Shown here piece after piece: positions 1 to 64,000 of a stretch of 64,000 nucleotides of DNA. Origin of the DNA: Pseudomonadota bacterium. Lineage in GTDB: Bacteria > Bdellovibrionota > Bdellovibrionia > Bdellovibrionales > Bdellovibrionaceae. Made by a program: the position numbers and the translations under genes. The stretch spans positions 1 to 64,000 of the forward strand of contig JBEGVH010000020.1 in assembly GCA_041178425.1 (NCBI GenBank), written 5' to 3'. Below the pieces are notes generated by a model that was not told where the DNA came from, made no database searches, and saw nothing but the letters and a program-made list of their open reading frames with translations. Position 1 is the stretch's first letter. The number at the start of each line of letters is the position of its first letter.

Positions 1-1
1 T

Positions 2-610
2 TATGTTTGGGATTATCGAAAGTTTCTTGAGCTATTGAATCAACAAGAAAATTATAAAAATATTCCCTGGATTGCATTAGGCCATTCAATGGGAGGCCTC
101 ATCCAAACCCATGAACTGATCGAAAACACCAAAAGTCTTCCGTTTCGCGCTCAGATATTGAGCGCTCCTTTTCTCGGGATGCAGGTCGAAGTACCCCTCC
201 TTAAAGATGTTGCGGCACTGGCTGCGTTTCATATTTACCCAAAACTCACTCTTTGGAACGAACTTAAACCTGATCAATTCTCTAGAGATCAAAAGGTACT
301 TCAGGAATTTAATAAAGATCCGCTTCGACATGATAAAATTAGCCCGGGCGTTTATATTGGCAGCCTACAAGCTTTTGAATATGTTCACCGAAAGGCCCAA
401 GAATTAACACTACCCACTCTTCTTCAACTCGGAGGACGTGACAGTGTGGTTTCTAACGCCGACTCAGAGAAGTTTTTTTCTAACCTAGGGTCTCCTTTAA
501 AAAATAAAAAGATTTACGAAGATTCACTTCATGAGATCTACAATGATCTTGATAGAGAAAAATGTTTCAAAGATGTGCTCGAGTTTATTCGCCCTTTTTC
601 TAAGACCTAG
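2..610 (+). CDS. Alpha/beta hydrolase, lysophospholipase/monoglyceride lipase family (5'-partial)
   Basis: GHSMGG nucleophile elbow, later Asp (GGRDSVV) and His (HEIYND). The frame is open back to the window edge (YVWDYRKFLELL), so the true start lies upstream. Confidence 0.85.
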   Translation, partial: YVWDYRKFLELLNQQENYKNIPWIALGHSMGGLIQTHELIENTKSLPFRAQILSAPFLGMQVEVPLLKDVAALAAFHIYPKLTLWNELKPDQFSRDQKVLQEFNKDPLRHDKISPGVYIGSLQAFEYVHRKAQELTLPTLLQLGGRDSVVSNADSEKFFSNLGSPLKNKKIYEDSLHEIYNDLDREKCFKDVLEFIRPFSKT

Positions 611-839
611 ATTTTAGTGCCCGATCTCTTTAACAAGAGTGCTTAATGTTCGGGCGTTTAATACAAAAGACTTATTGCGTTTGCTCAATCAGGACGCAAG
701 ACCATATTTATCAAGCGATTTGTTTGTCTAGTTTTAGTAGGGTCCCCTACTTTAAGTGTGAAGGTTTTTTGACAGCATTTTAAAAATACAGCTAACCTGG
801 TTTCACCTGATCATGTTTTGCCACCAGGAAGGAAGCTGC

Positions 840-2321
840 ATGAAATCTAAGCGCCTACTATTAATTGAAGATGATTCAACCCTGAAGATGGCTCTATTTC
901 GAGCTCTTACTAGGTTGGGTCACTCAGTAACGACGGCATCATCCAAGGCAGAGGCAATGACTTGGATGAGCGGTCAAACACCATGGGATGCTATTTTACT
1001 TGATCTTCAACTCCCCGATGGAACAGGTCTAGACCTTTTATCACAGATTAAACAAAAATCAGTTGAGACTCCGGTCATTGTTCTCACCGGGCTCGGAACC
1101 GTTGACAATGCAGTGACTGCCACTCAAAACGGTGCCTTCCATTTCTTGGTGAAGCCGGCCAACCTAGACGAAATCGTTACAACATTAAATAGGGCATTCG
1201 AGAAGTCCTTGGCGCCAAACCCAAAACTTTCTCAAATTGAATCTCGCTCTCTTCCCAGACTCAACAATTCCGCTATCATCGGCGAAAGCCAAGAGATTCA
1301 ACACGTTTTAGATCTCGTTAACAGAGTTGCTGACAGTGACGCCACCATTCTTATTCAAGGCGAGAGCGGCACGGGAAAAGAGCTCATCGCAAGAGCGATT
1401 CACCAAATGTCACCAAGACGAACTTCGCCCTTTATCGCCATCAATTGTGGCGCTATTCCCTCAGAACTTCTCGAATCAGAACTCTTTGGTCATATGAAGG
1501 GAGCCTTCACTGGCGCTATTTCTAATCGCGTGGGACGTTTTGAAATGGCCGACGGCGGAATTCTTTTCTTAGACGAAATTGGAGATATGAGCCCCTCTCT
1601 GCAAGTAAAGATTCTTCGAGCATTACAAGAACGCAGTTTTGAGCCTGTAGGCAGTACAAAATCAGTTCATGTTAATGTTCAAGTTATTGCTGCCACCCAT
1701 GTGAACCTCGAAAAAGCTGTCAGTGAAGGAAAATTCCGAGAAGATCTCTTCTATCGTCTCAATGTTATTCCCGTTGCGGTTCCAGCTCTTCGCGAAAGAA
1801 AAACCGATATTCCCGTTTTGATTAAACACTTTGTAAAATCGTTTGAGAGAAAAAGAAAAGTTGGAATTGCTGACTTTTCTGCTGAAGCAATGGAAAGCCT
1901 CATCAATTATCCTTGGCCCGGAAACGTTCGAGAACTCGAAAATCTCATTGAGCGTTTAACCATCATCAAAGGAAGCGGAGTCATTGAGCTCAAAGATCTA
2001 CCCAGCAAATACCATGTGAAGCCTCCTACTCTCCCTGCAGAAACACAGAAAAATATCGAATTCGATATCCCGAACGATGGCTTGGATTTTAATACGGCTG
2101 TTGATCAATTTGAAAACCAACTCATTATTAGGGCTTTAGAAAAAACTGGTTGGAATCGCAATCAGGCCGCATTATTACTAAAACTGAATCGTACCACGCT
2201 CGTCGAAAAAATGAAGAAAAAGGGTCTTCGTCAACCAGATGAAGCGGTCTTCATGGCTGCCGAAGAAATTTCCTCGCCTTCCTTGACCGTTTATGAGAAT
2301 CCGCCTACGTTGGGGTTATAA
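840..2321 (+). CDS. Sigma54-dependent NtrC-family response regulator (REC-AAA+-Fis HTH)
   Basis: REC domain (LLIEDD, LLDLQLP), Walker A GESGTGKE, GAFTGA loop, Walker B FLDEIGD, C-terminal HTH. Start placed at ATG 840 (track gives 813). Confidence 0.93.
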   Translation: MKSKRLLLIEDDSTLKMALFRALTRLGHSVTTASSKAEAMTWMSGQTPWDAILLDLQLPDGTGLDLLSQIKQKSVETPVIVLTGLGTVDNAVTATQNGAFHFLVKPANLDEIVTTLNRAFEKSLAPNPKLSQIESRSLPRLNNSAIIGESQEIQHVLDLVNRVADSDATILIQGESGTGKELIARAIHQMSPRRTSPFIAINCGAIPSELLESELFGHMKGAFTGAISNRVGRFEMADGGILFLDEIGDMSPSLQVKILRALQERSFEPVGSTKSVHVNVQVIAATHVNLEKAVSEGKFREDLFYRLNVIPVAVPALRERKTDIPVLIKHFVKSFERKRKVGIADFSAEAMESLINYPWPGNVRELENLIERLTIIKGSGVIELKDLPSKYHVKPPTLPAETQKNIEFDIPNDGLDFNTAVDQFENQLIIRALEKTGWNRNQAALLLKLNRTTLVEKMKKKGLRQPDEAVFMAAEEISSPSLTVYENPPTLGL

Positions 2322-2344
2322 ACCCCTCAACGTAGGCCTGATTG

Positions 2345-3010
2345 ATGCACTCACGAATTCCCTTCTGGGCAAAACGCTATTTAAACGAAACCGATCTCAA
2401 AAATATCACTGCTTTAATTACTAGGGTCGAACAAAAAACTCAGGTAGAACTGGTTCCCTTGGTCGTGCGCTCATCGTTTGATCTTCGGTTGTACAGAGGA
2501 TTTCTTTTTGCTCTATCGCTTTCAATCTTTTTGCTTATTCACAACATCCTAAGCGCGATTGAGCTCTGGGAAAACCACCTGATACTAAATTTAATCGATT
2601 TACTCTTCTATCTTATAGTTTTTTCTATAACAATTTGGGGCCCTTCATTTTCACCTTTCTTGCGTTTCTTTTTCGGCACAAGCTCTTTGAGAGAAAAGGT
2701 CTTTCAAAGAGCTTGTTATGAATTTTTTGACAACCAACTACAACATACCAAAAGTCGCACGGCTGTCCTCTTTATGTATTCTGTTTACGAGAGAAAAGCC
2801 CACATATTACCTGACCCGTCACTCTCCCATTTTCCACAAGCGTTGTGGGACTCTGCAATGACTAGAATGATAACCTCTGCAAAAGGGGGCCATTTTTATG
2901 CGGGTTTTGCTGATGCAATTGAGTATGTGGCGGACGAGCTGGCAAAAACTCTCCCCCCTGGTGATGAAAATAGGAATGAAGTTCCCGATCACGTCATTAT
3001 CAAGGACTAA
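2345..3010 (+). CDS. TPM-domain membrane protein
   Basis: N-terminal 'I..VEQKTQVELV' pattern, two TM helices, 'TKSRTAVLFMYSVYERKAHILPD', C-terminal 'NEVPD'. Confidence 0.75.
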   Translation: MHSRIPFWAKRYLNETDLKNITALITRVEQKTQVELVPLVVRSSFDLRLYRGFLFALSLSIFLLIHNILSAIELWENHLILNLIDLLFYLIVFSITIWGPSFSPFLRFFFGTSSLREKVFQRACYEFFDNQLQHTKSRTAVLFMYSVYERKAHILPDPSLSHFPQALWDSAMTRMITSAKGGHFYAGFADAIEYVADELAKTLPPGDENRNEVPDHVIIKD

Positions 3011-3028
3011 TTTTTTTTGGCTGAGCCC

Positions 3029-5011
3029 TTACTGGGTCAACCAAACCTCCACTTTATCATTAGATTTTAAAATTGTGCCTTCCTGAGGTTCGAAGCGCAT
3101 GACTTTTCCCGAACCATGAAACCTCACTCTCAGCTCGCGATCACGGAGGTACTCTTGCACTTCTCTCACAGTGAGATTGCCGATATTAGGCATGGCCTCG
3201 CTTGATGGCGCTGTACTCATCGCCTCTTCTACTTGAATTTCAGTGTCTTTTATTTTCTCGTCTTCATTCTTCGTCACCAAGTTTGGCAACAGACCCATGG
3301 CTTGTTGCTCATTGAGCCATCGAGGGGCTATTCCCTCATGACGAACGGCATACGTTGCCACTCTCGAAAAAAGAGGGCCAGCAACCTGGGAGCCATAGTA
3401 TTGTTTTTTGGGAGAGTCCACGGCAACATAAATGACAAACTTTGGGTCGTTCGCAGGAATCATCCCAATAAAACTAGAAATGTAGCTTCCCGCCAAATAG
3501 CCTCGACCATGGGGATTCACCTTTTGGGCTGTTCCTGTTTTACCGGCAACAGGATAACCAGGAACACTTGCACTGTAACCAGTACCGCCTGGAACCATCA
3601 CTCCTGCTAACAATAGGCGAAGAGTTTGGGCTTCCGTCGTACTCAAAACACGCTCACCATCAGACTTTTCATGCCCCGACTTTGATAACCAAGGAATGTC
3701 CCACGTTTTGATTGGCATCGGTTGCTTTTTAGTGATGGTGGGGACTCTAAGGATTCCGCCGTTCGCGATCGCTGCATAGGCATTAGCAATTTGTAGCGGT
3801 GTGGCTGTCATGCCATGCCCAAACGACACATTACTTAAAAGGTGTTTGTTCCATTTACCTGACTGTACAATGCCTTTGGCTTCGCCAGGAAGATCTATTC
3901 CCGTTTTGCGACCAAAACCAAATTTACTGAGGCTTTCTTTAACCAAGTCCTCACCCAAAGAAAATGCCATTTTCGTGACACCAATATTTGAGCTAACCGC
4001 GAGAATTTCGCTAATGGTTAACCAACCAAAACGATGATGCGTGTCCGCTTCGCCAATCACTCGATTACCGATGCGAAATTCTCCTTTTTCACAATTGAAT
4101 TTTGTGTTCGGCTGCCAATTCTTTTTTTGTAGCCCTGCAGCGATGATAAATGTTTTCATCGTAGAGCCGGGCTCAAAGGCCTCGATAATAGGTCTATTTC
4201 GCCAGTTCTCTTGATCTAGTTTTTCTTCACCCATTGGAATACCGACACCATCCATCGCTAACACTTCACTTGTTTTAGCATCAAGAACAATACCAACAGC
4301 ACCCGCAGCACCTTGCTCTTCTACGGTTTGTTTTAACTCACGATGAAGAACATATTGAAGCTCTCTATCAATGGTCAGTTCGACATCACTTCCACTTTCC
4401 ATTTCTGTTACCAGTAAACCGTTAAAATGAAGCGGTCTCCCTCGAGCATCTCTGCGAACTTGAATTTTTCGAGGATCACTTCGAAGTGTACTATCGTATT
4501 GCTTCTCAATACCTTCTGCCCCTTTACCAGAACGACCTACAACACCAAGAATTGGCTTAAGAATATCCTCATCAGGGTAAACTCTCTTCGGCTCCTCAAT
4601 AAAACCTAAACCATGAATTTTAAGACCGTTGATTTTTTCCATTTTTTCAATTGTCAATTGTCGATCAAGCCAAACAAAGCGACGACGCTTATCCTTAGTG
4701 GCTGACAACATTTTTTTAGGATCCAAACCTAAAACCCGCTGAAGTTTTTTTGCCGCCTCTTTACGTTTTGGCCAAAGTTCCTGAGGGTCGGCAAAGAGAG
4801 AATAAGTAGGGGCTGAAATTGCCAACTCCACGCCATTGCGATCAAAGATAGAACCCCTTCGTCCGTCGACTTTCACGGTTGTTTCATACTGTTTGGATTC
4901 TAAACGTTCTAATTTTTGATGTGGAAAAACCTGAAGAATAAAAACTCTTACAAGCAATAAACTCCAAACTAAACAAAAACCCATAAAAATAAAAACGATT
5001 CTCGATTTCAC
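3029..5011 (-). CDS. ftsI: Class B PBP / cell-division transpeptidase FtsI with C-terminal PASTA domain
   Basis: RGSIFDRNG motif, SxxK (STMK), SxN (SSN), KTG; follows rsmH-ftsL. Confidence 0.92.
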   Translation of the reverse strand: MKSRIVFIFMGFCLVWSLLLVRVFILQVFPHQKLERLESKQYETTVKVDGRRGSIFDRNGVELAISAPTYSLFADPQELWPKRKEAAKKLQRVLGLDPKKMLSATKDKRRRFVWLDRQLTIEKMEKINGLKIHGLGFIEEPKRVYPDEDILKPILGVVGRSGKGAEGIEKQYDSTLRSDPRKIQVRRDARGRPLHFNGLLVTEMESGSDVELTIDRELQYVLHRELKQTVEEQGAAGAVGIVLDAKTSEVLAMDGVGIPMGEEKLDQENWRNRPIIEAFEPGSTMKTFIIAAGLQKKNWQPNTKFNCEKGEFRIGNRVIGEADTHHRFGWLTISEILAVSSNIGVTKMAFSLGEDLVKESLSKFGFGRKTGIDLPGEAKGIVQSGKWNKHLLSNVSFGHGMTATPLQIANAYAAIANGGILRVPTITKKQPMPIKTWDIPWLSKSGHEKSDGERVLSTTEAQTLRLLLAGVMVPGGTGYSASVPGYPVAGKTGTAQKVNPHGRGYLAGSYISSFIGMIPANDPKFVIYVAVDSPKKQYYGSQVAGPLFSRVATYAVRHEGIAPRWLNEQQAMGLLPNLVTKNEDEKIKDTEIQVEEAMSTAPSSEAMPNIGNLTVREVQEYLRDRELRVRFHGSGKVMRFEPQEGTILKSNDKVEVWLTQ

Positions 5012-5328
5012 AGTCCGACTCCAGCCATGGTGGCGGCGTTAAGGGGAGATCCATAGGTTGGTAAGTGAATAATTTGGTCAGATCCCGCTCTATTGAAATT
5101 AGCACGATTTTTTAATTCTTTTTCAATTTTTTGAGGACGAAGAGCTGTGAGCCTCTGAATTTCGAGGCTCCGACGGGATTCTATGGCTTTTTTAAGGTCA
5201 CGGTTTAACTTTAGAACTTCGTAGTTTTCTCGGCGTTCTTCCATCTGCAAAAACGCCACTGTAAAAAGAGTTCCAATCACTAAAATTAAACTAATTAAAC
5301 TCCTTATAGAACTTCTTGCGGTCTCCAC
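5008..5328 (-). CDS. ftsL: FtsL-like bitopic coiled-coil cell division protein
   Basis: Short TM helix plus heptad coiled coil, located between rsmH and ftsI. Confidence 0.7.
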   Translation of the reverse strand: METARSSIRSLISLILVIGTLFTVAFLQMEERRENYEVLKLNRDLKKAIESRRSLEIQRLTALRPQKIEKELKNRANFNRAGSDQIIHLPTYGSPLNAATMAGVGL

Positions 5329-6193
5329 TGGGTTTCCCTTTCTGGAAAATTCTTAACTTGGCACTCCTTGCCCGTGGATTTATTTTAACTTCTTCCTCGG
5401 TCGCTTGTATAACCTTTTTATTTACACAAAAACCGGAAGCGTCGCCTCTAAAAATTTGTTTCACGATTCGATCTTCTAGAGAATGAAATGTTATCACTGC
5501 CAGCCGCCCCCCATCCTTTAGTCCAGCCATGCATTGGCGAATCCCAAGATGTACTCCTTCAAGCTCAGTATTCACCGCCATCCTTAGCGCCATAAAAAAC
5601 TGGGTCGCAGGATGATGTCCTTTCACTTTCCAACCTTCCACGCGTTCAATCATTCCCGCCAACTGCTTTGTGGATTCCCATAGTTTTTCTTTTCGATCAT
5701 GAACGATGGCTCGGACCACCCGATAGGGCTTTCGAACTTCTCCCAACTCTTGAAAAATTCGAATAAGTTCTTCTTCGGAACTTTCATTTAAAATGTCAGC
5801 CGCTGTCGGCCCCTCAGACGAATTCATCCTCATGTCCAGAGGCCCATCATGATAAAAACTAAAACCGCGATGAGCTAAATCCAATTGAGGGGAACTCACG
5901 CCCAAATCAAGCAACATAAAATCAAACAATCCAAAATCTTCGGATTTTAAATCTCGGTAGTCACGATGAACAACGGTGAGCTTCCCTGTACTCAAGACGC
6001 TTGCAAATTTATCTTGTGCAAAAGCGATCGCGTCAGGATCTCTATCGAAAGCCACGGCTTTAGCATCGGGAAACCGATTCATGAGAGCCTCAAGATGGCC
6101 TCCACGCCCAAAGGTACCATCAAAGAGAAGATTTACGTTTAGCCCACTGGTGGCTTCGAGGATTTCATTTAACAATACAGGAATATGACTCAT
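5291..6193 (-). CDS. rsmH: 16S rRNA m4C1402 methyltransferase
   Basis: HIPVLLNE, DGTFGRGGH, DLGVSSPQLD, PLDMRM, FHSLEDRIVK and NPRARSAKLR motifs. Confidence 0.96.
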   Translation of the reverse strand: MSHIPVLLNEILEATSGLNVNLLFDGTFGRGGHLEALMNRFPDAKAVAFDRDPDAIAFAQDKFASVLSTGKLTVVHRDYRDLKSEDFGLFDFMLLDLGVSSPQLDLAHRGFSFYHDGPLDMRMNSSEGPTAADILNESSEEELIRIFQELGEVRKPYRVVRAIVHDRKEKLWESTKQLAGMIERVEGWKVKGHHPATQFFMALRMAVNTELEGVHLGIRQCMAGLKDGGRLAVITFHSLEDRIVKQIFRGDASGFCVNKKVIQATEEEVKINPRARSAKLRIFQKGKPSGDRKKFYKEFN

Positions 6194-6199
6194 GCCTTT

Positions 6200-6250
6200 C
6201 ACTTAAAGGGCTAAGTAATCCTTGGCAATCAATAAAAATCGAGTTCTAAT
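6200..6250. promoter_or_regulatory. Putative bidirectional sigma70 promoter with overlapping -35 boxes
   Basis: + strand: TTGGCA(6222)-N17-TCTAAT-N6-ATG(6257). - strand: TTGCCA(6228)-N17-TAAGTG-N6-ATG(6193). Confidence 0.45.
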
Positions 6251-6256
6251 TTGAAC

Positions 6257-7369
6257 ATGCTCGTAAAGTGTCCAAAATGTGGATTTGACCAACCCGAAGA
6301 TACTTATTGTGCCAAGTGCGGCATTGAAATGGGGAGCTTTAAGCCTACCAAGCCCCCCATTTGGTCGACGATTGTAAAAAGCCCAATTTTTTCAATTATC
6401 ATTTTTGTGGGTTTGGGCTACCTTGCTTTTCTCTATCTAAACAAGCCCACCCGCTTTCCGGAATCGACGTCAAAGCCCACGACAACCCGTCGATCCTCGG
6501 AGCAACCAAGCGGTCAAACAGGCGCATTTACTTCACTGCCATCTGACACGAGCTTAGCCAATGCCTCTGAAACAATGCCCTCTACCCCTCCTCAAGATGG
6601 ATCAGAGGCGGCAGCCCCATCAACAACTCTGTCTGAATCAAGCGCTTCGTTGGGAGAGCCACTCTCTGCCCCACCCTCTCCTACGACCATGAACACATCG
6701 AACACGATCCAGCCAAACTCCGAATCCACTTTTAAAAGTGAAGAGGGGCAAACTGATTCAAATGGCGACGTCCAAGCACGATCAACCAACACTGAATCCG
6801 CGAAGGGGCCCCTCGAAATTGATGTAAAGTTTGTTGAAGCCCCGAACTCACTGGTTCAACAATTCCTTGCAGAAGCTTCTGAAAATACCGGCGGTGACTC
6901 TGGCGAACTGAGTTATGCCGTTGTAAAAAATGGCCCTCGTTGGATGCGCCACAGGGGATTTGTTGAACTAGATCACCTTACCAAGAAAATTCCTGGTTTA
7001 AAAAAACAGATTCAATGGTTTAGCGGAGCGCAGAGCCCCGAATTGGGCTCCAATCTTGGATTAAATTTTCGAGTGATGGTACAGGAGCGCATAGGGGCTC
7101 ATATCATTGGTGAGATTATTATCTCGAGAACACTCGTTGAAATTCAAAATAGTGTACCGATAACAACAAGAAAAGATTTTACCACAAGATTTGAAACCGA
7201 TGTGGGATCCTTAATCGGGCTCGCAGGTGTCTTTCCTCATACGCCAATCCCTTCAGATGAGAAAGATTGGCTCCAAGGCTCTCTTCTCAAAGTTTATCTT
7301 TCGCCTCAATTTATTGAAAATGAATCTGAGCTCCTAATTCTTTTGCACTTCAAGAGTGACTCTCCTTAG
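6257..7369 (+). CDS. Hypothetical bitopic protein: N-terminal zinc ribbon, TM helix, S/T/P-rich linker, C-terminal domain
   Basis: CPKC...CAKC, hydrophobic stretch, low-complexity linker. Confidence 0.7.
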   Translation: MLVKCPKCGFDQPEDTYCAKCGIEMGSFKPTKPPIWSTIVKSPIFSIIIFVGLGYLAFLYLNKPTRFPESTSKPTTTRRSSEQPSGQTGAFTSLPSDTSLANASETMPSTPPQDGSEAAAPSTTLSESSASLGEPLSAPPSPTTMNTSNTIQPNSESTFKSEEGQTDSNGDVQARSTNTESAKGPLEIDVKFVEAPNSLVQQFLAEASENTGGDSGELSYAVVKNGPRWMRHRGFVELDHLTKKIPGLKKQIQWFSGAQSPELGSNLGLNFRVMVQERIGAHIIGEIIISRTLVEIQNSVPITTRKDFTTRFETDVGSLIGLAGVFPHTPIPSDEKDWLQGSLLKVYLSPQFIENESELLILLHFKSDSP

Positions 7370-7391
7370 TCCTCATGCTAGCCCTTTGCTC

Positions 7392-8186
7392 ATGACAATA
7401 AATTCTAATTATTTTCTTGATCATCACTACGGCAAGCAGGTTTTTCTTTTAAACGACTCCTTTCACACCTCCCTTTTGGCAAGAGTCTGTCATCCTGAAA
7501 CCTTCCAACCAACCATTAATCAAGCGGTTGAGATCCTCTATAAACAACTTTTAATTATTGCCGTGAATAATGAATTAGAGAAGGAGTCATTTTCTTCCCC
7601 GACGAGAATGACTCAGTCCCATCCGAATCAACCCCTCACTGGAGTTCGAATTAAACCCGAACAACGGGTGGTTTGTGTGGATCTAGCGAGAGCGGGCATC
7701 CTGCCCTCCCAAATTTGTTATGAACATCTCCACTGGCTCTTGAATCCGAATCTAATACGTCAAGATCATATCTTCGCATCCCGGTTGACTAATCAAAGTC
7801 ATTCGGTCATCGGCACTCAAATTGGGAGCCATAAAATTGGTGGCGACATCAAGGATTCATTTGTTTTATTTCCAGATCCCATGGGAGCGACCGGAACAAC
7901 CATTCTTGCGGCGATAGATTTTTATAAAAAGACTATTCCCGGTCCAGCGAAACGATTTTTAGCCCTTCACTTAATTGTTACTCCTGAGTATCTTAGAAAG
8001 GTGACAACCGCTCATCCCGACGTGATGATTTATGCCTTTCGACTCGATCGGGGTCTTTCATCGCAGAGGGCCTTACATTCTGAACTAGGTATGTTCTGGG
8101 ATGAAGAACGCGGTTTGAACGAAAATGACTACATCGTCCCCGGCGCTGGTGGTTTTGGCGAGATAATGAATAATTCGTTTGTGTGA
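7392..8186 (+). CDS. upp: Uracil phosphoribosyltransferase (atypical long form)
   Basis: LARAG, PRPP loop PDPMGATGTT, C-terminal LNENDYIVPGAGGFGE. Start uncertain (7356 or 7392). Confidence 0.82.
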   Translation: MTINSNYFLDHHYGKQVFLLNDSFHTSLLARVCHPETFQPTINQAVEILYKQLLIIAVNNELEKESFSSPTRMTQSHPNQPLTGVRIKPEQRVVCVDLARAGILPSQICYEHLHWLLNPNLIRQDHIFASRLTNQSHSVIGTQIGSHKIGGDIKDSFVLFPDPMGATGTTILAAIDFYKKTIPGPAKRFLALHLIVTPEYLRKVTTAHPDVMIYAFRLDRGLSSQRALHSELGMFWDEERGLNENDYIVPGAGGFGEIMNNSFV

Positions 8187-8198
8187 AAGGAACGAGCT

Positions 8199-8735
8199 AT
8201 GATGGGTATTAAGATTTCAAATATGATTTCGGATGCAGAGATTCAGAAACGTGTGTCTGAAATAGCTAAAGATATTACAAATCGCTTCAAAAAAGACGAC
8301 GCCCCCCTGGTAGTCATTGCCGTTTTGAAGGGCTCTTTTGTTTTTTATTCGGATCTGATTCGACACATTGAACTCGATTTTGGCTGTGAATTTCTCGGCG
8401 TTGCTTCTTATCACAACAGCACAAAGTCTAGTGGTGAAGTAAAGGTCACCTTAGACTTGGCGGCTCCCATTGAAGGAAAAAATGTTATCCTGGTCGAGGA
8501 TATTGTTGATACGGGTCTTACCATGCAATACCTCCAGTCATACTTAAAATCTCGGAGTCCAAAATCGGTCACAACCGTCACTCTTCTTCATAAACCCGAA
8601 GCCACTCAAGTCAAATGTTCACTCGACCATGTGGGTTTCGAAATCAGCAATGAATTCGTTGTTGGCTATGGCTTAGACTATCAAGGTTACTTCCGAAATC
8701 TTCCGTACATTGGAAAGATCGAAAATTTAAACTAG
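8199..8735 (+). CDS. hpt: Hypoxanthine phosphoribosyltransferase
   Basis: VLKGS, VEDIVDTGLT, FVVGYGLDY, RNLPYI motifs. Confidence 0.96.
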   Translation: MMGIKISNMISDAEIQKRVSEIAKDITNRFKKDDAPLVVIAVLKGSFVFYSDLIRHIELDFGCEFLGVASYHNSTKSSGEVKVTLDLAAPIEGKNVILVEDIVDTGLTMQYLQSYLKSRSPKSVTTVTLLHKPEATQVKCSLDHVGFEISNEFVVGYGLDYQGYFRNLPYIGKIENLN

Positions 8736-8757
8736 GGCGAGAGAATTCGCCCCCCAA

Positions 8758-10086
8758 TTAATTTTCAGAGAGATTAGAGGAGTGATGACTATCCATAGCA
8801 CGGGCTGTGGATAGTATAACTTCGTCTTTAAAGTATTTTTTGATCAAACGCTGAGCTAAATACGATGACTTTACTTTCCAGGTTGTTTTGTTCACCGTAA
8901 CAATAGAGATTGCTAGCATTCTCGTGCCCAAACGCCCATATCCAACAAACCAATCTGTTTTACCTTTTGGATTAGTGCCGTTTAAAGACCCCGTTTTTCC
9001 ACCAGCCTCCACAATAGAAAACTTTTTGGCTTTCGTGAGTTCTTTAAAAGCCTTCCTCGAAGTTCCTCGTTCGATGGTTTGATTCATGAGGTCTCGCAAC
9101 TTTTCGGCCGTAGCTAAGGTAATAGGATTTTCTAGGGTAAAGGGAGCTGCTTTATAAACTGCACTTCCATTGGGTCGCATGAGCGTTTCAACCATGTAGG
9201 GAGATTGCATAACCCCGTCGTTCACAATAGCAGAGGCAATCACAGCACCATGCACAGGACTCAGGGTGTTGAGTGAATTAAACCCAGAGGCCACCTCAGC
9301 CACATGAAATGGTTCCTTCGACAACAGAACAGCTTTTCCCGCTTCGAACGGAATATCTCCTGCTAGATCTTTATTAAAATAAAACTTTTGGGCATAGCTC
9401 ATCAAATCATCCGCATGCATGAACTTGAGGGTCAGTTTTCCAAAAAAGATATTAATCGAACGCGCAAAAGCATCTCTGAAAGAAATTAAACGTGCCCACT
9501 TTTGATTTTCGTTAAACAAGTCACGTTTATAAAGCTTGTAATTACCACCAGTGTAACCCAGCTCCATATCGGGAGAGACGTTATACTTTTCTATGGCCGC
9601 TGAGGCCGTAACTATTTTAAAGATACTCGCCGCCGGAAAACTCGCTTTCATCGCCCAATTCTCCACAGACGGAGAACCATTTTCGTAGCTGGCCATCGCC
9701 AAAATTTTTCCAGTAGCCGGATCCATAGCAACAACAGAGGAGTAATCAGAAGCATATTGTCGCAAGAGTGTGTCGAGCTCCTTTTGAAGCTCATAATCGA
9801 AAGTATAAGTCACCTTCACCTGCTCATTGATTCCTAAAAGGGATATCCCAACCTCAGAAACAAAATTATTTTTAAGTACAAAGGGGGCTAAATATTGTTC
9901 AACAAGTCGGCGATGATCTCTTTCGGTAAATTGAACAGAGTCTGATCGATCTATCGTTGGTTCGAGAAGCCCTTTGTCATAGAAGGTAGCATTAATTCCA
10001 AACACACCAATAATCGCCAAAAGCAAAAAAGAAAAACTTAACCGAGTCCATTTAGGACGAAAAACTTTTGCGGCGATTGCTCTCAT
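8758..10086 (-). CDS. Penicillin-binding transpeptidase-domain protein (short class B-like)
   Basis: N-terminal TM, MDPATGKILAMAS, SxxK (SIFK), SxN (SIN), KTG, WFVGY. Confidence 0.88.
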   Translation of the reverse strand: MRAIAAKVFRPKWTRLSFSFLLLAIIGVFGINATFYDKGLLEPTIDRSDSVQFTERDHRRLVEQYLAPFVLKNNFVSEVGISLLGINEQVKVTYTFDYELQKELDTLLRQYASDYSSVVAMDPATGKILAMASYENGSPSVENWAMKASFPAASIFKIVTASAAIEKYNVSPDMELGYTGGNYKLYKRDLFNENQKWARLISFRDAFARSINIFFGKLTLKFMHADDLMSYAQKFYFNKDLAGDIPFEAGKAVLLSKEPFHVAEVASGFNSLNTLSPVHGAVIASAIVNDGVMQSPYMVETLMRPNGSAVYKAAPFTLENPITLATAEKLRDLMNQTIERGTSRKAFKELTKAKKFSIVEAGGKTGSLNGTNPKGKTDWFVGYGRLGTRMLAISIVTVNKTTWKVKSSYLAQRLIKKYFKDEVILSTARAMDSHHSSNLSEN

Positions 10087-10226
10087 ATCAATAGTTTACC
10101 TTTATAGTTAATTTAGCGCCAACAACTTGGACGACTAAAGTCAAAGCCTGTACCAAAGTAATACGTCCCCACGGGGCAGAGGACTCCCGAAAAATTATTG
10201 TCTCAAACGGAACAAAGGCCGTTTTG

Positions 10227-10242
10227 AGCACATTTGGTGCCA
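10227..10242 (-). promoter_or_regulatory. Candidate sigma54 -24/-12 promoter upstream of the PBP gene
   Basis: Minus strand TGGCAC-CAAAT-GTGCT (GG-N10-GC). Confidence 0.45.
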
Positions 10243-10385
10243 AGCATGGGGTCGTTTTTCTTGACCCCAGTATTTAAAATTCTCCTAATAATAATTAGAC
10301 ATTAGGCAGCAAATCAACATTAGATTGGTGCCAAAATGGGACTTTTGCCCTATGACTTAAAAACCATCCAGGGAAAGGACCTAAA

Positions 10386-11624
10386 ATGCTTAAATTTATT
10401 GCAAAATTCGTCAGTCTTGCCTCTGCATTAAGCCTCGTGCTTACTGGCATAGCGCAAGCGACTTCGTCTCACGCTGAGACAACTTACTGGCTTAAAATTA
10501 AAGCCAATAACAAATATCAACGTACTGCTATCGAAAATCTCGGAATCCCAATTGATATGGTTCAGGAAGACTATGTCATTTCCTATGGATCAATCGAAGA
10601 TGTTCAAGTCTTAAAGTCAAAAAAAATACTCATTGCCCACAGTGCCCTTAATAAACCCTCTGACTTTCCATCTGCCGACAGTGCCTATCATAATTACGAA
10701 GAGCTCACGCAAGCTCTTCGCACAATGGCAGCAGAAAATTCTGATATCGTTGCTCTCGATTCCATCGGTAAAACGGTCGAAGGTCGAGAGATTTGGCACC
10801 TTAGAATTTCCACCGACTTATCTAACAGCCGTCAAAAGCCAGCTGTGATCTTCATGGGTGGTCACCATGCCCGCGAACACCTTTCGATTGATACGCCCTT
10901 AAGACTCACTCAAAAGTTTCTTCAAGACTATCGTTCTGGAGATTCTCGGGTTGTTCGACTCGTCCAAAGTCGAGAAATTCACATGATTCCCATGGTGAAT
11001 CCAGATGGAGCCGAATTCGACATCGTAAATGGCAACTATCGCATGTGGAGAAAAAACCGCCGCCCCAATTCTGATGGAAGTTTCGGAGTTGATTTAAATA
11101 GAAACTATGGCTTTCACTGGGGAACCGGTGGATCAAGCAAAAATCCCCGCCAAGACACGTACATGGGAACAGCTCCCTTCAGCGAGCCTGAAACTCAAGC
11201 CATTAAAAACTTTGTCGAGCAACAAGACAACGCAACATTGCTTTTGAGCTTTCACACTTACTCGCAATTGATTCTTTATCCCTGGGGCCACACTTACGAT
11301 CCAATTGCCGATGCAAAAGATCTTTCCGTTTACCGAAGTATGGCTCAAGCAATGAGTCAGTGGAACCAATACACTACACAACAGTCTTCTGAGCTCTACC
11401 AAGCCAGTGGCGACACCACTGATTGGGCTTACGGAACCCAACATATTTTTTCTTTTACCTTTGAGCTAGACCCTGCCTTCAGCGGAGGCGGATGGGGTTT
11501 TTATCCGGGGTCTGGAGTCATTGCAGAAGTGGTGCAAAAAAACTGGGAACCGTTTCTCTATTTAATGGAATATGCAGACAACCCATATCGGGTTTTGCAG
11601 CCTAAAATTGGTTTAAATTTTTAA
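10386..11624 (+). CDS. Secreted M14 zinc carboxypeptidase (carboxypeptidase T-like, with propeptide)
   Basis: Signal peptide, HHARE, NPDG, RKNR, GVDLNRNY, SFHTY, SFTFEL. Confidence 0.93.
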   Translation: MLKFIAKFVSLASALSLVLTGIAQATSSHAETTYWLKIKANNKYQRTAIENLGIPIDMVQEDYVISYGSIEDVQVLKSKKILIAHSALNKPSDFPSADSAYHNYEELTQALRTMAAENSDIVALDSIGKTVEGREIWHLRISTDLSNSRQKPAVIFMGGHHAREHLSIDTPLRLTQKFLQDYRSGDSRVVRLVQSREIHMIPMVNPDGAEFDIVNGNYRMWRKNRRPNSDGSFGVDLNRNYGFHWGTGGSSKNPRQDTYMGTAPFSEPETQAIKNFVEQQDNATLLLSFHTYSQLILYPWGHTYDPIADAKDLSVYRSMAQAMSQWNQYTTQQSSELYQASGDTTDWAYGTQHIFSFTFELDPAFSGGGWGFYPGSGVIAEVVQKNWEPFLYLMEYADNPYRVLQPKIGLNF

Positions 11625-11642
11625 AGAATCACTCTGGTAGGT

Positions 11643-11699
11643 TTGTCTTGTGGTGCCCTGGTTATGAGGAGGGGAAAGGGCACCACAAAACAATTTTTT
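11643..11699 (+). terminator. Rho-independent terminator with a 17-nt purine-rich loop
   Basis: TTGTGGTGCCCT(11648-59) pairs with AGGGCACCACAA(11677-88), followed by a T-run. Confidence 0.7.
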
Positions 11700-11871
11700 A
11701 ACGATTCCCCTTCGTAGCTCTGCGGTTTTTACCTGTCTATTGCTCTAAAATTTTATTGAAGAATTTACCCCAAATCTAAAGCCTAGGTACCAAGTCGGCA
11801 CCTCTATTTGCCTCCTCTATCTACAGAAACCCTGTCTGGGCCCCTCGCCCTTTGCCTTGTTAAAAAATCTT

Positions 11872-11898
11872 TCAGGCTTAAAGATAAAATGCCGATCA
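11872..11898 (+). promoter_or_regulatory. Sigma28/FliA-type promoter of cheA
   Basis: TCAG-N15-GCCGATCA versus consensus TAAA-N15-GCCGATAA. Confidence 0.7.
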
Positions 11899-11941
11899 AT
11901 ACACCTGATGGTTTAAAGCTTTAAATGTTCTGGGAGGTTTT

Positions 11942-14617
11942 GTGAGCTCGGAGATTTTCTCAAGCCAATGGGGTAAGTTTTCAGTTGCTGAACGTAAGGC
12001 AGCTCTCAATTCTTATGCCGGTGAGCTCGAATTAAAAGTTGTTTATCTCGACGATGAACCCCTCATCCTAGAACTCATCTCCGAAAAAATCGAGCAATTT
12101 GGGTTCACACCTTTTTGTACCCAAGACTCCCAAGCGGCCCTCGAATACATTCGGCGACATCGTTCAGCGATTGCAATGATTATCTCTGATTTTAAAATGC
12201 CGAAAACAGATGGGTTCATCTTCAGACAGCAGGTTTTAGCTTTAGCTCCAGAGATTCCCTTTACAATTCACTCCGGTTTTGTTGATCGAGAGATGGCATT
12301 GCGTGGAATGGAACTCAAAATTGCTTCATTTATTGAAAAGCCCGTTAAAGATGAAGACTTTTTTAAAAACTTTTTCAATGAATGCCAAGGTCGACTCGAA
12401 GCCATAAGAGAAGAACGGGAGTTGCTCAAAGGATTTACCGACGATGCAAGCAACTTGGTAGAACAGGCAGAGGAGCTTATTTTGCTCCTCGAAGAAAATC
12501 CCCAAGACCAAGACACCGTTTCAAAAATCTTCGGTATCATTCATACAATCAAGGGTTCGTCTGGTTTTTTTGAACCGCGAACACTTCACTCTTTTGCTCA
12601 CCGCTTCGAAGATACCCTTAAAGAAATTCAATCTGGAAAAAGAACATTAACCCCTGGATTGGTGTCTATTTGGTTAAAGTCCTGCGATACACTTAAAACC
12701 CTGATTACCGAATTTAGAAATGCCGATCATAATTTATACAATATCGAAGAGCTGACTAAGATCTTTAGCGATCAGCGCAGCACTGCGGATACACCGATCA
12801 GTCTTCAAGCCTCCCATGAATCGGGAGACCATCCTCCGGCAGACACCCAAAAACTCAACCACAAAACAAAAGGTCCCCAAGAAATTAAGGTTTCTGTAAC
12901 TCTCCTTGATGAGTTCATGCAAATTTCTGGTGAAATGACCGTGATTCGAAACATGATCAACAAAATTGTACGGACCATCGAAAAACAATATCCCGCCGAC
13001 AAAGACGTCAATCTCTTAAGCGAACTGCTTGGTGAACTTCATAAGGTGAATAGTTTGGTGCAAGCAAAAATAACTGAGATTAGAAAGGTTCCAGTTCGCT
13101 CCGTCGTTAAACCACTCAGCCGAATTATAAGGGACACAGCACAGACCCTTGCAAAAGAAGTCGAACTAAAAGTCAATGGCGATGAAATTTTGATAGACAC
13201 CTCGGTGGCCGAAGCCTTGTCGAATTCTCTCATTCACCTTGTTCGAAATTCTCTCGATCATGGAATTGAGATGCCCACAGAACGAGAGCAAAAGGGCAAA
13301 AACAAGCGTGGCGAAGTTAAAATCAGTGCCCGATTAAATAATGAAACTATTTTTATTGATATTCAAGACGATGGCAAAGGTATCAATCCGGATGCGATAC
13401 GCAATAAACTCATCAGCAATGGGACTCATACTCGCGACCAAGTCATGAAGATGTCTCTCCCTGACCTCTACCAAATGATTTTTTCAGCTGGATTTAGTAC
13501 AGCTCAAAAAATCACCGATCTTTCTGGTCGTGGCGTAGGAATGTCGATGGTCAAAGATGTGGTTGAGGCCATCGGCGGAAAAATAGTTATTGAATCTCAG
13601 ATCAATAAAGGCACTCAATTTACTTTAAATATTCCCGTACCGAAGTCGGTCCTCATCACTAACTGTCTTTTTGTAAGCGCCCAAAACATGCAGTTTGGGG
13701 TTCCACAAGATCAGATCCGCAGAATTCTCAATGTCGACGAAGCCAAGAATAGAGGTTTCATCGAATCACTTGATGGAACAGAAATTCTACGAATCGAAGA
13801 GGAACTCATTCCAATAATTTCGTTGAAGGCGGTCCTTAATGGAAAATTCCAAAGTGAATCAAATAAAATTGATGAGGGTTACCTCATTATTTTAAATGCA
13901 AAGACAAGAAACTTTTGCCTCTGGGTCGATTCTGTTCAAGATGTCGAAGACACTGTTGTAAAAACAATCACCACTGGGCAAATAAAAAACATTGGCCTGT
14001 ATCTTGGAGCGACATTCCTGGGCGATGGCGGCGTAGGTCTGATTCTTAACGTAGAAGGCTTAGCGCAAAAAGCTGGTATTTCCCTCGAGAAGCTCCAAAG
14101 TAAAAAACTTGAAGAGCATGCCGACTCCGACGCCCAAGAAAAAACCCTCTGCCCCACTATTAATGTGATTTTATGCAAGCTCCAAAGTAAAACTCTCTAC
14201 GCTATTCCTCAAGAATCTATTTTTAGACTGGAAGAATTTAAAACGGATCAGCTTCAACAGAATGGTTCGCTGATCGTAGCCCCCTATCGCGATCGAATGA
14301 TCACGTTTGTCGATATGGAGCGATTTATAACAACACCCCACAACTTCAACCCCGTGCTCTCGCCACAAAGCAGTTATCCTACGCTTGTGATTGCCCATAA
14401 AACGGGTTACATCGGCCTTATTGTTCAAAGTGTTTTAGATCTCGTAACCACTTACAGCCAGCCACAAGAGGGCCTCATCAACCAACCTGGTTGCCAAGGT
14501 TGGCTCTTAATTGGCGAAAAATCAGTGGTGTTGGTTGATGTAAAGAAAGTGATTGAACAACTCAGTCAGCCCTCAGAGAGTCAAAGCCTCGAAGCTTCTG
14601 GTTCCCTATCCGCTTGA
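11942..14617 (+). CDS. cheA: Hybrid CheA histidine kinase (REC-HPt-dimerisation-HATPase-CheW-CheW)
   Basis: N-terminal REC (YLDDE, ISDFKMP, IEKP), HPt HTIKGSSG, HLVRNSLDHGIE, DDGKGI, GFST..SGRGVGM, two CheW-like domains. GTG start after GGAGG. Confidence 0.9.
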   Translation: MSSEIFSSQWGKFSVAERKAALNSYAGELELKVVYLDDEPLILELISEKIEQFGFTPFCTQDSQAALEYIRRHRSAIAMIISDFKMPKTDGFIFRQQVLALAPEIPFTIHSGFVDREMALRGMELKIASFIEKPVKDEDFFKNFFNECQGRLEAIREERELLKGFTDDASNLVEQAEELILLLEENPQDQDTVSKIFGIIHTIKGSSGFFEPRTLHSFAHRFEDTLKEIQSGKRTLTPGLVSIWLKSCDTLKTLITEFRNADHNLYNIEELTKIFSDQRSTADTPISLQASHESGDHPPADTQKLNHKTKGPQEIKVSVTLLDEFMQISGEMTVIRNMINKIVRTIEKQYPADKDVNLLSELLGELHKVNSLVQAKITEIRKVPVRSVVKPLSRIIRDTAQTLAKEVELKVNGDEILIDTSVAEALSNSLIHLVRNSLDHGIEMPTEREQKGKNKRGEVKISARLNNETIFIDIQDDGKGINPDAIRNKLISNGTHTRDQVMKMSLPDLYQMIFSAGFSTAQKITDLSGRGVGMSMVKDVVEAIGGKIVIESQINKGTQFTLNIPVPKSVLITNCLFVSAQNMQFGVPQDQIRRILNVDEAKNRGFIESLDGTEILRIEEELIPIISLKAVLNGKFQSESNKIDEGYLIILNAKTRNFCLWVDSVQDVEDTVVKTITTGQIKNIGLYLGATFLGDGGVGLILNVEGLAQKAGISLEKLQSKKLEEHADSDAQEKTLCPTINVILCKLQSKTLYAIPQESIFRLEEFKTDQLQQNGSLIVAPYRDRMITFVDMERFITTPHNFNPVLSPQSSYPTLVIAHKTGYIGLIVQSVLDLVTTYSQPQEGLINQPGCQGWLLIGEKSVVLVDVKKVIEQLSQPSESQSLEASGSLSA

Positions 14618-14652
14618 GGCTTTAGCGTTAGCAGACGATTCCACAGGAAAAT

Positions 14653-15501
14653 TTATTTGTTGGCTGGTGGCCAACGGTAATTCTTATTTACGTTGCAAGA
14701 CTCACTGATGGCACAAAAAGAACCACTCCCATTATCCGTTTTATTTTTATTATCCAAATTACACTTCAATGTGTTCGTATTCCACTCTCCGTCGGCTGCC
14801 AGACAGGTTTCCTGAATATAGGCAATTTCCTCTACACTTCGACAGGTAAGTAGCTCATCATCTGTTGAGTCCGTGGGAGTATCTTTTTGATCAATCGATA
14901 AAATCACCGGATGCCTCGAAAAGTATGTGGCCCTGCTTAGATCCGTCGGGTCAGAGCTATTTCGGTTAGCACCCGTTTGATCAATAAGAGTTACCGTAAT
15001 TTGAGCCCTAACTAAGTTTTTTTCAGAGTTCACACCCACGTATTTCGTGACAGGAGGGTTAACGGTAAGATCTTGATAACCGGTTAATTCAATTTTAGTA
15101 ACGGTGTGCTTGCCCACTCGAGTTCCCAGATCGAGAATCATGAAGGGGGTTCTCAATCCGAAATCAGGGCGAGGCGATGAAGGAACTGGCCCAGGAGCCA
15201 AATCAAAAACCATCGTAGTGGGCACATCAATTTCAAAGTCTTTGGGCAGTGGAACCTTATTTACGACTTCAAACTCCTCATTAAGAAGTTTGCCAATTCC
15301 GCAACCATCGGCCTTTATGATGCTGCTGATTTCTTCGTGGAGATCTCGCCGCTCTTGTTTTACCGTAAGGCGAACTGATTGATCGGTGGCTGTTACTAAT
15401 AAATGCGATAAAAAATATCCGGCAATACCTAGAATCGCAACCACAATCACGGCCTCGATCAGAGTGAATCCAGATTTTCCATAATTAGGTGGTCGCATCA
15501 T
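14653..15501 (-). CDS. Type IV pilin-like protein (prepilin cleavage/methylation motif) with Cys-rich C-terminus
   Basis: KSG|FTLIEAVIVVAILGI. Start reassigned to ATG 15501 (GGAGT RBS, sigma28 promoter just upstream). Confidence 0.82.
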   Translation of the reverse strand: MMRPPNYGKSGFTLIEAVIVVAILGIAGYFLSHLLVTATDQSVRLTVKQERRDLHEEISSIIKADGCGIGKLLNEEFEVVNKVPLPKDFEIDVPTTMVFDLAPGPVPSSPRPDFGLRTPFMILDLGTRVGKHTVTKIELTGYQDLTVNPPVTKYVGVNSEKNLVRAQITVTLIDQTGANRNSSDPTDLSRATYFSRHPVILSIDQKDTPTDSTDDELLTCRSVEEIAYIQETCLAADGEWNTNTLKCNLDNKNKTDNGSGSFCAISESCNVNKNYRWPPANK

Positions 15502-15527
15502 AGTTTTTGAACTCCGGTTACTAACCT

Positions 15528-15554
15528 TTATCGGACATCCATTCTCTAGCTTGA
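15528..15554 (-). promoter_or_regulatory. Sigma28/FliA-type promoter of the pilin-like gene
   Basis: TCAA-N15-TCCGATAA on the minus strand. Confidence 0.7.
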
Positions 15555-15708
15555 GCCGGGTGTAAAAATAAATGTGACTCTGAACGAAACGTTTCATGTT
15601 AAGACCATTTCCTCTGGCAATCCTAAACTGAAATATTGTTTTAACTGGATACGCTCAACAAATTCAGCACGGATTTATTCTGCAGCAATGCAAATAATGT
15701 GTTAACCT

Positions 15709-16476
15709 ATGACAATGGGGCTGAATGTTCTACGATTCCAATCGGGAAGTGCTTTTACTGGCGCTATTATCTTCGCTGCACTCGCGGGGGTGATTGGCTT
15801 TGTGCTCTTCTCGGGCATTGCTCAAACAATTAAAATCGACACTCTTCATGATATGAAATCCTACCAAGGCGATTTGTACGGCGAGATTCTCTTTGACGTT
15901 AGCACCGCGAACTGTGGTGTGACCACGCTTCGCGATGGAGCCCAACCATCTTTCGTTAAGGTTACAGAACCAACATCGGTTGGCATCATCAGCAACGAAT
16001 CTAGAAAAAATGATGGAATTGAATCGAATCTTTTATCAATTTACCAGGGTTCTATTTTCAAAAATTTTCAAGTAAAAGCAATTTTCTTTATGGCTTACGA
16101 CGGAAGTGAATCGCATCTCCAAGGGTATTTAATCCAAAATAACTGCGCCAAAAAGTCTTACTGCCCGATAAACTCTACCAAAACGCATTACCTTGCCCAG
16201 ATTGGGGTTGTCTTTGATTCCCCCAAACACGGCACCGTTGATACAATTTTGAAATATCCGGTGATTATTGATGTGAATGATGAGGGCGCCGTGACCAAAT
16301 GTGTGTCTGCAAAACAAAATTCCAAAGAATTTTGTCTTGCCTCGGACGGCGAATGGAAAGTCGATGACTTCAAGTGTTCGTTTAAAAAACTGAATCCAAC
16401 AGATGGTGGTAGTGGCGGTTTTTGTGCATTGAGCGAATCCTGCAATGTAAACAAAAATTACCGTTGGCCCATCTAA
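15709..16476 (+). CDS. Pilin-like paralogue lacking Glu5 (PilX/GspK-type N-terminus)
   Basis: QSG|SAFTGAIIFAALAGVIG hydrophobic N-terminus. Aligns by eye along its length to 14653-15501 and shares the C-terminal FCAxSESCNVNKNYRWP. Confidence 0.7.
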   Translation: MTMGLNVLRFQSGSAFTGAIIFAALAGVIGFVLFSGIAQTIKIDTLHDMKSYQGDLYGEILFDVSTANCGVTTLRDGAQPSFVKVTEPTSVGIISNESRKNDGIESNLLSIYQGSIFKNFQVKAIFFMAYDGSESHLQGYLIQNNCAKKSYCPINSTKTHYLAQIGVVFDSPKHGTVDTILKYPVIIDVNDEGAVTKCVSAKQNSKEFCLASDGEWKVDDFKCSFKKLNPTDGGSGGFCALSESCNVNKNYRWPI

Positions 16477-16513
16477 GAATATTTTGACGGAACGTAATTC
16501 GGAGGAACGTAAA

Positions 16514-18733
16514 ATGAGATTTTTATTGTTAATCACGTTCATAGCTGTAGGTTTTGGGAATTATTCCTTGGCGGCAACTGACGGTGCCGAAAAAAATGAT
16601 CCAGAAAATAATGCGCGCCCACTTCAATGTCTTCGACTTGGCGATAATGGCAAAACTCAAACTCTCAGCTGCACCGATTTTGATATGGCACTCAAAGACA
16701 CTTGGGCCAAGGGAACAGCTATCACTGGCGCCTGTCTTTATAATAATGAACTTGGTGGCAAAATGCAGAGAGGAAACCTTGTTGTTACCAAAATTGATAA
16801 GGTTACAAAAAAACGGACCATTGAATTTAAAAAAGCTGTCGATTGTGATGGTGGATGGTCAAAGGTAAACGTCTTTACCGATAGTGTTAACTTTTTAGGG
16901 CCCAGCCTAGCCTCAGCCTACGAAGCCAACAAAAAAGACAAAAACGATGCTAGTGAATTCAATGCCAAGCACAGCGATGATTTCGATCCTATAAAGCAAA
17001 CAATCTCGACATGTTTTTTGTTGAGCACCAATGGGGGCGCAGTTTCCAGTGGTATTACTTGTAATGCCACCGATGGAGCAACCAATTACTGCCCTCCTGA
17101 ACGAAAGGCAATTACGAAAGCAAACGGCTTCTCTGCCGCCGCTGAAAAAAAATGGAAAGGCAAATGGTGGATTATTTATCGATCGAAAAACTTCAAAAAT
17201 GCATCCATCTGTAAGGGAGGCGTTGAAGTGATTGATTTGAGTAAATCCTCTGAAGATCTTCTCGACTCAGATGATGCCATTATCAATACGGTGACGGTCA
17301 CCAAAAGTGGAACCGTGCATTTACCCTCGTCACCTGTGGCGGCTTCCAACACAAAACTCACAAAGAATGAAGATACAAAAAGTGTAAAAGTCGACGAAAT
17401 TTGTACCCAAGGCGCCGATTGTACTCCACGAGTGGTCTCGTGTAAGACCAATGGAAAATGGAGAAGTTGTTTAAATCAGTGCGCCAACGCTAGCACTGGA
17501 AAATCATCCTCTTGCCATGATGTTGGTGTTTCACAATGGAACTGGAGCAACTCAGATTACGGCCCAGGGCAAACGGGTTATTCTGCTTTCGGACTGGGTA
17601 TTAATCACTGTTTTAGAACTAGCGAAACCAAAGATGTGCCCCCATTTAAGGGCAGAAGTAGCACTAGTCCGAGAAGCGACAAAGGCAAGTGGTATATCGT
17701 GGATGCCTATGACCAAAACTTTCTCACCAATGTCTGGCAAAATCCAAAAGGCACCATGAATCGAGTGACGGCCAGCAACTGCGAGGAAGTGAAAGTGACT
17801 GGTTCAGCGGCCTTTGAAGGTAGCCAACAAGAAACCATTCTTACCAGTAGTAGCCCCACAAACACCACTCTTGGAAAATCCATTGGTTCTACAGCCACAG
17901 ACAGTTCAATCCTTGTTAAGGTATCGAAGGGAATCATGATTGCCGGTGGCACCGATGCCAATGAGGATGGCACAACTGACGATGCAAACGCCGAAGTGCT
18001 TGGAATTGGATACACTGCTGATGGTCTGGGCTCATTAGAATCTGGGGGCCTCGACAAACTCTCCAAAAGAAAAGTGGCCGGTTCGATCGATGGCCAATTA
18101 AAATTGGCCGTGAACGGCGGTGCCATCATCAATGGAAATTTAGAAATGCCCGACACGTTGGCCTCCGGAAAAATCCAGGCCGGTAAATTAGGAATCGATG
18201 GCTACAATAGTTCCGTCGCGGCCAGCACAGGTGCACTTTCCCTCTCGGGGCCGACAGGAGTTTCGGTCAATGCCGGATCTGGTTCACTGTCCGTAGCAGG
18301 GAAAATTTCAGCATCAAGCACTATTACGAGTAACTCCGATGCGCGCTTAAAGAAAAACGTCATTCCGATCCGTGCTGCTCTCGAAAAAGTACTCAACCTT
18401 CGAGGGGTCACATACCACTATCGCACAGAACAATACCCTGAACTCAACTTTGGCGAAGAACGGCAACTAGGCTTCATTGCTCAAGAGGTTAAAAAACAAG
18501 TCCCCGAAGTCGTCTCGGTTGATGAACGTGGATTCCTCCGTTTGGCTTATGCGAACCTCACGGCTCTTTTGGTGGAAGCAGTAAAGGAAATCAATACTAA
18601 ACTTGAGGTGTTTATTGTGAGTCAGAATGAACAACAAACGACAACCGAGTTGCGCCTTCTAAAACTAGAGCAGGAAAACCAACAGATGCGCTCACAGCTA
18701 GACTCTATCCTTAAGCAATGCAAAGATCGTTGA
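16514..18733 (+). CDS. Secreted Cys-rich fibre/adhesin with C-terminal Peptidase_S74 intramolecular chaperone (MAT-like)
   Basis: GGAGG then ATG 16514; Sec signal (YSLA|A); Gly-rich beta segment; SDARLKKNV..LEKVLNLRGVTYHY..GFIAQEV..YANLTALLVEAVKE; terminal coiled coil. Confidence 0.85.
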   Translation: MRFLLLITFIAVGFGNYSLAATDGAEKNDPENNARPLQCLRLGDNGKTQTLSCTDFDMALKDTWAKGTAITGACLYNNELGGKMQRGNLVVTKIDKVTKKRTIEFKKAVDCDGGWSKVNVFTDSVNFLGPSLASAYEANKKDKNDASEFNAKHSDDFDPIKQTISTCFLLSTNGGAVSSGITCNATDGATNYCPPERKAITKANGFSAAAEKKWKGKWWIIYRSKNFKNASICKGGVEVIDLSKSSEDLLDSDDAIINTVTVTKSGTVHLPSSPVAASNTKLTKNEDTKSVKVDEICTQGADCTPRVVSCKTNGKWRSCLNQCANASTGKSSSCHDVGVSQWNWSNSDYGPGQTGYSAFGLGINHCFRTSETKDVPPFKGRSSTSPRSDKGKWYIVDAYDQNFLTNVWQNPKGTMNRVTASNCEEVKVTGSAAFEGSQQETILTSSSPTNTTLGKSIGSTATDSSILVKVSKGIMIAGGTDANEDGTTDDANAEVLGIGYTADGLGSLESGGLDKLSKRKVAGSIDGQLKLAVNGGAIINGNLEMPDTLASGKIQAGKLGIDGYNSSVAASTGALSLSGPTGVSVNAGSGSLSVAGKISASSTITSNSDARLKKNVIPIRAALEKVLNLRGVTYHYRTEQYPELNFGEERQLGFIAQEVKKQVPEVVSVDERGFLRLAYANLTALLVEAVKEINTKLEVFIVSQNEQQTTTELRLLKLEQENQQMRSQLDSILKQCKDR

Positions 18734-18753
18734 AAGCAGGAGAGCCACTCACT

Positions 18754-19221
18754 ATGAGCATAATTTCAACAAAAACTTTACCACTTTTGATTTTCAACTT
18801 AGTTTTGATTTTATTTTGGAAATTTGAGGCCCACTCGGCTCCCTCGACCTCCTCCGCCCCCTCTACCTGTACTTCCTATTCCTATGATTGCTCTTATTGC
18901 GCGAGAACAGAGTGCTATTGCACCGAAACGGCCGTGGAAGACCCTGACTATAAGAATCGAACCATTGATACGATTGAATTTAAATGGTCTCACGATGACA
19001 CCAACAAGAATAACGATGAATGCAAGGCCGACAATGGCACTTGTAAATGCAATAAGGGAGTCACCAGTTACTACAACAATATTTTACCGGCGACACAAGC
19101 CGCCTGCGTATGGCGGGATCCCAAGTCCTTAACGGCCGTGATCACATGCTCCTGGCAAGATGGTATTTGTGCCACAAAATGCACAAAAATGGTTCAGCAA
19201 ACTTGTACTGGATGCAGATAA
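18754..19221 (+). CDS. Small secreted Cys-rich protein (14 Cys)
   Basis: AGGAG RBS, hydrophobic signal ending AHS|A, 14 Cys in the mature part; directly follows the fibre gene. Confidence 0.7.
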   Translation: MSIISTKTLPLLIFNLVLILFWKFEAHSAPSTSSAPSTCTSYSYDCSYCARTECYCTETAVEDPDYKNRTIDTIEFKWSHDDTNKNNDECKADNGTCKCNKGVTSYYNNILPATQAACVWRDPKSLTAVITCSWQDGICATKCTKMVQQTCTGCR

Positions 19222-19225
19222 ACGC

Positions 19226-19255
19226 AAAAAAAAAGCAGGCCGGTAAAGGCCTGCT
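19226..19255 (-). terminator. Rho-independent terminator of rnpB (may act in both directions)
   Basis: AGCAGGCC/GGCCTGCT stem followed by T9 on the minus strand. Confidence 0.85.
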
Positions 19256-19265
19256 CTACAAGTCG

Positions 19266-19635
19266 AGGGTTTTGCTGTAAGCCGGATTCTGTCTTCAAAG
19301 TCGTCCTTGTACACGACTGAGGAGACTGTCATTCCTCTGGGAGTTCTCTCACGAAAACCCTCAAGCGATCTGACCCGGAGGCACGTGCGGGTCGCACTTA
19401 TCGCCTCCCTATTTGATCTTGCTCCACACAGAGTTTAGCTATTTTCACTCCAGCAGCTCCCCTAAGAGCTCCCGTTCCCGCTCTCAGGCTCAATGCCCTG
19501 GACATTTTCTCTGTTCCACTGTTCCTCATCTTGCGATGGAGGGGTATTACCCCCTGTGTCACCCTACGGAGTCCAGACTTTCCTCAAAGAAAACAGATGG
19601 TTAAACCCACTCTCCTTGCGACAATCCACAAAACC
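19266..19635 (-). ncRNA. rnpB: RNase P RNA (bacterial)
   Basis: Minus strand carries GAGGAAAGTCTGGACTC and 3' ACAGAATCCGGCTTAC; P1 helix GGTTTTGT/GCAAAACC; flanked by a promoter and a terminator. Ends approximate. Confidence 0.95.
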
Positions 19636-19641
19636 GACAGC

Positions 19642-19669
19642 AGTATAACACAAAGTAGCGATTTCTCAA
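19642..19669 (-). promoter_or_regulatory. Sigma70 promoter of rnpB
   Basis: TTGAGA-N16-TATACT with an extended TG motif. Confidence 0.7.
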
Positions 19670-19734
19670 AACCTGATCCTTTTCTTAATACGATTTTTCG
19701 TTTAGTTTAAATTCATCAATAAAAAGGAGCCCCT

Positions 19735-20148
19735 ATGAAGTCATTGCTAATCGCATTTGTTGCCCTTGCCTCACTCTCTGCTCAAGCAAACGAAGGAAAT
19801 ATTGAGCTTTATCACCAAGAAAAACCCAACACTGCTGTTATCCAAAGACCAGCCATCCCCAATTTAACGTCTCCCGCTCCGCTGGCCACCGTTGATGCTG
19901 GCGCTATTACGCTTCAATGGAGCAAAATTGAAGATGCTTCTCACTACGCGCTCCAAGTTTCGACAGACCCTGTGTTTTATAGCATTCTAGTGAATGAGCC
20001 CATTTTTAAAGACACTAGCTATACTTTTAAAGATGTAAAGTTAGAAGCTGGTAAGAAATACTATTGGAGAGTCGCGGCGGTAAAAGCTGGCAACCAACTT
20101 GGAAGCACTAAAAGCTTATTTAATCGCAGCAGTTTTACTGTTAAATAA
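19735..20148 (+). CDS. Small secreted fibronectin type III-like protein
   Basis: Signal peptide; TLQWS..ASHYALQVS..LEAGKKYYWRVAAV FN3 pattern. Confidence 0.75.
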   Translation: MKSLLIAFVALASLSAQANEGNIELYHQEKPNTAVIQRPAIPNLTSPAPLATVDAGAITLQWSKIEDASHYALQVSTDPVFYSILVNEPIFKDTSYTFKDVKLEAGKKYYWRVAAVKAGNQLGSTKSLFNRSSFTVK

Positions 20149-20179
20149 AAACCATTCACAGATCAATTAATCTGACTGA

Positions 20180-21811
20180 ATGCTTTTTAATTCATTCCCT
20201 TTTTTTCTCCTGGTGTTCTTGTGGGGACACCAGGTGTTCGCTGACCCCATCGAAGATTTTTTTCAGTCTTTAAACTCTCCTCATCTAAAAGTCGCCACTC
20301 AATTAGAGACCTCTGCGATTAAAACTAAAACACATATTTTAAAAAACCTGGGTCTCACTTGGAAACCCAAGCTCGAGATTCCCTTAGAGTCCGACAACTG
20401 CGCCACCTCGTCTCTCCAAAAGGCAATCTCGATCAGTGATGGGCGATCGACGATTAAACAATGGTGGCAACGGTGCGAACCCTCCTGGCGTCTCGACTCT
20501 TTTAATTTTGTTACTCATAGCGAGGCTATTCTTCGCACCGACTTTGAACCTACTCAGCACCCTGCCGCGCGAATTGTTACATTGACCATCGCCAATGGCA
20601 TCAAGGTTCCAGGCCTGTTGTTTTTAAAAGGACCCGTAGCGCGACCTCTAGTGATTTTGCGCCCGGGAATCTTTTCTTCGTACGAAGCTACCGTGGCCGA
20701 GCGTTTTTTAATGATGCAGCTCTTTGACGAAGGCCCCTACCACCTGCTCGTCTTGCCTAGCACATCAAGCCGGTCGTACATTGAACTCAATCATCATTTT
20801 AACTTTGGCGGCCTCGAGGAAGGATTACAAACAGCCGAGGTACTCCAACGCCTACAAGACACCAAAGAACCACTCCACCGCTACATCAGCAAAATTCATC
20901 TCGTTGGAATTAGCCTTGGCGGGCACGGTCTTTGGCTCACCAACTTTCTTCAACAAGTGAGTCAAAAGAAGTGGGTAGACAAAAGCCTGCTTCTTTGCCC
21001 GGCCGTCCATCTCGAGGCCATGTATCGTTCGCAAAAAAAGTACTTACTAGAAAGCCTCTTTGTTCAAAACTGGTTCGACCGAAGACTCTCACCCGAGGCC
21101 CACCGACTAGGCCTCAAAGAAAAAGAAAACATATCTGATTTTCTAGAGCGCCAATTTAAAAATGGTCAACCGCCCAAAGTGCCTTGGCCCAATTATGTTA
21201 AACCTCCCTTCCCGTCGGCCACTAATCACTGGGAGTGGAATGACTTTTGGTCTTGGCTGCCACCCTACGATTTTACAAACACCTTTGTTATTTGGACGAC
21301 AAAAGATCCAGTGGTTCCGCCACCTCTCAATGTGGAAACACTCAAAGTTCAGCTCAACGCGAGGCCCGATAATTTTATGGAGCTACCACGCGGCCTTCAC
21401 TGCTCTTTGCCTACCACTTATAATTGGCGGGCCGTTTCTATGAGTATCCGAGGTTATCTTGATCCATTGTATTTGCCGTCAATGAACGCGGATTTTTCGA
21501 AAATAATTTCAGGAGTCTCCGAGATATCGAGCCTTCTCATTAGACGTATTGAGGTGAACAACCAATCACTGAAGATAACTTTAGAACTAAATTTAAAAAC
21601 GTTTTTTCCTGAAAAAAAAATGCTTAGCTTCGAAGTTCCTTCCACATTAAGCGATCACTCTTGGCTCCTATCTCAATTTGATGAAACTTTGCAAGAAAGC
21701 CTTATTCGGGAGTTTTCAAGCCGGCTTTCTTGGGTTCAAGAACAAAACAATTTAACGATCAAAATACATCCTCTTTGGAAACGCCCTTTAACGGAAAGTC
21801 CGAATGAATAA
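20180..21811 (+). CDS. Secreted alpha/beta hydrolase
   Basis: Signal peptide, GISLGG, DPVV, GLHC (Ser-Asp-His order). Confidence 0.72.
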   Translation: MLFNSFPFFLLVFLWGHQVFADPIEDFFQSLNSPHLKVATQLETSAIKTKTHILKNLGLTWKPKLEIPLESDNCATSSLQKAISISDGRSTIKQWWQRCEPSWRLDSFNFVTHSEAILRTDFEPTQHPAARIVTLTIANGIKVPGLLFLKGPVARPLVILRPGIFSSYEATVAERFLMMQLFDEGPYHLLVLPSTSSRSYIELNHHFNFGGLEEGLQTAEVLQRLQDTKEPLHRYISKIHLVGISLGGHGLWLTNFLQQVSQKKWVDKSLLLCPAVHLEAMYRSQKKYLLESLFVQNWFDRRLSPEAHRLGLKEKENISDFLERQFKNGQPPKVPWPNYVKPPFPSATNHWEWNDFWSWLPPYDFTNTFVIWTTKDPVVPPPLNVETLKVQLNARPDNFMELPRGLHCSLPTTYNWRAVSMSIRGYLDPLYLPSMNADFSKIISGVSEISSLLIRRIEVNNQSLKITLELNLKTFFPEKKMLSFEVPSTLSDHSWLLSQFDETLQESLIREFSSRLSWVQEQNNLTIKIHPLWKRPLTESPNE

Positions 21812-23087
21812 ATTATTTTTTGTAATAATAATCTTTTTAATTTCTTCGAAGGCCGTGGTTGCTCAAACTATTTCTGATTCTGAAGAGGAATGGGAAATTT
21901 CATCAACCACTCACCTCTGGATGAGAGGCCAGCGATCAGAATTGCGCGAAACCCCTTTGGTCGCTGATTCTTCGCTCATGGCCAGCGCCCAAAAATCAGG
22001 TGGATTCTTGGTTCAAGAGAGTCTCCGCTTGCAAAAAAATCGACATCAGTGGTTGCTTCGCCCCTCAATCGACATCACCGAGAGTCTCTACACCCTTTAC
22101 CCTCTCGAAGGTGAAAAGATTCGCTCAAAAACCACGGCTCACTGGAACGAACTCTATTGGCAATTCACTGGCCACGACTTCTGGATGGTTGCTATCGGTC
22201 TTCAGAACTATCAATGGGGCCCGGCGGAGTTGATGAGCCCCAGCAATCCTCTTTTTCATCTCTTTACCAACTCACAGGACCCCACGTTTCAAATGCCCGG
22301 ACGCAATATTGTGCGACTTAATCTCACTCCCGATGCCAACTGGAGTGTTATTTCGATGTTTGAAGTGATGAAAAATGAAGAAAACGAATTTTTAGCAGAG
22401 CAAAAATTTGCACCTAAAAAACTACTCAAGGTGGAGCGACGCTTAGAGAACCCCGCCGACTACTGGGGGCTCACAGCCGGAGTTGAACAAAAAGGTGATG
22501 CTTTCATTGGGGCTTATGCGAACAATACTCTGGCAGAAACTTGGTCAGCTTACGTTGATGTGAAACAAACTGCCATCTCTGAACGATTTCACCCAATAGC
22601 AAGGGCACCTCTGCTTGCCGACATGAGTCTTCAGGATGAGGCCGGTAAACCCTATGCTCTGGGTCTTTTTGGTGTTCGCCTAGAAACGGAGGATTTCGAC
22701 TGTCGTTATGAATGGCTATTTAATGAGCTTGGCTTTAACGACCAAGACATGACTCTTGCAGGTCTTTCAATTTTACCTCAAAATCCAAACTTTAGGCAAA
22801 ATCAGAGCCGTTTTTTTAACAGCGGCCGAGAACTTCCCTCGCGCAACTACGATTACCTTTCTCTACGGTTTAACCGGTTTTTTTCCTTTAAAAACCTGGG
22901 TTTTGCCCTCAGAACCCTCCGTTCTAAACGCGATGATTCATCAATGATGACAGCACAGTGGGATGGAACTTGGCGTGATAATTGGACTTTTTACTTTAGC
23001 GCCCAATTTTCTCCAAAAAATAATAGCGGTGAGATGAATATGCTCTACAAAAATAAATTAAACTCCGGTATCAAATACACGTGGTAA
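21804..23087 (+). CDS. Putative outer-membrane beta-barrel protein
   Basis: Signal peptide, amphipathic strands, 'GLQNYQWG' porin-like motif, C-terminal GIKYTW. Confidence 0.65.
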   Translation: MNKLFFVIIIFLISSKAVVAQTISDSEEEWEISSTTHLWMRGQRSELRETPLVADSSLMASAQKSGGFLVQESLRLQKNRHQWLLRPSIDITESLYTLYPLEGEKIRSKTTAHWNELYWQFTGHDFWMVAIGLQNYQWGPAELMSPSNPLFHLFTNSQDPTFQMPGRNIVRLNLTPDANWSVISMFEVMKNEENEFLAEQKFAPKKLLKVERRLENPADYWGLTAGVEQKGDAFIGAYANNTLAETWSAYVDVKQTAISERFHPIARAPLLADMSLQDEAGKPYALGLFGVRLETEDFDCRYEWLFNELGFNDQDMTLAGLSILPQNPNFRQNQSRFFNSGRELPSRNYDYLSLRFNRFFSFKNLGFALRTLRSKRDDSSMMTAQWDGTWRDNWTFYFSAQFSPKNNSGEMNMLYKNKLNSGIKYTW

Positions 23088-23117
23088 ACAATCGGCCTAA
23101 CCTTTAGGGAGAGACTC

Positions 23118-23771
23118 ATGCATCCGAATGAATACGTAAAAAATGTACTAGTCACTGAATCTAATAATTTTGATGTGATCGGGGCTCGTTTCAATGTTAG
23201 CGACGAGAATAAAGAGACTTCAAGCCAGGCCATTAGAAATATTCGATTACTTCATGCCACCATGGGTATCTGTACAGAGGTGGGAGAGCTTTTTGAGTTT
23301 CTTGAAAAAGCCAACCTTGACTTCACAAACCTCAAAGAAGAAGTCGGCGATGCTTTCTGGTATTGCGGTATCGCTATTGATGAATTAAATCTGAATCTCG
23401 AACACATGGTTTTGGAAGGCAAGAGCCTCGCCCATTCATTCCAAGAAACAAGCGAAACGGCAAAACGAGCTCATCTCGTGAACCTCCTTTCGAAGGCCAC
23501 CAAAGAGTCGAGCGTTCTCCTAGATCTTTTAAAAAAATCAGCATTTTACGGAAAGACGCTCGACCAAGACAAATTTAATCTTGTTATCACCCACTTTGTG
23601 GGCTCGATGATGGCCGTATTAGCTCTCGGTGGATTCACCGTAGAAGAGGCAATGGAAGTTAATATTGCTAAGCTCCGCAAGCGTTATGGCGATAAGTTCA
23701 CCGAAGCAGCAGCTATCACTCGTAATCTCGAAGCGGAAAGAAAAATTTTAGAAGGCCAAGCCAACGCTTAA
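23118..23771 (+). CDS. MazG-like all-alpha NTP pyrophosphohydrolase
   Basis: GICTEVGELFE, KEEVGDAFWY, NIAKLRKRYG. Confidence 0.78.
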   Translation: MHPNEYVKNVLVTESNNFDVIGARFNVSDENKETSSQAIRNIRLLHATMGICTEVGELFEFLEKANLDFTNLKEEVGDAFWYCGIAIDELNLNLEHMVLEGKSLAHSFQETSETAKRAHLVNLLSKATKESSVLLDLLKKSAFYGKTLDQDKFNLVITHFVGSMMAVLALGGFTVEEAMEVNIAKLRKRYGDKFTEAAAITRNLEAERKILEGQANA

Positions 23772-23819
23772 GCGTATTTTGTCTTCGTCATAGGTGTGAA
23801 TAAGAAAGTGTAACTTGCC

Positions 23820-24467
23820 ATGCAAATAGAGACTTTAAACATTCACACCTTCACCGTTGACCGCTGGGAAACGATCAACCCTAGCGATGCTCTCTCTGCC
23901 GGAGACATTCATCTCTGGCGCATCAACAGCCTTCCAACAAAAGAGCAAAGCTCCCTTGAAGCTTGTGAACCTTTGTTAAGATTTTATTTAGGCTCTGATT
24001 TTAGAATTCAAAAAAATCCTCAAGGAAAGCCGATCGCCCTCACCAAAGAGGGTGACGTCCATCAGGTTCAGTTCAACCTTTCACACACCAAAGATTTATT
24101 TGTTATTTGTTTTGTTCGAGACCATCATGTCGGTGTCGACGTAGAGAGATTACAACCCGAGCGTTCTTGGAAACCTCTCGCCAAACGTTTTTATGATCCC
24201 GCAGAGGTCATTCAAATCGAAACTGCGGCTGAAAGCATCCAACAAGACCTGTTCTACCAATTCTGGACCCTAAAAGAATCCATGATCAAGTGCCTCGGTC
24301 TTTCTATTTTTACCGGCCTCCCCAGAGCCCGATTTCGTATCCAAGAGCAGCGCATTTCGCTCCTCAATCCTTCGACCGAAGACACTCAACACCGCTTTCT
24401 ACATTTCAAAAACACTCACTATTTTTCAATTGCAGTAACGCCTTTTGTAGCCCCTCAAATCGATTAA
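23820..24467 (+). CDS. Sfp-type 4'-phosphopantetheinyl transferase
   Basis: GKP, FNLSHT, VGVDVE, FWTLKESMIKCLG. Confidence 0.9.
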   Translation: MQIETLNIHTFTVDRWETINPSDALSAGDIHLWRINSLPTKEQSSLEACEPLLRFYLGSDFRIQKNPQGKPIALTKEGDVHQVQFNLSHTKDLFVICFVRDHHVGVDVERLQPERSWKPLAKRFYDPAEVIQIETAAESIQQDLFYQFWTLKESMIKCLGLSIFTGLPRARFRIQEQRISLLNPSTEDTQHRFLHFKNTHYFSIAVTPFVAPQID

Positions 24468-24566
24468 TCTTGTTTAAAGTGCCCCTCTCTGTCGCCACGC
24501 CAGAACAAAATATAATGATCCTCTCCGCGCTCCCCTCAAAGAACGCCTGCTCATCGTTTTAATCTC

Positions 24567-24581
24567 TGGCACCTGGATTGC
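24567..24581 (+). promoter_or_regulatory. Sigma54 promoter of the Agl-Glt-like operon
   Basis: Exact TGGCAC-N5-TTGC about 65 bp upstream of the start codon. Confidence 0.75.
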
Positions 24582-24646
24582 CATTACGAACGTTCGTATT
24601 GGAAGTAAGACAATGAAAAAACTTCCCTGTGACAAGAGGAGACAAT

Positions 24647-25333
24647 ATGTTGCAAGCATTACAAAATATAGGACAAGGTTTTATCGCTGGCGGTATTTGG
24701 ATGTGGGCTATACTAGCCTGCCAAATTTTTTCGATGGCGATTATCGGTGAACGTATCATCAGCCTTTATATCAAGAGAAAACCCAATCAACTCAGAAAGG
24801 TCATGCCTCTTGAGAAAACAATAAAATCAGGAAACCTTGAGACACTTTTAGATCAATCAAAAGAAATGAAAAGCTCTGATCCTATTGGGCAGGTTGCTCT
24901 TGTGGGAGCTCAATCGGCCATTAACTTTGGTGGCAAAGAGGAAATTCAGTTAAAAATAGACGAGGTCCTCGTTGAAACAAACCAACGCTTAGATAAAAAC
25001 ACCGGATACCTTGGAACGATTGCTAACGTGAGTACGCTCCTAGGACTTCTTGGAACGATCATTGGTATGATTGACGCCTTTTCATCACTGGGTGCAGCCT
25101 CTGCAGCTGATCGCGCAACACTTCTTGCGCAAGGTATTTCGATGGCAATGTACACCACTGCTTACGGCCTTATCGTGGCAATACCTTCATTGGCCGCTTA
25201 CGCCGTTCTACAAAACCGAAGCCAAACACTGATGGAAGACCTCAATAAAGCAGCCATGAAGCTTTATATTTGGATGACGTATTCTTTTGAATCGGTTCCA
25301 ACATCAAAAACAAAGACCTCTGGCAAAGCCTAG
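24647..25333 (+). CDS. MotA/TolQ/ExbB proton channel (AglR-like)
   Basis: LLGLLGTIIGMIDAF and MYTTAYGLIVAIP. ATG 24647 follows AGGAG (track start 24629). Confidence 0.9.
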   Translation: MLQALQNIGQGFIAGGIWMWAILACQIFSMAIIGERIISLYIKRKPNQLRKVMPLEKTIKSGNLETLLDQSKEMKSSDPIGQVALVGAQSAINFGGKEEIQLKIDEVLVETNQRLDKNTGYLGTIANVSTLLGLLGTIIGMIDAFSSLGAASAADRATLLAQGISMAMYTTAYGLIVAIPSLAAYAVLQNRSQTLMEDLNKAAMKLYIWMTYSFESVPTSKTKTSGKA

Positions 25334-25384
25334 TTGTTAATACACTCATTGGAAGCTCGATTTATCTGAGAAAGGTCTCTTAAA

Positions 25385-25852
25385 ATGAACACTAAAGCAA
25401 AAGATCTCGATTTCGAAGTGAACTTGCTACCAGTACTATCGGTGCTGTCGATTTGTATTTGTTTTTTGCTGACGACGGCGATTTGGTCGCGCATGGGTTA
25501 TATCGGAATCAATCAAGCCATTGGCGATCAAATGCCGAGCTCGAGTAAAAATCCAGATTCTGTTTTCATGAAGGTCAAAACTAATGGCCAACTTCTTTTA
25601 CAGTGGAAAAGCGGAGAAGACTCCTCTCTTCTCTCGGAATCCACTGTACAACCCGCTGCTGGCCACCAGTTTAATTGGTCGAAAGCAAAATCAGAAATCG
25701 CAAAACTTGTTGCCAAATCAAAAACTTCAACGGTCATCGTAATGCCCGAAATCGGTGTGAACTATGGTGAAACCATTCGAGCTCTGGATGTACTTAAAGG
25801 GCTTTCACTCCAAATAGGTTTAGCTCCTGCGATAAAAGGAGACTTAAAATGA
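25385..25852 (+). CDS. ExbD/TolR-family protein (AglQ/AglS-like; TM Asp replaced by Ser)
   Basis: EVNLLPVLSVLSICICFLL TM; C-terminal YGETIRALDVLK. Confidence 0.8.
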   Translation: MNTKAKDLDFEVNLLPVLSVLSICICFLLTTAIWSRMGYIGINQAIGDQMPSSSKNPDSVFMKVKTNGQLLLQWKSGEDSSLLSESTVQPAAGHQFNWSKAKSEIAKLVAKSKTSTVIVMPEIGVNYGETIRALDVLKGLSLQIGLAPAIKGDLK

Positions 25853-26328
25853 GTTTTCAATCTCCCTTTAATAAATCAAATCGATCACCCATGCTTCTTG
25901 GTCAATCGCATTTGCGGCCTCAGCGATCCAACATAAAAAAGAAAGCCGCCACATTGATGATTACCTCTCTTGTGGATGCGTTTTCAATTTTGGTGATTTA
26001 CCTACTCTTTGGCCCCGCAATAACTGGTGAGGCAGTAAACCCTGAGTTGAAGTTACAACTACCTGTGGCCTACCAGAGTAGTCTTGCCGACCAAGAAACA
26101 AGCTTGGTGATTAAAAATAATCGCTATTACCTTCAAAACGAAGAAGTAGCTCCACAAAAATTAGTAGCAAAATTAAAGCAGGTCAGCCGTAAATTTTCAG
26201 ACAAAAAAGCTTTAGTTATTATTGCAGATCAGAAAAACGATATCGAAAAAATTAACCCGGTCCTTATCGCCGCTTCAGAAGCGGGGCTCAGCCAGCTTCG
26301 CCTTGCTGTAGAACACCAAGGGGAATAA
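25849..26328 (+). CDS. ExbD/TolR-family protein (AglS-like)
   Basis: LMITSLVDAFSILVIYLL, LQLPVA, IIADQ...AG. Confidence 0.82.
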   Translation: MSFQSPFNKSNRSPMLLGQSHLRPQRSNIKKKAATLMITSLVDAFSILVIYLLFGPAITGEAVNPELKLQLPVAYQSSLADQETSLVIKNNRYYLQNEEVAPQKLVAKLKQVSRKFSDKKALVIIADQKNDIEKINPVLIAASEAGLSQLRLAVEHQGE

Positions 26329-26331
26329 TTT

Positions 26332-29300
26332 ATGAAAAGAAGAGTATTTAATAATTTAAAGAGCCAACTCTTCCTACTTCTAACGGTATCAACGTTTGGG
26401 CTCTCCTCCTATGCAGAAAAAATGAGCCTCGAAGCTCATGATCTCGTCATCTCCAAACTCGAAAGCAGCCTTCAATTATTAAAACGGAAAGACCAGGCTG
26501 TGGATGGTCTTGGTTTACAACTTCAACTCGCCAATCTGTATGCCGACAAGGCTCGGCTTCTGCTTGTTGAAGAGGGGCGAAAGGGTTGCGACGGTTGTTT
26601 AGAATCGAAGCAATTCCGTAAAAAAGCCATCGGCCTTTATGAGCTGGTGCTGCCCCAACTCGTTGGTGGCGATCATGATCATATTGCCCTTCAACTGGCC
26701 CACCTCTACGAAACCACTGAAAAAAACAAACAAGCTCTCACAATATACAATAGCTTGATCCAAAACCAAAAAACGAACACCAAAACAGTTGCGATAGCTT
26801 TTTCAAAAAGAGCCTCAACACAATTTCGCGAGGGCTCCTTTGATGAGGCCATTGCCGATTTCAACAAGGTTCTCAAAAATACCCCAGACGATGGCCAAGG
26901 ACCTATTCACCATAAACTCGCTTGGGCCTTCTACAACAAAGGTGAAGTTGATCGAGCCATCGCGAAACTTTTCTTGGTACTTAAAAATGAAGAATACCTG
27001 CAACAGGCAACTGATGATGGTTTTCAGTACAGCGAAAGTTTTCATAGTGAAGTGGCTCACGACCTGGCACTCTTTATGGCTAAAGATAACATCACCGAAA
27101 ACTCTATTGATGAACTGATTGCTGTTAGCCCAAAGCAAGATATAGTTAACAACCTTCTTTTTTTAGGCGACGAAGCGGAGAGGGTTGGACAAACCAAAGG
27201 TGCTCCTCTTGCCTGGGAAAGAGCCCTCTCAATGGATGACTTTCCCGACCACAAAAAGCTACCAGCTTTACTCAGCATTGCTCGTTACCATAGAGATCAG
27301 TTTAACTTTGCTAAAACTAAAGAGCTATACGGACAGGCCGTCGATTTTGCTAAAAAAACAAAAGGCGGATTCTTCAATCGTGAAAAATGCGATAATCGCT
27401 GTGAAGAACAAATAAAGACTCTGAAACAATTTCTCGTGCAATGGGAGAAGCGCGCAATTAAGCTATCTAGTCCCCATCAGGTCCGCACATCCCAGTTAGC
27501 ACTGTTAGAAGTCTATGAAATTTACCATCAATTTCAACCAAAAGACTACGAGACTCAACTCTGGCTTGCACAACTATCTCAAAAACTGAACCAATTAGGC
27601 CCCGCACTTAAGGCCTATGCTCGGGCGGCAGATCTTCTCGCCGAAACAAAAGACAAAGACGGCAGTAAAGCGAAAATCATCGATTCGGCACTACTAGAAG
27701 AGATAAAAATTGCTGAAACCCACGATGGTCAGAACGAAAAAATGGCAGCCTACAATCATTATTTAAGTCTCAGACCCAGCGGGCCTCACAAAAACCAGGT
27801 CCGGTACCAAAGAGCGAAGTTGCTCTACGATAAAAATGAATTCTCGGCAGCACTCATCGAATTTGATGAGATGGTTCATGACACAGCATTTACCAATCAG
27901 GAATTAAAAATTAAAGCAGCGAATCTTGCGCTCGACTCGTTGGTGCTCTTAAAAGATGTAGAAACCCTTGAAGCCAAGAGCTTAGAGTACGCTAACCTCT
28001 TCCCTCGGCAAGCGGCCCAGTTTCATAAAATTGCCCGTAATGCGGGAACTGAACTCGTGACGACGATCGCGAAAAAAGAAGATTCGTCTGCCGCTGCAGA
28101 AAAAGCACTAAAGAAACTCGAATCGGTAACTCTCAATGGTGTCGATAGCAAAGGTTTACAATCTCACTACCGTATGAAAATCGACCTCGCCTTAAAGGCG
28201 CAAAAGTGGGATATCGCCCACCGAGCCATCAATCAGTATCTCGGTCTTAAGGGTCTCATGGAGGCTGATCGACGTTGGGCACTCACAAAACAACTCTCTC
28301 TCTCAGAACTACTTCTTGATTTTAAGTCGGCCTACTCTACCGTTGTTCAGCTTAATTACTTTCGCTCTCCAAGTCCTCAAGATCTCTTAAAAGGAGCTCT
28401 TTTAGCAGAACTATCAGCAGAAAATTCAGTGCCTTGGTTAGAAAAGGTCGTTGAATCAAAAAAGTCATCGAAGCAACAAGTCGCCCTTGCAAGAGCGCAA
28501 TTGGTGAGACTTTCTAAGAATCCTTGGAAAAGACTCCACAAGGAAGCCAAACACCTTGCGAGCTCAAAAAACATCTTTGCCGATTTAGCGCTTGAATGCT
28601 TTGACCGCGACAATGATCTTTCGGAAGCTCAGTGGGTTCTTTCTCAACCTGGCATTCGAAACACCGATTCAGCAATGACTCTTCAGAGAATTCTCACGCT
28701 TGCTGAACTTCAAGAAAAAGCTCAGTTAACAAAACGAATGAAGCTTAATTCACGCACAGATGCTCTTTTGACGTCGTCTTTGAAAAACCGGATGAAGGCT
28801 CTCTCAGAGATGAAACGTTTTTTCCGTAGTGCCCAAAAACAACAAGACTGGACGCTGCAAGTAGTGGCCGCTTCGCTATTAAAAAATGAAAACCTACGTC
28901 TAGGTGCTGAGATTGAAGCACTCCCTCTGCCAAAAAAGCTAAACCCGAGGGAAAAACAGGCTTACCAACAGGAACTCGTCGTCCAAGCTAAGCCTTTTAA
29001 ACAAGCGGCAAAAGAGCTTGAAGGCTTCCTCGAGGAATCGTGGAAAGATTCAAGCTATGTTGATTTACTTCTCCGACGAATCGACGCTAATGATCGAATT
29101 CATTCTGTGCTCATGAATGAACTTCGTAGTTTAGCTGCCTTTGCACCCAGATCGGCTGTCGATAAAATTCAATTAACTCTGTCTGAATTTAAGAGCCGCC
29201 CTACTCAAAGGGAAGTATCAAAAACGAAGGCTAATCTAAGGCAGGATCCTTTCGATCTTGAGCTTCAAAATCGTTTACTAACGATGGAGCGAAAATTAGG

Positions 29301-29364
29301 GAATCAAAGCATGGTCGTTTTTTTACGAGCTCGCAGTAATAGTATTAAGGCAGGTGAATTATGA
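26332..29364 (+). CDS. Large periplasmic TPR protein (GltD/AgmU-like)
   Basis: Signal peptide and multiple TPR-like repeats (HKLAWAFYNKGEVDRA); position in the motor operon. Confidence 0.72.
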   Translation: MKRRVFNNLKSQLFLLLTVSTFGLSSYAEKMSLEAHDLVISKLESSLQLLKRKDQAVDGLGLQLQLANLYADKARLLLVEEGRKGCDGCLESKQFRKKAIGLYELVLPQLVGGDHDHIALQLAHLYETTEKNKQALTIYNSLIQNQKTNTKTVAIAFSKRASTQFREGSFDEAIADFNKVLKNTPDDGQGPIHHKLAWAFYNKGEVDRAIAKLFLVLKNEEYLQQATDDGFQYSESFHSEVAHDLALFMAKDNITENSIDELIAVSPKQDIVNNLLFLGDEAERVGQTKGAPLAWERALSMDDFPDHKKLPALLSIARYHRDQFNFAKTKELYGQAVDFAKKTKGGFFNREKCDNRCEEQIKTLKQFLVQWEKRAIKLSSPHQVRTSQLALLEVYEIYHQFQPKDYETQLWLAQLSQKLNQLGPALKAYARAADLLAETKDKDGSKAKIIDSALLEEIKIAETHDGQNEKMAAYNHYLSLRPSGPHKNQVRYQRAKLLYDKNEFSAALIEFDEMVHDTAFTNQELKIKAANLALDSLVLLKDVETLEAKSLEYANLFPRQAAQFHKIARNAGTELVTTIAKKEDSSAAAEKALKKLESVTLNGVDSKGLQSHYRMKIDLALKAQKWDIAHRAINQYLGLKGLMEADRRWALTKQLSLSELLLDFKSAYSTVVQLNYFRSPSPQDLLKGALLAELSAENSVPWLEKVVESKKSSKQQVALARAQLVRLSKNPWKRLHKEAKHLASSKNIFADLALECFDRDNDLSEAQWVLSQPGIRNTDSAMTLQRILTLAELQEKAQLTKRMKLNSRTDALLTSSLKNRMKALSEMKRFFRSAQKQQDWTLQVVAASLLKNENLRLGAEIEALPLPKKLNPREKQAYQQELVVQAKPFKQAAKELEGFLEESWKDSSYVDLLLRRIDANDRIHSVLMNELRSLAAFAPRSAVDKIQLTLSEFKSRPTQREVSKTKANLRQDPFDLELQNRLLTMERKLGNQSMVVFLRARSNSIKAGEL

Positions 29365-29711
29365 AATGGTTTTTACTTTTGAGTTTAACCGTTCAATTAG
29401 CTCTCACGAGTTTTTCATGGGCTAAACCCCACCCTCAGAATGTGACGACAAAAGAGGTGGGCTCCAAGCGAGATAATTCCTTGAAAAGTGGAATATCCAA
29501 GTCAGCAGCGGCACGTCATTTTAAAACTCGTGACGGCGAAAAAACTAAGCTTCAAAAGAGCATCCACTTCAATAATCGTGTTGTTCGCGGAAAACACCAG
29601 GTTCCGGGCGATGGTTCGGTGACGGTGGAAAATGAAAAATCTATTTTTAATTTAATTTCAATCCGTACTGATTTTAATGACCGTCGCAACGAAGAAAAAC
29701 AGAGAGACTGA
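29361..29711 (+). CDS. Small secreted gliding-cluster protein (GltF/CglF-like)
   Basis: Signal peptide; 'IHFNNRVVRGK..P' and 'NLISIRTDF' resemble the CglF/GltF pattern from memory. Confidence 0.55.
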   Translation: MKWFLLLSLTVQLALTSFSWAKPHPQNVTTKEVGSKRDNSLKSGISKSAAARHFKTRDGEKTKLQKSIHFNNRVVRGKHQVPGDGSVTVENEKSIFNLISIRTDFNDRRNEEKQRD

Positions 29712-29719
29712 GGTATATA

Positions 29720-31036
29720 ATGAGAACAAACAACTCAGCCAAACTATATATTTTAAAAAATCTCGATGGTGTCCCCATCCGTCGTATTCAATCAACGAAA
29801 ACTTCTTTGGCTTTGGTTCAAAACAAAGTAACCAAGAGAATTGAGCTGTTGGAATCTGATTCAGACTTTTCAGAAACCCATTCTTTGCTCCAAACAATTG
29901 ACTGGGATGGAAAAAAACATTCGCAAGAACTAAAAAATATCGGAACTCTGACTCTGGCAACAGATGACTCTTTAGTGACTCTCGATCCGCGAAGAATTAA
30001 AGCCGATGAGGCAGACTTCCCGCTCGTCATGCAGTGGAGTTCTGGCGTTCATGGCGGTGTTATCAGCTTTTTGATGATTCTTGCTCTTTTAATTCCGGTT
30101 AAAAAAGTAATAAAAAAAGAAAAGCAAGAAGCACTGGTTACAATTGAACTCGAAAAATCAGAACCTCGTCCAGTGGCTAAGGAGATGACTCCTCCAAAGC
30201 CTCCTGCTGTTCAAAAAACCATCCCCGTGAAATCCAAAAAGGTGGCTCATGTTGTTCCTCGAAAAAACAAAAACAAACCTCTTTTGGTTAAACAAACAGT
30301 AAAACCAGTCACACGCAAGATGGTGGCAACTAAAGCACCCAAACAGTTTCAGAGACTTGGAACTCTCAGCGCCCTATCAAGTGCAATACAGGGTTCTCGT
30401 CAAGGAATGGGCTCAGGACTCCGTGGCTCAAACGGTGGAACCGGTGGCATTGGGCGTGGCGCTGGAGCTGGTCGCGGCAACGGAACCATGGGACGTGGTC
30501 GTGATTCTGGTGGCGGCTATGAGCAAGCCCTCTACGGACGTGGATTGATTGCCGGACAGGTCGGAGCTGGTGGCGGTGGTTTTGGTAGTGGATGGGGAGA
30601 AGGCTCGCGAGGATCTGGAGGTTACGGTACCAAAGGTAAAGGTGGCGGACATTCTGGCTACGGAACCTCGAAATTAGCAGGATCGGGATCGCCGCGCTTT
30701 AGCTATCCGGTTCGCGAAGATGCCGTGGTTGAAGGCGGACTCGATCGTGAGGCTGTGGATCTCGTAATTATGAAAAACCTTGGTCAGATTATTTATTGTT
30801 ATGAGCTAGGTCTGCAACAGCAATCAAATCTTAGGGGCCGAGTCGCCGTTGATTTCACCATTAATGGCAGCGGTCGCGTGAGTCATTGCTCGGTGGCAAA
30901 TAGCAGCCTTCGATCTGATAAGGTCGAAAATTGTATGATTAGCAAAATTAAAACTTGGAAGTTTCCTCAACCCGTTGGCGGCGTCAACGTTGATGTAAAC
31001 TACCCCTTCGCTTTACAGCGAGTTTCACAAAACTAA
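29720..31036 (+). CDS. TonB-like energy transducer with AgmX/PglI C-terminal domain (GltG-like)
   Basis: TM with S..H (SSGVHG), Pro/Lys then Gly-rich linker, GGLDR..IYCYE..L.GRV..F.I..G.V..WKFPQP.GG.V.V.YPF. Confidence 0.85.
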   Translation: MRTNNSAKLYILKNLDGVPIRRIQSTKTSLALVQNKVTKRIELLESDSDFSETHSLLQTIDWDGKKHSQELKNIGTLTLATDDSLVTLDPRRIKADEADFPLVMQWSSGVHGGVISFLMILALLIPVKKVIKKEKQEALVTIELEKSEPRPVAKEMTPPKPPAVQKTIPVKSKKVAHVVPRKNKNKPLLVKQTVKPVTRKMVATKAPKQFQRLGTLSALSSAIQGSRQGMGSGLRGSNGGTGGIGRGAGAGRGNGTMGRGRDSGGGYEQALYGRGLIAGQVGAGGGGFGSGWGEGSRGSGGYGTKGKGGGHSGYGTSKLAGSGSPRFSYPVREDAVVEGGLDREAVDLVIMKNLGQIIYCYELGLQQQSNLRGRVAVDFTINGSGRVSHCSVANSSLRSDKVENCMISKIKTWKFPQPVGGVNVDVNYPFALQRVSQN

Positions 31037-31045
31037 AAAGAGAGG

Positions 31046-32521
31046 TTGATCGTGAATCTATCAAAACCAAATCCTTTTTTGAAAACAGGTCTCGCAGGCC
31101 TCTTGGTGACACTCCTTGCTGCCTGTGGCAACCAATCATCCAAGTCGTTGGGTGACTACACTAAAATTAAAAACAAGATGGGCCCGGTGCATAACACTCC
31201 AAGCCCTGTTCAAACATATGTTCCTTCGAATCTTTATATGCTTGAGATCGACCGCACTACTTCAACAAATTTTGTTGTAGGCCAAAGAAATGTCGTGCGT
31301 TTTATGACAGCATTAAATCTTCCGGGAACAAGATATCGTCTTGTCTCAGGAGATCTTCCCCGTGGCGCAGAGCCATTAAAAGACCTCGGAAACGGTATTT
31401 GGGAATTCGCATGGACGCCGAGCCAAGAGCTCCTCCCGCAGAACGCCAATGAACCCATTCGAGGTGGCTTTCATGTGAATCTCGATATCTACGAAGTGAC
31501 TAACTCTCAGTCGGAAGCCCTCGTACCAACCTTGGCCACCAAGCGCACCATTGACTTTACGCTTATGCGATCGGGCGCTATACCGGAAATCGTAGAGATT
31601 GCTGGAATTGCCAATTACCCCCAAGTCACTAAATTGACAGAAGGAGACGTACTTAACTTAACCATCACCGTTAAAGATACTACGGCAACTCCTTCACAAA
31701 AGCCGCGATTAGTAACAATAGCCCTCCCCAATCGAATCTCTCAAGAACAGAGTAAAGTGAGTGGTCACGGTTTTCTCTTTTTAGAAACCGAGCCAATCAT
31801 GGTTAAAGCAGGGCTGTGGCAATTTAAGGCCTTCTTCGATACCAAAAATAACTCGGTTCCTGAGTTCAATGTTGAAGGGCAGCCCTCTTTAGCGCCATCG
31901 CTATTGGCGGATTTGGCGATTCAAGTGCTAAGTCCTAATCGCACTGTTTCTCCAGTTAAAACTTTGAGCTTTGATATCACCTATCGTCGTGAGCTCCTTA
32001 AGCCTAGTTTCAAAGCGAACCCTGAGGTTCAGTTGATTGCCCAAGGCTCAAGCTACGTTTACGAATTTGAGAGTTACTTACCATCGCCGATCGGCACTTT
32101 GGTCACCTATCTTTCAGAAGAAACCGTAAGGCTCCCAGGCAATCCCAAACTACTGTGCCGTAAACTGAGCAAATCGAATCAACACCAGAGCTGTAAGATT
32201 GAGTGGAAAATTCCTTGTTCATTGCAACCTGGCGATCAAGCACTCAAGGTCGTTGCGGCTGCCGAATACCAAGGCCAAAACACCTCTGGGGAACTTGTAA
32301 AAAAAGTATCCATCGTGGAGGGCAAAAAATGTGCCTCTACGAAACCAAAAATCAATAGCAATCCAGAAGTTCTACCCGCCCCTGCGTCTGAAGTTACAAC
32401 TCCCGAGAACAAAGGCGCTTCTGATCAGTCCCTTTTTAACCAACCCCTTAAGAAAAAACCAAAGGCTATTAAAAAACCTAAAAAACAAAGGGTTAGATCG
32501 AGTAACGGAGGTGTTCAATGA
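31046..32521 (+). CDS. Lipoprotein with Ig-like beta domains and basic tail
   Basis: Lipobox LAAC, beta-rich core, Lys-rich C-terminus. Confidence 0.65.
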   Translation: MIVNLSKPNPFLKTGLAGLLVTLLAACGNQSSKSLGDYTKIKNKMGPVHNTPSPVQTYVPSNLYMLEIDRTTSTNFVVGQRNVVRFMTALNLPGTRYRLVSGDLPRGAEPLKDLGNGIWEFAWTPSQELLPQNANEPIRGGFHVNLDIYEVTNSQSEALVPTLATKRTIDFTLMRSGAIPEIVEIAGIANYPQVTKLTEGDVLNLTITVKDTTATPSQKPRLVTIALPNRISQEQSKVSGHGFLFLETEPIMVKAGLWQFKAFFDTKNNSVPEFNVEGQPSLAPSLLADLAIQVLSPNRTVSPVKTLSFDITYRRELLKPSFKANPEVQLIAQGSSYVYEFESYLPSPIGTLVTYLSEETVRLPGNPKLLCRKLSKSNQHQSCKIEWKIPCSLQPGDQALKVVAAAEYQGQNTSGELVKKVSIVEGKKCASTKPKINSNPEVLPAPASEVTTPENKGASDQSLFNQPLKKKPKAIKKPKKQRVRSSNGGVQ

Positions 32522-33228
32522 AAACGCGTTCTTTTTTTCTCGTCATTGCCTGTCTGATTGGTTGTTTATTCACGCAAGTTCTGTTTGCTGCCGATTGGGA
32601 TTCATTAGGGTCTAGTAAAGCCCTCCTGAACAAAGCAAAGGCTCTCGATCCCGACAACAAAGTTCGAGTCGTACAAAAGCGAGCGGTCGACCGCGATCTG
32701 CGTTTTGAACTCAGTGGTCATTATGGCCTTCTAAACGGAGGAGACTCTTATGTTAAGACTCAAACCGGCGGAGCCCAGGTAGAGTTTCATATTAATCCCC
32801 GCTGGTCGGTCGGGTATCGCTACGACAACTACTTTAATGCTCTCACCACCGAAGGAGAGGCTATCTATAAGCAAACGGCGAATGCGATTGCCAATGGCAA
32901 TCAAGCCAGTTTGCCAGAAATCAATTTTCCATTGAGTTCACACTTAGCCACCATCAGTTGGTACCCCATCTATGGTAAATTGAACTTATTTGATAAAGCA
33001 ATCACCCAATTCGACCTGTATTTAGTCGCGGGTGCGGGTTCGATCTTTTTGGATTCTGGTGAACGTTCTGCCCTAACTTCTTACGGCGGGGGCGCCGGCT
33101 TGTGGTTTACTCAACACTTTATGGCTCGCATGGAAATGCGCTACCAAGGTTACAAAGATTCTCTTTATACTAGCGCACCCCAAGTGAATAACATGGCGAT
33201 GCACCTTAGTTTGGGATTCCTTTTATGA
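32518..33228 (+). CDS. Outer-membrane beta-barrel (GltA/GltB-like)
   Basis: Signal peptide; VVQKR, WYPIYGKLNLF, FDLYLVAGAG; C-terminal LGFLL. Confidence 0.8.
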   Translation: MKTRSFFLVIACLIGCLFTQVLFAADWDSLGSSKALLNKAKALDPDNKVRVVQKRAVDRDLRFELSGHYGLLNGGDSYVKTQTGGAQVEFHINPRWSVGYRYDNYFNALTTEGEAIYKQTANAIANGNQASLPEINFPLSSHLATISWYPIYGKLNLFDKAITQFDLYLVAGAGSIFLDSGERSALTSYGGGAGLWFTQHFMARMEMRYQGYKDSLYTSAPQVNNMAMHLSLGFLL

Positions 33229-34103
33229 AAAAAACTCTTTTAAAAAAAATAGGTCTCTGGGTTGGAGCCATCGTACTTTCGAGCGAAGCATCGTTCGCAG
33301 TGATCTCGTCAGAAAAGAAAATAATGGATGAGGCTCGTCAGGCTTACTCCAGTGCAAAATATGAGAAAGCTATTTCACTCTACAATCAGATTCCACAAAC
33401 GTCTGATTACTGGACATTAGCAATTGAGGAGAAAGCCTGGGCTTACCTTCAAAAAGGCGAAAATAATAAGGCTTTGTCACAAATCACCACTCTAACAAGT
33501 GATTTTCTGGCACCTCAAATTGGACCGGAGCCTTATTTTTTGAAAGGCCTCATCGATTATCGTTTGTGCAACATCAAAGGAATTTTTCAGGATTTTGAAA
33601 TGTTCCGCAAACGATTTAAAAATCGAAGCGAGCAACTTGAAAAATTAAAAGACACGACAGAAAATATAGCCTCGGCCAAAGCCATTGAAACTCTCAAAGC
33701 AAAGAGAGCTCAACTCAATGACCTCAAGGCTGATGATTTCGGTCAAAATATCCAGTTTCTTCCGCGCTTTTTTTATCGAGACTCTACGATTAAAGCCGCC
33801 GTTGAAACCCAAAGTGATCGACGAATTTCAATGCGCTTAGCTCAACTCGCAGAAAGAGAAAGTAAGGAGATTGAAGCGGTCCTTCAAAAAATGCATCTTC
33901 TCGAATCTCAAGTGGTTCAGCAGGTTTTTGCCTATAACAAGGAAATGCAGAAAAAGAGCGAGGCTCAATTTAGTAATGAAGATAAAAATAGTTTAGTTTT
34001 TCCATACAGGGGCCAAAATGATATTTGGCTTGATGAAATCGACAGTTTCGAGGCAGCGACGTCTGATTGTCCTGTTGACCCTCTGAAAGGAGCAACATTA
34101 TGA
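33225..34103 (+). CDS. TPR protein (GltC-like)
   Basis: YNQIPQTSDYW.LAIEEKAWA, PEPYFLK...LC, C-terminal FP..DIWLDEI...SDC. Confidence 0.7.
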   Translation: MKKTLLKKIGLWVGAIVLSSEASFAVISSEKKIMDEARQAYSSAKYEKAISLYNQIPQTSDYWTLAIEEKAWAYLQKGENNKALSQITTLTSDFLAPQIGPEPYFLKGLIDYRLCNIKGIFQDFEMFRKRFKNRSEQLEKLKDTTENIASAKAIETLKAKRAQLNDLKADDFGQNIQFLPRFFYRDSTIKAAVETQSDRRISMRLAQLAERESKEIEAVLQKMHLLESQVVQQVFAYNKEMQKKSEAQFSNEDKNSLVFPYRGQNDIWLDEIDSFEAATSDCPVDPLKGATL

Positions 34104-35224
34104 ATCTTGCCCCTCTAAAAACTTTAGGCTTTTTAGCACTAATGATATTTTCTATTAGCTGCGATCGAGCCAATAATCGCAGAATGACTCCACCTGAGAC
34201 TTATTCTCCCGTAGAGATTAAGAATGAAATCGCCGTTTTAAAAAATTCTAATGCGGTGGATATTTTGTTTGTCGTTGATAACTCCGAAACCATGGCTGTT
34301 CACCAGGCTAATCTTTCGGCGAATATCGACCATTTTGTGAAGTCTTTTGATTCTAACAAGAGTATTGACTATCACATTGGGATCGTTCCCATTTTTGATT
34401 CTGTTAGATATGGCTCAATCATCAAGACGTACAATCCTAATGGTTATCTATTACCGTTGAATGGCGAGACTGGAAAACTACCCAAATTCTATTACACCCG
34501 TGAGCATAATAATTTAAAGCTCTTGGCTAATAGTATACGCATAGGTGTTTTGCCACTGAAAGATAAAGCTGGAAATTATCAAGGCCCTGAGTTTGAGGAG
34601 ATTCTTTCTCCCATTTACGCTGCCTTCAACGAACCAGCCCTCTCCTCAATCAATAACAAAGGATTCTATCGGCCTGAAGCCCGATTGGCGATCATCATGA
34701 TTACCGATGCCGACGATGCAAGCCCTGGAATTTCGGGGAGCGATCTGGATTACTTTTTGAAAAATTTAAAGCAAGATCCACGCGGCGAAAAGATTTCTAC
34801 TTTTGGCGTTTTGGCGAGTCGAACAGATTGTGAAAAAGTCGATTATGGAATGATTGATAATGCGCAAAAGGTTATCGATTTTCTAGATGCTAGCCGTGGC
34901 GAAGCCCTATCCCTTTGCAAAGAAAACTTTGCGAATATGCTGACATCGATCGGAAAGCAGATTCAAAATAAGGTTCAACATCAAGACTTTTTGCTGCAAG
35001 GCGTACCTGAAATCGGCACCCTGACGGTGACGGTGGGCGGGCAAATTCTTAAACCAGGACCGCAAACGTGGTCTTATGACCCTAGCACCAACGTGATCAG
35101 CATTAGCTTTGTTCCTAAGAGCAGCAAAGCTGAGGATCGAACGGTAAGCATTAAGTACACACGCGTTAACATGCAGAATATTAAAAATGGTCGCGCCAAA
35201 CGGATTGGGCAAATTCGACAATAA
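34100..35224 (+). CDS. vWA-domain lipoprotein (CglB-like adhesin)
   Basis: Lipobox SISC; VDILFVVDNSETM (MIDAS-like); FYRPEARLAIIMITDADD. Confidence 0.78.
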   Translation: MNLAPLKTLGFLALMIFSISCDRANNRRMTPPETYSPVEIKNEIAVLKNSNAVDILFVVDNSETMAVHQANLSANIDHFVKSFDSNKSIDYHIGIVPIFDSVRYGSIIKTYNPNGYLLPLNGETGKLPKFYYTREHNNLKLLANSIRIGVLPLKDKAGNYQGPEFEEILSPIYAAFNEPALSSINNKGFYRPEARLAIIMITDADDASPGISGSDLDYFLKNLKQDPRGEKISTFGVLASRTDCEKVDYGMIDNAQKVIDFLDASRGEALSLCKENFANMLTSIGKQIQNKVQHQDFLLQGVPEIGTLTVTVGGQILKPGPQTWSYDPSTNVISISFVPKSSKAEDRTVSIKYTRVNMQNIKNGRAKRIGQIRQ

Positions 35225-35288
35225 CTGGGGTCACGAGGCCCTCAGGAAGCGTCTTTTCGGGCACTAAATCATTTTGCAATCTTTTAAG

Positions 35289-35319
35289 AAACCGACTATC
35301 GATGATAGTCGGTTTTTTT
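35289..35319 (+). terminator. Rho-independent terminator of the gliding operon
   Basis: AAACCGACTATC/GATAGTCGGTTT stem plus T-run. Confidence 0.85.
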
Positions 35320-35358
35320 GTTTCTATTTTTAATTAGACACACCAAAAGGGGCAACGG

Positions 35359-36900
35359 ATGGCAGTCACAACCGCACAACCAATTAACTCAAAGGGTGAG
35401 CTCTTTGGACACCCTAAAGGCTTATTCATTTTGTTCTTCACTGAAATGTGGGAGCGAATGTCATACTATGGAATGCGAGCCCTCTTGGTGCTCTACATGG
35501 CAAAGTATCTTCTTGTGGATCCAGAACGTGCGGCGCGAGTGACTGGTTTTAATTCCCTCAAAGGACTTCTCGAAACAGGCTTTGGCCCTCTCGATATTCA
35601 ACCCTTGTCTTCAGAACTCTATGGCCTCTACTCAGGCTTTGTTTACCTCTCGCCTTTTTTTGGAGGTATTCTCGCTGACCGCGTTTGGGGAAAACGCCGA
35701 TCCGTTTATATCGGCGGAGCTTTGATGGCGATCGGTCACTTTTTGATGGCTTTCGAGAGTCAGTTTTTATGGGCCCTGTTCTTTTTGATTTTAGGCAATG
35801 GTGCGTTCAAACCAAATATCTCTTCGCAAGTCGGAAATCTCTACGCTGACGATGACCCCCGTCGCGATGGCGCCTTCACTATTTTTTATATGGGTATTAA
35901 CCTTGGCGCCTTTTTCTCACCGTTTCTCTGCGATAACCTCGCCCAATGGATTTGCGGTAAGCTTGGTATGACAGATCCTGGCGCCGTTTGGCATATGGGA
36001 TTTAGTTTTGCGGGCGTGGGGATGTTACTGGGCATGCTTTTCTATCACTTCGGCCGCCACCACCTAGCACCCGAAAACGATATAAACTTAGCTCCAGTCG
36101 AAGAACGCACCAAGAACCTAGTTCTAACAACTCTTGGTTTTTTGGGTGCGATGGGTGGATTCTTTGGTTTATTGATGTTGCCGAACGGCCTTAAGATCGT
36201 CATGATTGCACTGATTGCGGCTGGCATCGTTTATAGTATCCGAAAGTTGCAAGACCCCATTGAGCGTTCAAGGGTGGCAGCATTAATCGTGCTGTGTATT
36301 GGGACGATTGCTTTTTGGGCTATCTTCGAACAACAAGGAAACACGCTCCAGTTGTGGGCCGATGAAAAAGCCGATTGGGCAACTCTTGGATTGCGCTCAA
36401 CCAACTATCAATCTTTGAACCCCTTAATGATCTTTATTTTTGCCCCCCTTCTTAGTGGTTGGTGGGAATCTCAAGCGCGCAAAGGCAAACAAAAAATGGG
36501 TTCGATCAAAAAAATGGCTATTGGCTGTTTCTTAGCGGGCGGTGCTTTTTTGGTGTTGTCGTTGGCAACGAAGGTGATCACCACCGATAAATCCATCGTT
36601 AACTTACTCTGGCTTGTTCTCACCACTTGGATCTTTACAATGGGTGAACTCTACCTTTCACCCATTGGTTTATCCCTGGTAACTAAAGTCTCACCTCCTC
36701 GATTACTTTCGATGATGATGGGCATGTGGTTTTTGTCTTCCTTTATTGGAAACTACTTAGCCGGACGCTTAGGAAGTTTGTATTCACAAATGTCGAACGA
36801 ATCGTTCTTCTTGTTGTTTGCTGTGCTCGGTATGATCGTGGGTGTGTTCTTCTTACTTTCGAACCAACGCCTGCAAAAGATCATCGGCACGGATATCTAG
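35359..36900 (+). CDS. POT/PTR proton-dependent oligopeptide transporter
   Basis: FGHPKGL, EMWERMSYYG, FKPN, FYMGINLG, GELYLSP. Confidence 0.95.
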   Translation: MAVTTAQPINSKGELFGHPKGLFILFFTEMWERMSYYGMRALLVLYMAKYLLVDPERAARVTGFNSLKGLLETGFGPLDIQPLSSELYGLYSGFVYLSPFFGGILADRVWGKRRSVYIGGALMAIGHFLMAFESQFLWALFFLILGNGAFKPNISSQVGNLYADDDPRRDGAFTIFYMGINLGAFFSPFLCDNLAQWICGKLGMTDPGAVWHMGFSFAGVGMLLGMLFYHFGRHHLAPENDINLAPVEERTKNLVLTTLGFLGAMGGFFGLLMLPNGLKIVMIALIAAGIVYSIRKLQDPIERSRVAALIVLCIGTIAFWAIFEQQGNTLQLWADEKADWATLGLRSTNYQSLNPLMIFIFAPLLSGWWESQARKGKQKMGSIKKMAIGCFLAGGAFLVLSLATKVITTDKSIVNLLWLVLTTWIFTMGELYLSPIGLSLVTKVSPPRLLSMMMGMWFLSSFIGNYLAGRLGSLYSQMSNESFFLLFAVLGMIVGVFFLLSNQRLQKIIGTDI

Positions 36901-37001
36901 GCAATCTAACCGTTTGTGTTAAAATCTCTCCATACTTTCTTGAATCTCCCTTCACATATCTGCTCTAGGGTGAGCTGGTCTTAATGAGGGAGGGGTTCAT
37001 C

Positions 37002-37199
37002 ATGGACGACACAAAATGGTTTTCACCAATAGTACGACAGCGGCTCACGTTAGCGCTTTTTCTTTCACTGTTTCTATTAGTTTATCTTAAGCTGAGGGCT
37101 GCACCGATCTTGCAAACCTCGGTTCCGATCAACGACTCCATAGATTTTATGGTGTACGCTCAAGAGTCTGAGGTAATTGATCTCGATTTTACAAATTAA
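37002..37199 (+). CDS. Small hypothetical membrane/secreted protein
   Basis: GGAGGGG RBS before ATG 37002 and a hydrophobic helix; no family recognised. Confidence 0.4.
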   Translation: MDDTKWFSPIVRQRLTLALFLSLFLLVYLKLRAAPILQTSVPINDSIDFMVYAQESEVIDLDFTN

Positions 37200-37255
37200 G
37201 TTCCGATTTTCGTTCTTCGAATAAATAAGCAGCGCATGGGCACCGGGGGGAACTC

Positions 37256-37651
37256 ATGAATCTGGAAAAAAAGCGCGTGAACGTATTAACCGTGCTTAAT
37301 GTGTTCGCGCAGCAGACATCAGAAAAAGCCATGAGAGAATTGGTTACTTTATTTCTCTCACGCACGCCTCCCAAATTAGAACAACTGAACAAAGCGATCG
37401 ATGATTTGGATTTTTTGTTGATCGAGCAAGTGTGCCATCACCTAAAATCGAATTGTGGTTTCCTAGGTCTGCAATCACTGCAAGACCTTTTGGTTCAACT
37501 CGAGGCTCTCGCAATAAAACGCGACGCCACTTTGTTTCATCAAATAAAAAGAGATCTTCAGTTGCAGTTCGACGACTACGCTCTGATCCTCAACGATGTA
37601 TTACAAATAAGAAAGGAGTCCTCTCAACATGAATCAAATCCTAGCTATTGA
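37256..37651 (+). CDS. Stand-alone HPt domain protein
   Basis: CHHLKSNCGFLG..L..L...LE HPt signature. Confidence 0.8.
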   Translation: MNLEKKRVNVLTVLNVFAQQTSEKAMRELVTLFLSRTPPKLEQLNKAIDDLDFLLIEQVCHHLKSNCGFLGLQSLQDLLVQLEALAIKRDATLFHQIKRDLQLQFDDYALILNDVLQIRKESSQHESNPSY

Positions 37652-38369
37652 CGATTCAGAAGAAGTATTACTCGCCATTGAGCATTCTTTGGGTTTTCAG
37701 TTCAATGTAACGAAAGCTCGAAGTATCCATGAGGCCAAAGACGCTCTCGCGAAGAAGCCATTTGACCTAATTATTCTGGATCTTGGGCTGCCGGATGGTG
37801 ACGGACTCACACTCTGTGCTTCACTCAAGAATGATCCCGAAACGAAAAAAGTGCCGCTGATCATGCTCACCGGAAAGCATCAAATCGAAGACAAAGTGCT
37901 AGGTTTTACCGCCGGTGCTGATGACTATGTGGTGAAGCCTTTTCACCCGCAAGAGCTTAAACATCGCATAGAGGCCAGGCTACGAGAGGTTCAGCATAAA
38001 AAAAGAGAGAGTGAAATCTTTAAAGTTGGTGATTTAACCTTTGATGTAGCTAAACAAAGAGTGATTATCGACAAAAAAGATGGCTCAGAAACGGTATCGC
38101 TCACCACCCTGGAGTTCCGCATCTTGCTCTTCTTTGCCCGTCGCCGTGAGCAAGTGCTATCGCGCTCTCAATTGCTGGATTCTGTGTGGGGCGGCGATAT
38201 CAATGTGTACGATCGCACCATCGACACGCACATAAGCCATATTCGCAAAAAGATTGGCAATAGTGAGTGGAAGATCGAGTCGGTGCATGGTGCTGGCTAT
38301 CGCTTGGTGCGCAATCCAGTGAAAGTGGTCACACCCATTACTCTTTCGGCATCGATGCCATTGCTGTAG
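37629..38369 (+). CDS. OmpR/PhoB-family response regulator
   Basis: ILDLGLPDGDG, GADDYVVKPF, winged helix RTIDTHISHIRKKI..GAGYRL. Confidence 0.95.
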   Translation: MNQILAIDDSEEVLLAIEHSLGFQFNVTKARSIHEAKDALAKKPFDLIILDLGLPDGDGLTLCASLKNDPETKKVPLIMLTGKHQIEDKVLGFTAGADDYVVKPFHPQELKHRIEARLREVQHKKRESEIFKVGDLTFDVAKQRVIIDKKDGSETVSLTTLEFRILLFFARRREQVLSRSQLLDSVWGGDINVYDRTIDTHISHIRKKIGNSEWKIESVHGAGYRLVRNPVKVVTPITLSASMPLL

Positions 38370-38380
38370 GTTTTAGTTCT

Positions 38381-39028
38381 TCAGCCAAATTGCCCGCGGG
38401 GGTTATGAACATAAGTCGCTGATTCTAGGTCGCAGCCGCGGGTATTGTAATCAGAATAGTCTTCGGCGGTGCCGTCATCAACGGTGATGCTAACACTCGA
38501 CGCGGTTGATTGACCAAATTTTAGAACTACCGTCGATTGAATCGTTGAGTCGCTCGCAGAGTCATGACGTTCGCAAGTGATGGTGCCCGATATGGGTAGG
38601 CACTTCGATGTATTCGAAACCCCAAAATCAAAAACCACATTAGCAAAACTGCATGCATTCAAGGTGCCATCGTCCTCGGTTACCTTAACAACACCTGAGT
38701 TGATTGTTTTAGAGACCAAAGCGCCACTCGAGGCATTTCGAAGAACCGTTACATTGAGGGGGCTCCCACTCTCCACAACAACCGTTGAGGTGGTTGTGGC
38801 TGTATTGCCATTGCTTCGAGTAAATGTTTTTTGTCGAGTCACCGAGCTTACGATTGTTTTCACAATCGATTTGTTCGAACTCACGGTGGTTGGTGCGGCA
38901 AAAGTGACCGTTCTCGACCCAGATACAAGAACATCATCGGTCACGCTTCGAGTAACCGTTCCAGAAGCCCGAGCGACCTGAATGGTTTTAGTTCTATTGA
39001 TCGTACGATCAAGGGTGACCCCGAGGCT
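38381..39028 (-). pseudogene. 5'-truncated remnant of a beta-rich secreted protein or lipoprotein
   Basis: The frame stays open and beta-strand-like upstream of the track's GTG (SLGVTLDRTINRTKTIQVARASGTVTRS) until a TAA at 39031-39029. No signal peptide, RBS or ATG. Confidence 0.55.
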
Positions 39029-39094
39029 TTACTTAATTATTTGATCGAATTAATTCCATGAAAAGGCTAAAGCTAACTTCTAGACCTCAAAACG

Positions 39095-39508
39095 TTATTT
39101 AGATAATTTTGAAATTTCAGAATCATGACATTTTGATTTCATTTGGGCCCTTAGAACCTCGATAGTCTTAAAATTCGCCATCTGCTTTTCAGCTAAACCC
39201 AACTTTTCACCTTGAAGAAGAGTTGTTTGATTCTGAACCATTCCAATCTGCACAGCCATTTGCTGGCAGTTATTTTTTTTCTGGCAAGCGGTTGTTATTT
39301 CAGCTAAATACTTTTGGTTACCTTCAAGTTGCTTTGTAAGCTCTTTGATTCGACCCTCAAGTGCTAAACCATCATTTGATTCAATATTAATTCGTTTTTC
39401 CATGGCTACACATTCTGCATTTTTGGTTAGATCTTTATTTTTCGATACTCCCATTAGCGTAAAATGAATTACGAATAACATAAGTAGACTCGTTTTGTTT
39501 TTTTTCAT
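39095..39508 (-). CDS. Hypothetical secreted coiled-coil protein with four Cys
   Basis: Basic and hydrophobic N-terminus, heptad pattern, AT-rich codons. Start uncertain (39508, 39514 or 39526). Confidence 0.55.
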   Translation of the reverse strand: MKKNKTSLLMLFVIHFTLMGVSKNKDLTKNAECVAMEKRINIESNDGLALEGRIKELTKQLEGNQKYLAEITTACQKKNNCQQMAVQIGMVQNQTTLLQGEKLGLAEKQMANFKTIEVLRAQMKSKCHDSEISKLSK

Positions 39509-39526
39509 AAACATTAAACCTTTCAT

Positions 39527-39562
39527 AAATAAAGAGGGCCAGTAAACTGGCCCTCTTTATTT
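39527..39562 (-). terminator. Strong hairpin terminator after the 662-aa lipoprotein
   Basis: AAATAAAGAGGGCCAGT / ACTGGCCCTCTTTATTT perfect inverted repeat. Confidence 0.85.
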
Positions 39563-39591
39563 TAACTTAGCTAATTTATAAGTGAAGAAAA

Positions 39592-41580
39592 TTAAGGGTT
39601 TTTATCCGCGTAAAAAATTAAATTCATTGGACTTAGCTGATCCCTTAGATTTCCAGCACCCTGAACATCTTTACCGTCTTTGGCCTCTTTGGCTACGCTA
39701 AGGCATGCAGCATCGGTGCTATTCATCTGACCAGATTGTTTTAAATCTACAAGAAGGCGACTATCAGAGATTTTTTTGAAGGTTAAGATTGTACGTCTTG
39801 ATACTTCACAAAAAGTGCTGCTGCTAGCTCCAGTATTAACTGTAAACTTTTGCATCTCTTCGTCTTCAAGAGTGGCCATCTGGCCATCCGGAGTATACTT
39901 AAGGATGTTAGTCAGGAAGGCGTTCTTAGGCTTTCCACGCTGATCATCTCGTGCAAATTTATCCGGAGTTGTTGCTGACCAATCGAAATTGTATTCCCGC
40001 ATACAACCAGTCGCTTGGGCCTGGCTAACATTTTGCCAATAGGCTTCAGCAAAACAACGGTAACCAGCTAAAATTTTTGCATTATTCGAACCCGCTCCAC
40101 CGTCCTGGGAGAAGTCGCATTTACGACCGTTCGCAAGTATCGCCGCCGGTTCCGCTACCCACTGTCCGTTGTTGTGAGTATAGGGAGTGGCTAAGTTGGG
40201 CTCACCGCTACCATCACTAACAAATTGGCCGCCGATATTCTTACAAGTAACACTTATATCTGCTGTAGTGTTGTCACCGTCGTGATTAACATTCGCAAAA
40301 GCACAACTGTTAGACCAAAAACCTGCACCATATCTTGCTGAAGCGTCTTGCCCAGAACATGTACCCTGACCCAAGGCATTCCAATTTGTAACGTTAACTG
40401 GCTTACCAGTTGCTGTGTTAAAGCAACCGCCCCCTTGAATTCCGATATTCCAGGCGCTTGCGCCGCTAACAATTCCATTATTATCTTTTACAACGGCCTT
40501 ACATGCCCATGCATCATACTGAGAATTTACTTTCATAGGCCGGCAATCTTGTATTTCTCTGCTGGAAGTAGCATTTCTATACATCCAGTCTTTATTGAAA
40601 GGCGAAGTGCAAGCCGCACCTCCATCACCACAAAAACCTGTTGGCATAGAGTAACCATAGTGAGCTAAAGTAATTGCATGACCATCAACAGTTGGCCCCG
40701 CTGATATATTTATGCGAGCATGGTAACGGGCTTCATCACCTGTAAATCCAGATTTATAACCACACGCACCAACACCTTGAGCAGCATCTCCTCCCCATAT
40801 CGACAATGCATAGCGATCATTCCCATCGGTTCCCGCATTCGCAGCACAGGCAGTCTCACTTGTGCAACTACCACTTGGTGTAAAATCCTTGCCAGCAAAG
40901 CGCATTAAAGTAAGGGGCATACCTACGCAAGGGCCATCGTGACCTTGGCCACAAGCACCAGGTGTCATGTAACCAGTTGGAACTGTAGCATCAAATGCTT
41001 TCATGTACCAAACACCTGTAGGATCAAACGCAGTGCCAACAGCGACCGATTCATTAGAGCCTACGACAGTTTGAACTTGGGAAACAGGAATCTTTACTTT
41101 CCCGTCAGTTCCTAAACTAATGCTCCCTAACTGAACGCTGTCATTCAAAACGATTGAAGACGACTCACTCGAGTTTCCATTTAGATCTTTTTTATCTGAG
41201 TCTACAAATACGACAGTTCCAACTTGGCTCTGATCAGTTTTATCTCTAAAAATCGCAGTTACCGTTGAACCTTTGGCGCCAGGCAGTGTGACACTGAAGC
41301 TACCATCCGGATTTAGATTAGCAGAAGCAATTGCTGGGGGAACAGTAAAGGCAATGGCATATATTTCCAAATCATTCGCGCTAGTAGCTGCAAATGAATC
41401 CACGTCTCCCAGATTACCAATTTTTAGTGGAACACCCATTGTCGACTGGGCAACGCTTAACGTCCCCGAGATTGTCATATCTGACGAAGCACCGCCAGAA
41501 CTAGAACTATTCTTCGAGCAACCCACCACCAGCGAAACGGCGGCAATCGTCGCGACAAGAACCTTTAAATAAATTTTCAT
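39592..41580 (-). CDS. Large Cys/Gly-rich surface lipoprotein of unknown function
   Basis: AAGGAGG RBS, lipobox VVGC, Ser linker, beta-rich N-domain, many Cys. Confidence 0.8.
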   Translation of the reverse strand: MKIYLKVLVATIAAVSLVVGCSKNSSSSGGASSDMTISGTLSVAQSTMGVPLKIGNLGDVDSFAATSANDLEIYAIAFTVPPAIASANLNPDGSFSVTLPGAKGSTVTAIFRDKTDQSQVGTVVFVDSDKKDLNGNSSESSSIVLNDSVQLGSISLGTDGKVKIPVSQVQTVVGSNESVAVGTAFDPTGVWYMKAFDATVPTGYMTPGACGQGHDGPCVGMPLTLMRFAGKDFTPSGSCTSETACAANAGTDGNDRYALSIWGGDAAQGVGACGYKSGFTGDEARYHARINISAGPTVDGHAITLAHYGYSMPTGFCGDGGAACTSPFNKDWMYRNATSSREIQDCRPMKVNSQYDAWACKAVVKDNNGIVSGASAWNIGIQGGGCFNTATGKPVNVTNWNALGQGTCSGQDASARYGAGFWSNSCAFANVNHDGDNTTADISVTCKNIGGQFVSDGSGEPNLATPYTHNNGQWVAEPAAILANGRKCDFSQDGGAGSNNAKILAGYRCFAEAYWQNVSQAQATGCMREYNFDWSATTPDKFARDDQRGKPKNAFLTNILKYTPDGQMATLEDEEMQKFTVNTGASSSTFCEVSRRTILTFKKISDSRLLVDLKQSGQMNSTDAACLSVAKEAKDGKDVQGAGNLRDQLSPMNLIFYADKNP

Positions 41581-41666
41581 CGTTAATCCTCCTTGAGTGA
41601 ATTTAGTTTTTCCTTAAACTAATTATTTTTTGTTTAACTTTTAGTCGGTTTTTAAAACCAAGGTAT

Positions 41667-41694
41667 AGTTCGGATTTTTCTCTCCAAAACTTGA
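41667..41694 (-). promoter_or_regulatory. Sigma28/FliA-type promoter of the lipoprotein
   Basis: TCAAG-N15-TCCGAACT on the minus strand. Confidence 0.5.
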
Positions 41695-42001
41695 GTGTCT
41701 GAATAAAACTTTTTTGCACCGTTGCAAAACGTCCCTTTTCAAACACTTAAGTCAAAACCATCCGTGGTCTTCGAGTCTTATCGAACTAAAAAGAGGCACC
41801 AGCTTCCATTGCGAATTTTTCTGCATCCCTTTTCAGTACAAATTATAAAAACTCTTAGATCCCCTTAATTGTGTATCAAAAAGATTTATGGGGGTAATAA
41901 ATATAGGTTAAGATTTCTCCTTGGTCGCGGCCGGAAAAGGTCTAAGCATAACCAAGGTCGAGCCTTTTCGATGGGCAAAAAAAATCGAAGTCACAAAGCG
42001 C

Positions 42002-42805
42002 TCAGCTACTCACAGACGTGTACTTGCGGAGCAAAGTGTGCCAAAAGATCGAAGCCATGGTGAAAAACAGCACAGAGATCGAGAGTGCGATCAACACCCA
42101 GTAATCTGGGCGAATCCCCAACACCACATGGGCTGGCACGCTGGCAATAAAACCGAGTGGCAACAAGAACAACAACACATAGCGAAGCCACGGCGGATAA
42201 ACAAAATCAGGTCGCAATGACATTCTAAAAAGTGAGTACCAAATCTGTGCAAGATTCTCTGCTCGTCCGAGCACAATTGCTGAAGTTGCTACCATAAAGC
42301 GCAATGAGTACATCACCACGTTCGAACAAAGAATCATGATGAGTATTTTAAAAATAACCCCAATACTCACCGCCCCCATCTCGAGGTGAAGACTATGCAG
42401 AAGCCACGCAAAACAAAAAATAAAATTGAGCAAATAAGAAGGATGCAGACGAAAGAAACTCATCATAAATTGTGAGTTCACCGGCTTGGCCAGTACGAGA
42501 TCGAGCTCTCCTTTGCGAATGCGCTCGGAGAGTTGCTCGAGATTTTCATGGTAGAACATCATATTAATTGTATCGGCGAGAAACAAACAGCCCAAAAAGA
42601 CTCGAATTTTACCGAGCCCCCAGCCCGAGATCTGCGAGGTATGCAGATACAGCACTTCAAAAACGGATACCTGAACAAAGTACCAAATAAAATCATTAAA
42701 AATTTTCATCGCAATATTAGCCCGAAACTCCAGCTCGGCAATAAAGCTCGTCTTAATGAGGGTTTTTAAAATGCGCCAGTATTGAGGCCTGTTGTTCGCT
42801 TGCAC
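42002..42805 (-). CDS. ABC-2 family exporter permease (DUF990-like)
   Basis: ELEFRAN, IRKGELDLVLAKPVNSQF, LRKYTSVSS; multiple TMs. Confidence 0.85.
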   Translation of the reverse strand: MQANNRPQYWRILKTLIKTSFIAELEFRANIAMKIFNDFIWYFVQVSVFEVLYLHTSQISGWGLGKIRVFLGCLFLADTINMMFYHENLEQLSERIRKGELDLVLAKPVNSQFMMSFFRLHPSYLLNFIFCFAWLLHSLHLEMGAVSIGVIFKILIMILCSNVVMYSLRFMVATSAIVLGRAENLAQIWYSLFRMSLRPDFVYPPWLRYVLLFLLPLGFIASVPAHVVLGIRPDYWVLIALSISVLFFTMASIFWHTLLRKYTSVSS

Positions 42806-43624
42806 TTAGGCCCCCGTTCCGGTGTATTCGCGAAGACCTCTACGCCATAGAATCATCGCCAGCCCCCCCACAATACAGCTCCAAAGAAGGGTCACAGTAA
42901 AGCCTCGCGCCATTTCTTCCCAACCTAAACGATGAGTCAAAAAACCTACCGGCAGGTAACAAGCCGAGGCAAAAGGCAGATACATCGAAAGAGTCTTAAG
43001 ACTGGTCGGCAATAAATCGAGAGGGAACAATTCCCCCGACGCCAGCCAAATAAAAAAGTTCTTGGTCACAGTAAAAGAGCTCACCTTTGTGAGTCGAAAG
43101 GCAAAACTCACCACACAAAAGGTAAGATTGTAGGTAAAAACGAGATAAACAAAAACTAACAGCACAGACACAGGCAATCGCGCGAGATCCGTAGTTCCGC
43201 CCATAACCATAGAAATGACGGCCGGTAACCAAAGCGAAAAAACCGCCGTGAAAAACTTGTAACCTAAAAACTGACCTAAATAAAATTCATAGAAACTCAC
43301 GGGCCGAGCAAGGATGGCATTGATACTCCCCGACTCCACCTCTTGCATCATACGAAACTCGTACATCCAATTGGCGGAGATCCGCGAGAAAAATAAGGCC
43401 CAAGTAGCATAGGAGAGGTAATACTCGCGCGTATAGCCCCCTAGAGTGGCAACCCCCATGGCCTGAAACATCGTCCACCACATAGCAAGTTCGACCACCG
43501 TTGAGATCAGGGGGTTCAAACACCAATCTGCAAAGGCATTAAAGCGATACTCTAATTGAGTTCGCAGCGCCAAATCAGCGTAGGCTCGCATCCTTTTCCA
43601 AAAATCGACGAATGACTTCTTCAA
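42806..43624 (-). CDS. ABC-2 family exporter permease (DUF990-like)
   Basis: LEYRFN, SGSINAILARPVS, SGELFPLDLLP, WRRGLREYTGTGA. Confidence 0.85.
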   Translation of the reverse strand: MKKSFVDFWKRMRAYADLALRTQLEYRFNAFADWCLNPLISTVVELAMWWTMFQAMGVATLGGYTREYYLSYATWALFFSRISANWMYEFRMMQEVESGSINAILARPVSFYEFYLGQFLGYKFFTAVFSLWLPAVISMVMGGTTDLARLPVSVLLVFVYLVFTYNLTFCVVSFAFRLTKVSSFTVTKNFFIWLASGELFPLDLLPTSLKTLSMYLPFASACYLPVGFLTHRLGWEEMARGFTVTLLWSCIVGGLAMILWRRGLREYTGTGA

Positions 43625-44564
43625 AATCAGTTTCCTCTACTCTAATTTGATCGATAGTTCCTACTTGCATTAGCTCGCTTAAAAATTCCGACATTTTACT
43701 AGGCATGAGTTCTGTTTGTACGACCTCTTGCCCGGCACTCACCGTCACCCCAGAGTTCAGCTGTCGACCCGCGCGAAGCGGTTGACTAAAGGTGCAAGTC
43801 ACTTTCTGAATTTGTGAACTCGCGCTCATAAACTCATTCACCGTACCGTCGTATTTGATTTCTCCTTGCTTCATAAGAAGCAAGCGATTGGCCAACTTGG
43901 CAATATCATCCATGTAGTGACTCGTGAGAATAATCGTTGGCTTTTCTTCTTTTACATAATTGTCGAGAAAGTGACGAATCGTATTCTGAGCCACCACATC
44001 GAGCCCAATGGTTGGCTCATCCAAAAATAACACTTTAGGCTGATGCAAAAGGGCACCGATGATTTCCATTTTCATGCGCTCACCAAGCGAAAGCCGACGC
44101 AACTGAATCGAAAGCTGCCCCACACAATCGAGCATCTCTGCCAAGGCATAGACTCGTTTAACGGCCGCTTGAGGATCCAAACCATAAATCGAAGCCAATA
44201 AACTAAAACTATCTAAAGGCGGAATATCCCACCACAGCTGATTTTTCTGACCGAGAAGTATACTTATTTGCCGCAAAAACTCTGGCGCGCGCTCACTCGG
44301 GTTGTATCCCAAAACTTTTACGGAACCAGCCGTTGGGTGAATTAACCCCGAAAGAAGTTTCAACAGGGTTGTCTTACCGGCTCCATTCGAACCGACTAAT
44401 CCAACAATAATCCCTTCGTCGACCGTTAAATCGAGAGGTCGCAGCGCCTGTTTTTCAATATATTGGCGTTTAAAGAGGCCTCTAAAAGAGTTAATAAGGC
44501 CATCTTCTTTTTTGTAGGTAATAAAGTTTCTTTCGAGCTTTCGACAATCAATCACTGTTGGCAT
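43575..44564 (-). CDS. ABC exporter ATP-binding protein
   Basis: GSNGAGKTT, LSLGERMK, LFLDEPT, TSH. ATG 44564 follows GGAGT. Confidence 0.92.
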   Translation of the reverse strand: MPTVIDCRKLERNFITYKKEDGLINSFRGLFKRQYIEKQALRPLDLTVDEGIIVGLVGSNGAGKTTLLKLLSGLIHPTAGSVKVLGYNPSERAPEFLRQISILLGQKNQLWWDIPPLDSFSLLASIYGLDPQAAVKRVYALAEMLDCVGQLSIQLRRLSLGERMKMEIIGALLHQPKVLFLDEPTIGLDVVAQNTIRHFLDNYVKEEKPTIILTSHYMDDIAKLANRLLLMKQGEIKYDGTVNEFMSASSQIQKVTCTFSQPLRAGRQLNSGVTVSAGQEVVQTELMPSKMSEFLSELMQVGTIDQIRVEETDFEEVIRRFLEKDASLR

Positions 44565-44659
44565 CGGCAATAGAACTCCCAAAGGTTCCCCCTACTCCAA
44601 CAAAGTGCTCATCGAGGGTCAATAAAGATTTGATGGGACGAAACCGTTAAAGGAAGGGG

Positions 44660-44734
44660 AAAATTGTAGATAGGCCTTCGTAAAATTGTAGCTGTATCTA
44701 CAAAAATTTGTAGCTGAATCTACAAAAAATCTAC
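44660..44734. repeat. 22-bp-period tandem array of TTGTAG-N6-CTACAA palindromes
   Basis: TTGTAG at 44664, 44686 and 44708; full palindromes at 44686-44703 and 44708-44725; extra ATCTAC at 44729. Confidence 0.75.
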
Positions 44735-44771
44735 CTCAGGCTGTATTAACGCCCCAAAACGAGCTGAAAGC

Positions 44772-46079
44772 CTAACCTTCGCCGCGGTCGATATAAACTT
44801 CTTTATTATCGTCATTATAACCGAAAAGCTCCCCATAACGACCCCATTGTATCAGGGTATCAAAGACATCCTCTGGGTTCTCATTGGGCAACCATTCGTG
44901 AATCGTTTGAATGGCCTCTTCGCGACCCATCGCTCCCCCCTCACTATTTGAGAGTCGCTGGTAGAACTGCTGAGTGAGCTTTAACTGCATAAGCCCCTCG
45001 TGAATCATACGTTTACGTTGATTCACGTCGGCTTTAACAAAGGCCCTTCCCAAATCGGTTAGAACGATTTGGTTTTTGGGAGTATCAACGAAGTCGAGTA
45101 ATTCGGCAGCTTTTGCCATTAAAAGAATGTTCAATGAGTCTTTGGTTAACTTGTGAGCCAGAGTGAAGGCATCAGCACGACCGCCGTCTTCCATAACCAC
45201 TTCAAGAAATCCCACCACTTCGGTCATGTTTACATTCGGCGGAGCTTCAAAACCGGTTCCCTGCAGAGCTGGTGGAACCCATTCTGGTGCATCGGGAATG
45301 ATTGACTCAGTGAGTACGTCGCGAATGATTTCAACCAAAGACTTCACCGATGCGGTTTTTTCATCGCGAGGATAAGGGAGTTCGTTACGAATCGTGTAAC
45401 GAATCTGCCCCGGGTTAGAACCCATAACTAAAATTCGGCTACCCATAGAAACCGCCTCGGCAATATTATGGGTGATGAGCACAATCGATTTAATCGCTGT
45501 TTTACGAGTGAGCCATAAATTGAGAATTTCCTTGCGAAGAGTTTCGGCCGTTAAAACATCGAGCGCACTGAAGGGCTCATCGAGACATAAAATCGGTCGC
45601 TCCATAACCAACGCCCGAGCAAATCCTACTCTCTGCTTCATTCCACCCGAAAGCTCTTTAGGATAGGCTTCTTCAAAGCCCTCAAGACCAACAAGGTCGA
45701 TAGCTTTTTTTACCCTTTGCTCAACTTCGTCTTGAGCAAGACCCAAAGGTTTTAATCCCAGCGCGACGTTATCGGCCACATTCAACCAAGGCAAAAGAGC
45801 AAAGCTTTGAAAAACTAATGAAACATCGTCGTTCACTTCTTCAATGGGTTCGTTATGAGAATAAACTTTTCCGTGTGTCGGATTAAGAAGGCCAGCCATT
45901 AAACGCAGGCAGGTTGATTTACCAGAACCCGAGGGACCAAGAAGTACCAAAACCTCATTTTCGAAGAGCGACAAGTTAACGTTATCGAGAACCTTCAAAT
46001 TACGACCAGACTCCAAACGAAAACTTTGGTAGACGTTTCTTAACTCAATCATGGGTACTAAAGGATTCGACATAAGCAT
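44772..46079 (-). CDS. NitT/TauT-family ABC ATPase with C-terminal AAA-associated domain
   Basis: GPSGSGKS, LSGGMKQR, LDEPFSALD; extended C-terminus ending WGRYGELFGY. Confidence 0.9.
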   Translation of the reverse strand: MLMSNPLVPMIELRNVYQSFRLESGRNLKVLDNVNLSLFENEVLVLLGPSGSGKSTCLRLMAGLLNPTHGKVYSHNEPIEEVNDDVSLVFQSFALLPWLNVADNVALGLKPLGLAQDEVEQRVKKAIDLVGLEGFEEAYPKELSGGMKQRVGFARALVMERPILCLDEPFSALDVLTAETLRKEILNLWLTRKTAIKSIVLITHNIAEAVSMGSRILVMGSNPGQIRYTIRNELPYPRDEKTASVKSLVEIIRDVLTESIIPDAPEWVPPALQGTGFEAPPNVNMTEVVGFLEVVMEDGGRADAFTLAHKLTKDSLNILLMAKAAELLDFVDTPKNQIVLTDLGRAFVKADVNQRKRMIHEGLMQLKLTQQFYQRLSNSEGGAMGREEAIQTIHEWLPNENPEDVFDTLIQWGRYGELFGYNDDNKEVYIDRGEG

Positions 46080-46084
46080 TACCC

Positions 46085-47839
46085 TTACCTTTCAAATCTA
46101 AAACGACGATCAACCCAGTCGTAAACACGATGCCAAACCAAACGATTGACTCCCACAACTACGATCACCATTGCCAGCAATGAACCCGCAAGAAGAGAAT
46201 AATTTCCCCGAGCGGTGGCTTCACTGATTAGGGCGCCAAGCCCCATAGTGCTCTGAACTTCATTTTTGTAGTGAAGATACTCGGCAACAATACTCGCGTT
46301 CCAAGCGCCACCCGCCGCCGTTACTAGCCCGGTTACTAGGTTTGGTAAAATCGAGGGAATATAAAGATTCTTCCAGGTGTCTGTTTTTGAGAGCCCTACT
46401 AGTAAAAAAGTTTCTCGCAATTCTCTAGAGATCATTGTGGCACCCGCGAGCACGTTAAACAAAACGTACCACTGAACTCCCAACAACATTAAAACACCGC
46501 TGCCAACACCGAGGCCAATCCCTAAAAAGTGCAAGGCCATTAAAACGAGCGGATAAAGCATCGGAGCCGGGAACGACGCCCCCAACTGAATGATTGGCTG
46601 AAAAAACCGAGTTCGCGCCGGTGATAAACCCACCCATAAACCAAAAGGAACAGTCCAAAGCGTAGAAACAATCAAACAGGCAATAACCCTTAGTAAGGTC
46701 AATAAGGTTGATTTAGTAATCAGAATGGCTTCAGACGCCGAAATACCTTCGAGAAAATTAAAAATTTTGCTCGAACCCCACAAAACCAGAACTAAGGCCG
46801 TTAAGCTAAAAAGTCGTCCAAAAACCTGAAAATGATCAAGCCACTCGATACTCTGCACTTTTTCTCGAATGGGTTGATACATCCGAAAGGTAAGGCTTTG
46901 CTTTCTCTTTTTTCGCGGCCCATGAAAGGTGGGAGCCCAAATAATTCGAAAGAGTTGTTCAACCCAGCGAACAATATTGGATTCTTGCAACAAGAGCTGC
47001 ATAAACGGAATCTCTTGGTAGTCTTCGGGTGCTTCATCTAAACGAAATCGTCGGGTCCAAGCGATGATCGGACGCCAAACCACAAAGTCCATTCCCAAAA
47101 TCAAAACTATAACTGCAACAAAACCACCAAACATTGCCTGAATATTTCCTTGCTCGATAGCAACGGCCATATAAGAACCTAACCCGGGCAGGCGATACTG
47201 TTTACCCCCAAGGGTAAAGGCCTCACAGATGGTAAGAAAAAACCATCCCCCTGCCATCGACATCAAGCTGTTCCAGGCGAGCCCACTGGCCGAGAAGGGA
47301 AGCTCGACGAGGATAAACTTTTGCCACCAAGAGAGACTCACGTTATCACTCATTTCGTGAAAGCTTTTAGGAACGCCCTTCATAGAAGAGTAAAAACTAA
47401 ACGTTAAATTCCAAACCTGACCCGTAAAGATCATTAGGATGCACGCCAGTTCCAGGCCCAAATTGTGTTCCGTGAAGAGACTCATTAAACCAAGAACTAA
47501 TCCTGGCAAAAAACCAATAACTGGAATTGACTGACCGATATCAATAAACGGTAAGATGATTTGTTCTGCCCTTTTGTGTCGAGCGGCCAAATAGCCAAAA
47601 ACAAGACTGAAGAGTAATGAAAGCAAATACGCCAAGCTCGCACGAAAAAGCGAGTAGATTCCATAAAGAGGTAAGGCTGAAAAACTAAGATCGATGGTAA
47701 ATTCAGGCTGCAACTCACCCGACCACCTCTGAGCGGTTACAACCGAACCATAAATTAAAAATGTAAGAAGACCGACGACGATCAAATCGACGAAGTGGAA
47801 GTTTCTGAAATTTGGTCGTTTGACTGATGTTGAAATCAC
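46085..47839 (-). CDS. NitT/TauT-family ABC permease (two fused TM domains)
   Basis: Duplicated permease modules (QSIPVIGFLP, MAGGWFFL / SFPAPMLYP, AGGAWNASIVAE). Confidence 0.88.
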   Translation of the reverse strand: MISTSVKRPNFRNFHFVDLIVVGLLTFLIYGSVVTAQRWSGELQPEFTIDLSFSALPLYGIYSLFRASLAYLLSLLFSLVFGYLAARHKRAEQIILPFIDIGQSIPVIGFLPGLVLGLMSLFTEHNLGLELACILMIFTGQVWNLTFSFYSSMKGVPKSFHEMSDNVSLSWWQKFILVELPFSASGLAWNSLMSMAGGWFFLTICEAFTLGGKQYRLPGLGSYMAVAIEQGNIQAMFGGFVAVIVLILGMDFVVWRPIIAWTRRFRLDEAPEDYQEIPFMQLLLQESNIVRWVEQLFRIIWAPTFHGPRKKRKQSLTFRMYQPIREKVQSIEWLDHFQVFGRLFSLTALVLVLWGSSKIFNFLEGISASEAILITKSTLLTLLRVIACLIVSTLWTVPFGLWVGLSPARTRFFQPIIQLGASFPAPMLYPLVLMALHFLGIGLGVGSGVLMLLGVQWYVLFNVLAGATMISRELRETFLLVGLSKTDTWKNLYIPSILPNLVTGLVTAAGGAWNASIVAEYLHYKNEVQSTMGLGALISEATARGNYSLLAGSLLAMVIVVVGVNRLVWHRVYDWVDRRFRFER

Positions 47840-47902
47840 TTTTGCAAACTATCAAAATTTATCGATACTGTACACCGCAAAGCAATGTTTTTGGGAGACA
47901 AT

Positions 47903-48547
47903 TTAGGCGATCTGCTTGAAGATCTTATCATTAGTTTCTGGGTCAGCCTCAGGGCGCCCCCATAAAGGCTGGGCCTGCAGAAAGATTTTTACTAGTTGCT
48001 CATCAAACTGAGTACCAGCAAATTTCTGAAGCTCTGCATAGACAGCTTCCACAGGAAGCCCTTGGCGATAGCTTCGATTTTGAGTCATGGCATCGTAGGT
48101 GTCGACAATCAAGATAACTCGCGAAACAAGAGGAATTTGATCTCCAGACAAACCATCTGGATACCCTCGTCCATCGAGCCGCTCATGGTGCCCACGAATA
48201 GGATCTAGCAGGTCTTTAAAAAAAGGATTATCTGCAACCGCATGAACAATTTGCTCGCTCATTTCGGGGTGTTTTTTCATCATCGCAATTTCTTCGAGAT
48301 CCAGTTTAGCGGGCTTATGAATCACGCTCTGTGGAACACCAATTTTACCAACATCATGAAAGAGACCCGAAAACTCAGCCACCTTTTGCAGGTAAGGATC
48401 AAGACCTGCGTCTCGCGCCAGCAGGCGGGAGTACTCGCCCACTCGACAGCAATGGTAAAACGTCAACGGGTCAACAACTCGCAAGGATTGCATCAATGCT
48501 TTCGCAATATCATAGGTTGACGACGGTACGTTGCTATTCCCCGACAA
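47903..48547 (-). CDS. Stand-alone HD-GYP domain cyclic-dinucleotide phosphodiesterase
   Basis: HDVGKI, HHERLDGRGYPDGL, DTYDAMT..RSYR, GTQFD. TTG start after GGAG. Confidence 0.9.
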   Translation of the reverse strand: MSGNSNVPSSTYDIAKALMQSLRVVDPLTFYHCCRVGEYSRLLARDAGLDPYLQKVAEFSGLFHDVGKIGVPQSVIHKPAKLDLEEIAMMKKHPEMSEQIVHAVADNPFFKDLLDPIRGHHERLDGRGYPDGLSGDQIPLVSRVILIVDTYDAMTQNRSYRQGLPVEAVYAELQKFAGTQFDEQLVKIFLQAQPLWGRPEADPETNDKIFKQIA

Positions 48548-48574
48548 AAATGGCTCCCTTTTGTTCTACCCTAC

Positions 48575-48601
48575 TCTTCGGTCGATTAGCCGAATCCTTT
48601 A
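48575..48601 (-). promoter_or_regulatory. Sigma28/FliA-type promoter of the HD-GYP gene
   Basis: TAAA-N15-ACCGAAGA on the minus strand. Confidence 0.55.
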
Positions 48602-48892
48602 TGAAATATTAACCGACCTTGCTAAAAGTCGGTAATTTCATTAGGAATGCATCTCATCTTGAGGCTCAAAAAACATAAAATCTAGGTTCGAAACAAGGCC
48701 TCCACCTCCTATTGCCTAAATCTGAGACTAACCTTTGGGGTTTCCTTTATTTTGGGCCTTCCTTTATTTGCGCCGTAATTAATGCAGTTTCAACTTGGCC
48801 ATGAACCCCAATCTATTGTAGAGATTGAGGCATTGTATCTAACGTGGTGGTTCAGCGAACCCAAACGTTTTTGAGAGGAAGGTTTAGTATTT

Positions 48893-49678
48893 ATGAGTAA
48901 CCCCTTTGACCAACAAAAAGCGATCCCTGGAGTTCAGAAAATTATCGCCGTTAGCTCGGGCAAAGGAGGGGTTGGCAAGAGCACTGTAGCCACCAATCTC
49001 GCCCTCGCCCTCGGCCAAAAATTTAAAGTCGGCCTTCTCGACGCCGATATCTATGGCCCGAGTCTTCCACGAATGATGGGAACCCTAAATCAAAAACCGA
49101 CCATCAGTGCCGAGGGAAAAATTGAGCCCATCATTAGGCATGGAATCAAGCTCATGAGCATTGGTTATCTTGTCGAAGAATCGGCGGCTGTCGTCTGGCG
49201 AGGCCCCATGCTCTTTAAAGCCATCGACCAATTTCTGCGTGATGTTCAATGGAGTCCCCTTGATATTCTCGTGATCGACCTGCCACCCGGAACTGGTGAC
49301 ATTCAACTGAGTCTGGCTCAAAAGGTTCCATTGAATGGTGTCGTTGTTGTTTCAACACCGCAAAACATTGCCTTCATCGACGCAAAAAAATCTATCGACA
49401 TGTTTGAACGAGTTCAGGTTCCCAATCTCGGTCTCATCGAAAACATGGCCTATATGATCAACCCAGCCAACGGCGAGCGCATGCAGATTTTTCCTAAAGG
49501 AGAAATCGACGGCTATCTTAAGAGCAAAAAAATTGAAAAACTCGGTGAAATTCCTATGAATCCATCGGTGAGCCTAGCCTGCGAGGCAGGAATTCCGATT
49601 GTGGAAGCGAGCCCCGATGGCGCTGAGGCAAAAGCTTTTTGTGACATTGCTGAAAAAATAGCGGCTAAACTTTTTTAG
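48893..49678 (+). CDS. mrp: Mrp/ApbC/NBP35-family P-loop ATPase (lacks CxxC)
   Basis: GKGGVGKS, DADIYGPS, WRGPM, DLPPGTGD, ENM. Confidence 0.92.
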   Translation: MSNPFDQQKAIPGVQKIIAVSSGKGGVGKSTVATNLALALGQKFKVGLLDADIYGPSLPRMMGTLNQKPTISAEGKIEPIIRHGIKLMSIGYLVEESAAVVWRGPMLFKAIDQFLRDVQWSPLDILVIDLPPGTGDIQLSLAQKVPLNGVVVVSTPQNIAFIDAKKSIDMFERVQVPNLGLIENMAYMINPANGERMQIFPKGEIDGYLKSKKIEKLGEIPMNPSVSLACEAGIPIVEASPDGAEAKAFCDIAEKIAAKLF

Positions 49679-50432
49679 GCTGCGAATGATTTTGCTCCCA
49701 GAACTTGGCGTATTTCAAAAATATGGAATACGCCGCTCCCACCGCAATGATGAATCCCGCTCTTCCATCGAGAAACCCTCGTTTAAAAATATAGAGCTCG
49801 ATAAATTTAACGGGTGGCTTACTGAGAAGTTGCCATAATCCAGCTTGTTTACCCGACTTTCGTAGAGCCTCGGCTCCCAAAGTGGAATAACGATTATTAG
49901 TCGCTATTTGATCGGCCAAATTATCAAATGGGAAATGAAGCAGGTCATTCTTAAGAACCTCTATATTTTCACCGCGAACCGATTCATGCAAATCATCCGC
50001 TGACCACTGTAATTGGCGGCGATTAAATAAGCGAGTTTGATAATCGGGATACCACCCTCCGTGCAGAAGCCATCGACCTAAATGCCAACTTTTCCGCGGA
50101 ATTTTATAACCGGCACGCGCAGGAAACCCATTTTTAAGTAATTGAACTATCTCTTTCTGCAGCTCTGCCCCTAAGGCCTCGTCGGCATCCAAACAAAGAA
50201 CCCAATCATATTGGGCTAGTTCAACCGAGCGGCGCTTTTGAGAACCAAAACCCCTCCACTCTTCATCAAAAACTCTTGCCCCTAGACCTTCGGCCAAGGT
50301 TCGGGTTTCGTCGCTGCTTCCGCTATCTAAAACAACAATATCTGAAGCAAAAGGAACCGACTGAAGACAGCGTTGAATATTGGTCGCTTCATTCAAAGTA
50401 ATTACGCACAAGGAGACTGGGAGTTTTTCCAT
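49665..50432 (-). CDS. Glycosyltransferase family 2 (WaaE/KdtX-like)
   Basis: ITLNE, DSGSSD, LDADE, GWYPDYQ.RLF, GFLDG. Start placed at ATG 50432. Confidence 0.88.
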   Translation of the reverse strand: MEKLPVSLCVITLNEATNIQRCLQSVPFASDIVVLDSGSSDETRTLAEGLGARVFDEEWRGFGSQKRRSVELAQYDWVLCLDADEALGAELQKEIVQLLKNGFPARAGYKIPRKSWHLGRWLLHGGWYPDYQTRLFNRRQLQWSADDLHESVRGENIEVLKNDLLHFPFDNLADQIATNNRYSTLGAEALRKSGKQAGLWQLLSKPPVKFIELYIFKRGFLDGRAGFIIAVGAAYSIFLKYAKFWEQNHSQPKKV

Positions 50433-50630
50433 ACTTTGAGATTTAATAACAAAACCCCCACCCATCAACCCTTTTTATCAAGCACGCTAGGGGAACTGTC
50501 TTTGCTGAAATTCAGAGCCTCCCCTTTAGAACCACGCGTGTCACAAAAAATCTTCTCTTCGCTTTGCTTGTCAAGGGTCGTAGAACTTTGCAAAATGAAA
50601 GCTGATCGTTGCTTTAGGAACAGGAACTCA

Positions 50631-51251
50631 ATGCCGTATTTTAAATCTCTTTTTGTTTATTCAGCTCTCCTATTGGTGCCCGCAATGGCTAGCGCCTACC
50701 TTACCAATGCTGATTCAGGAGAACTGGTTCCTATTGATCAATACCGACTTGTCATCGAACCCCAAGTCTCTCACTTCAACCTAACCGCGCACTTTGATAC
50801 TGGTATTTCAGATTCTTCGCAAATGAGAGTTTCCCTGGGGTCCGGTGAAGACGGCACTCACCTAGACTTCTTTTATAAAAATATTCCCGTTCCGGATTAT
50901 GGCAATCAGCCTGCTATTGGCTACAAGGTGGGAACCATTTTTGCCAGCGATCGAGGAACGAACATCTTTACCGTGCGCTTTATGCCCTTGATTAGCAAAT
51001 CGTACGAGATTAATCAAAATCGCTGGACACCCTACCTTAGCTTACCACTCAGTGTAAGCACCGTGAAAAGCACATCTACAACACCGATCCATGCTGTGAT
51101 TGGCACCGAAGTCACCCTGGAGTCAGCTCCAGATATGCAGTTAGGCTGCGAAATTGGCGCTAACATCAAAGACAGCTTTTCCTACGGATCGGTCTTTATT
51201 AGTTTTTATTTTGAACCACCAGAGAATGTAACTGAAACACGTAATCATTGA
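50631..51251 (+). CDS. Hypothetical secreted protein, possible small outer-membrane beta-barrel
   Basis: AGGA RBS plus ATG 50631 gives a signal peptide (AMASA|Y) and amphipathic strands. The track's longer N-terminus overlaps the GT2 gene. Confidence 0.6.
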   Translation: MPYFKSLFVYSALLLVPAMASAYLTNADSGELVPIDQYRLVIEPQVSHFNLTAHFDTGISDSSQMRVSLGSGEDGTHLDFFYKNIPVPDYGNQPAIGYKVGTIFASDRGTNIFTVRFMPLISKSYEINQNRWTPYLSLPLSVSTVKSTSTTPIHAVIGTEVTLESAPDMQLGCEIGANIKDSFSYGSVFISFYFEPPENVTETRNH

Positions 51252-51273
51252 CGGATTAATGGAGTAACCAACG

Positions 51274-52353
51274 ATGGTCTTATCACTTTTCATGGGCAAC
51301 AGCAAATCAGACATCTACGTCGACCTCGGAACGGTCAACACCAAGCTTGTCGTACGCGATCGAGGTCTAATTATTAATGAACCGTCAGTCATCGCTTATA
51401 CCACCGGTCGACACGGCAAAAAAAACATTGTTGCCGTAGGCAACGATGCGATTGCTCAGGTTAACAAAACCCCAGGGAATTTATTTCTTGGCCGCCCACT
51501 CAAAGAAGGCGTTATTGCCGACGTAGAAACGACAGAGTCAATGCTACGCTATTTTATTTCTCGCCCCGGTATAAGCCGATGGCTGTCGCGACCAAGAATC
51601 ATCGTTTCGATTCCTCATGGCATTAAAAAAATTGAAAAAGAAGCCGTCGTGCATGCGGGTCGCGCTGCTGGAGCGCGCGATGTGGTTCTGGTTGAAGAGC
51701 CTATGGTGGCGGCTATTGGCGCCAATCTTCCTATTCAAGAACCAAAAGGGCAAATGTTAATTGATATCGGCGGAGGCACCTCTGAGGTTGCCATCATTGC
51801 TCTATCTGCGATTGTTTACTGCCAAACTCTTCGTGTTGGCGGCCAACAACTCAATGATGCAATTGTTCTATGGGTTAAAAAGAATAAGAACGCTATCATT
51901 TCTGAAACCGCTGCAGAAGAGCTCAAAATCGAAATCGGTTCTGCCACATTAAAGGAAAGTATCTTATCAAAAAAGATCCAAGCCCGCGATGGTACTTCAG
52001 GTTTATCCATGGATCTCGAGATTACCACAAAAGATATTCATGCAGCCATTAAAGATTGTCTCAGCGACCTGATATTTGGCATAAAGCGCGCCCTTGAGAA
52101 TACCCCTCCAGAGCTTCTCTCTGATATCATCGAAAATGGAATTGTCATTACCGGTGGTGGCAGTCTTTTAAAAGGTATTGATCAAAGAATTCAAGAAGAA
52201 GTTAAAATTAAAGTGAAGCGAACTCCCGATCCACTCACAACAATTGCAAAAGGTGGAGAGAGACTTTTAGGTACACCTGAGCTACTTGAAAATATCGAAC
52301 TCGCGATTGAAGAAGAACACGAGTCTGTCGCGAGGCGCTCGAGCTTTTACTAA
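51274..52353 (+). CDS. mreB: MreB-family actin homologue (orphan paralogue)
   Basis: DLGTVNT, EPSV, RPLKEGVIAD, EEPMVAAIGA, DIGGGTSE, TPPEL, ITGGGSLL. Confidence 0.9.
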   Translation: MVLSLFMGNSKSDIYVDLGTVNTKLVVRDRGLIINEPSVIAYTTGRHGKKNIVAVGNDAIAQVNKTPGNLFLGRPLKEGVIADVETTESMLRYFISRPGISRWLSRPRIIVSIPHGIKKIEKEAVVHAGRAAGARDVVLVEEPMVAAIGANLPIQEPKGQMLIDIGGGTSEVAIIALSAIVYCQTLRVGGQQLNDAIVLWVKKNKNAIISETAAEELKIEIGSATLKESILSKKIQARDGTSGLSMDLEITTKDIHAAIKDCLSDLIFGIKRALENTPPELLSDIIENGIVITGGGSLLKGIDQRIQEEVKIKVKRTPDPLTTIAKGGERLLGTPELLENIELAIEEEHESVARRSSFY

Positions 52354-52356
52354 GAG

Positions 52357-52743
52357 CTAATTATACTCCATAGGCAGGCTCTGAATTTTTTTGATAAACT
52401 CTTCTGCTTGGAAGGGTTTTAGTTGGTACCCCAAAACGCCATCGCTATAATAGTGGCGCAACTCATTTTCAACAAGATCACCGGTAAGAAAGAAGAAAGG
52501 GGTTTTAAACCCCCGACTTCTTAAATCTTTTAGCAAACTAATTCCAGACCCACCGGGCATATTCAGATCTGAAATGATAAGATCAATCACCTGCCCCAGA
52601 TCTTTTTGGCTTGAAACTGTCGCTAGCGCCTCAGCCGCTGAGTGAGCGGCGAAACATTCAAATCCCTCGTCTGAAAGCAAATCAACCATAATTTCGCACA
52701 AATCAGGCTCATCATCGACAATCAAAAGAGTTCTTTTTTTCAT
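52357..52743 (-). CDS. Single-domain response regulator (CheY-like)
   Basis: LIVDDE, ISDLNMP, LTG, KPF. Confidence 0.88.
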   Translation of the reverse strand: MKKRTLLIVDDEPDLCEIMVDLLSDEGFECFAAHSAAEALATVSSQKDLGQVIDLIISDLNMPGGSGISLLKDLRSRGFKTPFFFLTGDLVENELRHYYSDGVLGYQLKPFQAEEFIKKIQSLPMEYN

Positions 52744-52762
52744 AGCGCCATCCTCCGCTCAA

Positions 52763-53365
52763 TTATTTTACCTTGTTAGCCTCGCCTTCGATCGTTACAT
52801 CAACCTCTTCGCCAACAACAACACCAGCCGCTTTTGCCATTGGCTTATTCCAGGTGATGTTAAAGTCTTTACGATTGATCTTCGTAGTTGCAGAAAAAAT
52901 AACTTTTTCGTTGCCCCAAGGATCTACGGCTGCTCCCTTGTAGTCTACATTGAGAACCACCGGCTTTGTGATACCATTGAGCGTAAGATCGCCTACTAGC
53001 TTATCGATCGCCTTCTTTTTCATTTTTACTTCTTTCATGACAAACGTCATGTAACGCTTAGCTTCGACAAGTTCGCCCTTAGCATCGCGAACACCAAAAA
53101 AATCAGGATTCTTAAGGTGCTCGTCACGCTTAGGATCGTTTGTGTTTACGGAATCAAGATCAATTTTTACATCAACCTTTGAAAGAGAATTGGCTTTTTC
53201 ATCAAAATCAATATCTCCTTCAAATTTATCAAAACGCCCATTCACAGTCGCAATAACTAAGTGTTTCACTTTAAAAGTAACACCAGTATGTGAGGCATCT
53301 AATTTGTAGGGGGCCGCAAATAATTTTGTACCCAACAGCAGGGAAGCAATAACAAGAATACGCAT
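52763..53365 (-). CDS. YceI-family periplasmic protein
   Basis: LDASHT.V.F.VKH, RDEHLK..DFF, GDLTLNGITKPV, DPWG, INRKDF. Confidence 0.93.
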   Translation of the reverse strand: MRILVIASLLLGTKLFAAPYKLDASHTGVTFKVKHLVIATVNGRFDKFEGDIDFDEKANSLSKVDVKIDLDSVNTNDPKRDEHLKNPDFFGVRDAKGELVEAKRYMTFVMKEVKMKKKAIDKLVGDLTLNGITKPVVLNVDYKGAAVDPWGNEKVIFSATTKINRKDFNITWNKPMAKAAGVVVGEEVDVTIEGEANKVK

Positions 53366-53467
53366 TTTTTCTCCTTTAATTGATGTTTATACCAAACAGA
53401 ATTAGTCTATTATCAGTGTAAAATCAGATTCAATCTCTAACGCGCAAAATGCACTGCCTAAGAAAAC

Positions 53468-53496
53468 AAAAAGCCCGAAGGATGTCCTAAGGGCTT
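53468..53496 (-). terminator. Putative terminator after the small lipoprotein
   Basis: AAGCCC/GGGCTT stem followed by a T-run on the minus strand. Confidence 0.45.
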
Positions 53497-53536
53497 AAAA
53501 AAGTACTAAACTTGATGACTTTAGATAAAAATTCGT

Positions 53537-53818
53537 TTAATCGGCGACCGAACTCATCTTTAACGAGTGGTAAACGGTGTAGTTTTGGGCCGTACGCGAA
53601 ACCACCTGTCCGAAGGGATGCCCAATCTGCGAGTCAACAATATAGCCACCCGATGTGGTTTGACGATTAGATCCCGCCGTCATCTCGGCTCCGGCTGGCT
53701 TTTTTGTTGAAACCTTAGACTCCTGCTCCTGGGAAACACTCACATCCATGCTACACCCAGAAATAAGGTATGAAAAAGCACTAGCAATCATCAATGTTCT
53801 GAATGTCTGACTTCTCAT
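53537..53818 (-). CDS. Small lipoprotein (93 aa)
   Basis: GAGG RBS plus ATG 53818, lipobox ISGC, two short 'T..GY/NY.V' repeats. Confidence 0.7.
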   Translation of the reverse strand: MRSQTFRTLMIASAFSYLISGCSMDVSVSQEQESKVSTKKPAGAEMTAGSNRQTTSGGYIVDSQIGHPFGQVVSRTAQNYTVYHSLKMSSVAD

Positions 53819-53838
53819 AAAAACCTCGTCTCTAGTAT

Positions 53839-53866
53839 TTATCGGCACAAAAACCCAAACACTTTA
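53839..53866 (-). promoter_or_regulatory. Sigma28/FliA-type promoter of the small lipoprotein
   Basis: TAAAG-N15-GCCGATAA; near-perfect consensus. Confidence 0.8.
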
Positions 53867-54009
53867 GTCGACCCTACAACATCAGAACTGTCTCATAATG
53901 AGTCATTCCAAAATTCAACTTAAATGGAGAATAAGGTTAAGTTTATTTAACTTCCCAGCCTCATTTCGTTATGAAAAATTAACACTAGCAGAAATTTGCT
54001 TTTCTATAA

Positions 54010-54708
54010 GTGGGGAAAAAAGCAATGAGTTCCGAAGACTTTGAAGAACACTCTAACTCGAATCTTTTTGATTTACTGTCTCAAATTGAGGGTGTTGTAA
54101 CTGATTCACCAGCCCATGAATTGACAGAATTGCCAGCAAGCTCGCATAGCTTTGCTATTTACCCGCTCAAAAGCCCCTACTACCGCAAGCTTTGTGTTTT
54201 TAAATTTGATTCGATCGAAGCTTTTAAAGAATTAAATTTTAATCGTGAACAACACAATCTGGCACGCTGTCTTTTTATCTTCGACAAACTCAACTCCAAC
54301 ATAGCTCTGCAATTATTAGAACAAGGGGCTTTTGCTATTTTTCATTCCCAATCTCTTTTTGAGGACGTTCGGAATAAAATTTATTGGTTCTTCTCCCCTG
54401 ACGTACAGATTAGCCTTTTGAAAAATTTTTTCTTAAAAAACATCACGCTTACTAAAATTGAGTCAACTCTTCTTGATGCTTTACTCAGGCAAGGCGCTAA
54501 TGGCCTTACGAGAGCTGATTTAGTAGAGCATTGCTGGCAGGGAGTCAGTGTTCACCACAAGACCCTCGATGTGCACCTTTTTCACCTTAGAAAAAAACTC
54601 GAAAGAAAAAACATATCGATAGACTTTAAGAAAAACCGCTGGGCATTAAAATTTAATCTCCCTACAGATTCTCCATTTTCTGAAGATCAAAATGAGACTC
54701 AAAATTAA
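54010..54708 (+). CDS. OmpR-type winged-helix regulator with degenerate receiver-like N-terminus
   Basis: LTKIE..LL..L...TRADL...W..KTLDVHLFHLRKKL; no canonical phospho-Asp pocket visible. Confidence 0.7.
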   Translation: MGKKAMSSEDFEEHSNSNLFDLLSQIEGVVTDSPAHELTELPASSHSFAIYPLKSPYYRKLCVFKFDSIEAFKELNFNREQHNLARCLFIFDKLNSNIALQLLEQGAFAIFHSQSLFEDVRNKIYWFFSPDVQISLLKNFFLKNITLTKIESTLLDALLRQGANGLTRADLVEHCWQGVSVHHKTLDVHLFHLRKKLERKNISIDFKKNRWALKFNLPTDSPFSEDQNETQN

Positions 54709-54718
54709 AGCTCACTAA

Positions 54719-55912
54719 TCATTTGTAGGCACGCTCAAGGAGCTCATCCACTCTTTCAATGCTGATACTGCTGTTCCAACTTTTTCGATACAAAAGATCT
54801 CGCGGTGGCGGAATAACCAAAAAGTCCGGATGGTCATGGCGCGAGTCCACACCATTTTTAGATTTCACCCAATAACCGTAAGTCACGACCAGATCACCAT
54901 TTGCATCTCTATCTCCCTCCAGGACATAATCGTATTCTCGAACGATTTCTTTAGTGCCAATAAACTTTTTATCAAAACTTTTCAAAGAGTCCGCTAGGTA
55001 TATCCACATTCTAACAAAAACAGCATTTGGCTTATCTGGGATGGCCTCCATTTGATAATTGGCTTTATAAACAGGAAAATTCCAGACTTCCACGCCTGGA
55101 TCGATATCGACAATAAAAGGCTGCTTGCGCTCAAAGAGCTGCACTTCGATCAACCGATGAAACTGCTCCGGAAACACATCCGGATAAATCCATGCATTCT
55201 CCTGCCCAGTAAACTTTTGGCCATAATATTTAAATCCATTTTCATCGGCTGCTTCAATTGTTTTTAGAAGTAGTCCTTTTAACTCACCCACCGTAAACGA
55301 AACGGTATCATGGTGGGAGCTACCCAGAGAGACGGTCACTGGGTGAAGAGGCTCTGGAAAGGTTATGGCTGCAATTGCCCAGGCATCACATAAGCCTTCC
55401 CAAGTGAGCGATTCATCACTAAATTTTTTTCTCTCTTCTGCGGCAGCAGAGGGTGAATTCACTTCTTTGGCCCGCTGATAAAGATCTAACTTAGCTAAGA
55501 TCGATAGGTTTTTATAATCATATCGATTGGCTGCTCTTGAATTATCAAAAAACGTTGCCTCTCTCTTTGGAAACCACCAAGAAGACCAAGGTATAACCAC
55601 TGATTGAGCCATTGGTGACCGGTGAGGAAATTCCCTTTGTTTGATGGTCGTTAATCCAAATTCCCGAGTGACCGCAGTAAGAGAAGGATCATTCAACTCT
55701 TCGATAATTCCCCTCTCTCTTCCGCGAAGATAATCACCTAAATCTTTATACTGATCCTTTTCGGGAGGCCTCGTATCAGAAGGGTCGATTGGATTATAAA
55801 AGGGTCGAGAGACTGACTTCTCGCCTTGCCCACAGGAGACCAAGAAGACACTAACCATTAGGCTAGCTAGAGCTCTCTTTACTTCAATCGGCCAATAAAG
55901 TCTGAAAGTCAC
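54719..55912 (-). CDS. Lipoprotein of the GP42/transglutaminase-elicitor-like family
   Basis: GAGGGG RBS plus GTG, lipobox LVSC, PWSSWWFP, WEGLCDAW, VWNFPV, YDYVLE, HPDF. Confidence 0.72.
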   Translation of the reverse strand: MTFRLYWPIEVKRALASLMVSVFLVSCGQGEKSVSRPFYNPIDPSDTRPPEKDQYKDLGDYLRGRERGIIEELNDPSLTAVTREFGLTTIKQREFPHRSPMAQSVVIPWSSWWFPKREATFFDNSRAANRYDYKNLSILAKLDLYQRAKEVNSPSAAAEERKKFSDESLTWEGLCDAWAIAAITFPEPLHPVTVSLGSSHHDTVSFTVGELKGLLLKTIEAADENGFKYYGQKFTGQENAWIYPDVFPEQFHRLIEVQLFERKQPFIVDIDPGVEVWNFPVYKANYQMEAIPDKPNAVFVRMWIYLADSLKSFDKKFIGTKEIVREYDYVLEGDRDANGDLVVTYGYWVKSKNGVDSRHDHPDFLVIPPPRDLLYRKSWNSSISIERVDELLERAYK

Positions 55913-55937
55913 AAATCCCCCTCAAAACTAAGCAACA

Positions 55938-55970
55938 TCCACGGGACTAACGGAACGTCAGTCCCGTGGA
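55938..55970 (-). other. Strong intercistronic hairpin without a clear U-tract
   Basis: TCCACGGGACT/AGTCCCGTGGA stem, extended through a G-U pair on the minus strand. Confidence 0.7.
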
Positions 55971-55988
55971 CAGGTCTTTAACTCTTTA

Positions 55989-56516
55989 CTAATCCTGCAT
56001 TTTCACATTACAGAAACCGGCTTTTTTTCCGGTCTCCTCTTGTCTCACCGACTGAGGATTTGCAACTTTCAGTGACTCGATATGACCAGCACAAAACTCA
56101 TCGGCAGTGCCTTGATGAGCCATAATTTGCTCACACGTCGTCGACTGCACAGTCTCTAGCGTTTCAATAACTTGTTTGTATTGATCACATCCCGCAGCCT
56201 GAGGCTCCGAAGCCAATTCCGCTGTAACTGGATTCACCTTGTATTTATTTGAAGATACCGACGTCACAACCACCCGTCGTGTTGGCAAAGCCACGCTACT
56301 CTGAGGATCGGCAACCCACTTTGTCTTCAATTCGGTACAAGAAACCTGGATGTTCGACGGGGCCACTTGGTTTTGAAATCGCGCCGGATTGGCGCAGGCT
56401 TCACGAAGCTCTTCAAATTGTAAAATACGTGAATCTGACGGAGCCTGCTCAGAAGCCATAGCATTCATTTGACATAAACCAAGGGTTGCAACACAGATTA
56501 ATAATTGAGTTTTCAT
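55989..56516 (-). CDS. Secreted Gln/Cys-rich hypothetical protein
   Basis: AGGAG RBS, signal peptide (NAMA|S), 6 Cys in the mature region, 17 Gln in total. Confidence 0.75.
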   Translation of the reverse strand: MKTQLLICVATLGLCQMNAMASEQAPSDSRILQFEELREACANPARFQNQVAPSNIQVSCTELKTKWVADPQSSVALPTRRVVVTSVSSNKYKVNPVTAELASEPQAAGCDQYKQVIETLETVQSTTCEQIMAHQGTADEFCAGHIESLKVANPQSVRQEETGKKAGFCNVKMQD

Positions 56517-56816
56517 TTTATACTCCTAATTTAAAATAGTTTATTTTTATTACGGTCTGTCCGAGCTTTTGAAACCAGGTGCTCCTTTCTCTACACCGGA
56601 CTAAATCTCAAACCAGACATCGTCTCAACAAGGTCGAGCGTTAACATCGCACCCAGGGGTAGGCTCTCTTTTTGGGGGAGTATCTGCATATCTTTATAGT
56701 TGCGGGCCATTAGAACCCAAATCGGTGAGACCAAATTATAATTATTTATACATTGGACTCGATTTGATCACTTCTTGATGATATCCTCTTAAGCTGTAGT
56801 CGCTGAGGAGGCTTTT

Positions 56817-57440
56817 ATTTATCATGGAGAACGTCTCAATAGCATTACTCATCTTGTAGGCGCCGCCGCAGCGATTGCCGGTGCCGCCGTTCTTATAACA
56901 AAGGCCAGTCTGCTGGGTGATATTTGGAAGATCGTTGGTAGTTGTGTTTATGGCATCGCAATGGTTCTGTTGTATACAGTGTCGACCCTCTATCATTCCC
57001 TGCAAGGGCGAGCAAAAAAGATTTTTAAAAAGTTAGATCACATTGCCATCTATTTGCTGATCGCCGGCACCTACACCCCTTTTTGTTTGATTGCGCTAAA
57101 AGGAGCCTTAGGCTGGGGACTGCTAATCACCAACTGGGGACTCGCTCTTTTAGGAATTACCTACGAGCTGACTTTAGCAAAGCACACCCGAATACCATCG
57201 ATGATTATTTATGTGGTCATGGGATGGATGATTGTACTTGCACTAAAACCGCTAGCCTTGGCTCTCTCACTGGCTGGAATGGCTTGGTTAACTATTGGTG
57301 GATTGCTCTATACCGGTGGAATTTTCTTTTTCTTATTTGATGATAAGATCAAACACTTTCATGGCATTTGGCACTTGTTTGTTCTTGGTGGGTCAACCTG
57401 CCAATACCTGTGCATTGCTCTTTATCTACTGCCTCTTTGA
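56817..57440 (+). CDS. Hemolysin III / PAQR-family membrane protein (apparent ATT start)
   Basis: (I)YHGERLNSITHLVG, STLYH, DHIAIYLLIAGTYTP, HGIWHLFV. GAGGAGG lies 5 nt before ATT 56817. Confidence 0.88.
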   Translation: MYHGERLNSITHLVGAAAAIAGAAVLITKASLLGDIWKIVGSCVYGIAMVLLYTVSTLYHSLQGRAKKIFKKLDHIAIYLLIAGTYTPFCLIALKGALGWGLLITNWGLALLGITYELTLAKHTRIPSMIIYVVMGWMIVLALKPLALALSLAGMAWLTIGGLLYTGGIFFFLFDDKIKHFHGIWHLFVLGGSTCQYLCIALYLLPL

Positions 57441-58339
57441 AAGTTTGCCATGAGTGTTTCCAGGGTGGTGTCTTGATCAAAAAACAAAACATAAGCACTC
57501 ACCATAACGCCGGCAAAAGACCATATACCCATGGTCACGGCGATTCCTAAGTGAAAGAAAAACCCAAAAAATAAAAGCCACGGTCGAACTTTAGGTTTCC
57601 AAACAAGGACCGGAAAGTACACTTCAAAGAATAATGTCATAAACACAAAAACTGCAATCATGAGAGGCCATTGCGACGTCCAGGCCATATCGACTACAGT
57701 GAATTGTCGATTACCCCAAACAGTCCAGAGAGAAGTTCCATCCCACCAACTCGTTCCCTTGAGCTTTTGAAGGCCTGTGTATCCATAGATCACACACAAA
57801 TGTAATTGCACCATGCGGGCACCAGCACTACTAAGAAAATCACATTTGATATTGCTCATTCGCTCACGATCAAAATAGTTCAGCACGCTAAAATAAGCGT
57901 TATGGCGAGTCCACGAGAGATAAAACAACCACATGGCCCCAATCAGATCAGCGCCGTAAGCGACAAAATAATTTCTTTGAACAAACCCCAAACAGAGAAG
58001 CCACGTGATCAACGTCCATAGCCGGCCTCCGATTCCGAGAACTAATCCAAAAAGTAATACTACAAGAATCGCGTGAATATAAGGAACCCATGAGTCGGGC
58101 CAAACGAAAACGCTAAAGAGGGGGCGATAAAATTCTGGCATCAAGTTGAGCGCCTGCTGTTTTAAAACCATACCCTGAGAGTTAGTGTAATAAAAACTGA
58201 CCTCTAGTTGTCGCCAACAGTACAAGCCAAACAGGGCTGAAGCCACGATTAATCTCATCAGGCCTAAATGATAAAGCGATCGAGGTGCGAAGAAGAAGTT
58301 TTGCACCGAATCCCAAACAGCAGTAATTCTCTTGATCAT
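57422..58339 (-). CDS. HTTM-domain membrane protein (SdpB-like)
   Basis: LGLMR, QRN...YGAD, QLHLCVIYGYTGLQKL.GTSWWDG, FFFHLGI...MG...F. Confidence 0.82.
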   Translation of the reverse strand: MIKRITAVWDSVQNFFFAPRSLYHLGLMRLIVASALFGLYCWRQLEVSFYYTNSQGMVLKQQALNLMPEFYRPLFSVFVWPDSWVPYIHAILVVLLFGLVLGIGGRLWTLITWLLCLGFVQRNYFVAYGADLIGAMWLFYLSWTRHNAYFSVLNYFDRERMSNIKCDFLSSAGARMVQLHLCVIYGYTGLQKLKGTSWWDGTSLWTVWGNRQFTVVDMAWTSQWPLMIAVFVFMTLFFEVYFPVLVWKPKVRPWLLFFGFFFHLGIAVTMGIWSFAGVMVSAYVLFFDQDTTLETLMANFQRGSR

Positions 58340-58863
58340 GTGTTCACCTCACTGCAGTTGGCCTCAACGGGATAGGCTTCCATTCGATTGTGTTCGAGCG
58401 ACCAGTCAATCATTCGAGCCTTTTCAAGTGGCGGGACCAACTCTGTTACCTGTCGAACTCTCACTCGATTGGCCTCTGGGTATTGTCGACAAAGGTAACC
58501 AATAAAGGCTTGCTCGACGCTGGTTCGAGTGAGCGCAAAAAAACGAACCGCATTCTTTAATCGAATTTTATTTGGGTGAAGTGTTCTTTCTGTGCGCCAT
58601 TCCGGAAAAAAACCTTCAACCGGAGCCCGCTTCTCCTCCCCATCTTCGGTTTCAAAATACACGGAATAATCAAAGTAAAAGGCTTGAGGTGGATCGGGTG
58701 AAAAAAACTCCCAAGTGGCATTCATCCCCAAGGTATTCGCGTAGGGAGCAATCAAATCTCCCCAACGGCGACCCAGAATAGAACCCGAATTGGGCATCAA
58801 AACAATAACAGCAAGGTGGTACAGCAAAAAGAGAGTAAAAAGGTTGATCGCCCATTTTTTCAT
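58336..58863 (-). CDS. HTTM partner protein (SdpA/DUF5819-like)
   Basis: N-terminal TM, 'LGMNATWEFFSPDP' motif, paired Cys; overlaps the HTTM gene start. Confidence 0.62.
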   Translation of the reverse strand: MKKWAINLFTLFLLYHLAVIVLMPNSGSILGRRWGDLIAPYANTLGMNATWEFFSPDPPQAFYFDYSVYFETEDGEEKRAPVEGFFPEWRTERTLHPNKIRLKNAVRFFALTRTSVEQAFIGYLCRQYPEANRVRVRQVTELVPPLEKARMIDWSLEHNRMEAYPVEANCSEVNT

Positions 58864-58975
58864 AGAATCCATCCTTGTCGAAGGCTCTAACATCCGGTCA
58901 GAGCTTTTACGTCACTATCAAATGTCCCTTCTATAAGTCAGAACTTCATTTAGAAGGGATCACTTACTCGAACCT

Positions 58976-60379
58976 CTAAACAATCTCCTCGTCGATATCA
59001 GCGATATCATTATCTTCGAGACGTTGAGCAAAGTCTAAGTCGTCTTGAGCAGATTCAGCATCCCAAGCTTGCAGTGCCGCTTCGAGTTCTGCTGATTCAT
59101 CAAGGGCTCCAGTTGGGGCCGCGGCAACTTCGGTTGCCGGTACGTCTACGTCTCCCTCTGGAGCGGCAACCACTTGTGCTAGCTGCTCATCATATTTTTT
59201 TAGCCAGTTCACATCGCGAGTCGAAACAGTTTCACCCACCGCGAGTGCTTCTCGCAGATTACGAGCTTTTTCTTCGTCGCGCGCTAGCTTTTGACGGATT
59301 TTTTCTTTTTCAAAAAACTCTGAAGAGGTCTCAATCTTTTCAAGCTGATCAGTAATCCGAGTGAGTTCTTCTTCTCCCTCAGAGTAACTTGAACCGATTT
59401 TTTCAGAAAGACCATCTGTGATATCGGCTAACTTTGGCTTTTGCTCTTCATCACCAATACCCTCAGGCAAGAGCTCATCAATTTGCGATAAAGTCGGCAA
59501 CTCTTTCAAATTACGAAGACCAAAAATCTCCAAGAACTTTCTCGTTGTCGCATATTGCATGGGTTTACCGGGTAGATCGCTCTTACCAGCAAAAAGAACC
59601 AAGTTTTTTTCCATCAGAGCACGGAGTAAATGCCCAGACTCCACACCGCGAATTTCGTCGATTTCAGCCTTAACGACAGGTTGCTTATAAGCAACGATAG
59701 CTAAAACTTCGAGAGCCGGACCCGATACCTTAAAGGCTTTAGCCTTAAACGATCGGCGCATAAATTCCATATTATCGATCTTCGTGCGAAGTTGATAACC
59801 ACTACCAACCTCTTCAAGCGTAACACCTCGTCTTCCACCAGCATATTCAACTTGAAGCGATTCGATCGCTCTTTTAAGGCGAGCATTGGAAACATTAGTT
59901 CCTTTAAAAATCTGTTTGAGCGTTGCTAGCGATACCGGACGATCGGTCGCAAAAAGAACACTTTCGATAATTGATTCCAACTGACTCTCTTCAACAAATT
60001 CCAATTCCTCGATCGACGCTGAATCAAAGCCCTCAAGCTCGGTGCCCTCTAATTCAGAGCTCACATCTTTGGTTTCGAGAGAATCAATGGTTTCTCCGTC
60101 GAGAGACGCAAAAAGATTTTCCTCGTCAAACGAAATATCTTCACCAACGACTATGTTTTCGATCTCCTGAAGATCTTCTTCAGTCAAAAGGGCCATTGAA
60201 GTTTGAATCTCTTCTACTTCATCGCTTTCAAAAACTTTGGCTTTTTCCGCGCCCACAGGGGATTCGTCAGTTTCAGAGTCGAATTCAAACAAACTCGATT
60301 TTGCCGCATCGATGAGGTTTGATAAATCTGCATTCACCGCCGCGTCTTCAGCTATTTTTGGAGTTTTCTTTTTTGCCAT
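58976..60379 (-). CDS. scpB: SMC-ScpAB subunit ScpB with long acidic extensions
   Basis: IESVLFA, GYQLRT, LEVLAIVAYKQPV, IRGV, YATTRKFLEIFGL..L.ELP. Confidence 0.92.
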   Translation of the reverse strand: MAKKKTPKIAEDAAVNADLSNLIDAAKSSLFEFDSETDESPVGAEKAKVFESDEVEEIQTSMALLTEEDLQEIENIVVGEDISFDEENLFASLDGETIDSLETKDVSSELEGTELEGFDSASIEELEFVEESQLESIIESVLFATDRPVSLATLKQIFKGTNVSNARLKRAIESLQVEYAGGRRGVTLEEVGSGYQLRTKIDNMEFMRRSFKAKAFKVSGPALEVLAIVAYKQPVVKAEIDEIRGVESGHLLRALMEKNLVLFAGKSDLPGKPMQYATTRKFLEIFGLRNLKELPTLSQIDELLPEGIGDEEQKPKLADITDGLSEKIGSSYSEGEEELTRITDQLEKIETSSEFFEKEKIRQKLARDEEKARNLREALAVGETVSTRDVNWLKKYDEQLAQVVAAPEGDVDVPATEVAAAPTGALDESAELEAALQAWDAESAQDDLDFAQRLEDNDIADIDEEIV

Positions 60380-60381
60380 AA

Positions 60382-61401
60382 TTAAACTTGCCCCTCTTCG
60401 CCCTGATCAAGGGATTCAACGATCACAGGAGTTTCCTTTAGTATTTCGTTTTCAAACGCTGCCAATTCTGATTCGGCCGCAAGAATCTCTTCGTCAGAAG
60501 CCATTTCTTCTGCCCCCAGCGACAAATCATCGCCTCCGAGATTAGCCAGTTCTGTTTCTTCGGCCAAAGGCAGCTCCAATTGAGCATCGGCCTCGGCTTG
60601 TTGAAACATACGCTCTGCCGCCTCTTCCGATTTGAGACCGTCAAATTCCTCTACTCGAGAGATCACGTCGCTCGCGATGTCTTTTTTAGTATCAACATAA
60701 ACATCACCGTATGTTTCTGCTTGATAGAGTGTCACAAAACCCATTTTTCCTAATTCAAGCAGAGATAAAAAGGTAATCAAAACCTGACGGGTTTTATCGT
60801 CTGTAATTGATAGCAACTCTCTCAAAGTGATTCGTTGCCCTGGAATCAAACGGTCTTTGATTTCAAGAATCCGCTGAGCAATAGACTGAGCTTTATGGGC
60901 GACACGATGGATCTTCTTTTGAAAAGACCTAAGTGCCCGACGATAACTGGCAATCAATGAAAAGAGGGCGTTTTCTTCGAGGAGAATTTCGTCGTCTTGA
61001 GGCTTGATGGTCTCTTTAGAACCACGCAACCAAATATCACGACCCACCATTGGACGTTCGTTAAGATTTTTGGCAGCCTCTTGGAATTTTTGATACTCAA
61101 GCAGGCGTTGAACGAGCTCTTTACGAGGATCTACGTTCTCGATAACCTCACCTTGGTCATTGTATTGAGGTAACAGCATACGGCTCTTAATATGAATGAG
61201 CGTAGAGGCCATAGAAATAAACTCTCCCGCCACCTCTAAATCGAGTTCACGCATTCTCTTGATATACTCAAGGTACTGATGGGTGATTTCGTGGATCTTG
61301 ATATCAAAAATATCCATTTCCTCTTTACGAATAAGGTACAAGAGGAGATCCAACGGACCTTCAAATTTAGGCAATGTCACCGTTAACTGATTCAAAACCA
61401 A
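60382..61401 (-). CDS. scpA: Kleisin ScpA
   Basis: FEGPLDLLLYLI, MASTLIHIKSRMLLP, TFLSLLEL. Confidence 0.93.
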   Translation of the reverse strand: MVLNQLTVTLPKFEGPLDLLLYLIRKEEMDIFDIKIHEITHQYLEYIKRMRELDLEVAGEFISMASTLIHIKSRMLLPQYNDQGEVIENVDPRKELVQRLLEYQKFQEAAKNLNERPMVGRDIWLRGSKETIKPQDDEILLEENALFSLIASYRRALRSFQKKIHRVAHKAQSIAQRILEIKDRLIPGQRITLRELLSITDDKTRQVLITFLSLLELGKMGFVTLYQAETYGDVYVDTKKDIASDVISRVEEFDGLKSEEAAERMFQQAEADAQLELPLAEETELANLGGDDLSLGAEEMASDEEILAAESELAAFENEILKETPVIVESLDQGEEGQV

Positions 61402-62444
61402 AGTCCCCCAAGTGAATGAAACTTCATGCGGTCACGAACCTCTTTGAGAGTTTTCTGAGCTTCGCTTCGCGCCTGGGCGCATCCCGCGTTTATGATTGAA
61501 TCAAGCTGTTTTGGATTATTCAACAACTCTTTTCTTCTTTCTCGGGCAGGAGCGATCAAGTGATTGATATTCTCAAAAAGCTTTGCTTTGCAGTCCCCGC
61601 AGCCGATTCCGGCCGATCGACAACCCACCGTAACCCAGGCTCGATCTTCTTCGGTGGAAAATAATTTATGATAGTTAAAGAGGTTGCAGCGATCAGGTTC
61701 ACCTGGGTCTTCTCGGCGAATTCGCTGAGTGTCAGTAATCATTGCGTTCACTTTTTTCTTGAGGTCTTTTTCCTCTTCCGAAAGTAACACTGAGTTATTA
61801 TACGACTTCGACATCTTTCGACCATCAAGGCCGGGAACTAGAGGCGTTTCTGTGAGAAGCGGCTGCGGCTCGGGCAAACGAGCTTTATAGAGATGATTGA
61901 AACGGCGAATAATTTCGCGCGTCAATTCTAGGTGCGAAACTTGATCCGCCCCCACTGGCACCAGCGACGCACGATACATTGCCACGTCGGCCGCCTGCAA
62001 AACAGGATAAGCAAAACGACCGAGATTGTGCGTATCGGTTTGTTTGGCCTCTTCAATCGCGTCTTTCCAGGTGGGAACCCTCTCCAACCACCCCATCGGA
62101 GTGAGATTGGCAAAAATCATAAAAAGCTCTAAGTGCTCAGGCACCCGACTCTGAATAAAAATGACTGATTTTTCTGGATTCAATCCCCAAGCTATCCAAT
62201 CAGCCAGCATATCGCGCATCCAAGGATCAACCTCTTTTGTCGTTTTGTAGGCCGACGTCATTCCGTGCCAATCCATCATTCCAAAATAACAAGGATGCTC
62301 TTCTTGAAGTTTAAGCCAATTTTTTAACGCACCAAAATAATGGCCAATATGAAGAGTCCCCGTTACACGCATCCCGCTCATCACGCGGCGTGGGGGCTTC
62401 GGAGCCTCTGGGGCGGATTTGGAATTTTGATCTAAAGCATCCAT
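61392..62444 (-). CDS. trpS: Tryptophan--tRNA ligase
   Basis: HIGH, YPVLQAAD, VPVGADQ, KMSKS. Confidence 0.96.
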   Translation of the reverse strand: MDALDQNSKSAPEAPKPPRRVMSGMRVTGTLHIGHYFGALKNWLKLQEEHPCYFGMMDWHGMTSAYKTTKEVDPWMRDMLADWIAWGLNPEKSVIFIQSRVPEHLELFMIFANLTPMGWLERVPTWKDAIEEAKQTDTHNLGRFAYPVLQAADVAMYRASLVPVGADQVSHLELTREIIRRFNHLYKARLPEPQPLLTETPLVPGLDGRKMSKSYNNSVLLSEEEKDLKKKVNAMITDTQRIRREDPGEPDRCNLFNYHKLFSTEEDRAWVTVGCRSAGIGCGDCKAKLFENINHLIAPARERRKELLNNPKQLDSIINAGCAQARSEAQKTLKEVRDRMKFHSLGGLWF

Positions 62445-63097
62445 AGGGCTCCCGATAAATCTAAGAGTAAGTTAAAGAGAAATTGAATTGGAGCTTGAAA
62501 AATAAAAGCCATTCGCGTCTGCAACATGATCATCAACATGATAAACAACATGAATTGATTCTCTTCTAGCCAACGATCCCAGGCGTCCGGAATAAAACGG
62601 GCTATTATTTTACCCCCATCGAGAGGGTGCAAAGGGAGTGCATTGAAAACGGCCAAGCTAAGGTTAGTAAAAATAAAAATTTGACCCAAATCGGAGAGTG
62701 TTTTTCTCATAGGGGAACCACCGAAGTACTTGGCAACAAACCCCAAGAGAATGGCCATTACAAATGCGAGCAAAATATTTGACGCAGGCCCTGCCAAAGC
62801 AATCCAAAAAAGATCTTTTTTAGGATTCTTCAGGTTGCGCTCGTTAATAGGAACGGGATTAGCCCAACCAAAAAAGAAGCCCGTGATAACTCCGATGATT
62901 GGAAAGATCACCGTGCCAAGCAAATCCCCATGAGCAAAGGGATTGAGAGTAATTCGACCTGCCAATTCGGCCGTCCGATCACCTTTCCATTTGGCCATTA
63001 ATCCATGCGCCAATTCATGAAAACAGATCGAGAAAAGAAAGATTGGAAAGAAAGCTGCCACTTTCGTAATCATAAACTGAAGATCCATACCCTGCAT
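62432..63097 (-). CDS. Site-2 protease (M50 zinc metalloprotease)
   Basis: HELAH, GRITLNP, AGPASN, FNALPLHPLDG. Confidence 0.93.
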   Translation of the reverse strand: MQGMDLQFMITKVAAFFPIFLFSICFHELAHGLMAKWKGDRTAELAGRITLNPFAHGDLLGTVIFPIIGVITGFFFGWANPVPINERNLKNPKKDLFWIALAGPASNILLAFVMAILLGFVAKYFGGSPMRKTLSDLGQIFIFTNLSLAVFNALPLHPLDGGKIIARFIPDAWDRWLEENQFMLFIMLMIMLQTRMAFIFQAPIQFLFNLLLDLSGALWML

Positions 63098-63269
63098 GAA
63101 CAGTCCCCTCTTCGTCTCGCAGTCACTTCTTCAAACGGTATTTTGTTGAATCAGTGCAAACCTTATTTTAGAAAAAATGTGTGTTTAAACCTTTTTCGAC
63201 CTAAATTTAATCGAAAAGCACGAAAGAGGCCTTAAAAACTTAATAACAACCTTATAATAAGGAGAAACT

Positions 63270-64000
63270 ATGGAGCACCGCCCCGCTTTAACAATGTTGA
63301 GTGAAGATGAAGTGGCTTTTAAAGAAGCAGTTCGTTCTTTTGCCGAAGCCGAAATCAAACCTTTGGTTTCTAAAATGGACGAAGAAGCTGCGATGAGCCC
63401 TGATGTTGTAAAAAAGCTTTTTGAAATGGGCCTTATGGGAATCGAAACTCCCGAAGCTTACGGCGGTGCAGGAAGTACCTTCACAATGGCCTGTTTGGCC
63501 GTTGAAGAGATTGGCCGTATCGATGGTTCTGTGAGCGTTCTTCTTGATGTGCAAAACACCTTGGTTACCAACGCCTTTTTAAAATGGGGTAACGAAGATC
63601 AAAAGAAAAAGTATTTACCAAAAATGGCAACGGAATGGGTTGGCGCCTATGCTCTTTCTGAAAGCTCGAGCGGTTCTGATGCTTTTGCCCTTAAACTAAA
63701 GGCCGAACTGAAAGGCGACAAATACGTTTTAAATGGCAACAAGCTTTGGATCACCAATGGTAAAGAAGCCAATATTTTTATCGTTTTTGCTAATGTTGAT
63801 TTTGGCAAAGGCTACAAAGGAATCACAGCGTTTCTCGTAGAGAAATCATTCCCTGGTTTCAAAGTCGGTAAAAAAGAAGACAAACTCGGTATCCGCGCAA
63901 GCTCAACTTGCGAATTACTTTTTGAAAACTGCGAAGTGCCAGTTGCTAATGTTCTTGGCGAAGTAGGCAAAGGCTACAAAATTGCCATCGAAACTCTTAA
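63270..64000 (+). CDS. Acyl-CoA dehydrogenase, short/branched-chain-like (3'-partial; absent from the ORF track)
   Basis: AAGGAG plus ATG 63270. Translation gives PEAYGGAG, ALSESSSGSD, LNGNKLWITNG, KLGIRASSTC and GEVGKGYK; runs off the window. Confidence 0.93.
   Translation, partial: MEHRPALTMLSEDEVAFKEAVRSFAEAEIKPLVSKMDEEAAMSPDVVKKLFEMGLMGIETPEAYGGAGSTFTMACLAVEEIGRIDGSVSVLLDVQNTLVTNAFLKWGNEDQKKKYLPKMATEWVGAYALSESSSGSDAFALKLKAELKGDKYVLNGNKLWITNGKEANIFIVFANVDFGKGYKGITAFLVEKSFPGFKVGKKEDKLGIRASSTCELLFENCEVPVANVLGEVGKGYKIAIETL

What the first reader, a model, noticed from the sequence alone, without database searches (positions are those of the whole stretch)
14653..19221. Candidate pilus-displayed phage-fibre adhesin system: two pilin-like paralogues, a secreted S74 fibre and a 14-Cys protein
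Seen: a compact four-gene locus with a Glu5 pilin-like gene, a divergent non-Glu5 paralogue, a Sec-exported Cys-rich protein ending in an S74 auto-cleaving trimerisation chaperone, and a small 14-Cys secreted protein. No phage genes are nearby. Established: S74 domains fold trimeric phage tail fibres, and Bdellovibrio uses S74-bearing mosaic adhesive trimer (MAT) fibres in prey recognition; PilX/GspK-type pilins without Glu5 sit at pilus tips. Inference: the minor pilins act as adaptors that mount a trimeric fibre and the Cys-rich accessory protein on a type IV pilus or T2SS pseudopilus. I am not aware of this split pilin-plus-S74 arrangement being described.
Basis: partly seen in the sequence, partly recalled or inferred. 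Interest (0 to 1): 0.82.

Follow-up and report, generated by a model that had tools for sequence, protein, structure and literature searches.

The report
Pilin-docked fibre of predatory bacteria
In Bdellovibrio-like bacteria a pilus-subunit gene and a gene for a secreted cysteine-rich protein always sit side by side; the short tail of the subunit is predicted to clip onto that protein, which here ends in a phage-style self-trimming fibre domain, so the pair likely puts a swappable sticky tip on a pilus.

Summary
The four genes are real and as described; pilin A is on the opposite strand. The conserved unit is not 'two pilins + S74 fibre + 14-Cys protein' but a pair: one large type IV pilin with a ~20-residue C-terminal tail, plus a Sec-exported protein (F) built of unnamed cysteine modules. 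All 11 F-family loci I could read (two families plus one metagenome contig) have such a pilin next to F; these pilins form one clade; fused pilin+module genes exist in this genome and two other families. A complex model docks pilin B's tail on F's first module (score 0.72, best control 0.02). S74 is optional (7 of 63 family representatives). The second pilin is unique to this locus; the 14-Cys protein has no homologue found. F lacks the MAT N-terminal domain, so it is not a MAT. Pilin-S74 fusions were already listed in print; this tail-docked pair was not found in my searches. B. bacteriovorus HD100 has an S74-less version (likely Bd2563/Bd2564), so it is directly testable. Display on a pilus, which filament, and any prey ligand remain inferred.

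The parts
14653..15501 (-). Pilin A: Glu5 type IV prepilin, large globular head, C-terminal Cys-loop tail (C263-x5-C269-NVNKNYRW, about nt 14724-14671)
   Evidence: Pfam PF07963 25.5 bits; model pLDDT 75.7 with helix 6-55 and four long strands; tail profile hit; clade of F-linked pilins, support 0.99
15709..16476 (+). Pilin B: paralogue of A without Glu5 (G|SAFTG); same tail
   Evidence: 27% identity to A, E 2e-28; 3' ends 71% identical in DNA over 141 nt
16414..16473 (+). Docking tail of B (residues 236-255), predicted interface with F
   Evidence: the only part of B in the confident interface of the complex model
16514..18733 (+). Protein F: signal peptide, cysteine modules, short fibre stalk, S74 chaperone
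16619..16858 (+). F module 1 (about residues 36-115; four Cys), predicted receiver of the pilin tail
   Evidence: conserved in the family; pLDDT about 82-95; interface residues all fall here
17003..17233 (+). F module 2 (about residues 164-240; four Cys, G-x-W-W motif)
   Evidence: invariant Cys/Gly in 62 sequences; pLDDT about 81-95
17402..17782 (+). F variable third cysteine region (residues 297-423)
   Evidence: poorly conserved and poorly modelled
17810..18334 (+). Gly/Ser-rich fibre stalk of about 175 residues
   Evidence: PHROGs tail-fibre profiles extend over it, e.g. phrog_25788 E 3.8e-24 (the score includes the S74 part); no MAT capping-loop motif
18335..18733 (+). S74 intramolecular chaperone (S-D-A-R-L-K) and C-terminal coiled coil
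   Evidence: PF13884 60.9 bits; SDxxxK motif as defined in PMC10769870
18754..19221 (+). Small secreted 14-Cys protein; accessory, role open
   Evidence: no intact homologue in 182 genomes, no Pfam/PHROGs/Atlas hit; unrelated small 8-Cys secreted ORFs hold the same position in three other S74 loci of one genus

Best explanation
This locus is a split, modular pilin system: pilins A and B end in a conserved 20-residue tail that is predicted to dock on the first cysteine module of the secreted protein F, and they likely carry F, predicted to trimerise and trim itself through its S74 domain, to the tip of a type IV pilus where it would act as an exchangeable adhesin. Steps: (1) shown: gene content, conserved adjacency, one pilin clade, fused equivalents; (2) predicted: B residues 236-255 bind F module 1, with the N-Y-R-W end of the tail lying against F's strand around Cys74 (contact pattern suggests strand addition); A is assumed to bind likewise because its tail is nearly identical; (3) from established family knowledge: PilD cleaves A after Gly; S74 folds a trimer and is released at Ser608; (4) inferred: F meets the pilin tails in the periplasm after Sec export and disulfide formation, up to three tails hold one F trimer, Glu5-less B sits first at the tip, the complex leaves through a secretin, most likely that of the type IVa pilus; the outer modules, stalk end or the 14-Cys protein contact prey or surfaces.
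For: Adjacency: 11 of 11 loci of signal-peptide-type F relatives that I could read have a related pilin next to F, on the same strand; ten were found with F as query, one with pilin A. In 182 genomes of the family, F core and strong A/B-type heads occur in the same 6 genomes (these six built the profiles, no further genome joined). The 11 linked pilins in the tree form one clade among 56 heads, support 0.99. A tail profile found 9 of 655 locus ORFs, all F-linked, one of them outside the training set. Fusions of a pilin head to F-type modules: this genome, C20:65482 (E 1e-4 among 8652 ORFs, 0 of 488 scored shuffles as high) and G274, G365, G503, G508 in two other families. Complex model of B 38-255 with F 30-253: score 0.72, best of 3 controls 0.02; that mark was reached by 116 of 157 solved complexes and 2 of 215 mismatched pairs (roughly applicable, own alignments); runs share at least 43% of contacts, partner pLDDT at least 42; the confident interface is exactly the tail, which I had singled out beforehand. 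No solved look-alike of F was found, so recall is less likely. The genome has PilD-like peptidases, four secretins, PilB/GspE/PilT ATPases and PilM. Precedent for pilin plus separately secreted tip partner: CofB-CofJ (PMC6048534, abstract), PilY1, TcpF (PMC10191384, passages).
Against: No experiment shows surface display, pilus incorporation or adhesion. The complex is a model; B's fold was uncertain in one run (pLDDT 43) and only B, not A, and only monomeric F modules 1-2 were tested. Fold searches did not match A's head to a solved pilin (dominated by the helix). B's leader is atypical (Ser+1, Gly+5), so processing is unproven. The locus holds no assembly genes, and the genome has type IVa, T2SS and two Tad systems, so the filament is not identified. 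The tail profile missed the visibly similar tails of G611 and G617, and G646's tail lacks the Cys pair. The loci are kin: five genera in two families plus one contig. The family is rare (6 of 182; 3 split of 401 phylum genomes), so it is accessory.
Confidence: 0.6

Rival explanations
1. Same tail-module binding, but the pilin is a secretion adaptor: it recruits F to a T2SS pseudopilus or retractile pilus that pushes F out and releases it (TcpB-TcpF style) rather than holding it as a fixed tip.
For: F has its own signal peptide; the genome has a T2SS; type 4 filaments are described as exporting tip-located effectors (PMC10191384 passages; PMC10120004 and PMC9565799 listings).
Against: Covalent pilin+module fusions in three families cannot release the module, which favours retention; the T2SS cluster has its own G-K pseudopilins.
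Confidence: 0.17
2. The pilin-like proteins are only inner-membrane anchors: they hold F in the periplasm or at the invasive pole and are never built into a filament.
For: B and 3 of the other 9 readable linked pilins lack Glu5; no assembly genes at the locus; head not matched to a solved pilin.
Against: A and 6 others keep G|F-x-L-x-E; an S74 phage-type fibre is described as a surface-exposed structure (PMC10769870) and makes little sense on the inner membrane.
Confidence: 0.11
3. The pair caps a Tad pilus, like the exchangeable Tip complexes of Myxococcus.
For: Two Tad-type secretin/ATPase sets in the genome; PilD also processes Tad pilin in B. bacteriovorus (10.64898/2026.07.08.737194 passages); swappable Tad tips are known (PMC12075869 passages).
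Against: A has the short leader and G|FTLIE start matched by PF07963, not a TadE/F/G profile; no tad gene beside any of the 11 loci.
Confidence: 0.07
4. No physical link: the genes travel together as a patchy cassette of surface proteins and work separately.
For: Patchy distribution; neighbours differ at each locus; neighbouring genes sometimes pass the complex test by chance.
Against: Fusions, clade-restricted tail, and a model interface confined to that tail.
Confidence: 0.05

Closest known systems
CofB-CofJ (ETEC CFA/III) and TcpB-TcpF (V. cholerae TCP)
   Same: A minor pilin acts as adaptor for a separately secreted protein encoded beside it, joined by a short peptide (PMC6048534 abstract; PMC8179133 passages).
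   Different: Polarity is reversed: there the secreted protein's N-terminal peptide binds a domain of the pilin; here the pilin's C-terminal tail is predicted to bind a domain of the secreted protein. No sequence or fold match (CofB appears only at E 0.4); not in a type IVb operon; partner can carry S74.
Modular type IV pilins, including architecture IPR012902-IPR030392 (pilin + S74; Raynaud et al. 2021, PMC8179133)
   Same: Functional module carried on a pilin; this genome has three intact pilin-S74 fusions and one frameshifted, and five other genomes among 29 other loci have them.
   Different: Here the module is a separate Sec-exported chain with its own unnamed domain family; that survey lists fusions only.
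Bdellovibrio MAT fibres, S74 group (Caulton et al. 2024, PMC10769870)
   Same: Signal peptide, C-terminal S74 with SDxxxK, same bacterial group; that paper leaves the surface anchor and any link to type IV pili open.
   Different: F lacks the conserved MAT N-terminal domain and the capping-loop motif, has a stalk of only ~175 residues, and has cysteine modules instead.
PilC/PilY1 on the PilHIJK tip complex
   Same: Non-pilin, signal-peptide-bearing modular protein proposed to cap minor pilins (PMC10191384, PMC8179133 passages).
   Different: No PilY1 beta-propeller hit in F; partner pilin is a single large pilin, not the four-member set.
Myxococcus Kil Tad 'Tip' complexes (PMC12075869)
   Same: Predator with several exchangeable pilus-tip sets carrying variable domains.
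   Different: Those are heterotrimers of Tad minor pilins; no separate docked partner or S74 in the passages read.

Membership tests
Type IV prepilin (pilin A) | Short basic leader, Gly-1, Phe+1, Glu+5, hydrophobic helix | tested here: met
   PF07963 25.5 bits over cut-off; helix 6-55 in model
Type IV prepilin (pilin A) | Head of antiparallel beta-sheet packed on helix 1, matching solved pilins | tested here: inconclusive
   model shows helix plus four long strands; fold searches gave only helix matches
Type IV prepilin (pilin B) | Class III signal peptide cleaved by PilD | tested here: inconclusive
   Arg-5, Gly-1 and hydrophobic run present, but Ser+1/Gly+5 and no Pfam hit; homologous to A along its length
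PilX/GspK-type tip pilin (pilin B) | No Glu5 | tested here: met
   Gly at +5
PilX/GspK-type tip pilin (pilin B) | Homology to PilX/GspK and membership of an I-J-K set | tested here: not met
   no PilX/GspK Pfam hit at E up to 1; B groups with A and other F-linked pilins
Peptidase S74 fibre (F) | C-terminal S74 domain with SDxxxK and coiled coil | tested here: met
Peptidase S74 fibre (F) | Trimerisation and self-cleavage | not testable with these tools
   follows from family knowledge (PMC10769870 passages); not modelled as a trimer
MAT fibre | Conserved ~130-residue beta-rich domain after the signal peptide | tested here: not met
   profile from 5 MAT-type N-termini finds 11 proteins in this genome at E < 1e-6, not F at E up to 5
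MAT fibre | Capping-loop motif V-G-G/N-x-x-x-P-x-x-x-L | tested here: not met
   pattern absent from F, present in a MAT-type protein of the genome
CofB-CofJ / TcpB-TcpF type | Pilin binds a co-encoded secreted protein | tested here: inconclusive
   supported by model, not shown
CofB-CofJ / TcpB-TcpF type | Type IVb operon with its own assembly genes; CofB-like beta-repeat and lectin domains | tested here: not met
   no assembly genes at any of the 11 loci; A and B end ~30 residues after the head
PilY1/PilC | C-terminal beta-propeller (PF05567) | tested here: not met
   F has no such hit and ends in S74

The most novel reading that the evidence does not exclude
Bdellovibrionota have a third way to arm the cell surface besides MATs and fused pilins: a clip-on cartridge. 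A 20-residue cysteine-loop tail on a pilin plugs into a new domain family; swapping what follows that domain changes the pilus tip. In this genome up to three A/B tails hold one S74-folded trimer, and the 14-Cys protein caps the end exposed by S74 cleavage, as gp38 caps phage long tail fibres, giving a three-tier phage-like fibre on a retractile pilus for prey selection.
Probability: 0.2. Interest if true: 0.87.

Novelty: new variant of a known kind. Interest (0 to 1): 0.7.

Why it matters
How Bdellovibrio couples its adhesins to pili is open (PMC10769870 discussion; 10.64898/2026.07.08.737194 discussion). This gives a concrete, small, mutable interface (pilin tail against module 1) between a pilin and an unnamed secreted domain family, and the model strain HD100 carries the pair as two hypothetical genes (CAE80359.1, CAE80360.1; likely Bd2563/Bd2564) that are lower in host-independent growth. 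It also shows the same modules in split and fused form across three to four families, and a docking polarity opposite to CofB-CofJ. It does not solve how MATs are anchored.

Tried and rejected
Single-sequence searches of the 5.8-billion set with A and with F 20-470 returned only themselves; the fusion-head profile returned 4 near-self hits. Pairwise BLAST of F against the fused pilin C20:65482 was not significant (E 0.35); only module profiles detect it. Profile-profile comparison of A/B with the S74-fused heads matched only the N-terminal helix (probability 17%), and modules 1 and 2 matched each other weakly (17%), so their homology is by motif, not firmly shown. Fold searches for F: nothing at E <= 0.001 in PDB or viral models, best Z 3.6; for A only helix matches; this shows neither a new nor a known fold. 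ESM Atlas gave nothing usable for F core or the 14-Cys protein. The 14-Cys protein: two weak genome hits contain stop codons; no similarity to one 8-Cys protein of the other S74 loci (463 of 500 shuffles scored as high). PilY1 was not found in the genome, but no control genome rang either, so absence is not shown. Promoter scan was at chance level (5 found, 7.0 expected); the one strong terminator belongs to the minus strand below RNase P RNA. A genome-contig scan with P0044 found nothing. Prophage origin rejected: host genes on both sides, GC like the window. Tn-seq supplements of PMC6561027 do not list bd2562-bd2565. No reads were laid, so expression of this locus is untested.
Full report
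OBSERVATION. The four ORFs, the Glu5 leader of A, the Glu5-less B, the S74 domain with its S-D codon at 18335 and the 14 cysteines are all in the sequence. A lies on the minus strand, back to back with B-F-14Cys. Flanks are a CheA-type kinase and RNase P RNA; no phage genes were seen among ORFs at 9-25 kb.

WHAT IS CONSERVED. A and F had no close relatives by single-sequence search. Whole-genome searches found them. With A as query, G015 gave a pilin followed by an F-like gene (A match E 9e-18, F match E 7e-5). With F as query, G004, G068, G087 and G113 gave F-like genes, each beside a related pilin (a fifth hit, G067, contained a stop and was dropped). Profiles from these six found no further genome among 182 of the family: F core 6 of 182; pilin heads 19 of 182, with strong full-length matches only in the same six and weak ones elsewhere. 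A scan of 1.84 billion representatives gave 63 F-core proteins: 57 of 63 start with a signal-peptide-like stretch, none with a pilin leader, 22 of the 56 without S74 have exactly 12 Cys, none has a Pfam domain other than S74 above cut-off, and 7 of 63 have S74 (plus F). Wider searches added G381 (7 of 401 phylum genomes matched), G611, G617, G646 (4 of 238, one genus) and one metagenome contig. In all, 11 of 11 readable loci have the pilin next to F on the same strand (10 upstream, 1 downstream); 5 of 11 have S74; only this one shows two pilins (G004 and G087 are cut by contig ends). These are five genera in two families plus one contig, so they are not 11 independent events. The 11 linked pilin heads in a tree of 56 form one clade, support 0.99 (G004's partial pilin was not in it, A and B both were). 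They share a C-terminal tail, G-x-(F/Y/L)-C-x5-C-x-V-x3-(Y/F); a tail profile hit 9 of 655 locus ORFs, all F-linked, but missed the similar tails of G611 and G617, and G646 keeps the spacing without the cysteines.

FUSED FORMS. The other four phylum hits are pilin heads fused to F-type modules (G274, two tandem genes; G365, G508; G503 cut at its start). This genome has one too, 1.5 kb past the window end (C20:65482; module profile E 1e-4 among 8652 ORFs, 0 of 488 scored shuffles as high). It also has three intact pilin-S74 fusions and a frameshifted one, and five other genomes among the 29 other loci returned had such fusions. Large pilins with a C..GG.(W/Y/F)..C head end and varied appendages are common in the family (108 of 182 genomes at E <= 1e-6, many matches covering only the N-terminal helix). 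Their homology to A/B beyond that motif is weak.

MODELS. F 22-432 folds with mean pLDDT 72; modules 1 and 2 are confident, the rest is not; no known fold matched. A gives a long first helix and a four-strand sheet, pLDDT 76, without a confirming fold match. The complex of B 38-255 with F 30-253 scored 0.72 against a best control of 0.02; the mark was reached by 116 of 157 solved complexes and 2 of 215 mismatched pairs, counts that hold only roughly for my alignments; runs agree in at least 43% of contacts and B's pLDDT is at least 42. The confident interface is B 236-255 against F module 1 only (F residues about 31-36, 56-61, 73-85, 103-120). The model supports binding; it does not show it.

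MECHANISM. Shown: the pair, the tail, the fusions. Predicted: tail-module 1 docking. From family knowledge: PilD processing of A; S74 trimerisation and release at Ser608 (PMC10769870, passages). Inferred: F is captured in the periplasm and carried out at a filament tip, since tip complexes start with a subunit lacking Glu5 and large modular pilins are thought to fit only at the tip (PMC10191384, PMC8179133, passages). The genome has type IVa, T2SS and Tad parts (assignment of clusters from ORF context and my recall of gene order); the leader type and the T2SS having its own pseudopilins favour type IVa. An S74 trimer offers three docking sites, which would suit two or three tail-bearing pilins, but three S74 loci have a single pilin gene, so two paralogues are not required. 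The 14-Cys gene has no homologue found; an unrelated small secreted 8-Cys gene follows F-S74 directly in G381, G611 and G617, and none was seen after F in the six S74-less loci, which hints at an S74-linked accessory, perhaps a cap like phage S16 gp38 on gp37 (PMC9608196, passages); this rests on two lineages.

MODEL ORGANISM. Two of the proteins are on record as B. bacteriovorus HD100 hypothetical proteins CAE80359.1 (Q6MK50) and CAE80360.1; the next UniProt number, Q6MK48, is the MAT bd2565 (PMC10769870 supplement), so they are likely Bd2563 and Bd2564 (inferred). Both are lower in host-independent growth (0.34/0.19 and 0.64/0.55) and flat on prey entry (PMC2797640 supplement rows); hundreds of genes share this pattern, so it is weak support. 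That F homologue has no S74.

COMPARISON AND NOVELTY. It works like CofB-CofJ or PilY1 on minor pilins, with reversed docking polarity; it is not a member of either, and F is not a MAT. Pilin-S74 fusion is listed in PMC8179133 (passages). I found no paper on this pair in seven searches of the open library (Bd2563/Bd2564 had no main-text hit); subscription papers, one unreadable supplement of PMC10769870 and bioRxiv supplements were not seen. Papers seen: passages of PMC10769870 (plus supplement part 4 and a term search), PMC8179133, PMC10191384, PMC12075869, PMC9608196, 10.64898/2026.07.08.737194; abstract of PMC6048534; supplement searches of PMC2797640 and PMC6561027; listings only of PMC9565799 and PMC10120004. 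Earlier scan notes report pilin-S74 fusions often and split pilin-plus-fibre operons in another phylum, none for this family.

VERDICT. Real, conserved, with a specific predicted interface and a testable counterpart in a model predator; a new variant of the pilin-plus-tip-effector theme. Interest 0.70; confidence in tail docking about 0.8, in the full pilus-tip adhesin reading 0.6.

Noticed in passing
G000:C20:65482-67032 (L013), just beyond the window: Glu5 pilin fused to cysteine modules of the F type (516 aa, 18-19 Cys): the fused counterpart of the window's pair.
   Followed up: yes
G000:C9:255569-261789 and 265399-266970 (L001); C26:35738-38239 (L002): Tandem of three pilin-fibre-S74 fusion genes, the first broken by a frameshift in a C-run region near its start, plus a fourth fusion elsewhere and a related pilin with a non-S74 Cys-rich end.
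   Followed up: partly
G000:C20:85614-90826 (L005): Phage-like gp38-type 'host specificity' gene (phrog_2056, E 2.4e-11) in a small operon converging on a 242-aa S74 mini-fibre with a twin-arginine-like leader and a MAT-type gene; no prophage seen around it.
   Followed up: partly
G000:C26:82324-84318: 664-aa ORF joining a signal-peptidase-II-like membrane region to a C-terminal S74-like segment (labels from sequence appearance; S74 similarity E 3e-10).
   Followed up: no
G000:C14:23181-26697 and C29:78349-82107: Two paralogous triplets of large Cys-rich pilins, each with Glu5-less members; similar triplets in other genomes (L040-L043, L074, L077, L080). Candidate type IVa tip sets in a genome where PilY1 was not found.
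   Followed up: no
L023 9734-13225 (-): A MAT-type S74 fibre gene converges on the pilin-F pair in this locus.
   Followed up: partly
L099 8074-8457, L106 and L108 2953-3309: Small secreted 8-Cys proteins with Pro-rich ends directly after F-S74 genes; no PHROGs hit.
   Followed up: partly
window 11942-14617 (+): Orphan hybrid kinase: receiver domain N-terminal to Hpt-dimer-HATPase-two CheW domains, converging on pilin A.
   Followed up: no
window 19262-19637 (-): RNase P RNA class A with a terminator at 19257-19232.
   Followed up: yes
G000 genome-wide: At least 11 proteins with a MAT-type N-terminal domain, up to 4195 aa.
   Followed up: no
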